Below are positions 1 to 37,735 of a DNA stretch of 37,735 nt, piece after piece. The DNA comes from a virus. Its lineage: Duplodnaviria; Caudoviricetes. Position 1 is the first letter of the stretch, and every line of letters begins with the position of its first letter. A program made the translations under genes and the position numbers. The stretch lies in the IMG/VR virus record IMGVR_UViG_3300037484_001196, positions 1-37,735 of that record; one strand, 5' to 3'. Under the pieces are notes generated by a model, which worked only from the letters and a program-made list of their open reading frames with translations, ran no database searches and was not told the DNA's origin.

Positions 1-1
1 C

Positions 2-30
2 TTGACATGGGAATTTTAATAATCCAATAT
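2..30 (+). promoter_or_regulatory. Rightward early sigma70-type promoter
   Basis: TTGACA (2-7), 17-nt spacer, CAATAT (25-30) upstream of the early operon. Confidence 0.6.
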
Positions 31-41
31 TGGAATGTCAA
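13..41 (-). promoter_or_regulatory. Leftward sigma70-type promoter (probably for a repressor outside the window)
   Basis: Minus strand TTGACA (41-36), 17-nt spacer, TAAAAT (18-13). Confidence 0.7.
23..34. promoter_or_regulatory. Candidate operator palindrome
   Basis: Perfect 12-bp palindrome TCCAATATTGGA overlapping both promoters. Confidence 0.5.
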
Positions 42-125
42 GTAAATTAATTAACCCAAGATACCGCGGCAGGCCAAGAAGTTCAAGGAGAGATTTCGGA
101 CCATAGAGGCCGAATCAGGGGCGGG

Positions 126-575
126 ATGAGCAAACCACGGCAAAGAAACCTGTTCGAGACGCCGGAAACCGGGGGCAATTGGCTGGAACGGCCGCCCCTG
201 AACCCGCGCCCGCGGATGAAAGAGGCCATCCGCCAGATGCTGGCGGCGAGCCGCTTCAGCCGGCCGCAGATTTGCGAGCGCATGAACCGGGCCTTCCAGG
301 CCGAGGGGTTGCCCAACCGGGTGAAGGTGGCCCGGCTGGACGCCTGGGCGGCGGACAGCAAGCCCGCCCTGCCGGAGGTTGTAGAGCTGCCGGTGCTGTG
401 TTGGGCGGCGGAGTCGGCCTTACCCCTGGCGGCGCTGAACGGCTGCCTCAAGTTGCGGCTGATCGATGAAAAAGAGGGGCGGCTGCTGGACCTGGCCAAG
501 ACGGAGTGGAAGATCAAGGAGTTAAGCCGGAAGCGGCGGTTCCAGGAACAGGAAATCACCGAGAGAGGCATTTGA
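126..575 (+). CDS. Phage early regulatory protein (CII-like/HTH-like)
   Basis: First ORF after the early promoter; resembles phage regulators with an 'SR.QI.E.M...LDAW.A.SK' pattern. Confidence 0.6.
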   Translation: MSKPRQRNLFETPETGGNWLERPPLNPRPRMKEAIRQMLAASRFSRPQICERMNRAFQAEGLPNRVKVARLDAWAADSKPALPEVVELPVLCWAAESALPLAALNGCLKLRLIDEKEGRLLDLAKTEWKIKELSRKRRFQEQEITERGI

Positions 576-580
576 TCTAT

Positions 581-871
581 ATGGGCAAGAATAAATTCAC
601 CAAGCGCAAAGAGGCGCGGCGGCTGATCCGGGGCGAGATGACCAAGCGGGGCATTGTGGGCAAGGCGATAGCGTTGCAGTTGGGAATCAGCGAGGCGGCG
701 GTGTCAAAGGGCTGCGCCACCTCGCCCCGGATCGTGGCGGCGCTGATCGAGGCCGGGGTGCCCAGGCGGATGTTTGGGAAGGCGGCCCCCGCAGCCAAAT
801 CCCCCCTAACCCCCCTTTACAAAGGGGGGGAGGGAGAGGGGGATAAGGAGGGGCGGACATGCGCTGGGTGA
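581..871 (+). CDS. Ner/Cro-like HTH protein
   Basis: Start taken at ATG 581; HTH-like KAIALQLGISEAAVSK; C-terminus is encoded by a repeat element. Confidence 0.7.
   Translation: MGKNKFTKRKEARRLIRGEMTKRGIVGKAIALQLGISEAAVSKGCATSPRIVAALIEAGVPRRMFGKAAPAAKSPLTPLYKGGEGEGDKEGRTCAG
795..836. repeat. C/G-run hairpin repeat, copy 1
   Basis: 42 bp identical to 2242-2283; CCCCCCTTT-AC-AAAGGGGGG stem. Confidence 0.9.
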
Positions 872-1032
872 TCGGTTTGACCCTGGCCTGGTTTGTGATT
901 GTCAACCTGGCGAACCTGAGGGAATTCCGCAGGTATCCGCGAATCTACCGGGGAGGGATACTGGCCTGCGGCCTGGGATTGGCGGGCTCGGTTATCGGCC
1001 TGGCGGGTCTGCTCTTCCGGTGGGGGATTTGA
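859..1032 (+). CDS. Small membrane protein (57 aa, not in the ORF track)
   Basis: AAGGAGG RBS; MRWVIGLTLAWFVIVNL...GILACGLGLAGSVIGLAGLLFRWGI, two hydrophobic segments; fills the gap between neighbours. Confidence 0.7.
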   Translation: MRWVIGLTLAWFVIVNLANLREFRRYPRIYRGGILACGLGLAGSVIGLAGLLFRWGI

Positions 1033-1035
1033 GGC

Positions 1036-1314
1036 ATGGCAGATGCCAAACAGGTCATCAACACCGTGGTCAAGGCCTTCCGGGTGGAGGATTGGCTGGC
1101 GGCGGGGGATTTACTGGAGTTTAAGAGCATCCGGGAGGTGGCGGCGGGGGCCGGGGTCTCCGAGAACGAGGCCTACCGGATTTTGCAGACGATGGTGGCC
1201 TGCGGCCGGGCGGAACAGCACGACAAGGGCGGCTTCCGGTTGTGCCGGGGCATTGTGAAGTACGGGTTGCAGTTGAATGAGTGCCTGAGCGGGCATGTGA
1301 GGCGGTTTACATAA
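1036..1314 (+). CDS. IclR-like winged HTH protein
   Basis: SIREVAAGAGVSENEAYRILQTM...GGFRL; usual position upstream of the transposase in Mu-like phages. Confidence 0.75.
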   Translation: MADAKQVINTVVKAFRVEDWLAAGDLLEFKSIREVAAGAGVSENEAYRILQTMVACGRAEQHDKGGFRLCRGIVKYGLQLNECLSGHVRRFT

Positions 1315-1318
1315 GGTC

Positions 1319-1377
1319 CACAGGTTGAAAACCTGTGCCACCAAAGCAAAAGTCCACAGGCTGGAAGCCTGTGCTAC
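1319..1377 (-). repeat. Two tandem REP-like palindromes
   Basis: CACAGGTT-GAA-AACCTGTG-CCAC and CACAGGCT-GGA-AGCCTGTG-CTAC (GTGG/GTAG foot on the minus strand). Confidence 0.85.
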
Positions 1378-1396
1378 CAAAAGTGAGGGAGAAATC

Positions 1397-2224
1397 ATGT
1401 CGGACGAGGTAAAAACGCCGGAAGTTTTAGAGAGGGATGATCCGCGGGTGGCGGCCCTGGCGCTGGAGAAGGAATTGAAGGAGTTCTCCGGCGGGCTGGC
1501 CTATGACCAGGCCCGGATCATAGAGCGCACCCAGGACGGTTTCCGTATGGGGGTGCATGGGTTCTATATGGCCGGGTTGGGGTTGATCCTCTTGCATCAG
1601 CATGAGGAAGTCCAGACGTATGGACTAATTTTAGAGCAAAACTTTCCAGGTGTCAGCCGGAGTTCTGCTTTTAGTTACATGCAGTTCGCCCGCGCCGCAT
1701 CTACCCTTCCCAATTTCAAACAGTTCTGTTTAGAGCGTGGGGGGTACTCCAAGGGGCTGACCATGCTGCAGTCCTGCTCCCAGGAGCAGATCGAAGAGTT
1801 CGAAGAAACGGGCGAACTGCTGGGCTACAACCCGGATCAGATCGACAAAATGAGCGTTTTGACCCTGAAAAAGGCCCTGCGCCGGGCCCGGGAGAAAATG
1901 GACCAGGCGGTGATGAAGGCCACGGACAAGGTCTTACAGGAAAACGTCAACCTGAGAGAAAAGGTGGACGAGCTGACTACAGCCCTGGAGACGCCGGACC
2001 TGGAGGCGGCGAAAAAGCTCATCCGGGCGGCGGGGACCAAGATTTACGACGCCCTGGAGCTGCTGCGCAAGGTGAATTGGGAGCTGGTGAGCCGGGACTG
2101 GACGCTGCGCCTGGCGGTGCTGCAGAAGACCAGCCACATCGGCAATGTGGTGAATTCGATAGAGGGCGAAATACTCTCCCGGGAGATGCCGGAGCCGCCG
2201 GCGAAGGAGGGGGGCGGTGAATAA
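1397..2224 (+). CDS. DUF3102-like Mu-type early protein with coiled-coil C-terminus
   Basis: GAGGGAG RBS before ATG 1397; 'AGLGLILL...G..L...F.GVSRSSAFSYM' pattern; position before the transposase. Confidence 0.65.
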   Translation: MSDEVKTPEVLERDDPRVAALALEKELKEFSGGLAYDQARIIERTQDGFRMGVHGFYMAGLGLILLHQHEEVQTYGLILEQNFPGVSRSSAFSYMQFARAASTLPNFKQFCLERGGYSKGLTMLQSCSQEQIEEFEETGELLGYNPDQIDKMSVLTLKKALRRAREKMDQAVMKATDKVLQENVNLREKVDELTTALETPDLEAAKKLIRAAGTKIYDALELLRKVNWELVSRDWTLRLAVLQKTSHIGNVVNSIEGEILSREMPEPPAKEGGGE

Positions 2225-2684
2225 TTCCTCCTCATCCCAGCCCAAATCCCCCCTAACCCCCCTTTACAAAGGGGGGGAGGGAGTAAGAGGAGCGCAGGCG
2301 GGGACGCCTGCGCCACTGACGCCTGTGCCACCCGAACACTTCCAGACCTTGGATTTATACCATAATGAGGGACGCATACACATTGCCTTACTCGACTCCT
2401 TATCGGGGGTGATCATAACTGAGGCCGCCCCTAACATGGTGCTGGTTAAGGCCGTCATCAATTTTCTGCAACGAGCCTGGGCCGGCGGGGCGCCCGAGGT
2501 CTTGGCCGTAGATCGCTCCCCCGTATTTCAGACCAAGAATTTCAAAAGTTTTTTGGAGGGTGAAGGCGTCCATCTGTACATTATGTCCCCGGTTGATATG
2601 AAGCTGCGCGGCAAGCTGGAAAGGGCTTTCAGAAGGAGCGCAGGCGGGGACGCCGGCGCCACTAATCCTACAAGTCAGTTTTAA
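2217..2684 (+). CDS. Stand-alone integrase-core (rve/DDE)-like mini protein
   Basis: QTLD...LLDSLSG...FLQRAW..GAPEVLAVDRSPVF...F..FL...GV...GKLERAFR; both termini are repeat-encoded. Confidence 0.6.
   Translation: MNNSSSSQPKSPLTPLYKGGEGVRGAQAGTPAPLTPVPPEHFQTLDLYHNEGRIHIALLDSLSGVIITEAAPNMVLVKAVINFLQRAWAGGAPEVLAVDRSPVFQTKNFKSFLEGEGVHLYIMSPVDMKLRGKLERAFRRSAGGDAGATNPTSQF
2242..2283. repeat. C/G-run hairpin repeat, copy 2
   Basis: Identical to 795-836. Confidence 0.9.
2293..2331 (-). repeat. REP-like palindrome plus half copy
   Basis: CGCAGGCG-GGGA-CGCCTGCG-CCAC followed by GACGCCTGTGCCAC. Confidence 0.85.
2639..2662 (-). repeat. REP-like palindrome
   Basis: CGCAGGCG-GGGA-CGCCGGCG-CCAC; direct repeat of 2293-2316 with one mismatch. 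Confidence 0.85.
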
Positions 2685-2694
2685 GGCGCCGGTC

Positions 2695-4434
2695 ATGGCA
2701 GAGGTGAGCAAGCCGATCATGGGCCAGGCGATCTTGGAGTGGCGGCAGGCGCCGCACCGGCTCAAGGGGCGGGTGCTGGGGGAGTGGCTCCGGGTGTTGG
2801 GCATCAGCCGCAACGCCTTTTACCGGGAAGCGAAGGATTGGGGCGAGATGAAAGAACGTAAAACCAGACGCGACCAGGGGACCAGAAAGCTGGCGATCCC
2901 GGCCCTGAAAGAGGCGGTGGAGCGCCTGTGGCAGTTGAAGCACCGGCCGCCGCCGGGGGTGCGCCTGAGCAGCACCGAGACCGCCCTGGTCTACGGGGTG
3001 GGGCAGGGCCTGCTGCCCCCGGAGCTGGCCGCGGTGCCCATCGGCAGCCTCAACCGCATGGCCCGGGAGTGGGGCTGGCAGGCGGCGCCGGAGCGCCTGA
3101 CCCGCTGGCAGGCTTCGTTAGCCAACCAGGTGCACCAGTTCGACAGTTCCCATAGTGAGCACTTCTTCCCCCACCGCCCGGACGGGGATGACTGGATTCT
3201 CCGCCTCCGGCCCCGGCGGATGAAGAACAAGGAAAAGATCGAGGGCCTGGCGGTGATCGCCTACGGCCTGTGCGACGACCACTCCGGCCTGCGCCTGTCC
3301 CGGTACACCGTGGCCGCGGGGGAGAGCGCCCGGGGGAGTATCGACTTTCTACAGTGGGCCTGGAGCACGGACCCGGAGCACGCCCCCTTCGAGGGCTGGC
3401 CGGACGAACTCTACGTGGACAACGGCCCCCTGACCCGGCACCGGGCCTTCGACGCCTTCGCCGAGCGCCTGGGCCTGAAGGTGACGCCGCACATGCCCTA
3501 CAAATCCCGCTGCACCGGCAAGGTGGAAAACAACTGGCGCACGCTGTGGCGGAAATTCGAAAACGTCTTCTTCTTCAACCCCGCCTGGGAGTCCTTCGAA
3601 ATCCGGCTCTCCGAACTCAACCGGGAGTGCGCCGCGTTCTGGCGGGAGCACAACCAGTCCCGGCACCGGCAACTGGCCTGCTCCCGGGAGGCCGCCTGGC
3701 ACCAGTCCATCGTGGCCCGGGGCGGGGTGGTGCGGGTGGCGCCGGACGCCTGGGACACAGTGTTTGTGGAGGCGGAGCGCCGCCTGGACGACGCCGGGTG
3801 CTTCGATTTCAAGGGGGCGGCCTATCAGGTGGACGGGATTTGGGGCTGTCAAATCAAGGTGTTCTGCAATCTCAAGGATCAGTCAATTATTGTCCAGGAC
3901 CAGCGGGACGGGAAGCGCTACCGGGCCCAGCCCTTTGAATTGCGGGCCTGGGGGGATTTCCGGGGGGCGCCCAAGAGCGAGCTTTCGCGCCTGAAAGAGG
4001 CGGACGAAGGCAAGGCCTCCCGGATACCGGCCCCGCCCAGTTGGGTGAAGGCGGCGGGTAACGTGGTGGTCTTGCCGCCCCGGGCGGCGGAGGTCAGGGA
4101 GAGCGGGTTTGAAATGCCGCAAATCCCCCCCAGCCCCCCTTTAGAAAAGGGGGGGGAGAGTTTCGAGGATCTGGCCGCGGGGGTGCGGGTGATTCAGAGG
4201 CCCGAAAGGACCGCAGGCGGGGACGCCTGCGCCACTGGGGCTACGGGCGACATCGAGGAGCCTCTGGCCCCGACCCTGGAGCAGTACATTGATTTGAAGA
4301 TCAAGGCCCGGACCCAGCGCCTCAGCCCCCGGGAGGCGAATTTCGTCACCTGGTACGAGGCGGAACATGCGGCCATGATGCAGCAGTTTAAGGGCGATAT
4401 TGAGATGCGGGTCAGGCTGGCGGCGGTGGAGTGA
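2695..4434 (+). CDS. MuA-like DDE transposase
   Basis: HQFDSS, DDHSG, PDELYVDNG, GKVENNW integrase-core motifs; 579 aa; followed by an AAA ATPase. Confidence 0.9.
   Translation: MAEVSKPIMGQAILEWRQAPHRLKGRVLGEWLRVLGISRNAFYREAKDWGEMKERKTRRDQGTRKLAIPALKEAVERLWQLKHRPPPGVRLSSTETALVYGVGQGLLPPELAAVPIGSLNRMAREWGWQAAPERLTRWQASLANQVHQFDSSHSEHFFPHRPDGDDWILRLRPRRMKNKEKIEGLAVIAYGLCDDHSGLRLSRYTVAAGESARGSIDFLQWAWSTDPEHAPFEGWPDELYVDNGPLTRHRAFDAFAERLGLKVTPHMPYKSRCTGKVENNWRTLWRKFENVFFFNPAWESFEIRLSELNRECAAFWREHNQSRHRQLACSREAAWHQSIVARGGVVRVAPDAWDTVFVEAERRLDDAGCFDFKGAAYQVDGIWGCQIKVFCNLKDQSIIVQDQRDGKRYRAQPFELRAWGDFRGAPKSELSRLKEADEGKASRIPAPPSWVKAAGNVVVLPPRAAEVRESGFEMPQIPPSPPLEKGGESFEDLAAGVRVIQRPERTAGGDACATGATGDIEEPLAPTLEQYIDLKIKARTQRLSPREANFVTWYEAEHAAMMQQFKGDIEMRVRLAAVE
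4120..4158. repeat. C/G-run hairpin repeat, copy 3 (diverged, in frame in the transposase)
   Basis: AAATCCCCCCCAGCCCCCCTTTAGAAAAGGGGGGGGAG. Confidence 0.8.
4212..4235 (-). repeat. REP-like palindrome in frame in the transposase
   Basis: Identical to 2293-2316. Confidence 0.85.
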
Positions 4435-4751
4435 TGGAAAAGCAGGGGTCAGGTGTCAGGGGTCAGGGGTCAGCTAAAAGCAAACTGAAGTGGCGGCGAA
4501 TATGGAGTCGCCTACTTCGTATCGATTTGCGGACCGCAGAATATAACGACTGCAAGTGTCTCATTGAAAAGAGGCCTGAGTTCCCGGCTCGCCGCCGATG
4601 GAGAGTCTCGGTTTTTATTGGCGAGAACCTGGCAGTTTATACGGCCTTTGAGCTTTTAGGAACGGCACAAGCTTGGTTAGAAGATTGGCTCACTAAAAAC
4701 GAACGGTTTACCCACCTGCCGGCAAATGAAGCACGGCAAGATCATAACTGA
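4431..4751 (+). CDS. Hypothetical AT-rich accessory protein between MuA and MuB
   Basis: GTGA overlap with the transposase stop; bracketed by heptamer arrays. Confidence 0.6.
   Translation: MMEKQGSGVRGQGSAKSKLKWRRIWSRLLRIDLRTAEYNDCKCLIEKRPEFPARRRWRVSVFIGENLAVYTAFELLGTAQAWLEDWLTKNERFTHLPANEARQDHN
4443..4473 (+). repeat. Heptamer array (CAGGGGT)n
   Basis: Four units plus CAG. Confidence 0.9.
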
Positions 4752-4771
4752 AAACTGAAAACTGAAAACGG
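4746..4771 (-). repeat. Heptamer array (AACTGAA)n
   Basis: Three units plus AACGG. Confidence 0.9.
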
Positions 4772-4780
4772 GAGTTCTTA

Positions 4781-5509
4781 ATGCGAGACGTCTTTGTGCG
4801 CACCGACAACGTGATGCGGGCCGCGGCGGCCTTGGAGGAGTTGTGGCAGGGGCGGGCGAAATCTGAGACCAACCTCTGTCTGGTGGACGGCAAGACCGGC
4901 TACGGCAAGACCGAGACCCTGGAGTGGTACGTCACCCAGCACCCGGGCCGGGCGGTCTACGTCCGGGCCCTGGACTCCTGGTCGGTGCCCTGGATGCTGC
5001 GGGATCTTTCCCGGGGCTTGAACCTGCCGCCCCGGGGCACCACCGAGGGCAACCTGCTGCAGCTCCGGGATGAACTCAAGGCCCGGCCCCGGCTGCTGAT
5101 CATCGACGACGCCGACGACTACGTTATCGCCCGGGGTCACCACCTGAACACGGTGCGGGATCTCCACGACCTCACCCACAGCCCAATCGTGCTGGTGGGG
5201 GAGGGCAAGGCCCGGGACCTGGTGTACCGCCGGAGCCCCCGCACCTGGCGGCGCATGGGCCAGGTGGTGGCCTTTGAGCCTCTAAGCGCCCCCGACGTGC
5301 AGGTCATGGCCAAGGAGCTGTGCGACCCGGGCCTGGAGATCGGCACCGCCCTGGCGGAGCGGCTGCGCCAGATGTCGCTCTCTGGCAGCTTCGGGGAGGT
5401 GGTGGTCAACCTGGCCAAGGTGGAGAATCTGGCCAAGGCCAACCCGGACAAGGAGATCACTGAAAAGATGGTGGAGATGGCCTTGAAGGCCAGGAGAGGG
5501 ACGAAATGA
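4781..5509 (+). CDS. MuB-like AAA+ transposition ATPase
   Basis: Walker A GKTGYGKT, Walker B LLIIDDAD, VRDLHDLT..PIVLVGE. Confidence 0.9.
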   Translation: MRDVFVRTDNVMRAAAALEELWQGRAKSETNLCLVDGKTGYGKTETLEWYVTQHPGRAVYVRALDSWSVPWMLRDLSRGLNLPPRGTTEGNLLQLRDELKARPRLLIIDDADDYVIARGHHLNTVRDLHDLTHSPIVLVGEGKARDLVYRRSPRTWRRMGQVVAFEPLSAPDVQVMAKELCDPGLEIGTALAERLRQMSLSGSFGEVVVNLAKVENLAKANPDKEITEKMVEMALKARRGTK

Positions 5510-6366
5510 AAAACAGGGGCCAGAGGTCAGGGGTCAGGGGTCAGAAGCTAACTGCACAGGTAAGAGAAGTTTTGGCGGATCTGAAAGAAGCCACCAAGGC
5601 GGAGATTGCCGAGCGCCTCGGCGTCCAGACCCAGGCGGATCTCGGCCGGGTAGATCGGGCCGTGGAAGGCTTGGCGAAGACCGGAGAGGCGACCGCTATC
5701 AGCCTGGACGCGCAAGGCGAGCCGATTCCCGCCTTCCAGCCCCTCAAATATCGTTGGGTGGCCAGTTTGGTAAAGGCCAGGGGCGCGGTGCAGGCGAAGC
5801 TCTGGGAGTTTGCCTGTCTGCGCTTTGCCACTGCCAAGCCGTTTAGCGCCGCGGAGGCGGCCCGGCTGGCGGAGTGCGCCCTGGATTACGCCAAAAAATA
5901 CTGCCGCTGGCTGTGGCAGTCCGGGTATCTGGCCATTATCTCCCGGGGCCGGAACGGGGCGGTGCTCTACCAGGTGGTGGCGGGCCGGGAAACGGAGAGC
6001 GCACCGCCGTGGAACCGCCGGGCGGAGACGCGGCTGCAAGTAGGGCAGGCGCCCCCGCCTGCCGCCCCGGCTGCCGCCGGGATCGTCGCCCGGGACCCGG
6101 CGATTACGGTTTTTGATGAGGGAATCAAGGGGCAGAAGCCCGATCTCCCGGAGGTGTGGACGCCGGCGCCGATGCCTGAGGAATTAAAAAAATTCGCCGC
6201 CAATATGCGGCAGGCGTTCGCCGAATTTTCCCGGGGAATGCGAAATCTGGCGGCCCATTTTCCGGCAGTCGAGGCGGTCCTGCTGGAGATGGAGGCGGAC
6301 CTGGTCCGTATAACAAAGGAGCAAGGCCATGACGAGCCGGGCGAACCTACAGAAGGTCATCATTAA
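5506..6366 (+). CDS. Winged-HTH-like phage protein
   Basis: ATGA overlap with MuB; FSAAEAARLAECALDYAKKYCRWLWQSGYL; N-terminal heptamer array 5514-5544 and in-frame REP 6040-6063. Confidence 0.65.
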   Translation: MKNRGQRSGVRGQKLTAQVREVLADLKEATKAEIAERLGVQTQADLGRVDRAVEGLAKTGEATAISLDAQGEPIPAFQPLKYRWVASLVKARGAVQAKLWEFACLRFATAKPFSAAEAARLAECALDYAKKYCRWLWQSGYLAIISRGRNGAVLYQVVAGRETESAPPWNRRAETRLQVGQAPPPAAPAAAGIVARDPAITVFDEGIKGQKPDLPEVWTPAPMPEELKKFAANMRQAFAEFSRGMRNLAAHFPAVEAVLLEMEADLVRITKEQGHDEPGEPTEGHH

Positions 6367-6562
6367 CCACAGCCGCACCCTGTTTTACTGCTGGTCCTGG
6401 GACCGGTGGTGCTCGGTGCGGCAATTGGGCAAAGGCGGCCACGACGGCGGCTGTTTCGCCCGGGGCTGCCGGAAGATGTACGAGCCGGCATTGCCGCACC
6501 TGCGCCAGGCGGAAGTGCGCCGGGCCAGTAGGGGCGAGCCGGCGGCTCGCCCAAGTTCCTGA
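6329..6562 (+). CDS. Hypothetical small Cys-containing protein
   Basis: AAGGAG upstream; four Cys; ends in REP-like palindrome 6528-6552. Confidence 0.5.
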   Translation: MTSRANLQKVIINHSRTLFYCWSWDRWCSVRQLGKGGHDGGCFARGCRKMYEPALPHLRQAEVRRASRGEPAARPSS

Positions 6563-6589
6563 CACCTGACAAGCTCCAAGGGAGAGTAA

Positions 6590-6778
6590 ATGGCCATGTA
6601 CGAGATAAATCTGGTGGACCAACTGATTCTGGTGGCGCTGTGGGTGGGGCTGGTTTACGGCCTCTTCGGGCTGGCCCTGGGCTGGCTGGCCATCACCGAC
6701 CTGGAGTGGCGGCAGTTGATCGCCGACCGGCTGCGGGCCGAGTGGCGGGGCCTGAAAAGCCAACTGGGAATAGGGTGA
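6590..6778 (+). CDS. Small membrane protein
   Basis: GGGAG RBS; hydrophobic segment LILVALWVGLVYGLFGLALGWLAI. Confidence 0.65.
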   Translation: MAMYEINLVDQLILVALWVGLVYGLFGLALGWLAITDLEWRQLIADRLRAEWRGLKSQLGIG

Positions 6779-6782
6779 GGGT

Positions 6783-7178
6783 ATGGCGAAGCAATCTGAA
6801 GAATTCGACTATCTCAAAATCAAGGTTATGGCGGTCCTGGCCGACCACGTGGGCGAGCAGAATATCATCGGCTTGGCCCCGCTGACGGAGAAGGTCTTTG
6901 GCGGGACTTGCGTCGATCCTTATAACGACCCCAATGCCCGGCGGCTGCGGAAGGTCATCGACGCCCTGCAAAAAGAGGGCAAAAAGATCATCTCCTTGGT
7001 GCGCAAGGAGGGAGGCGGCTACTGTATCTGCGCCGCGGCCAGCCAATATCAGAAGAACATCGAGCGGATCAAGAAGGCGGGGCTGAAAAAACTGGCCAAG
7101 GCGGCCCGGATGGAGAACATCGGCCTGCCGAAACTTCTCAATCAGTTGGCCCTGGAAGCCGGCGGGGAGGCCCCATGA
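6783..7178 (+). CDS. Phage HTH-like early protein
   Basis: L.DHVGEQN.I...L......ARRLRKVIDALQKEG..I.S...GGY pattern common in Mu-like phages. Confidence 0.7.
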   Translation: MAKQSEEFDYLKIKVMAVLADHVGEQNIIGLAPLTEKVFGGTCVDPYNDPNARRLRKVIDALQKEGKKIISLVRKEGGGYCICAAASQYQKNIERIKKAGLKKLAKAARMENIGLPKLLNQLALEAGGEAP

Positions 7179-7690
7179 GCCTCAGACTCAATCAGGCCGA
7201 CGAATATTTGCAGCGCCTGGCGGAAGTGGGCGCGGAATTGAAGGACCTGGAGGCTCAGGCCGAGGCGGAGCTGGCGCCGCTGCGCCAGAAATGGGAGGCG
7301 CAACTGGCGCCCTTGCGGGAGCGGCGGGCGAATTTTGACCAGGCGCTCCTGATCCTGTGCAGCAAGGCCCGCCAGGAGTTCTTCGCCGCCGCCGACCTGG
7401 TGGATCTGCGCCACGGCTTTCTGCTCTGCGGCCATCGCCAGGTGGTACGGAAATCCCGGGGTGTCCTGGCCCTGCTGGAAAGCCTCAAGTGGGAGGAGGC
7501 CATTAAACGCACCGCCAAGGTGCGCTGGGAGGTGCTGGAGACCTGGCCCGAGGCCCGGCTCATCAGTTGCGGCACCGAACGGGTGGACCAGGAGACCTTC
7601 GCCTACGAACTCAAGACTCCGGGGCAGATTTACCGGGACGTGGCCCGGCGGGGCGTGGCGAGTTTGTTAAATGCGGGGTCTGGGTTTTAG
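7175..7690 (+). CDS. gam: Mu Gam-like host-nuclease inhibitor
   Basis: ADEYLQRLAE coiled coil, DLRHG, C-terminal ETFAYEL; typical size and context. Confidence 0.75.
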   Translation: MSLRLNQADEYLQRLAEVGAELKDLEAQAEAELAPLRQKWEAQLAPLRERRANFDQALLILCSKARQEFFAAADLVDLRHGFLLCGHRQVVRKSRGVLALLESLKWEEAIKRTAKVRWEVLETWPEARLISCGTERVDQETFAYELKTPGQIYRDVARRGVASLLNAGSGF

Positions 7691-7705
7691 GTTCTGGGTT
7701 CTGGG
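7674..7705 (+). repeat. Heptamer array (CTGGGTT/TTAGGTT)n
   Basis: Overlaps the gam stop codon. Confidence 0.8.
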
Positions 7706-7718
7706 AGGGGAAAGGTAA

Positions 7719-8057
7719 ATGTCCAGGAATGAATTGGGAATGACCAAGAGAGAAGAACAGATTTTTTGCGAAGGCCTCCATAGCGTTCTGGACCGGCTTA
7801 TCATGTCGAACAACATAGTTTTAGAACTGGCGAAAAAGGGGATTGGCGATGATGTGGTTTTGAATGACCTCATCACCCGGGCCCGGCGGTACGTTCTCTC
7901 CCACATGACCTCCGAAGTAGGGGTTAGGAAAATGGCTAAAGAGAAATGGGGCATGGTTTTAGCTCCGAGAGTGGAGAAGGCATGCACACGGAAAACCAAA
8001 AACCGAAAACGGAAAACGGTCTCCCATGAAACTGCGCTGCCCGGCCTGCGGGGCTGA
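7719..8057 (+). CDS. Hypothetical AT-rich accessory protein
   Basis: Fills the gap between two oppositely oriented heptamer arrays. Confidence 0.6.
   Translation: MSRNELGMTKREEQIFCEGLHSVLDRLIMSNNIVLELAKKGIGDDVVLNDLITRARRYVLSHMTSEVGVRKMAKEKWGMVLAPRVEKACTRKTKNRKRKTVSHETALPGLRG
7988..8019 (-). repeat. Heptamer array (ACGGAAA/ACCGAAA)n
   Basis: Four units plus ACGG. Confidence 0.85.
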
Positions 8058-8613
8058 GATCACGTTGAGGGAGGCCGGCCAGGCGGCGGAGTTGCAGGCC
8101 CTGGATAAGGCGGCGGCGGCCTTCGGGGCTGACTGGCCCCTGGTCATGGAGTACCTGGATTGTTTCCAGGGCAAGAGAGAAATGAAAGTGCCCAAGCGCC
8201 TGCGCCTGGCCCGGGAGTTGTGGGAGATGTGGAAGGACGGGAGATTCTGTATCGGCGGCGTCTGGTACCGCATTGGCCGGGAGGAATTCCGGGAGGCGCT
8301 GCGCACCACCTGCAACCAGGTGGCCGCCGGCCTCACCAACCACAACTATCTCAAAAAGGTGCTGGTCGCAGCGGCGGAGAAGACCGGCCGGCGGGAGGAG
8401 CGGGAGTTGCGGGAAAAGGAGGCAGGTCTAAGGATGGCAGGCAGGGACGCCTGCCCCACTGCTCCACAAGAGGCCGACCCGGCCTACCGGGCCGAGATCG
8501 TCCGGCTGGGGCAGGCGCTGCGCCAGGCCAGGACTCCGGCGGCCAAGGCCGCGGCCAGGGCGGCCATGACCGCGTTTATGCAGGAGAGAGGGAACGATGC
8601 CCAGCAAGATTGA
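8026..8613 (+). CDS. Phage protein with N-terminal CxxC
   Basis: MKLRCPACGA...LTNHNYLKKVL; in-frame REP at 8436-8459. Confidence 0.7.
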   Translation: MKLRCPACGAEITLREAGQAAELQALDKAAAAFGADWPLVMEYLDCFQGKREMKVPKRLRLARELWEMWKDGRFCIGGVWYRIGREEFREALRTTCNQVAAGLTNHNYLKKVLVAAAEKTGRREERELREKEAGLRMAGRDACPTAPQEADPAYRAEIVRLGQALRQARTPAAKAAARAAMTAFMQERGNDAQQD

Positions 8614-9301
8614 ATGGTGCGATGAGACGCTGAATCCCCAAGGGTGGGGCTGCTATGGGCCTGGCGGGACGCCCGAAAAGCCGCAACGGTGTTGGTACTG
8701 TTACGCCCGGCGTTTCGCAACCAGAAATACGAGGGGGTGCGCTAAATGTGCCGAATTTATTCCCCATTGGCACCCAGAACAGCTTGAAAAACCCTTGCGT
8801 TGGCGAAAGTCTCGGAAGATTTTCTGGCAGAGCATGGGCGACTTATTTCACCCTTATAGTCCGCAAAACCAAATCCTGGCCGTTAAAGATATGGCCAAGG
8901 CCACGCCGCAGCATATCCATATTTTTCTTACCCAAAACACATCCCGACTCCGGGAGTTCAACCCCTGGCCACCGAACTGCTGGGTCGGCACGACGATCAC
9001 GAACCAAGAGCATATGAATGAACGGGTAGGCTATCTACTTAATGCCGATGCCAAAGTGCGCTTTATAAGCCACGAGCCTTTGATGAGTGAAATTAAACAG
9101 TCTCAGGCATGGTGGAAAAAGGTATCTCCACTGCTTCATTGGACCATCATCGGCGATATGACCGGCCCGGGGGCGGTGAAGTTGAATTTATCCTGGATTT
9201 TTAATCTTGTAGGCCAGTACCGAGAAGCTGGGGTCCCCATCTTTCTAAAAAATAACTGTCCTTGGCCGGGGGCGAAGAAAATCCAGGAGTGGCCGGCATG
9301 A
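8597..9301 (+). CDS. DUF5131 (phage Gp37/Gp68, radical-SAM-like) protein
   Basis: SKIEWCDETLNP..GC...CWYCYA, SMGDLFH, NCWVGTTI, RFISHEPL, VPIFLK. Confidence 0.88.
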   Translation: MPSKIEWCDETLNPQGWGCYGPGGTPEKPQRCWYCYARRFATRNTRGCAKCAEFIPHWHPEQLEKPLRWRKSRKIFWQSMGDLFHPYSPQNQILAVKDMAKATPQHIHIFLTQNTSRLREFNPWPPNCWVGTTITNQEHMNERVGYLLNADAKVRFISHEPLMSEIKQSQAWWKKVSPLLHWTIIGDMTGPGAVKLNLSWIFNLVGQYREAGVPIFLKNNCPWPGAKKIQEWPA

Positions 9302-9594
9302 GAGGCAAAGAAAAATTCGTGCCGGAAAGGGGTTTTATCCATATCGGCTACGGCCATCTAACGCAAGGTGCGAAGGTGGTCCTCATTTTGAAGCCGGGGT
9401 CTTCCCCCTTGAAAAAGCTCCGGGAGCGAGCGGCGGCCGAGGCCCGCCTGGTGGACGTCACTAACGGGCGAAAAACCCGGGCCATTATCATCACCGACAG
9501 CAATCACGTCATCCTGTCGGCGGTGGCGCCGGAGACCTTGTGGCAGCGGGCCGGCGGGGCGCTGGTCAGTTTTACCACTCTGGAAGATGCTTGA
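9298..9594 (+). CDS. remA: RemA/DUF370 family regulator
   Basis: IHIGYG...PGSSPLKKL...LVDVTNGRKTRAIIITDSNHVILSAVAPETL; ATGA overlap at 9298. Confidence 0.85.
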   Translation: MRGKEKFVPERGFIHIGYGHLTQGAKVVLILKPGSSPLKKLRERAAAEARLVDVTNGRKTRAIIITDSNHVILSAVAPETLWQRAGGALVSFTTLEDA

Positions 9595-9612
9595 CTCCCG
9601 ATAGGAGGGTAA

Positions 9613-10017
9613 ATGGTCGCCTATAATTTTCAGGGACGCTTTGCCGAAGCTATTGAACAGGGCGAGAAACGTCAAACGGTCAGAGCAATAGGTAAGCGTC
9701 ACCATGCATCCCCCGGAGATGACCTACAACTCTATATTGGAATGAGAACAAAGAGTTGTCGTAAGGTGCGGGAAGCGAAATGTAATGACGTTTGTCAGAT
9801 TACGATTTATGAGGACAAAATACTCACCTTTAATCCTCAAGAAATTCATCTCGGGGATGATCTTGAACATTTTGCACGCCGAGATGGATTTGCTTCTTGG
9901 TCTGAAATGCGGGATTGGTTTGCTAAAATTCACGGTTTACCTTTCACTGGCGTATTGATCAGGTGGCTTATACCTAAGACCACAGGCGAGACGCCTGTGC
10001 CACCGGAGGGGGCGTGA
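9613..10017 (+). CDS. ASCH/PUA-like phage protein
   Basis: FAEAIEQGEKRQTVR, GDDLQLYIGMRT, FARRDGF; AT-rich; ends in REP 9981-10003. Confidence 0.75.
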   Translation: MVAYNFQGRFAEAIEQGEKRQTVRAIGKRHHASPGDDLQLYIGMRTKSCRKVREAKCNDVCQITIYEDKILTFNPQEIHLGDDLEHFARRDGFASWSEMRDWFAKIHGLPFTGVLIRWLIPKTTGETPVPPEGA

Positions 10018-10277
10018 AGATGAGCCGGGGTCAGGGGTCAGGGGTCAGGGGCCAGTTTCCCTGCCGGCCCACCGAAAAAGGCTTCAAGTGGGGACCGGTC
10101 GAGATTGAGAGGATCGAAGCCGAGCCGGATGACATTTCCGAGGCGGTGACCTTGATATTGAAGACCGAGGACATCAATCTGGAAATTTATGTTACCAGGG
10201 TTGGAATAGTGCGGATTTATGTCCCGGAAGGAGACAGGGTCATAGTTTGCGGCGCCAAAAGGGAGGAGGGGGCATGA
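10014..10277 (+). CDS. Hypothetical protein
   Basis: Overlaps both neighbours by 4 nt; N-terminal heptamer array 10025-10055. Confidence 0.6.
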   Translation: MKMSRGQGSGVRGQFPCRPTEKGFKWGPVEIERIEAEPDDISEAVTLILKTEDINLEIYVTRVGIVRIYVPEGDRVIVCGAKREEGA

Positions 10278-10519
10278 AAAGACTGTGGCAATGGCTCAAG
10301 GCCGCAAATGAAAACGCCAAGGCCCGGGCCAAAGTCATTCTGGCGGCCAAGGAGCGTATGGGGTGTATGGATGAAGTTTGGCGGGGAGAAGGGGAACAGT
10401 CCAGTGACGCCGTGGCGCTCTTGCTCATGCGCATCGGCCTGGCCCACATCGAGGCAGTGTATCAGGGGCAGATGATGGCGCAACACGAGATCCGGCGCGG
10501 GCAAGCCCATCTGAATTGA
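10274..10519 (+). CDS. Hypothetical protein
   Basis: GGAGG RBS; ATGA overlap at 10274. Confidence 0.6.
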   Translation: MKRLWQWLKAANENAKARAKVILAAKERMGCMDEVWRGEGEQSSDAVALLLMRIGLAHIEAVYQGQMMAQHEIRRGQAHLN

Positions 10520-10529
10520 GGAGCCGGCC

Positions 10530-10982
10530 ATGATGGAGATCAGCGCCCCCCAGATCCAGAAGATCAAGGTCATGCAGCGGAAGCTGGGCCTGGATGACGA
10601 CGCCTACCGGGAGATGCTTTGGGGCGTGGCGAAGGTCAAGAGCTGCAAGGAGTTGAAGGGGCCGAAGATCCAACTGGTGATGAAGCACATGGAGAAATGC
10701 CTGGGGATAGAGGGGAAAACCTCGCAACCCAGGCCTCAGGTGAGAGAAATCCGGCGGCTCTGGGGCCGGGTGAGCCGGGTGGCTCAGGAGTGGGGCCCGG
10801 AGTCCCGGCAGGCCCACCAGGCCCTGAAAACCTTTCTCTGGGGCCGCTTCAAGGTCGCGGCCCCGGAATGGCTGACCCTGCCCCAGGCGCAGCGGGTCAT
10901 CGAGGCCCTGAAGGCGATGGGCCGGAGGGAAGAGAAGCAGGTGCCAGGGGTCAGGGGCCAGGAGAACAGCCGTGAAGATTGA
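10530..10982 (+). CDS. gemA: GemA/gp16-like (DUF1018) regulatory protein
   Basis: QIQKIKV...LGLDDDAYREML.....SCKEL...QAQRVIEALKAM. Confidence 0.85.
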   Translation: MMEISAPQIQKIKVMQRKLGLDDDAYREMLWGVAKVKSCKELKGPKIQLVMKHMEKCLGIEGKTSQPRPQVREIRRLWGRVSRVAQEWGPESRQAHQALKTFLWGRFKVAAPEWLTLPQAQRVIEALKAMGRREEKQVPGVRGQENSRED

Positions 10983-11238
10983 CACCCCCAAGGAAATAGC
11001 TTGCCTGGATCGAGCGGCAATTTGGGAGGGGCTGATCGGCTGGTGCGAAGAAATGGAACGGGAATTTGAGGCCGAAGTGGGACGATCGGGCGCAGATCCG
11101 GCGGTGATGATGAGCAGCTTATCGGATCCTGGTGGGACGCCGGCCCTAAAACGGCCCAAAAACAGGCAATTTAAGCCAGGATGGTATGACCCAAAAACCA
11201 TGACCCGGGCGGTGGCCCGGGATCTGGGGTTGATTTGA
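10972..11238 (+). CDS. Hypothetical accessory protein
   Basis: AGGAG RBS; lies between heptamer arrays 10938-10961 and 11245-11299. Confidence 0.55.
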   Translation: MKIDTPKEIACLDRAAIWEGLIGWCEEMEREFEAEVGRSGADPAVMMSSLSDPGGTPALKRPKNRQFKPGWYDPKTMTRAVARDLGLI

Positions 11239-11244
11239 TAAAAG

Positions 11245-11299
11245 CAGTAGCCAGTAGTCAGTAGTCAGTGAAAAGCTGGAACCTGAAACCTGAAACCTG
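11245..11299. repeat. Head-to-head heptamer arrays (CAGTAGY)n and (CTGAAAC)n
   Basis: Two oppositely oriented arrays separated by 6 bp. Confidence 0.85.
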
Positions 11300-11318
11300 C
11301 TTTTGAAGGAGGAGGCGC

Positions 11319-11795
11319 ATGTTTACCGTTCAAGACCACTGGCTGTATCTCGATGGGAAACGGGTGACCTACCGGCCGTCGCCGAATCATGGCGGCACGA
11401 TCACTCCCCGGGTGATCGTGGTGCATTACACCGGCGACAACAGCCTGGCAGGGGCCTTGTCGTGGCTGTGCAGCCGTAAGTCCGGGGTGTCGGCGCACCT
11501 GGTCATCGCCAAGGACGGCACGGTTTACCAGTTGCTCCCCTTCAATGTCCGGGGCTGGCACGCCGGGGCGTCGTCTTACGACGGCCAGTCCGGGGTCAAC
11601 AGTTTTTCCATCGGCATTGAAAACGTTGGCCTGGGGGATGTCTGGCCGGAGGCTCAAGTAGAGGCTAACCGGGCCATCATCGAAGTCCTCTATGCCGCGT
11701 ATGGACTGGAAGATGTGGTGGGGCATGAGGATGTGGCCCCGGGCCGCAAGGCCGACCCCGGCCCCAGGTATCCCTGGGACCAGGTGACGACCTGA
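11319..11795 (+). CDS. N-acetylmuramoyl-L-alanine amidase (Amidase_2) endolysin
   Basis: IVVHYT, SAHLVI, WHAG.S, SIGIE, GHED..PGRKADPG. Confidence 0.93.
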   Translation: MFTVQDHWLYLDGKRVTYRPSPNHGGTITPRVIVVHYTGDNSLAGALSWLCSRKSGVSAHLVIAKDGTVYQLLPFNVRGWHAGASSYDGQSGVNSFSIGIENVGLGDVWPEAQVEANRAIIEVLYAAYGLEDVVGHEDVAPGRKADPGPRYPWDQVTT

Positions 11796-11805
11796 GGAAA
11801 GGGAC

Positions 11806-12063
11806 ATGACGACTAAATACCATCCGGCGGTGGCGGCGGCCCAGGGGCAGCCGGAGCGGTTGTTGCGAACCGACCAGGCGGCGCTCCGCCTGAAATGCAC
11901 CCCGCGCACGGTGACTAATCTTTGTAACCAGAAACTGCTGGCGGGAATCAAGAGCGGCCGGCGCAAGTGGCTGATCCCGGAGTCGGCCATCCGGGATTAT
12001 CTGAGCGCCCTGAATGAGGATCAAGAAGAACTTGACAAGCCCCCGCTGTATGGGGAAGATTGA
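11806..12063 (+). CDS. Xis/MerR-like HTH DNA-binding protein (candidate late activator)
   Basis: LLRTDQAALRLKCTPRTVTNLC....L.GIK...KWLIPESAIRDYL. Confidence 0.8.
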   Translation: MTTKYHPAVAAAQGQPERLLRTDQAALRLKCTPRTVTNLCNQKLLAGIKSGRRKWLIPESAIRDYLSALNEDQEELDKPPLYGED

Positions 12064-12078
12064 AATCAGAGAGGTGGA

Positions 12079-12438
12079 GTGATGTTTTTCACTGGCGGAC
12101 CTGCAACCATGCGAATGCCCGGCATGACTGAAAAGATCGAGCGCAAGGCCTTCGAGTTCGGCTATTCTCTCGGCCAAGCCGGGATTGAACTGGAGTCCCC
12201 GGAGGCGCTGAGGTTGACCGGGCACTTCGTGATGGAAATGGTAATGGGTTTTGCGGTTGAATTTTTGTTTGAAAGGGCCTTGACATCCGCCCTCACTGAC
12301 AATGATTTATGCCGCCAGCTTGACCCCGAAGCCCAGGAGGCGGTGAGGGAAATCCGGCAAGAGGTCTATGCCGGGGTAGTTCGTCGGGGCATTGAAGACT
12401 TGGGGAAGGATGATTATCTGTCCCAATTGTGGCGATGA
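12079..12438 (+). CDS. Hypothetical protein
   Basis: Open frame with GAGG upstream; start uncertain. Confidence 0.55.
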   Translation: MMFFTGGPATMRMPGMTEKIERKAFEFGYSLGQAGIELESPEALRLTGHFVMEMVMGFAVEFLFERALTSALTDNDLCRQLDPEAQEAVREIRQEVYAGVVRRGIEDLGKDDYLSQLWR

Positions 12439-12634
12439 AATCCTTTCCAGTTCATTGACTGCTTTTCAATCTGATACCGAAATCGTTAAATGTCGTACCT
12501 GTGGTAAGCTAATATTTGACGGGAAACGTCTTGCGGAATACTTGCAGAGTCGCTATGGAGAAGGCTGGTACGATCTTGCACTGGAGTGCTGGGAAAAAGG
12601 AGATTTTACCAAAATAGTTTTTCCCGAAACCTAA
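12392..12634 (+). CDS. Zinc-ribbon hypothetical protein
   Basis: CPNC...CRTC; the real start is probably the internal ATG (MIICPNC). Confidence 0.6.
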   Translation: MKTWGRMIICPNCGDEILSSSLTAFQSDTEIVKCRTCGKLIFDGKRLAEYLQSRYGEGWYDLALECWEKGDFTKIVFPET

Positions 12635-12656
12635 AACTCAGAACCAAAAACCCACT

Positions 12657-12682
12657 AAGGCCCCTTCGGGGGCCTTTTTTTT
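12657..12682 (+). terminator. Rho-independent terminator ending the early/middle operon
   Basis: AAGGCCCC-TTCG-GGGGCCTT followed by a T run. Confidence 0.92.
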
Positions 12683-12697
12683 GTCTCCAGGCAACTT

Positions 12698-12724
12698 TAG
12701 CGGAAGTAGCGGAAGTAGCGGAAG
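12698..12724 (+). promoter_or_regulatory. Three perfect 9-bp direct repeats upstream of the late operon
   Basis: (TAGCGGAAG)x3 followed by TTGCAT at 12734-12739. Confidence 0.6.
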
Positions 12725-12798
12725 GAAAAAGATTTGCATTTATAGGAAGATGAGGTTGTGAAAATCAGATCAGATCAAGTCAAACGGGAGCAACATCC

Positions 12799-13137
12799 AT
12801 GAAAAAGCTTTTGATGATTATGGCCATCCTGATTTTGTGCCTCAGCCTCTTGTCCGCCTGCGCCGATACCAAGGCGGCGGGCCGGGGCCTGTCTGCCGCG
12901 GCGCTCACCGCCCCCACCCTGGCCTATGCCCTGGACGACGTTTACGCCGCCCTGATTACCGCCAAGGCGATCCCGGATCATCAGGCCGAGGCTACCAAGG
13001 CCCTGGCCTCCCTGGACGCCATCGCCCCGATGGTACACGCCCAGGGCGCGGCCCTGGCCGGCGATGAGTTCAACTGGGCCTCATTCGTGATCGCCGCCGC
13101 CATCACCGCCGTCAAGGTCATGGGGGTGTGGTCTTAA
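12799..13137 (+). CDS. Lipoprotein (possible spanin/lysis accessory)
   Basis: MKK + hydrophobic core + LSAC lipobox; hydrophobic C-terminus. Confidence 0.7.
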   Translation: MKKLLMIMAILILCLSLLSACADTKAAGRGLSAAALTAPTLAYALDDVYAALITAKAIPDHQAEATKALASLDAIAPMVHAQGAALAGDEFNWASFVIAAAITAVKVMGVWS

Positions 13138-13276
13138 AGAATATCCCAAGCACCGAAGCAGTGTAGGGCCGTGCCCCCGAGGTCATTAGCCGGTTCTTCG
13201 GGCCGGTTCGGGGGTACGGCAGCCGCGGGTTTTAGGTTCCGGGTTTTAGGTTCCGGGAAAAACAGGGGGGCGACGC

Positions 13277-13510
13277 ATGACGGAGAAATGGTTTCAATCC
13301 AAGACGGTATGGACGGGCGCCGGGCAGATTTTGGCCGGGGTGTCCGGTTATTTTACCGGCCAGATGGATATCAACGGCGCGGGCGCCCTGATCATTACCG
13401 GGGCCTATCAGATCATCCAGCGGGTGGCCGCCATTCAGAAAACTAACGCCGCGCCTTGCCCCTGCGACGCCGGCCCCACGGGCGGGACGCCCGGGGCTAC
13501 GGGAGCTTGA
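13277..13510 (+). CDS. Holin-like small membrane protein
   Basis: KWFQSKTVW N-terminus and two hydrophobic segments; REP-encoded tail 13476-13500. Confidence 0.6.
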   Translation: MTEKWFQSKTVWTGAGQILAGVSGYFTGQMDINGAGALIITGAYQIIQRVAAIQKTNAAPCPCDAGPTGGTPGATGA

Positions 13511-13514
13511 GCCG

Positions 13515-13928
13515 GTGTTATGCGATCCGTTCAACACCTCGCTGCTGGACGGCCTGGATGAGGCCGCCAAAACCAATATCGCCTTGCTGCTCAACCATCT
13601 TGATGCGCGGCTCATGCACCAGATCGACCTCTTGCGCACGCAGATCGGCGGCAAGCTGACAACCCAGGCAATCGGCAGCCAAAACCGGGAGGAACGGTTG
13701 AAGAAACTGGAGAATTGCCCCTGCGCCGTCCACCGGGACCCGGTCCACGCCTGCGTGGTGCTGGACATGAACGACAAGCTGGCCCGGATCGAGGCCAAGG
13801 TTGACGCCAAGATGGAGGAAAGAATCGGCCCTCTCAAGTTTAAGTTGGCCTATCTCCTGGGCGGCCTGGCGCTGCTGGCGTTTTTGCTGGACCTGGCGGC
13901 CCGGGTGCTGCCGGCTTTTTGGAGGTGA
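13515..13928 (+). CDS. Coiled-coil protein with C-terminal transmembrane segment
   Basis: LAYLLGGLALLAFLLDLA; lysis-region position. Confidence 0.6.
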   Translation: MLCDPFNTSLLDGLDEAAKTNIALLLNHLDARLMHQIDLLRTQIGGKLTTQAIGSQNREERLKKLENCPCAVHRDPVHACVVLDMNDKLARIEAKVDAKMEERIGPLKFKLAYLLGGLALLAFLLDLAARVLPAFWR

Positions 13929-13929
13929 G

Positions 13930-14163
13930 ATGGCGGATTTATCGGAACGCCTGGTCAAGCTGGCGAAGATGGAACAACAGGAACGCTTCCGGGCGCTGCT
14001 GATCCGTATCGACCAGCTCATCCAGACCATTCAGGTCAACACCTTCCGGGTCCACGATGAAGACCTGACCTCCATCAAAGAGCATTCCATCCTGGCGGCG
14101 GCCAATGAGCTGGTGACGGTGATGGCCGAGGCCCGCAAGCTGCAACGGGAGCTGGGGGGCTAA
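13930..14163 (+). CDS. Hypothetical protein preceding the small terminase
   Basis: GGAGGT RBS, ATG 13930; TAATG overlap with the next gene. Confidence 0.65.
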   Translation: MADLSERLVKLAKMEQQERFRALLIRIDQLIQTIQVNTFRVHDEDLTSIKEHSILAAANELVTVMAEARKLQRELGG

Positions 14164-14624
14164 TGGCCGGGAGCAAAGAGTCAGCCTATTACGAGGAAGC
14201 CCGGCGGCTCTACGTCAAAGAAAACCTGACGGTGGATCAGATTGCGGCGCGGCTCCACGGCGAAGTCAGCACCAACACCCTGTATAAGTGGGCCAAAAAA
14301 GGCGATTGGGGCCAGGAGCGGGCTGCGGCCCTGAACAATCCCCGGGATATCGCCGAGTGGCTGCGGCAAACCCTGAACGGTCAGATGGAGGCCCTGCAGG
14401 CCGAGGCCCAGAAAAACCCGGCGGCCATCAACCCGGGGGTTTATGACGCCATTTATAAGACCGTCCTCACCATTGAGAAGCTGGAAAAGAGCCAGGACCT
14501 GAGGGCCGCGGCCATCATGGTGCTGGATAAATACGGCGAGTTCCTCAAGGGCCTCGACCTGGCCCCCGGCGAATTGCAGATGCACAGCGGCCGGATGCGG
14601 GAATTTTTCCGGAGCATCGAATAA
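14163..14624 (+). CDS. Terminase small subunit-like (DUF1804-type HTH)
   Basis: ARRLYV.E.LT...IA....VS.NTLYKW.K.GDW; directly before TerL. Confidence 0.75.
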   Translation: MAGSKESAYYEEARRLYVKENLTVDQIAARLHGEVSTNTLYKWAKKGDWGQERAAALNNPRDIAEWLRQTLNGQMEALQAEAQKNPAAINPGVYDAIYKTVLTIEKLEKSQDLRAAAIMVLDKYGEFLKGLDLAPGELQMHSGRMREFFRSIE

Positions 14625-16246
14625 TGGCGCGCACCCTCAAGGTTAAGCTCACCCGCAAGCAGTTCCAGGAGAAGGCCGACCAGATCCTCGGCCGCCTCTT
14701 CCGGGAGGTGGCGGCGTTTGAGGACACATCCGAGGCCGCCAAACAGGCCCGGCGGGAGCGCACCCGCACCGACCATTTCGAGTTTTTCCGCACCTATCTG
14801 CCCCACTATTTCAGCGCCCCGGAAGCGCCGTTTCATCATGAATTAATCGCCCAGGTGGACCGGCGGCCCGGCCCCGGGGAGGTGGTGACCCCGACGGTGG
14901 ACGCCGCCCCCCGGGAAGGGGCCAAGTCCACCATCGTCTCCTTCGGCTATTCCCTGCACCAGATCTGTCACGGTTTGCGCCATTTCATCATTCTCGGCAG
15001 CGACACCGAGGACCTGGCCTCAGACCTCACCGGCTACATCTATTTGGAGCTGCTCTACAACGAGCGGATCAAGTGCGATTTCGGCGAGCTGGTGCGGGAA
15101 AACTGGGCGGTGGACGATTTCGTCACCCTGAATGATATTCGCCTCAAGGCCCGGGGCCGGGGCCAGCGGCTGCGGGGCTTGAAGCATAAGCAGTTCCGGC
15201 CCGACCTGGTGATCCTGGACGACCTGGAAAACGACCAGAACGTCAAAAGCCCGGACCTGGTGCGTAAGCTCCTGGCCTGGGTGACCCGGGCGGTCTACCC
15301 GTCCATCGACGCCTCCGGGAGCCTCTTGTGGATCGGGACCATCCTGGCCAACAAGAGCGCCCTGTGGATCGCCATCCACTCCAAGGAGGAGCCCTGGTGC
15401 CACTGGCAGCGGCACCTGTACCGGGCCTTGAACGAAGAGACCGGGACGGACGGCAAAACCATGCTGGTGTCGTTCTGGCCGTCCCTGCACCCGGTGCCCA
15501 AGCTCCTGGAACAGAAAAAGATGATGGGGTCGCTGGCCTTCAACACCGAAAAGCAGAACGACCCGGTGAACGAAGAAGGCGTCTTCCAGGAGGACTGGTT
15601 CAAGTATTACCACCCCGAAGAATTGAGCGGCAAGCACCTGGTGGTGGCCGGGTTTTTCGACCCCTCGGTGGAGGGCAATGCCACGTCAGACTACAAGGCC
15701 ATCCTCACCGTGGGCTGGGACCGCCGGGAGATGATCTATTACGTCCTGGACGCCTACATCCGCAAGGCCTCCATCGACGCCGCCATTGCCGCGGCCTATG
15801 CCCGGCATGAGCAGTGGGGCTACTGGCAGTTCGGGGTGGAGGTCGTCGCCTTCCAGAAATTATTGCTGCGGGAATTCGACCGGGCCGCCCAACAGCGGGG
15901 CTTTCACCTGCCCCTCAAGGGCACGGGTCAGACCATCAACAAAGAGATGCGGATCTTCGGCCTGTCCCCCAAGGTGGAGCGGGGCCAGATCCGGTTTTGC
16001 CGGGGCCAGGGCAATCAGGACCTGCTCATTGAGCAACTGCTCTATTTCCCCTCCAAGACGGTGAACGATGACGGCCCCGACGCTTTGGAAGGGACCCTGC
16101 ACCTCCTGGAAGGCGGCGCCGGCATGGGCCTGTTCGATTTTTACCGGGACGAAGTGGGGAAGCAGCAGGCGGAGGAGGCCCGGAGGAAGGGGCAGAGAAC
16201 AGTAGCCAGTAGCCAGGCGACCTACTCTCGCAATTTTACGCTTTAA
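14624..16246 (+). CDS. terL: Terminase large subunit
   Basis: APREGAKST, RPDLVILDDLEND, FFDPS, DDGPDALE. Confidence 0.92.
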   Translation: MARTLKVKLTRKQFQEKADQILGRLFREVAAFEDTSEAAKQARRERTRTDHFEFFRTYLPHYFSAPEAPFHHELIAQVDRRPGPGEVVTPTVDAAPREGAKSTIVSFGYSLHQICHGLRHFIILGSDTEDLASDLTGYIYLELLYNERIKCDFGELVRENWAVDDFVTLNDIRLKARGRGQRLRGLKHKQFRPDLVILDDLENDQNVKSPDLVRKLLAWVTRAVYPSIDASGSLLWIGTILANKSALWIAIHSKEEPWCHWQRHLYRALNEETGTDGKTMLVSFWPSLHPVPKLLEQKKMMGSLAFNTEKQNDPVNEEGVFQEDWFKYYHPEELSGKHLVVAGFFDPSVEGNATSDYKAILTVGWDRREMIYYVLDAYIRKASIDAAIAAAYARHEQWGYWQFGVEVVAFQKLLLREFDRAAQQRGFHLPLKGTGQTINKEMRIFGLSPKVERGQIRFCRGQGNQDLLIEQLLYFPSKTVNDDGPDALEGTLHLLEGGAGMGLFDFYRDEVGKQQAEEARRKGQRTVASSQATYSRNFTL

Positions 16247-16346
16247 GGACGCCTGCGGGCCGCTAACTGTGCTGGTTTTCGGGGTTTTGCTCAAAAGAAA
16301 AGACATAGGCTGAAATGGCAAATCTCGGGCCCGGGATCGGGCTTTT

Positions 16347-16379
16347 ACGGAAAACGGAAAACGGAAAACGGAAAACGAG
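16347..16379 (-). repeat. Heptamer array (ACGGAAA)4-ACGAG at the portal start
   Basis: Identical to 28797-28829. Confidence 0.9.
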
Positions 16380-16386
16380 TCTTTAA

Positions 16387-18633
16387 ATGGCTGAAGGCAA
16401 AAAGACTACCATCAATCCGGGGATTGTCAGCCGGGTGGCCCAGGGCCTGAAATACGCCTTTACCGGCCGCGCCCCGGAGGCCTGGTTCGGCCCGGGCGAG
16501 CCTCAGGCGCCGGCGGCGCCTGAGGCGGTCAAGGGCCGCCAGTGGGATTATGCGTCGGGCTACAACCTCAGGACCCAGCCCCGGGGCGAAGAGGCCCTCT
16601 CCTTCGGGCAGCTCCGGGCCCTGGCCCAGAACTGCGACCTGGTGCGCCTGGCCATCGAGACCCGCAAGGACCAGTTGTGCAAGCTCGCCTGGACGATCAA
16701 GCCCACGGAGGAAACCGCCGCCGGCGGCAAGCGCCTATTGAACGCGGCGGAGGGCCAGGCCAAGGAGGCCCGGGCCCTATTCAAGAAGCCCGACCGGGTG
16801 CACCGCTGGAATCAATGGCTGCGCATGTGGCTGGAGGATATGTTCGTGGGCGACTGCGCCACCCTCTATCCCCGGCCCAACCGGGGGGGCGGCCTCTATG
16901 CCCTGGAGGTGATGGACGGGGCCCTGATCAAGCCGGTGCTGGCCGACGACGGCCGGGTGCCCCTACCGCCGGCCCCGGCCTATCAGCAGATACTCAAGGG
17001 CGTGGTTGGCGCGAATTACACCCTGGACGAACTGATCTATTTTCCCCGCAACCCCCTGTCCTGGCGGGTGTACGGCCTCTCCCCGGTGGAGCAGATCATC
17101 CTGACGGTCAACATCGTCATCCGCCGCCAGATCCACCTGCTGCAATACTACACCGAGGGCAATCTGCCCGACTCCCTCCTGGAGGTGCCGGAAGGCTGGA
17201 ATACCGAACAGATCCGGGAGTGGCAGCAATACTGGGACGCCCTGTTCGCCGGCAACACCGCCCAGCGCCGCCGGGGCACCTGGGTGCCCAAGGGCATGAC
17301 GCCCCACAGCATGAAAGAGGCGGCCCTGAAAGACCCCATCGACGAATGGTTCGCCCGGGTGGTGTGTTACGCATTCTCCCTGTCGCCGCAGGCCTTTGTG
17401 CAGCAGATCAACAAGGCCACCGCCGAGACCGCCCAGGAAATGGCCCTGGAAGAGGGCCTGGCGCCGGTGCTGGAATGGGTCAAGGACGGCATTGACGAGG
17501 GCCTGGCCCGGGGCGGCTTCGACCTGGTGGAGTTCGCCTGGGAGGAGGAGTCCTCCATCCGGCCCAAGGAACAGGCGGAGATTGATGAGATCCACCTGCG
17601 CTCCGGGCTGCGGGGGCGGACGGAAATCCGCCAGGATCGGGGCTACGTAGACGACGGGGTGCCGGATTTTATCGTGACCGTGGGGGGGCCGGTGCTGCTG
17701 GAGGAGATAGGGAAAGAGCAGGAAGAGCAGTTGCCAGTGGCCAGTAGTCAGTTGCCAGTAAAAATCAAAGAAAAACCCGACGCCGCAGTAGCAGGACCAG
17801 CCCCACCGGGAGCAATTAACGGAGCGCTCCCGGTGGAGAAGCTGGCCAAGGTTGATGCGGACAAAAAAATAAAGCCCATTGACCGGGAGCGGCCGGAGAT
17901 GGTGACGGCCCGGGCCGCCCTGCAAAAGCTGATGCTGGCGGCCCTCCAGGCCGACGCCGTCGCCGCGGCGGCGCATCTGGCCAAGGGGTTGGGGATGGCC
18001 AAGGCCGAAGAGGACCAGGCCGCCAAGATTGAGGGACTGCTAGAGGAATTGCAACTGGCCGGGATCTCGGCCACCCAGGCCGAAGTGGCGGCGGTCCTCA
18101 CCCAGGCGGCCCAGAACGGCGGCCTGGCGGCGTTGGTGCAGGTCGGCGTCATTGAGGCGGCCGAGGGCGAGAAAGCCGCCATCGTCAACCAGGTCAATGA
18201 GCTGGCGGTGGAGTGGGCAGAGCACCGGGCGGCGGAGCTGGTGACCAAGATCCAGGAGTCCACCCGGGATTACCTCCGGGCCGACGTCACCCAGGCGGTG
18301 GAGGAAGGCTGGAGCAGCCAGCAGTTGAGCCAGGCCCTGGAAGAGAATTTCGGGTTTTCCGCCAGCCGTTCCAATACCATCGCCCGGACGGAGATCGGCC
18401 AGGCCGACGTGGAAGGCAATATGATGGCCTACCGCACCTCCGGGGTGGTGGTGGGCAAGGAGTGGATTTTGGGCTCAGGGCACCCGAAGCCGGACCAGTG
18501 CGACACCAACGCCGCCGCCGGGGTGATTCCCCTGGCCGAGGCCTTTCCGTCCGGGGACCAAAATCCCCTGGCGCACCCCAACTGAGTCTGCGATGTTCTC
18601 CCGGTCCTGGGAGAAAAGGGAAAAATCGCATGA
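16387..18633 (+). CDS. Portal protein fused to a MuF (minor head) domain; predicted selenoprotein (Sec at TGA 18583-18585, 748 aa)
   Basis: Portal motifs (YGLSPVEQ); MuF motifs IARTE, KEW, FPSG..PLAHPN-TGA-VC; SECIS-like hairpin; the next stop overlaps the downstream ATG. Confidence 0.85.
18586..18615 (+). promoter_or_regulatory. Bacterial SECIS-like element
   Basis: Stem TTCTCCC (18596-18602)/GGGAGAA (18609-18615) with loop GGTCCT, starting at the 11th nt after the UGA. Confidence 0.75.
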
Positions 18634-19223
18634 TCGACCGCCTCTTGAAATCCTGGCACACGCAGATCCCGGCCATGAGTTGCGAGCCGGGTTGCCGGGA
18701 GTGCTGCGAGGGCGACGCCCGGTCCATGACCCTGCATGAGTGGCGGGAGATCCGGCATCCGGGCAAATACGCCACCGGCCCGGCCCTGGCCGCCTGCCCC
18801 TTCCTGGGCTCGTGCGGCTGCGAGATCTACAATCGGCGGCCTTTGGTCTGCCGGCTGTTCGGCACGGTAGCCCCGGATGACCCGGCCCTGGTGGAGTTGG
18901 CGGGGACGTTCCCCATCAGTTGCCCCCGGGGGCATTATCCGGAGGCGCCCCTGCCCCTGGCCGCAGCCCTGCGGATGCAGGTGGAGTATCAGAATTACGC
19001 CAACCGGGAACTGCACCAGGTGATCGAGGACTGGCAGAAGTTTTTAAAGGACCCCAGGTTGGAAAACCTGGGCCACCAGGCCCTACCCGAGAAATTCCAG
19101 TGGCTGCGCTATGTGCTCTCCACCCGGGAAGGGCAGACCACCTTGCGCCTGCTGTCGGGTCAGACCCCGGTGCAGATTGATCCTGAAAAGATGGCCCGGA
19201 TGACGGCCATGTTAGGAGGTTGA
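18630..19223 (+). CDS. YkgJ-family (CxxCxxCC-like) cysteine cluster protein
   Basis: CEPGCRECC...CPFL...GCEIYNRRPLVCRLFG...CP; start at ATG 18630. Confidence 0.82.
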   Translation: MIDRLLKSWHTQIPAMSCEPGCRECCEGDARSMTLHEWREIRHPGKYATGPALAACPFLGSCGCEIYNRRPLVCRLFGTVAPDDPALVELAGTFPISCPRGHYPEAPLPLAAALRMQVEYQNYANRELHQVIEDWQKFLKDPRLENLGHQALPEKFQWLRYVLSTREGQTTLRLLSGQTPVQIDPEKMARMTAMLGG

Positions 19224-19225
19224 GG

Positions 19226-20389
19226 ATGGAAAGAATTTTATTCATGCCGCTCACCAAGGTGGTGGAGCTGAACGACGGTACCGTGGAGGTCTGGGGCCGG
19301 GCGGCGGCGGAAGAGCCTGATCCGAAAAAGGAGATCATGGATTACGCCGCTTCGAAGCCTCTGATCAAGGCCTGGTCGGATAATGCCTTTGCCGCCAGTG
19401 GCGGTAAGTCCCTGGGCAACCTGCGGGCCATGCATAATCCGAGAGTTGCCGCCGGCATCGTTACCAGTCTGAATTTTCTGGATGAGGAAAAGGCCATAGA
19501 CGCCGTCGCCAAGGTGGTGGACGCCGAAGAGGTTAAAAAAGTCAGAGCGGGCGTCTATACCGGTTTTTCCATCGGCGGCAGCTACGCCCGGAAATGGCAG
19601 GACGGCGACTACACCCGCTATGCCGCGGCACCCTCGGAACTCTCCCTGGCCGACAACCCCATGATCAAATCCGCCCGCTTCACTTTGGTGAAGGTGGACG
19701 GCAGTGTCGAAGAAAAAGATTTTCAAGGTCCGCCGGCGGGGACGCCGGCGCCTCTGGGGGAGGCCAGCCCCACGCTGCAAAAACGCCTCAATGATGTCGG
19801 CCGCCTGGCGGGCTTGCTGTCCGAATTACGCTGTCTGTTGCCCTCAGTGGTCTATGAGGCGGAAGAGGAAAAGGACGGCTCCACCGTGCCGGCCCGCCTG
19901 CAGGCGGCGCTACTCGACCTGGCGAAGATCTTCAAGGATTTCGCCGCCGAGGAGGCCGGGGAGATGGCGGCCGAGGTGCGGGCGTTACTGACGCAGCCCG
20001 TTGAAGCCATGGCCATGAACAAGGTTGACAATTCGCAGGCGGCGACGCCCGCGCCACAAGGAGGAAGGGAACAGATGCCTACACTGGAGCAGTTGGAAAC
20101 ACTGGTAACGGGCCTGGGCGAGCGCCTGGAAAAGGTGGAGGGCGACTTCAACGCCCAGGGAGAGCAGTTGGCCAAGGTGGAGGCGGAGAACGCCGCGCTC
20201 ACCGAGCGCCTGGCCAAGGTGGAGGCCCAGCCGGCGTCCCCCCAAGGGGTGCTGAAGGTCGTGGACAAGGGGGACGATGTGCACCCCCTGGGCAAGGTGG
20301 ACGGCCCCTCGGAAGAGGACATGATCAAAAACAAGGACACCCAGGGCCTCATCAAGGCGGCCCACGGCAACCCCATCAGCCTGGGCTAA
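19226..20389 (+). CDS. Prohead protease/scaffold protein
   Basis: GNLRAMH, YTGFSIGG, ELSLADNP; coiled-coil C-terminus; precedes the capsid gene. Confidence 0.8.
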   Translation: MERILFMPLTKVVELNDGTVEVWGRAAAEEPDPKKEIMDYAASKPLIKAWSDNAFAASGGKSLGNLRAMHNPRVAAGIVTSLNFLDEEKAIDAVAKVVDAEEVKKVRAGVYTGFSIGGSYARKWQDGDYTRYAAAPSELSLADNPMIKSARFTLVKVDGSVEEKDFQGPPAGTPAPLGEASPTLQKRLNDVGRLAGLLSELRCLLPSVVYEAEEEKDGSTVPARLQAALLDLAKIFKDFAAEEAGEMAAEVRALLTQPVEAMAMNKVDNSQAATPAPQGGREQMPTLEQLETLVTGLGERLEKVEGDFNAQGEQLAKVEAENAALTERLAKVEAQPASPQGVLKVVDKGDDVHPLGKVDGPSEEDMIKNKDTQGLIKAAHGNPISLG

Positions 20390-20400
20390 AGTCGAAGGAG

Positions 20401-20440
20401 CGCAGGCGGGTACGCCTGCGCCACTGGACGCCTGAGCTAC
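20401..20440 (-). repeat. REP-like palindrome plus half copy
   Basis: CGCAGGCG-GGTA-CGCCTGCG-CCAC-TGGACGCCTGAGCTAC; near copy of 2293-2331. Confidence 0.85.
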
Positions 20441-20458
20441 TAACGAAGGAGAATTACC

Positions 20459-21955
20459 ATGATCAACGAAACGCTGCAATTGATTAAGGAGGCCCTGGCG
20501 GCGCCGACCCCGGAAATGGCCAAGGCCTTCACCACGGCCCTGGGCGGGACGGGGGCCACGCAGGGGTTGAAGGGCTACGACCTGGAGGCCCCGGCCAAGA
20601 CCTTGTACCCGGTACTCACCCCCCTGCGGAACAAGATTCCCCGGGTGGGCGGCGGCCTCGGCATCCAGGCCAACTGGAAGGCCATCACCGGCATCAACAC
20701 CGCCGGCCTCTCCGCCGGGGCCGGGGAAGGGCGGCGGGGCGGCATCGTCACCACCACCGTGGCCGATTACCTGGCGGCTTACCGCACCCTGGTGCTGGAC
20801 GACTACGTCACCTTCCAGGGGCAGGCCGCGGGCAAAGGCTTTATGGATATCAACGCTCTGGCAGTAGAAGGACTGCTGCGCTCTCTGATGATCCAGGAGG
20901 AGTTCATTATCCTGGGCGGCAACGGCGCCGCGGTGGCCCTGGGCACCACGCCCACCCCCACCCTGGCGGACGTGGGCACCGGCGGCACTTTCAAGGCTGC
21001 GACCAAATACCTGGTGCACTGCATCGCCCTGACCCTGGAGGGCTACCGCAACGCCTCGGTGGCCGGGGGCGTGCCGGCGGTGATCAGCCGGGCCAACGGT
21101 GACGGCACCACCGAGACCTACGGCGGCGGCTCGGGCCAGATCTCGGCCGAGGCCAACGTCACCACCGCCGCCGACGGCAACGCTACCCACTCCCTCAAGG
21201 CCAGCGTTGCCGCGGTCTCCGGGGCCGTGGCCTACGCCTGGTTCTGGGGCGAGAACGGCCAGGCCGTGAAACTGGGGGCCATCACCACCATCAACAGCTA
21301 CCTGATCACCGCCCCGGTGGCAGCGGGCACCCAGGTGATCGGCGATCTGCCGGCCTCGGACAACAGCAAAAACGCCTTGATCTTCGACGGCCTGCTTTAC
21401 CAGATCTTCAAGAGCGGCTCCAACGGCTACATCAAGACGATGGCCACCGGCACCCCGGGAACGGGGACGCCCCTGACCGCCGACACCAAGACCGGCATCG
21501 TCGAGATCGACGAGGCCCTGGTGCACTTCTGGAACGTCTACAAAACCATCCCCACCTGCATCTGGGTGAACGGCCAGGAAAAGAAGAACATGGCCTCCAA
21601 GGTGCTCACCGGGGCGGCGGGCAGCGCCGTCAGCTTTACGGTGGACACCCGCCAGGGGGCGGTGCTGGGCGGCGTCAACGTCACCGGCTACATCCACCCC
21701 ATCACCGGGCAGGAAGTCCCGGTGGCGGTGCACCCGGACCTGCCGCCGGGCACCATCATGTTCGAGTGCATGGCCCTGCCGTATTCCCTCTCCGGGGTGG
21801 CCAACGTGGTGCAGATCCGCACCCGCTGGGAATACATGCAGATCGACTGGGTGCTCACCAGCCTGAAGCGGGATTTCTCGGTCACCGTGGACGAGGTGCT
21901 GCAGAATTACTTCCCGCCGGCCTGGGGGCTGATCACCAATATCGCCAACGGTTAA
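20459..21955 (+). CDS. Major capsid protein
   Basis: AAGGAG RBS; strong codon bias; YDLEAPAK.LYPVLTPLRN.IPRV; position after the protease. Confidence 0.82.
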   Translation: MINETLQLIKEALAAPTPEMAKAFTTALGGTGATQGLKGYDLEAPAKTLYPVLTPLRNKIPRVGGGLGIQANWKAITGINTAGLSAGAGEGRRGGIVTTTVADYLAAYRTLVLDDYVTFQGQAAGKGFMDINALAVEGLLRSLMIQEEFIILGGNGAAVALGTTPTPTLADVGTGGTFKAATKYLVHCIALTLEGYRNASVAGGVPAVISRANGDGTTETYGGGSGQISAEANVTTAADGNATHSLKASVAAVSGAVAYAWFWGENGQAVKLGAITTINSYLITAPVAAGTQVIGDLPASDNSKNALIFDGLLYQIFKSGSNGYIKTMATGTPGTGTPLTADTKTGIVEIDEALVHFWNVYKTIPTCIWVNGQEKKNMASKVLTGAAGSAVSFTVDTRQGAVLGGVNVTGYIHPITGQEVPVAVHPDLPPGTIMFECMALPYSLSGVANVVQIRTRWEYMQIDWVLTSLKRDFSVTVDEVLQNYFPPAWGLITNIANG

Positions 21956-21959
21956 AAGA

Positions 21960-22004
21960 CGGTTTTCGGTTTTCAGTTTTCGGTTTTCGGAAACTGAAAA
22001 CCGA
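21960..22004. repeat. Head-to-head heptamer arrays forming a hairpin after the capsid gene
   Basis: (CRGTTTT)4-CGG followed by AAACTGAAAACCGA. Confidence 0.85.
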
Positions 22005-22024
22005 TAGCCGAGGAGATAATCACC

Positions 22025-22216
22025 ATGAAATTGAAGGCCCCTAAGGGCTGCGGCGGCGTAAGCTACCAAGGCCGGAGCTATCCGGTGGTTGACGGCCTAA
22101 TGGAAGTGCCGGACGAGGCGGCGGCGGAGTTTACCCAGCCGGGCTGGGGTTTCACCCCGGCGCCGCCTAAGCCGGAAGTTCCTGAACAGAAAACCAAACC
22201 GAAAACCGGCACCTAA
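22025..22216 (+). CDS. Small virion-associated hypothetical protein
   Basis: AGGAG RBS; follows the capsid gene. Confidence 0.65.
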   Translation: MKLKAPKGCGGVSYQGRSYPVVDGLMEVPDEAAAEFTQPGWGFTPAPPKPEVPEQKTKPKTGT

Positions 22217-22423
22217 ATGGCGGAACTCACCCCCCGGGAGTGCCAGGTCTTAGCCGGGCTGGCCCGGGGGTTGACCACCCGGGAGATTGCCTGGGAGCTG
22301 TATATCAGCCCCAAAACGGTGGAGATGCATTGCGCCAACATCAAAGAGAAAAAGAATTTGGCCAACATACGCCAGTTAATAGTCTATGCGGCGAACCAGT
22401 TGCCCCAGTTGGCCCGGGAATGA
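22217..22423 (+). CDS. Stand-alone LuxR/GerE-type HTH protein
   Basis: LTPRECQVL..LARGLTTREIA.ELYISPKTVE.H..NI.EK. Confidence 0.88.
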   Translation: MAELTPRECQVLAGLARGLTTREIAWELYISPKTVEMHCANIKEKKNLANIRQLIVYAANQLPQLARE

Positions 22424-22635
22424 AGCCGCTGCAATGGAGCCGGATGCAGTCCGGCACCTGGAACGGCAAGGTGGGGGCGGCCACCCTGATGACGGTGGCC
22501 TGGCACCCGGAGCGGGGCTGGTTCGTGGCCCCCAAGCTGCCGGGGCTGAAAACGGTGAACGTGGGCTCGGATCAGGAAGGGCGGCAAGTGGCCGATAAGC
22601 TGTGGGCGCAGTGGCGCCGGGAAGTGGGAGGATAA
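22420..22635 (+). CDS. Hypothetical protein
   Basis: ATGA overlap at 22420. Confidence 0.55.
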   Translation: MKPLQWSRMQSGTWNGKVGAATLMTVAWHPERGWFVAPKLPGLKTVNVGSDQEGRQVADKLWAQWRREVGG

Positions 22636-22636
22636 C

Positions 22637-22945
22637 ATGACGTGGAGCGCAATCTATCGCCTGAGTGACGGCGCACTGCACAGTGTGGGATCGGTGGTAA
22701 CCGAGAAGCTGTCAAAAGACTATGGGGTCAAGGTCTTGAGTGATCAGCCTGACCCGTCCAGGGTCGTTTGGGACAAGGCCAAATTGGAGTTTGTGCCGGT
22801 TCCCCAGGTCCCCCTGGACCCGGTGCAAGAGGCGGTTGCGGAATTTGCTAATCTGGACGTGAGCGCCATGACCCAGACGCAGTTGATCGCTTTAATCGTC
22901 AAGGCCCTCAAGTTCATGGTGAAGCGGGAGTTAAACCGTGGGTGA
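22637..22945 (+). CDS. Hypothetical virion accessory protein
   Basis: GGAGG RBS; tight gene packing. Confidence 0.65.
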   Translation: MTWSAIYRLSDGALHSVGSVVTEKLSKDYGVKVLSDQPDPSRVVWDKAKLEFVPVPQVPLDPVQEAVAEFANLDVSAMTQTQLIALIVKALKFMVKRELNRG

Positions 22946-23753
22946 TTGGCCGATTCTCAGTGATGGGGCGATTTTATCAGATGTTGGGGTTGTGCTCGCC
23001 TCGTCATATTATACTCGGGTAAATTGTGGCGCGAGCAATACCAAAGGAAACTGGGTTCAATTGATAGCTTCAACCCCTCGTCAAGCAAATGGTTTCTGGT
23101 TAATTGTTGGGGCTTCCTCCGGGGGGTCTGATGATTTGATTGATATCGGCATAGGCCCCGCCGGTTCTGAAGTGGTCGTGATAAGCAACCTGCTATTTTC
23201 TTTTCAACGCACCAGTTATTGTATTTTTGTGCCGTTGATGCTTCCTGCCGGGGTGAGAGTAGCCGCGCGAGCGCAAACATATACCTCTGGCAATTATCCG
23301 TCAGTGGGATTGATTCTAAATACCCCCGGGTTTCTTCCCAGTTCAGTCCTTTCCCGTTGCACCACATACGGGGCTAATGAGGCCGATTCCGGCGGGGTAA
23401 GCGTTGACCCTGGGATAACTGCCCATACTAAAGGGGCCTGGACGGAGATCGTCGCGGCCACAACCAACCCGATAAAGATGTTATCAGCGATCAATGGCTG
23501 CGCTTCCACCAATCATACATATAACTATCAGTTCCTTTTTGATATCGGCATGGGCGCTGCCGGTAGTGAAATTGTGGTGGTGCCAAACCTGTATTTCTAT
23601 GTTGACGCCGATCCTTTTAAGTTCATCCCCATGACTTTTGGCCCTTTTATGGTCAATATCCCCGCTGGCAGCCGATTGGCTATCAGGATGCAGTCCACCG
23701 GGATAGCCGATGGTGTCCGGCTGGCTGACTTCGTGCTCTATGGAGTGGATTAA
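22938..23753 (+). CDS. Beta-rich protein with an internal tandem duplication (putative head accessory)
   Basis: TKG.W..I/LV...DIG.G.AGSE.VV..NL...PAG.R.A.R.Q occurs twice. Confidence 0.7.
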   Translation: MGDWPILSDGAILSDVGVVLASSYYTRVNCGASNTKGNWVQLIASTPRQANGFWLIVGASSGGSDDLIDIGIGPAGSEVVVISNLLFSFQRTSYCIFVPLMLPAGVRVAARAQTYTSGNYPSVGLILNTPGFLPSSVLSRCTTYGANEADSGGVSVDPGITAHTKGAWTEIVAATTNPIKMLSAINGCASTNHTYNYQFLFDIGMGAAGSEIVVVPNLYFYVDADPFKFIPMTFGPFMVNIPAGSRLAIRMQSTGIADGVRLADFVLYGVD

Positions 23754-24079
23754 TGCCTACCTCAATCGCAAGCGGAACTTTGACGGCGGACGGCACCGAG
23801 CAAGACTTAGCCACCGATACCAGCAATAAGAATTTTGCGCTGGTAGTGGACACTGCCAATATGGTGAACGGGGAAGCCGTGGAACTGCGGATTTACGCCA
23901 AGTGCCTCACCGGGGGGACTGAGCGGCTGGCATATATGGCCGCTTATGTCAATGCCCAGGCCGAACCGATGAAATACAGCGTCCCGGTGCCAGCGGATAT
24001 CAGCCTGCGGGCAACCCTAAAACAGACGGCCTATGTGTCGGCCTATAAAGATTTTCCTTGGAAATTGTTGAGCCTGTAA
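23753..24079 (+). CDS. Hypothetical beta-rich protein
   Basis: TAATG overlap with the previous gene. Confidence 0.65.
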   Translation: MPTSIASGTLTADGTEQDLATDTSNKNFALVVDTANMVNGEAVELRIYAKCLTGGTERLAYMAAYVNAQAEPMKYSVPVPADISLRATLKQTAYVSAYKDFPWKLLSL

Positions 24080-24225
24080 ATGAGCCTGAGACACACAACA
24101 TTTTATATTTCTACAGAGACACCTCCTGCGGGGTTGGTAACGTCGCCCCTCATGTCACGAATATTCGATTCACCGGTATTTGGATGTCTCATGACCATTA
24201 TCGGTTTCTTAGGGAGGGGCATCTG

Positions 24226-25584
24226 GTGTATTTCAAATTAGGTGACACGGCTTATTTCGGATTTTGCACCCACAACCCCAATACTGGGGCAGTAGCTAAT
24301 GCCAGCAGCACTCCCACTTGTGAAATATTTGAGGAAAACAGCGAGTCAGCAATAGCCTACGCTCCTACCGTGGTTCAACGTGGAGAAATCACCGGAGAAT
24401 ATGTAGTACCGGTGGTGGTATCAACCGAAAATAGTTTTGAAACCGATAAGAACTATATTGTGATTGTCACGGCCATAGTTGCCGGTGTCACGGGCAAAAA
24501 AGTGGTGGGTAGTTTCTATTTGCTCAGCAAAAAACTTTCCGATCTGAATGATATTGCGGCTCCTGATCTATCCAACCTGGACGCGGCGGTGAGTACCCGG
24601 AGCACCCTGACGGCGCAACAAGTATGGGAGTATGCCACCCGGACCCTTTCCAGCTTCGGGACGCTGGTAGCGGATATCTGGGGGGCCGGGACTCGCACCC
24701 TGACCTCCTTCGGCAGCCTGGCGGCGGACGCGACCGCGGCAGTATGGGCCAGCGTCACCCGGAGCCTCACCGACAAGGCCGGGTTCAGCATTTCCGGGAC
24801 AAAGCAGACGCTGGATGCGCTAAACGATCTTTCCCAAGCCGGGGCCCAGGCCGGGGCAGCCGCAGCGCTCAATACCTATGACCCCCCGACTAAGGCCGAA
24901 CTGGATTCAGGGCTATCCCCCCTGGCCTTAGAGGCCACTTTGACGGCCATCAAGGGGGCCGGCTGGAATACCCAGACCCTGGCGGCGATATTTGCCCTGG
25001 TGGACGACCTGGAAGGCCGCCTCACCGCGGCCCGGGCCGGATATCTGGATGAGTTGGCCGCGGCCAATCTCCCGGCGGACGTGGATACGCTCCTGGGAAG
25101 GTTGACGGCAGTCCGGGCCGCCTATCTGGACGCCTCCATCGCCTCCCGCAGCACTGCTTCCCAGGGGGCCACCAAGGCCGAACTGGACGCGGCGCAGTTG
25201 GCCCTGGAGACAGCCATCGACAACCTCGAAGTGCCGCCGCCCGAAGGGGTCGCTTTGGAGGCGACTTTGGAGGCCATGAAGGGGGTTGGGTGGATCGATG
25301 AAAGCTTGAAAGATATCCGGGAGGCCATAGACGGCATCGGGGCCTCGGCCGGCGCCGGCGCCATCACTTGGATCTACACCCTGACCCGGTCAGACACCGG
25401 CCTGCCCATTGCGGATGCCGATGTCTGGGTCAGCACCGACGTGGCCGGGGCCAACGTCGTGGCCTCGGGGCGGACGAATCAGAACGGGGTGGTGACCTTC
25501 CACCTGGACGCCGGCACGGTCTATATCTGGCGGCAAAAATCCGGGTTTAATTTTGTCAATCCGGACACGGAGGTGGTGAGCTAA
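24226..25584 (+). CDS. Fibre-like virion protein with repeats
   Basis: Start re-called at GTG 24226 after AGGGAGG; VW...TR(T/S)L x3, RLTA.RA.YLD x2; C-terminal prealbumin-like pattern GRTNQNGVVTFHLDAG. Confidence 0.65.
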   Translation: MYFKLGDTAYFGFCTHNPNTGAVANASSTPTCEIFEENSESAIAYAPTVVQRGEITGEYVVPVVVSTENSFETDKNYIVIVTAIVAGVTGKKVVGSFYLLSKKLSDLNDIAAPDLSNLDAAVSTRSTLTAQQVWEYATRTLSSFGTLVADIWGAGTRTLTSFGSLAADATAAVWASVTRSLTDKAGFSISGTKQTLDALNDLSQAGAQAGAAAALNTYDPPTKAELDSGLSPLALEATLTAIKGAGWNTQTLAAIFALVDDLEGRLTAARAGYLDELAAANLPADVDTLLGRLTAVRAAYLDASIASRSTASQGATKAELDAAQLALETAIDNLEVPPPEGVALEATLEAMKGVGWIDESLKDIREAIDGIGASAGAGAITWIYTLTRSDTGLPIADADVWVSTDVAGANVVASGRTNQNGVVTFHLDAGTVYIWRQKSGFNFVNPDTEVVS

Positions 25585-26180
25585 TGGGCGGCGGCGGCAC
25601 CGGCATCCCGGTCAGCCCGGTAATCGGCAATCTCACCACCCTGCCCGCGGTCAAGACCTGGCTGGGGGTGACGGTCGATACCGCCGACACCCTCCTGACC
25701 CGGCTGATCAGTGCGGCCAGCGCCTTTGTCCAGGGGCCGGAGGGCCTCGGCTACGAAGTGGCCTCCCAGGCCTACGCCCTGGTGCTGGACGGCCACGGCG
25801 GCGACATCCTGGTGCTGGGGGCCAAGCCGCCCCTGACCGCGGTGGCCTCCTTGGTGATCGACGATGTGGCCATTCTCCCCGCCGCCTCCCGCACCGCCTA
25901 TGGTTACCGCTTCAGCCCCAGCGCCGTCTGGCTCCAGGGCTACGCCTTCACCCGGGGCCGGGGCAACGTCGAGCTGGCCTGTACCCGGGGTTGGGCCGCC
26001 ACGCCCTCCGACCTGGAACAGGCGGTGATCGAATTGATTGCGGTGCGCTACAAGGAGCGGGACCACATCGGCCAGGATTCGGCCTCCATGCAGGGCCAAA
26101 ACATTACGTTTTCCACCCGGGACGTGCCGGCCAGCGTCAAGACGGTGCTCCAGGCCTACAAAAAGGTGGTGCCGAAATGA
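25584..26180 (+). CDS. Head-tail connector/adaptor
   Basis: LTTL..VK.WL....D.LL.RLI.AAS; P.DLEQAVIELIA.RYK. Confidence 0.82.
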   Translation: MGGGGTGIPVSPVIGNLTTLPAVKTWLGVTVDTADTLLTRLISAASAFVQGPEGLGYEVASQAYALVLDGHGGDILVLGAKPPLTAVASLVIDDVAILPAASRTAYGYRFSPSAVWLQGYAFTRGRGNVELACTRGWAATPSDLEQAVIELIAVRYKERDHIGQDSASMQGQNITFSTRDVPASVKTVLQAYKKVVPK

Positions 26181-26653
26181 TCCGGGCCGTGGTGGTGGGG
26201 CAGGAGCAGGTTATTGCTCATTTGAAAGAGGTGCATCCCCGGGTGGACGGCCTGGTGCGCCAGGCGGTCAAAGCCGAGACCTATAACGTGCTGCGAGCGG
26301 CTAAACTTAAGGTTTCCGGCCCGGTCTTAAAGACCCGCACCGGCACTCTGCGCCGCAAGATCAACGCCAAATTCGAGGAAAGCGGCGCCGGTATCACCGG
26401 CAGCGTCGGCCTGGCCCTAGTTTACGGGGCCATCCACGAATATGGCGGCATCACCAAGGCGCACGTCATCCAGGCTCGCCGAAAAAAGGCCCTGGCCTTT
26501 CAAGTGGGCGGGGTGGGCCTGGTGCGCAAATCGGTAAAGCATCCGGGATCCAAGATGCCGGAGCGCTCCTATCTGCGCTCGAGCCTCGAGGAGAATGAAT
26601 CCCGGATCAAATATGCCATCGCCGCGGCGGTGGCCAAGGGAGGGAACTGGTGA
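26177..26653 (+). CDS. Neck/tail completion protein (HK97 gp10-like)
   Basis: RTGTLRR.I, YGAIHEYGG, MPERSYLRSSL; ATGA overlap. Confidence 0.75.
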   Translation: MIRAVVVGQEQVIAHLKEVHPRVDGLVRQAVKAETYNVLRAAKLKVSGPVLKTRTGTLRRKINAKFEESGAGITGSVGLALVYGAIHEYGGITKAHVIQARRKKALAFQVGGVGLVRKSVKHPGSKMPERSYLRSSLEENESRIKYAIAAAVAKGGNW

Positions 26654-27096
26654 TCAACCGGGAGGCCATTTATCAGGCCCTTTTCGACCTGGTCAAGGAT
26701 TTGTCCGGGTTTGTCACCACCTCCCGCCGGGCCCGCCTGGTTAAAGACGTGGCCCCGGAGGAACAGCCGGCCCTGTTCATGGAGGAAGTCCCGGGGGAAA
26801 CGGTGTCATACCAGGCCCAGGGCCTGCCGGCCGACCATCTGCTGTACGTGGAGCTGGGTTTTTACGCCCGCCTGCCCGAAGACAAGAGCGTCGCCCCGGG
26901 GACCATCCTCAACCCTCTGATCGACGCCATCGAGGCCGCTTTGGCCCCCGATCCGGACGAAGAGGAGCAGACCCTGGGCGGCCTGGTGACCTACTGCCGC
27001 ATCAGCGGCAAGATCGAAAAGAACGAGGGCCTCCTGGACGGCCAGGCGTCCGTGGTGGTCCCGGTGGAAATCTTTAGAGCAGGTTACGGGTTTTAG
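26650..27096 (+). CDS. Tail terminator-like protein
   Basis: REAIYQALF...LNPLIDAIEAAL.P...QTLGGLV; position before the tube gene. Confidence 0.72.
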   Translation: MINREAIYQALFDLVKDLSGFVTTSRRARLVKDVAPEEQPALFMEEVPGETVSYQAQGLPADHLLYVELGFYARLPEDKSVAPGTILNPLIDAIEAALAPDPDEEEQTLGGLVTYCRISGKIEKNEGLLDGQASVVVPVEIFRAGYGF

Positions 27097-27137
27097 GTTT
27101 TAGGTTCTGGGAAATAACTCCCCAAGGAGAAACCGAT

Positions 27138-27353
27138 ATGGCTGACGATGAGAAAAAATTGAGCAAGGAGGGGCCGGAGATTCCGGCAAAAGCCCCGACC
27201 GCGGCAAAGTTACCGCCTCTGCAAACCGACGTCATAGTAGAGGCCTGGTTCAAGGAGTTTTTTCCCAATTCCCCCGTGTCCCGGGATACCGAGGCCTGGA
27301 ATCTGCTGCTCCGGGCCAAGGACGTGTTGAAGCAGCGCTTGCAAGGAGATTAA
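27138..27353 (+). CDS. Small conserved-looking tail-region protein
   Basis: AAGGAG RBS; WFKEFFPNSPVSRDTEAWN. Confidence 0.6.
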   Translation: MADDEKKLSKEGPEIPAKAPTAAKLPPLQTDVIVEAWFKEFFPNSPVSRDTEAWNLLLRAKDVLKQRLQGD

Positions 27354-27356
27354 GTC

Positions 27357-28121
27357 ATGGGTAAGCCTCTCATTTTCGGGGCCGGCAACCTCTACGGCAT
27401 CGACCGTAGCGTGGCGGTGCCCACCCCGGTGAAATTCGGCATCCTCCAGGAAGTGGCGGTTGAAATCGCCCTCACCAAAAAGGAGCTCCACGGCCAGAAC
27501 ATCTTTGCCGATGCGGTGGGCGTCTCCGAGGGCAAGGTCACCTGCAAGGCCAAGCTGGCCAAATTGTCCGCCGACCTCATGGGCGGCCTGTTCTTCGGGA
27601 GCACCCCCGCCGTTGGCCAGGTGGTGCCCATCGTGGGCGAGGCGGGCACCATCCCCGCCACCCCCGGCCCCTACACCCTCACCGTGGCCAACGGGGCCAC
27701 CTTCCACACCAACCTGGGGGTGGTCTTCGGCAAAAACAATCTGGCCACCGACGGCCAGCCCCTGAAGCGGGTGGCAGCCACCCCCGCCACCGGCGAATAC
27801 TCCCTGGTCGACGCCACGGGGGTCTTCACCTTTGCCGCCGCCGACGAGGGTCTGAAGGTTAAGTTCGACTACCTCTACACCTCGGCCCTGGTGGGCAAGA
27901 CCCTCACCTTGGTGAACGTGGAGGCGGGCACCACGCCGTCGTTCAAGGCCATCCTCAGCGGTATCCACGATGGGGAAAAGGTAGTTCTCGTCCTCAACAA
28001 GTGCGTCAGCGACAAGCTCACCCTGCCCACCAAGCGCGGCGATTTCACCATCCAGGAGATGGATTTCAGCGCCCAGGTGGATGAGGCGGACGAGCTGGGC
28101 CTGCTGAGCCTGGGGAGTTAG
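27357..28121 (+). CDS. Major tail tube protein
   Basis: FGAGNLYG, FG.LQEV.V.....KEL.GQ; strong codon bias; precedes chaperone and TMP. Confidence 0.8.
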   Translation: MGKPLIFGAGNLYGIDRSVAVPTPVKFGILQEVAVEIALTKKELHGQNIFADAVGVSEGKVTCKAKLAKLSADLMGGLFFGSTPAVGQVVPIVGEAGTIPATPGPYTLTVANGATFHTNLGVVFGKNNLATDGQPLKRVAATPATGEYSLVDATGVFTFAAADEGLKVKFDYLYTSALVGKTLTLVNVEAGTTPSFKAILSGIHDGEKVVLVLNKCVSDKLTLPTKRGDFTIQEMDFSAQVDEADELGLLSLGS

Positions 28122-28124
28122 GGC

Positions 28125-28487
28125 ATGGCTGATCCCCGTTTTGAAGGACAAACGCTTAAACTGGGCGACCGGGAGTTTGTGGTTCCGCCCCTGAATTGGA
28201 AGCGCATCCGCAAGCTGCTCCCGGTCCTGGAAAGGATTAGGAGTGTCGGCCCGGTGATGGTCAGGGAGTTCACCGAGGCGATGCTGGATGATTATATCGA
28301 GGTGATCTATGAGGCCGTCAGCCGCAATTATCCCGAGGTCACCCGGGACGAGTTGGAAGACCTGGTGGACCTGGTCACCGCGCCCCAAGTGTTCATGGCG
28401 GTCATGGGGCAAAGCGGGCTGGCCCAGGGGGAACCGGCGCCGGGGATGGAGGGGGCCTTGACTGGGGAGAGCTCTACGCAGCCCTGA
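28125..28487 (+). CDS. Tail assembly chaperone (G-like)
   Basis: Between tube and TMP; slippery G-GGG-GAA at 28427-28433. Confidence 0.8.
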   Translation: MADPRFEGQTLKLGDREFVVPPLNWKRIRKLLPVLERIRSVGPVMVREFTEAMLDDYIEVIYEAVSRNYPEVTRDELEDLVDLVTAPQVFMAVMGQSGLAQGEPAPGMEGALTGESSTQP

Positions 28488-28729
28488 TTACCGCTACCGG
28501 CTGGACGTACGAGTATATCGACGAGTTCATGACCTTCCCCCGGCTGCGGGAACTGGGTAGATACTGGCGGCGCTGCCCCCCGGCGCACGTCCAGCTGGCA
28601 GGGCTGATGGCGGGCCTGGCAGGATTGGCGGGCGGGGCGGCGCCCGCCGGGCCGGACTCCCCGGCGGAGACCGCCACCTTGCAGGAATTTATCGCTGACT
28701 GGCAGTCCATCGGCGGATTGATGGCGTAG
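28427..28729 (+). CDS. -1 frameshift extension of the tail chaperone (GT-like)
   Basis: The -1 frame is open from the slippery site: ...LDWGELYAALITATGWTYEYIDEFMTFPRL... Confidence 0.75.
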   Translation, partial: GGTGAGDGGGLDWGELYAALITATGWTYEYIDEFMTFPRLRELGRYWRRCPPAHVQLAGLMAGLAGLAGGAAPAGPDSPAETATLQEFIADWQSIGGLMA

Positions 28730-28829
28730 GGGCGACCCGGTGGGTCGCCCGCCGCCAAGGAGCACAGGTTACAAACCTGTGCCACCAGTGCTTTTAACGG
28801 AAAACGGAAAACGGAAAACGGAAAACGAG
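28726..28829. repeat. Inward-facing REP pair plus heptamer array
   Basis: GTAG-GGGCGACCC-GGT-GGGTCGCCC; CACAGGTT-ACA-AACCTGTG-CCAC; (ACGGAAA)4-ACGAG. Confidence 0.88.
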
Positions 28830-28836
28830 CTTCTCA

Positions 28837-31707
28837 ATGGCTGATCGGATTGACGTAAAAATCGGGGCCACCACCGGCGAGTTGAAGTCGGGGATGGACC
28901 GGGCCGCCAGCACGGTGCAGCAGGGCGTCGCTGGGATGCAAACGCCCTTCGATCAGATGCGGCAGAGCGTCACCGGCGGCATGCAGCAGATGCAGAGCAG
29001 CGCCAATGGGGCGCTGGCGTCCGTCGGAAACCAGACTCTCGCCTTGGTTGGAGTCACCCTCTCCCTGGCCGGCGCCGTCGCCCTGGCTCATAAGGCCATG
29101 ACCTCCTGGCACAGCCTGGTATCCTCCGGGATCGGCACGGTGGAAGAGTTCCGGAAGACCGTCATCGGCACCTCCTATATTCTCACCACCATGTCGGACG
29201 TCAAGCCGCCGGATTTGGGCAAGGCCTACGGAGAGTGGAAAAACTACTTTGATTGGCTCTACCGGGCCTCCCTGGAAGCCGACAAAAAATCGGCGTCCTC
29301 GGCCAAGGAAATCTTCACCATCGCGGCGGAATTGCGCAAGAAAGGGGTGGTCATTGTCTCCAATGAGGACATGGACACTGTAGGGCGTTTAACCGATTTG
29401 ATGAAGGCGGTGACCCCGACCTACGCCAACCTGGCCAACCAGGCCCGGGGTGAGATTGAAGCGGTGATGAGCGGCATTAACCGCATGGGTTCCCAAACCG
29501 CGGTGGTCTTGAGGCAGATCGACCCGGAGTTTAAGAAAAATATCGCCAATGCCCGGGCAATGGGGACGGAAATGGAATATTTCCGGAAGCTGCTGCCCGA
29601 TATCCGGCAGTACACCCTGGACATGATGGGAACCTGGGACGCGGTGAGCGCCTCCATGAAGTCCGCCTGGGAGGTGGTCCAGATCAGGGCCTTCGGGGAC
29701 GCCCATAAAGAAGTGGTGGCAATGGTTTCCCAAATGGGAGAGAAGCTGGTCACGAACGGGGAGCTGACCGCGGAGGGGAGCAATCTGGCCCAGGCTTTGG
29801 GCCGGGCCTGGTCGGAGGCGAAGGTGAGTATTAGTGCGGCTCTCGATTATCTGTTGGCCAACCCGGACAAGATCATCGATAAGATCAACACTATGGCGAC
29901 CGTCATAGGAAAAGTGGTGGGGATTGTAATCGACTTAGGGGCCGGATTTCTCAAGGTAGTGGATGCCGTCAGCACTTTTGCCATGCAGGTCCAGGTGGCG
30001 ATGGTGCAGGTGCGGGCCGCCATTGGTTATATGAAAGACTGGTTCGGGATTCTGGGGGAGACGGCCCAGAAGGTGGCGCACGGGATCATCTACGATTTCG
30101 GCGAGATCGGGCCGGCCATTGATGGGGCTTATAAGGCGATGGAGCAGTCCTCCAATCATTGGCGGAACGCGGCGGTGCAAGATGCTAATAACGTCCGTTT
30201 TGCGGTGATGAATGCCATGAGGGCGAGTGCAGCCCCTTTGATTGTAAGGCGAGCTTTCGGGGGGCCGAATGATTTTGAGGGGTATGAAACGGCGGGTGAA
30301 GGTTTGAGAGAATCAGGTAACGCCCCCCCCACCCCAAACACCCGTCCGCCCAGCGGCACCGGAGGCGGCGGCGGCAAGGGCTCCGGCGGTTCCTCTCTGG
30401 TGAAGCAGTGGGCCGCCGAACTGGAGCAGTTGAAGGCGGCGGAGAAGCAGTACCAGTCCCAGAGCCTGCAGATGGAAAAGGCCTTTTGGGCCAAGAAGCT
30501 GGCCACTGGGAAAACCGCCACCCAGGAAGAACTGGAGGCCCTCAAGGCCAGGGAGCAAAACAGCGAGGCCCTGCGCCTCAAGGCCGAGGCCGATTATTGG
30601 AAGGGCAAACTGATCCTGGCCGGGGCCGGCACTAAAGACTATCAAGAGGTGCAGCACAAGATCTTCACCCTGGAGCAGCAGCAGAATAAGGCCCGGCTCC
30701 AGTCCGAAATCGACCTCATCAAGAGCAAATTCAAGGCCGGCCAGGAGACGCTGAAGGACAAGATGGCCTTGATCGAACACGAAAACCAACTGGACAAGCT
30801 CAATATAGAAGAGAAGCGCCAGAATATCGACCACCTGGCCAAAATGGGGGCCATGAGCCGGGTACAGGAGTTGAAACAGTATAAAAAGTTCAAACAAGAG
30901 GAACACTTAATAGATTTAAAGGCCGAGAAGGACAAACTGAAATTAATGGAAAAGGACAAAAAGGCCTACAACCAGCAACTAAAAGCTATCAAATTACTCA
31001 AAAAGAAGCATGACCTGGAATTAAAAAAGATGAACCAGGAAATCACCCAGGCCATCAAGGCGCAATGGGGCCAGGTCTGGGCCGCGGTGAGCCAGGCTTT
31101 TCAGATGTCGGTCCAGGGCATCATCACCGGCACCACCACCCTGGCCGACGCCATCAACAATATCTGGCAGAGCATCCTGACCTCCCTGGTGGGCATGTTT
31201 CTGGAAATGGCCCTGCAATGGATCGCCGCCCAGGTGATGATGCTGATCTTCGGGGAAGCATCCGATAAAGCCAAAGCGGCGTCGGCGGTGGGGACCGAGG
31301 CTGCCATCGCCGGGGCCGCCGGGGTGGCTTCGGTCATGGTGGCCGTGCCGTATCCCGCCAATGTCGCCATGGCGCCGGCGGTTGGGGCGGCGGCCGCGGC
31401 CCTGGCAGCGTCGTTCGGGGTCCTGGCCTCGGCCGCCGGCGGCTGGGACGTGCCGGCCGACACCCTGGCAATGGTGCACAAGGATGAAAAAATCCTGCCC
31501 GCCGACTGGCCGCAAAAGCTCCGGGCCGTGGCCGCCCCGGGCGGCGGGGCCGCCGGGCCGGGCAACATGACCCAACACCTCAAAATTAACGTGGTCACCC
31601 CGGACGGCCGCACCCTCATGACCCAGAACAAGACCTTGTTCTTTGAGCTCACCAACCAGGGCATCAAGCGCGGTGAGATCCGGATTTCGCCTCCGGCGCG
31701 CCGGTAA
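28837..31707 (+). CDS. Tape measure protein
   Basis: 956 aa, Ala-rich helical/coiled-coil; C-terminal SAAGGWDVP...AMVHKDEKILPA. Confidence 0.88.
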   Translation: MADRIDVKIGATTGELKSGMDRAASTVQQGVAGMQTPFDQMRQSVTGGMQQMQSSANGALASVGNQTLALVGVTLSLAGAVALAHKAMTSWHSLVSSGIGTVEEFRKTVIGTSYILTTMSDVKPPDLGKAYGEWKNYFDWLYRASLEADKKSASSAKEIFTIAAELRKKGVVIVSNEDMDTVGRLTDLMKAVTPTYANLANQARGEIEAVMSGINRMGSQTAVVLRQIDPEFKKNIANARAMGTEMEYFRKLLPDIRQYTLDMMGTWDAVSASMKSAWEVVQIRAFGDAHKEVVAMVSQMGEKLVTNGELTAEGSNLAQALGRAWSEAKVSISAALDYLLANPDKIIDKINTMATVIGKVVGIVIDLGAGFLKVVDAVSTFAMQVQVAMVQVRAAIGYMKDWFGILGETAQKVAHGIIYDFGEIGPAIDGAYKAMEQSSNHWRNAAVQDANNVRFAVMNAMRASAAPLIVRRAFGGPNDFEGYETAGEGLRESGNAPPTPNTRPPSGTGGGGGKGSGGSSLVKQWAAELEQLKAAEKQYQSQSLQMEKAFWAKKLATGKTATQEELEALKAREQNSEALRLKAEADYWKGKLILAGAGTKDYQEVQHKIFTLEQQQNKARLQSEIDLIKSKFKAGQETLKDKMALIEHENQLDKLNIEEKRQNIDHLAKMGAMSRVQELKQYKKFKQEEHLIDLKAEKDKLKLMEKDKKAYNQQLKAIKLLKKKHDLELKKMNQEITQAIKAQWGQVWAAVSQAFQMSVQGIITGTTTLADAINNIWQSILTSLVGMFLEMALQWIAAQVMMLIFGEASDKAKAASAVGTEAAIAGAAGVASVMVAVPYPANVAMAPAVGAAAAALAASFGVLASAAGGWDVPADTLAMVHKDEKILPADWPQKLRAVAAPGGGAAGPGNMTQHLKINVVTPDGRTLMTQNKTLFFELTNQGIKRGEIRISPPARR

Positions 31708-31716
31708 AAGGCCCTT

Positions 31717-34497
31717 ATGCCGCCCATCGATTTCGACCGCTGGAGCCAAAAATCAAATGAGCCGCGGATCTACCTGGTGGAAACCAGCGCCGTGCGGCTC
31801 GCCGATGGTTATCTCCTGCCCCTGTATTTTGCCAATCATACCGTGATTTTGGATGACCGCTGCTATCTGGGCCTGCAGATGGATCTGCCCCGGCTGACCC
31901 GCCAGGCCAACGCGGTGCTGAGCCCCAATCACGTCTCCACCTGGGGCGAACTGGGACTGACCATCGAGCCGGATTACCGGCCGGACGCCTATTGCAGCGT
32001 CACCTGGCAGGAACTGCTGTCCCCGGCCTGGAATCTGCGGGACCAGCCGCTCATTATCCTGGAAGGCGGCGAGGGCTTTGCCTACAGCGACTTTAGACCG
32101 GTCTTCACCGGGCGGGTGGGGCCGTATAACTGGAATGACTCCACCCTGACCCTGACCGTCTACGATAAAACCAAAAGCCTGGATATAACCTTCCCCGATT
32201 ATGAATTGCCTGAATCTCCCCAGGTGGTGGAGGAAAGCTGGGACCAGACCGTGCCGGCGATTTTGGGCAAGGTCAAAAATTATAAGCCCGTCCTGATTAC
32301 CAGCGCCAACCCGGGCGCTTATCCCTGGAAATTTGCCCTGGCCGGCCACGTTATGCAGGCCCTGGACGAGGTCTACGGCGACAATGCCCCCATCAGTTAC
32401 CAGTGGGTGCAAAAAGACGTTTTCCCGGCCAGCAAGAACGGCGAAGGCTCGGCGGTCCTGTTTACCTACGGCCCTTATACCGGCTCCCTCATCCGGGCGG
32501 AATGGGTCCTCCAGATCGACAGCCTCACCAGTTTGAACACCCAGGGGGCCTCCGGGCCTGAGGTCGGCCTGGCCACCTTTCGCTGGAAACTGGAAGGCGA
32601 CGCCGCCTGGCGGGGGGAAGGGATCTTAACCTGGAAGTTAGCCTATGACAGCGCCACGCTGGTTAAAAACCCCGCGGTTGGCCTTGGCATCATGGCGGTA
32701 TCCGGAGAATATACCGGCGACTGCAAGCTGTCGTACAAGACCCAAATCACCCGGGCGGGCGACATCGGCGACGTCATTCCCCCCCAGATTATCTGGTCGG
32801 ATGATGGCGGCGCCACCTGGCAGCCCGATGACGTCTGCACCTGGACGCCCGTAGCCGTCGCCCCGGGGGTTATGTCGGTGGCGGCTCACAACCCCGGGGA
32901 TACGGTGGCAGTGGAGATCACCACCGGCGGCAACGTTGGCGGGGCCGTCCGGTTCAGATGGAGCCGGGACGGGGGCGCCACCTGGAACACGGACAACCAG
33001 ATCCCCGACACCACCCCCATCGAGCTGTTCCCGGGCTATTTGATCCAGTTTACCGCCCCCGGCATTGGCGGGACGGACGATTACGACGCCGGGGACGCCG
33101 GCGGCAGTACTTCGGCCATTGATATTATCGACACCGACTCAGACGGCACCAGCGACCCTGAAGCTCTTAACCGGGGCCTGAGCGCAGTCTTTAGCGGCGT
33201 CGGGCAGGACGTACCCAGCACCTCCTGGGAGCATGTGACCCCGCCCCCGGGTTCATCCCTGGGGGAAATGTCCTGGGTGGCCTGGAACCCGGCGGACGAG
33301 GTGGAGGTGGAGATTGACGCCACCGGCAAAGTTGGAACGGGTGCGGGCGCGGCCACCTTCAAGTGGAGGAAAAAGACTGGGGAAGTTTGGGATTCGTGGG
33401 TTGAAGGAGTAGCGATCCCGGACACCAACCCCATCGAGCTGTTCGACGGCTTCCCAGTTCAATTCAACGACCCTAACCCTGGCGGTACCAGCTACGAGGC
33501 GGGCGATGCCGGGGTGTTTACCTGGGTATATCAGCCCGCTTTTATGGCCGGAGATGCCTGGGCCTGGGGATTCAAGGAGGTCCCCATCCCTCTGGATGAC
33601 AGCGTCACGATCCAATTCATAACCCAGCCCGGGCAGGATTTTCACCTGTGGGACGAGTGGCGGTTTATCTTGGGGTCGGCCTTATTGCTGGACGGGCCGG
33701 TGGCTGGAACCAACATCGCGGTGGACGGACAGGGGCTGATCTCTCCGGCCCTGGGCGCCTATACGCACCTGATCGGCGAGCTGATCCGGGCGGTTCTGGT
33801 ACTATGGGGTAAATGGGACGCGGCGGCTGATTTTGATCTGGTGGCCCTGGCCGCCTTTAATGCCGCCTTCCCATATGAGGCGGGGCTGCGGGTAGATTCC
33901 CCCACCGCCATCGGCGGCGTCATTGATCAATTGCTGGGCGGACTTCCGGCCCTCTATACCATGTTGAACGACGGCCGCTTTTTCCTGGCGGAAATCGCCC
34001 CGCTGACCGGGTCGCCGATCATGAAATTAACGGATGTGGAATTCGTTGAATCTCCCGACGGCGCCGACGGCGATGACGATATCTACCGGCGGGTCTACCT
34101 GAACTATGACCGCAATCCCGAGGCCGAAAAAAACCCCAAAGGCGCCCTGAGCCAGGAGCGGGTGGAGTGGCTGCGGCGGGAGTTTCGCCAGGTCTCGGCC
34201 CGGGACGAAACGGTCCTGGTTAATTACCCCTGGGCCACGGATCTCGGGCCCCTGGACACGTGTCTGGTGCAGCGGGCCGACGCCCAGACCCTGGCAAATA
34301 AGCTGCTCAACCTCTTAAAGGTCAAGCATCCCCGGACGAAGATATTAATTAAAAATCAGCCTTTTCACCTGAATTTAGGGGACGAAATCAGCGTCCAGCG
34401 CACCCGGTTTGGCATTGCCGAAGAAAACGTCTATGAAATTCATGGCTCGGAATTGAACTACACCACCTCTGAGGCGATCCTCAACCTGTGGCGGTAA
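31717..34497 (+). CDS. Tail tip/hub protein with inserted repeated beta modules
   Basis: After TMP; P..LGKVKN..PVLI; internal WSxDGGATW and IPDT.PIELF repeats. Confidence 0.7.
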   Translation: MPPIDFDRWSQKSNEPRIYLVETSAVRLADGYLLPLYFANHTVILDDRCYLGLQMDLPRLTRQANAVLSPNHVSTWGELGLTIEPDYRPDAYCSVTWQELLSPAWNLRDQPLIILEGGEGFAYSDFRPVFTGRVGPYNWNDSTLTLTVYDKTKSLDITFPDYELPESPQVVEESWDQTVPAILGKVKNYKPVLITSANPGAYPWKFALAGHVMQALDEVYGDNAPISYQWVQKDVFPASKNGEGSAVLFTYGPYTGSLIRAEWVLQIDSLTSLNTQGASGPEVGLATFRWKLEGDAAWRGEGILTWKLAYDSATLVKNPAVGLGIMAVSGEYTGDCKLSYKTQITRAGDIGDVIPPQIIWSDDGGATWQPDDVCTWTPVAVAPGVMSVAAHNPGDTVAVEITTGGNVGGAVRFRWSRDGGATWNTDNQIPDTTPIELFPGYLIQFTAPGIGGTDDYDAGDAGGSTSAIDIIDTDSDGTSDPEALNRGLSAVFSGVGQDVPSTSWEHVTPPPGSSLGEMSWVAWNPADEVEVEIDATGKVGTGAGAATFKWRKKTGEVWDSWVEGVAIPDTNPIELFDGFPVQFNDPNPGGTSYEAGDAGVFTWVYQPAFMAGDAWAWGFKEVPIPLDDSVTIQFITQPGQDFHLWDEWRFILGSALLLDGPVAGTNIAVDGQGLISPALGAYTHLIGELIRAVLVLWGKWDAAADFDLVALAAFNAAFPYEAGLRVDSPTAIGGVIDQLLGGLPALYTMLNDGRFFLAEIAPLTGSPIMKLTDVEFVESPDGADGDDDIYRRVYLNYDRNPEAEKNPKGALSQERVEWLRREFRQVSARDETVLVNYPWATDLGPLDTCLVQRADAQTLANKLLNLLKVKHPRTKILIKNQPFHLNLGDEISVQRTRFGIAEENVYEIHGSELNYTTSEAILNLWR

Positions 34498-34500
34498 CCT

Positions 34501-35397
34501 ATGGCGATGAGAAAGAAATTACGGGCGATCTGGGATAACCGGTTCTTCGACGCCGCCACCCTGATGCCCTCCTCCGAGGTGGCGACCTTGCCGGCCCGGA
34601 ACCTGCAAGACCCCGTGCGCCAACGGCCCTGGCGGACCGCCGGCCTGGTGGATCAATATCTGATTGCTGACTTGGGCACTCCCAGCAACCCAGAGGACGT
34701 GCGGCCGGCGGTCAACGCCCTGGTGCTCATCAATCATAATCTGACCCGCCACGCCACGGTGACCATCGAGGCGGCCCCAACCAATGATTTCAGCGCCCCG
34801 CTGCTCTCCGAGCCTCATGACGCCTGGGCCGACATTATCGGAGCCGGCGAGGGCGGCGCCGGCGGGCCGCCGGGCGCCGGCGGGGTGATCTTTGATTGCC
34901 ACCGCGCCTGGTACGCCCCCAACCCCCTGCGCATCATTTATCTCAATAGCGATCCGCTGGAGGCCAAGGGCTTTTGGAAACTGGCCTTTAACGACCCCGG
35001 CAATCCCGATGGCTATCTCCAGGTGGGCCGCATTTTTCTCACCTATTTTGATGAGTACAAATATGACTGGGCCTACCCCTTCGGCCTGGGGGGCGCCGAC
35101 GACAGCGTGGTCACCCGTAATCCTGGCGGCACACCCTGGACGGATAAATGGGCCTTCCGGCGCACCCTGAATCTGGTCTGGAATGAGCGCTTCAGCGATG
35201 AGGACAAATACTGGCGGTTTTATTTCATGCTCATGAAAATGGGCACGAGCTGTGATTGGGTCATTGACCCGATCCCCGATGGCGTCTCGGCCCGGCACTT
35301 TACCTCGCTCTATGGCCGGCTGGAGGATATCCCGGATCTGAGCCAGTGGGGCCGAGGTTTTTCGGATTTGGAGCTGACGTTTATCGAGTCATTATAA
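34501..35397 (+). CDS. Tail protein (distal-tail-like)
   Basis: LPARNLQDP...WRT, LINHNL, DPGNPDGYLQVGRIF, terminal FIESL. Confidence 0.7.
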   Translation: MAMRKKLRAIWDNRFFDAATLMPSSEVATLPARNLQDPVRQRPWRTAGLVDQYLIADLGTPSNPEDVRPAVNALVLINHNLTRHATVTIEAAPTNDFSAPLLSEPHDAWADIIGAGEGGAGGPPGAGGVIFDCHRAWYAPNPLRIIYLNSDPLEAKGFWKLAFNDPGNPDGYLQVGRIFLTYFDEYKYDWAYPFGLGGADDSVVTRNPGGTPWTDKWAFRRTLNLVWNERFSDEDKYWRFYFMLMKMGTSCDWVIDPIPDGVSARHFTSLYGRLEDIPDLSQWGRGFSDLELTFIESL

Positions 35398-35407
35398 GGA
35401 GTCTGGT

Positions 35408-37717
35408 ATGCCCAAATTAACCAAGCGTCTCATCATCCTGGTTTTAACCCTCAGCCTCGCCCTGGGCAGCATGACGGCCTTTGGGGTAGTTTATGACGCC
35501 TATAAACTCGCCTTAGGAGAGCCTCGCTGGCAGACCAAATATAATAATTTTGTCGATGCGACGGCCTCCCTCGGCAATCTAATCGTCAACTGGGTGGGCA
35601 CGGTTGACAGCCTGACGCTCATCTCAACGGCGCCAACGTATAGCGATGCCAGCACCTTTACCCTGGCCGGGAATTTCTCCGCCCTCCTGACCCCGGGCAA
35701 GCGCCTGGTGGCCGACTGTAAAGCCGACGGGCTGTTGCCCAACACAGTGGTCTCCTGTACCTACGCCGCCCCCAACTCCACCGTGGTGGTGACCACCGCC
35801 AACCTGACGGCCAACCTGGCGGCCGTGTCCTATTACGCCACTCGCAACGGGGTTAATACCTATGGCTCCGGCGACATAGTCGCCAGTGAGTTCGGAGCGC
35901 CCTCCTGGGGCACTTTTCAGGCTGTGGTGGCATTGGCCAACAGTACGGGGCGCCGCGCGCTGTTCACTCCCGGGACCTGGCCGGTAACTGATAATTTGAC
36001 CATTACCGCCCCGTGGCACCCGGTCCCTGGAGCCATCTTAGAGGTTGCCACCACGAAAACGCTGGCTTTGAACGGGCCCGGCCCTGCGGACACTGGCCTC
36101 TACCGATTTATCTCCCTCATCGGAACCGGCAAGGTGACGTTTGGAGCCGGGGCGGTATCACGATTGCACCCTGAATGGTGGGGAACTGACTATGCCGCCC
36201 TGCAAGCGGCGGCGACTGCGGCGGCCGCCAAAACCCTGGCGATCACTGCTGACTATACTATTACGTCTGCCCTGACCATCCCTGCCGACACTACGGTTGA
36301 GGCCACAGTTCCGCTTCCTTCGATTTCCACTTCCAGCAATATCCTGGTGGGTTCCGGGGTTAAATTGCATGGCCTGGCACTAACGTTCACCGGGGCGGCG
36401 ACTTCGGGGGTATATGGAACTTCCCTTACCAGCTTGGAAATCGAGAAATGCGTCCTGGTGGGCACCGTGGCGCAACAGATGATGGTTCGGGTTGAAAGCA
36501 GTTCGAATGTCCGAATCTTGAACAATGACCTGTCAGGCGGGGCTGACCTGCTTTATATCTACAAAACCAGCAAGGTCAATATCGAAGGCAATTTCCTGCA
36601 TGATAACACTGACGCCGGGTCGTATGAAAACGGTATCCATTTGGTTACCGATGTCTCGACTGCGATGTCGGGTGTAGTGATTAAGGGCAATCAATTAAAA
36701 GACCTGGCCCGGCATGGAATAACCATGTGGTCTGGTGACTGCGCGGTCTACGATAATGCCGATCAGGACGGGAAAAGGCAGTTAACCAATGTCACTATTG
36801 TGGGGAATACGCTGGATACCTGCGCCGGGGCGGGCATTTGGGGTTCGTTGCTTGAAGGGATCACCGTTACCGGCAATACCCTGAGAAATATAACCGCAGA
36901 AGGAATAGATTTCGAGGGCTCTCGTAATTGTGTAGCTCATGGAAATACGCTATATAATGCCGGTCCTAATTATGGATCATTAACGACGTTTTTTGGTAGT
37001 CATGACATTGTGTTTTCTAACAATTCGGTAATGATGGAAAACGATGAATTCGCCATTGGTGGCTCTGGCGTCAACGCCAAAACGACTTCTTTCTTCGCCT
37101 ATATACGTGATGATTGCAGCCGGGTCAAATTAATAGGCAATTCTTTTAATAGCAAGACGGCTGGCAGCTTTTGCGGTGAAATAAATATCTTTAAGGGCTC
37201 AATAACTGCTACGGAAACGGCCGCCGGGACCAATCACCATACCAGGGCAGCCCTGGACGTGGTGATTGAAAACAACACGTTTACCAACGGCAATATCCGG
37301 GCAGTCGACCTGGTTGACAATCTGTTGGTTCAGGGGAATAAATTTGTCGACGAGGTTGATATCAGGAATAGCATTTATGGCTACGGCTGCACCGATATAT
37401 CGGTCATCAATAATGAAATTCGCTGTGTCCCTGGTAGTGCTTTGACCGGATCATGGCGATATTCTCCAATTCTAATATCTTCTGAGGGCGACGGTGCCCA
37501 GCGTGTAACCCGGGCCGTGATTGAGGGCAATCGTATTTATGGATACCCAACAATCGGAATATCTGTTCAAACCTATATTGGAGGTACTAATGGCAGCTAT
37601 GCCATCAGAAATAACAAAGTGGCAGCTATTTTCTATAACACCACTTCAGCTTATCGGTTGATGGAACTCAACCATGATCCTGATACTTATGCGGTCATAA
37701 CCCCGACCAGTTTTTAG
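35408..37717 (+). CDS. Tailspike-like right-handed parallel beta-helix protein
   Basis: PEWWG, repeated V.I.GN/I.NN motifs; AT-rich C-terminal half; signal-peptide-like N-terminus. Confidence 0.78.
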   Translation: MPKLTKRLIILVLTLSLALGSMTAFGVVYDAYKLALGEPRWQTKYNNFVDATASLGNLIVNWVGTVDSLTLISTAPTYSDASTFTLAGNFSALLTPGKRLVADCKADGLLPNTVVSCTYAAPNSTVVVTTANLTANLAAVSYYATRNGVNTYGSGDIVASEFGAPSWGTFQAVVALANSTGRRALFTPGTWPVTDNLTITAPWHPVPGAILEVATTKTLALNGPGPADTGLYRFISLIGTGKVTFGAGAVSRLHPEWWGTDYAALQAAATAAAAKTLAITADYTITSALTIPADTTVEATVPLPSISTSSNILVGSGVKLHGLALTFTGAATSGVYGTSLTSLEIEKCVLVGTVAQQMMVRVESSSNVRILNNDLSGGADLLYIYKTSKVNIEGNFLHDNTDAGSYENGIHLVTDVSTAMSGVVIKGNQLKDLARHGITMWSGDCAVYDNADQDGKRQLTNVTIVGNTLDTCAGAGIWGSLLEGITVTGNTLRNITAEGIDFEGSRNCVAHGNTLYNAGPNYGSLTTFFGSHDIVFSNNSVMMENDEFAIGGSGVNAKTTSFFAYIRDDCSRVKLIGNSFNSKTAGSFCGEINIFKGSITATETAAGTNHHTRAALDVVIENNTFTNGNIRAVDLVDNLLVQGNKFVDEVDIRNSIYGYGCTDISVINNEIRCVPGSALTGSWRYSPILISSEGDGAQRVTRAVIEGNRIYGYPTIGISVQTYIGGTNGSYAIRNNKVAAIFYNTTSAYRLMELNHDPDTYAVITPTSF

Positions 37718-37735
37718 GTAGGCGTCCTGGGGCCC

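Follow-up and report, generated by a model that had tools for sequence, protein, structure and literature searches.

Does the in-frame TGA in the portal-MuF gene of this phage act as a stop codon, or is it read as selenocysteine (Sec)? The window, that is the whole stretch of DNA analysed here, is an entire virus record of 37,735 bases, linear and with an estimated completeness of 56%. Judged from Gam, GemA, a TniB/AAA protein and a terminase large subunit, the phage looks like a Mu-like transposable phage. The gene for the terminase large subunit (14624..16246, plus strand; TIGR01630 over cut-off) lies upstream of portal-MuF, in the context of a packaging module. On the same strand, the portal-MuF gene read through its internal UGA spans 16387..18633 and is predicted to encode 748 residues; if the UGA terminates, the product has 732. 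The shorter reading frame (16387-18585) holds the portal domain and only the first half of the MuF domain. The portal-MuF fusion proposed in an earlier note on this DNA was recovered as two Pfam matches, a phage portal domain at residues 113-416 (PF04860, E 1e-15; 16723..17634, plus strand) and a MuF/SPP1 gp7-like domain at residues 630-737 (PF04233; 18274..18597, plus strand), the second of which is complete only with read-through. MuF is here encoded fused to the portal, next to the terminase, and comparison with SPP1 gp7 together with the portal fusion would place the product in the virion head.

The explanation that fits best is that the UGA is decoded as Sec by the machinery of the host, giving a selenoprotein of 748 residues. 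On the sequence evidence set out below, the probability of this reading is put at about 85%.

Directly behind portal-MuF, a CxxCxxCC-family gene (18630..19223, plus strand; PF03692, E 4e-7) has its start overlapping the second TGA of portal-MuF. A PF03692 gene in this place is common to the close relatives; in one of them (L132) a short extra ORF is present between the two genes, and the ATGA overlap is seen again. Unassigned beta-rich genes follow the head module, and the right end holds a beta-helix protein matched by PF13229 (22938-24079, 35408-37717). A GC-rich motif of ~30-46 nt is repeated at 2617-2662, 4206-4235 and 19720-19752 of the window and was also found by blastn in L134, L214 and L305. 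Searches of the window for Rfam families, tRNA and tRNA-Sec gave none, and annotated phage records gave distant matches only (31 records, <60% identity).

The UGA lies on an invariant cysteine of the MuF domain

The frame before the UGA ends in ...GDQNPLAHPN. The TGA occupies 18583-18585 (plus strand) and is followed by the conserved tail VCDVLPVLGEKGKIA and the second TGA at 18631-18633, which together span 18586..18633 on the plus strand. The sequence thus agrees with the earlier description of a frame that goes on past the first TGA to a second one overlapping the next ATG (18630). In full-length homologs with Cys, the distance from the motif to the C-terminal end is similar to that in the read-through product. 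The TGA had also been assigned to the first Cys of a MuF motif of the type HPNCRC. Its place on the first Cys of HPN-C-x-C holds; the motif of this clade is (P/L)xHPN-C-V-C-D, not HPNCRC.

An alignment was made of the window domain and 83 homologs (84 sequences). With the window UGA entered as Cys, the UGA column is Cys in 84/84 sequences. The invariant columns include C116, H141, C144 and C146, which correspond to Cys705, His730, the UGA column and Cys735, and also Pro731. Cys705, the invariant upstream Cys, is encoded at 18499..18501 (plus strand). Cys705, His730, Sec733 and Cys735 are predicted to form a putative metal-binding (probably Zn) or redox site of Cys3-His type. With the UGA read as a residue, the excised domain scored 34.9 bits against PF04233 (profile 3-111 of 112). 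Without read-through the score was 27.5 bits (profile 3-62), under the cut-off of 29.6. The match of the window protein to TIGR01641 was below cut-off. A confident AlphaFold model was obtained for the MuF domain (pLDDT 93.6). No solved structural homolog of the domain was found by sequence search or Foldseek, and VIA-align of the model gave generic helical matches only (best Z 8.3, residues 1-99).

A genome-wide reassignment of TGA (code 4 or 25) was considered and rejected, as 24 of the 47 main ORFs listed end in TGA. The long ORFs of the window are open under table 11.

The motif is interrupted in some homologs. In P0032, P0162, P0177, L020/L021 3451 and L155/L156 3451 a long insertion is seen, beginning with CL straight after HPx in several of them. 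The intein family PF14890 was matched in P0032 and P0162, and P0177 resumes with N-CVCDVLPVL. The codon putatively recoded in the window appears from these sequences to be an intein insertion site, with the following Cys as the presumed splicing nucleophile.

A candidate SECIS hairpin follows the UGA

TTCTCCC, whose first base (18596) is the 11th nt downstream of the UGA, pairs with GGGAGAA around GGTCCT. The 7-bp stem reported earlier at this position is real; with a further G-U pair in the predicted fold it becomes an 8-bp stem closed by a GUCC loop (18596..18615, plus strand; loop 18 nt after the UGA) at -10.2 to about -11 kcal/mol. Compared with dinucleotide shuffles, the stability is not beyond chance (z = -0.2 to -1.3). 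What goes beyond chance is the position, the loop and the recurrence of the hairpin.

The hairpin was evaluated with our own script of the consensus bacterial SECIS model (PMC13188914, Fig. 2A), which asks for a loop of 3-9 nt, a stem of 4-16 bp, a G in the first two loop positions, a spacing of 16-37 nt and an MFE <= -7.5. The window hairpin fits this model (8 bp, GUCC, 18 nt, -10.2 kcal/mol). Of 49 distinct UGA contexts taken from selD, mvhD and fdh genes in the class of the proxy host described below, the script accepted 37 and missed 12. In the window, 32 of 605 plus-strand TGA trinucleotides pass; among the 24 genes ending in TGA only portal-MuF does so (others 0/23). The host-class fdh hairpins have GGUCU or GGGCU loops at the 18-nt spacing seen in the window, and fdh and selD hairpins of that class together often have GGUC-type loops at 17-20 nt.

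The three TGA versions of the gene, from the window, L132 and L134, all pass, each with the loop at 18 nt, as do 5 of 70 distinct Cys versions. When the comparison is confined to Cys versions with the LPV peptide, the pass rates are 3/3 for TGA vs 5/20 for Cys (Fisher p=0.03, with kinship ignored and three TGA sequences). If a GGUC loop is also required, the rates become 3/3 vs 1/20 (p=0.002, again ignoring kinship and with three TGA sequences). A SECIS-compliant hairpin at the equivalent position was seen in the Cys relatives L011/L012, L006, L013, L014 and L137, the GUCC hairpin of L011 being identical. Such hairpins in Cys genes may be left over from Sec ancestors or may be pre-adaptations. 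The proposal of a SECIS element thus stands in that the hairpin fits the model and is present in all three TGA versions of the clade; it is not exclusive to TGA versions. Because five of the 20 Cys relatives with a similar peptide also pass, the hairpin is weaker evidence than the earlier note implied.

The contribution of the encoded peptide was estimated from random synonymous codons. An equally stable hairpin arose in 2-3% of 2000 draws for the same peptide; the peptide therefore predisposes to the hairpin and does not force it. Across the hairpins of the window, L132, L134 and L089, pairing holds in 31 of the 32 cells, and at two of the pairs both sides are altered. The covariation that had been suggested for checking the element would correspond to these two pairs, but the double-sided changes coincide with amino-acid changes, and the hairpin core follows the LPVL(A/G) peptide.

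It was also considered whether the hairpin serves to mask the ribosome site of the next gene. The next gene and its distance vary among the three TGA phages, and the distance of the hairpin to the UGA is fixed; such a role is therefore unlikely.

The TGA recurs in close relatives

Besides the window's own protein, 243 homologous proteins were scored; the motif was not located by the script in 8 of them. Six of the 243 (P0003, P0007, P0012, P0033, P0165 and P0180) end exactly at the UGA column. P0003, P0007 and P0012 are 69-73% identical to the window protein. The stop was read from DNA as TGA for P0012, whose gene is L132, and for P0003, whose C-terminus is matched by L134. None of 120 shorter homologs ends at this column. 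Seeds lacking the Cys picked up 7 loci in a metagenome scan, two of which (L132 and L134) have the TGA. With seeds of the Cys form, Cys was present at the motif in 82/82 loci, a set that is biased because one seed contained the Cys. A Cys-free search of viral sequences gave no TGA in the 48 inspected of 51 loci, several of them without a locatable motif, and the Cys-free seed search in genomes gave no match. Most relatives carry Cys, including the prophage of the Sec-using proxy host. The alternation of Cys and TGA that had been proposed as a check was thus found: L132 and L134 have the TGA with the same hairpin, and the close homologs are not all Cys.

In the 120 codons that lead up to the UGA, the window, L132 and L134 are pairwise 81-83% identical in nucleotides, and each pair differs non-synonymously at 14-20 codons. 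Past the UGA, the first 8 codons show 2, 4 and 3 synonymous vs 0 non-synonymous differences between the pairs, and the eight residues are identical in all three phages; the signal of purifying selection comes from these 8 codons of three sequences. In the window and L132 it is the second TGA that forms the ATGA overlap with the next gene, and a corresponding overlap is present in 7 of the 13 Cys relatives inspected. P0029, P0033 and P0036, where the script did not locate the motif, were left out of a tree of 33 proteins. Three state changes are needed for the four truncated forms in it, and P0012 is nested in a well-supported group of Cys forms; gains, losses and recombination are not separable by the tree.

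TGA at the same cysteine in other MuF lineages

The same Cys is replaced by TGA in four unrelated MuF lineages, two from viral sequences (L089 and L090) and two from genomes (G132 and G359). The viral pair came from a scan for PxHPN-TGA-RC, in which 2 of 9 hits were MuF genes; a control scan with TGG gave 0/18 MuF. Past the UGA the frame stays open for 105 more codons in L090 and for at least 120 in G132. In 401 genomes of the phylum of the proxy host there were 75 MuF matches, 5 of them with a stop: TGA at the first Cys in G132 and G359, and elsewhere one TGA and two TAG. Both G132 and G359 have selA and selB. The G359 hairpin passes the SECIS test (loop at 18 nt, -10.3), and those of L089, L090 and G132 fail the strict model. 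Three prophage MuF genes, L497 (G450:C32), L498 (G259:C45) and L499 (G435:C30), have a single stop at non-cysteine positions, which is probably decay. For comparison, the phylum of a Prevotella MAG (401 genomes; three tested genomes without selB) had TGA in none of 50 MuF matches. The difference between the two phyla, 0/50 vs 2/75, is too small for significance.

Other pattern scans gave no MuF gene: HPN-TGR-VCD and PxHPx-TGA-xCD in viral contigs (0/2 and 0/19), HPN-TGA-VCD in genomes (0/19) and PxHPN-TGA-RC in genomes (0/122 sites, with under half of the collection scanned). The Sec form is therefore uncommon, a minority allele.

A control scan for TGA at the second Cys gave 9 MuF genes among 14 hits. 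Eight of the nine have several in-frame stops upstream, and a recoded genome is therefore suggested. AT-rich phage MuF genes (L427, L428, L430 and L436-L440) have many in-frame TGA at glycine-like positions, a pattern which suggests phages of genetic code 25. In L431 (G087:C1 678-998, minus strand) the only TGA replaces the second Cys (HPNCR-TGA), the frame is open after it, and the hairpin does not fit the SECIS model. It would represent either Sec in place of the second Cys or a nonsense mutation.

Selenocysteine machinery in a proxy host

The nearest relative resident in a genome is a colinear prophage contig in G001, one of the Deltaproteobacteria, with ~80% DNA identity and Cys at the site. 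The four host genes named in the earlier note were all detected in G001: selA, selB (one over cut-off), tRNA-Sec (anticodon TCA; one over gathering score) and selD with an in-frame TGA. In the class of G001, selD was present in 40 of 41 sampled genomes, with one TGA in each among the matches listed. G001 serves as a proxy only, because the prophage contig may be misbinned into the MAG.

Alternative explanations

The explanation that survives best after Sec decoding takes the UGA as a true stop. Here a 16-residue truncation of an accessory MuF domain would be tolerated or favoured, and the hairpin would be a by-product of the LPVL peptide. A change of TGC or TGT to TGA is a single step, stray stops do occur in prophage MuF genes (3/75, at other columns), the hairpin is present in Cys relatives too, and SPP1 gp7 is reported to be dispensable for assembly (PMC6316719). 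We nevertheless consider a true stop unlikely. The tail past the UGA is kept with synonymous changes only, the ATGA overlap remains at the second stop, and the frame continues well past the UGA in L090 and G132. Moreover, the TGG control gave no MuF gene, and 2 of the 5 MuF stops found are TGA on this one column.

Slightly less probable still is a recoding of the UGA as Cys by an opal tRNA-Cys of the SelC*/SelB* type, known from some Deltaproteobacteria, which would leave the protein chemically unchanged. This reading is compatible with every conservation signal, and tRNA-Cys(UCA) systems of some delta-proteobacteria suppress opal codons (PMC5389517). According to the same source, selC*-containing genomes carry the full Sec apparatus, so Sec would compete anyway. 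The single selB and single tRNA-Sec of G001 also speak against an opal-Cys system, and G435, a genome with two selB hits, bears a TAG allele and not this TGA.

A leaky read-through independent of SelB, by near-cognate Trp or Cys and stimulated by the hairpin, would keep full-length MuF scarce relative to portal. Read-through can be promoted by a hairpin placed 3' of a stop codon. Each SPP1 capsid has only 1-2 copies of gp7 (PMC5576092), so a portal fusion might need such down-tuning. Yet every case with DNA has the UGA exactly on the Cys codon, in most relatives the full fusion carries an ordinary Cys, and a device for setting the ratio would be expected before the MuF domain, not at its end. 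With a loop and spacing that also match the SECIS-like hairpins of the host class, leaky read-through is very improbable. An error of sequencing or assembly, or a nonsense mutation arising only here, has a negligible chance, error in particular being very unlikely because the identical TGA is shared by independent assemblies at 81-83% identity.

Proposed mechanism and implications

Under Sec decoding, host SelB with Sec-tRNA would bind the GGUC-loop hairpin 3' of the UGA, and Sec733 would be inserted at 18583..18585, the codon shared with L132 and L134. Translation would then run 15 more codons to the second TGA, overlapping the start of the next gene. Inside the head, Sec733 would join Cys705, His730 and Cys735 in the predicted metal/redox site of the MuF domain. 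The SelB pathway of bacterial Sec insertion is established (PMC13188914), and for E. coli fdhF a recoding efficiency of 30-40% is reported (PMC4513850). With partial recoding, full-length chains would be made alongside chains of 732 residues, and the portal domain would be complete in either. The gp7 protein of SPP1, a low-copy portal binder, is not required for assembly, though efficient infection does depend on it (PMC5576092, PMC6316719). In view of this dispensability and low copy, partial recoding would be cheap for the phage. Failed recoding would cost only the accessory MuF site, which may explain repeated switching from Cys to Sec.

A broader reading, to which we give more credence than doubt, is that the conversion of this MuF Cys to Sec is repeated and independent in tailed phages of selenium-using anaerobes. 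There would then be a family of virion selenoproteins, and phage assembly or infectivity would be tied to the selenium supply of the host. In the portal fusion of the window, partial recoding would also set how many portal subunits have a complete MuF site.

Sec in MuF, if true, would bring the 21st amino acid into bacteriophage particles, and would mean that the evolution of SECIS elements read by host SelB is open to phages. With it, MuF/gp7 would become accessible to spectroscopy and labelling; this head protein of unknown function is very common, and no solved structure was found for it. The TGA form would also be a sequence marker for Sec-using hosts and would explain phage genes annotated as ending at HPN.

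Comparison with known systems

The earlier note knew of no described tailed-phage structural selenoprotein, and none was found in the literature covered, which leaves subscription journals mostly outside. Table 1 of PMC13188914, a 2026 catalogue of 119 prokaryotic selenoprotein families, has no phage, capsid or MuF entry, and the words 'phage', 'capsid' and 'MuF' are absent from its text. Term searches of the main texts of PMC13326102, PMC12013277, PMC13745706 and 10.1101/2022.07.06.499078 likewise gave no phage selenoprotein. As established viral selenoproteins, only two poxvirus peroxidases are named in PMC6769590 and PMC8310308.

Like bacterial selenoprotein genes such as E. coli fdhF (PMC13188914, Fig. 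2A), the window gene has an in-frame UGA aligned to the Cys of homologs, with coding continuing after it. It also shares with them a hairpin with an early loop G 16-37 nt downstream, a UxC motif and the loop spacing of fdh in the proxy class. Unlike them, it is phage-encoded and its product is a predicted virion assembly protein; the phage record is without tRNA-Sec, and the phage would rely on the host. With the MuF/SPP1 gp7 minor head proteins (PF04233, TIGR01641; background in PMC5512222), the gene shares the position in the packaging module, the MuF domain and the C-terminal HPN-C-x-C, and the fusion to a portal (PF04860) is common among the homologs found. It differs from that family in that the first motif Cys is UGA-encoded and no toxin domain follows. 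The SelC*/SelB* opal-Cys system (PMC5389517) likewise decodes UGA in Deltaproteobacteria; it inserts Cys and not Sec, and it was not detected in the proxy G001.

The poxvirus selenoproteins, MC066L of molluscum contagiosum and the GPX4-like protein of fowlpox, similarly combine a viral UGA and a SECIS element with the Sec machinery of the host (PMC6769590, PMC8310308). They are captured host glutathione peroxidases of eukaryotic viruses, with eukaryotic SECIS elements. In the phage, by contrast, the sequence suggests a native head protein in which an existing Cys was exchanged for Sec by means of a bacterial SECIS element.
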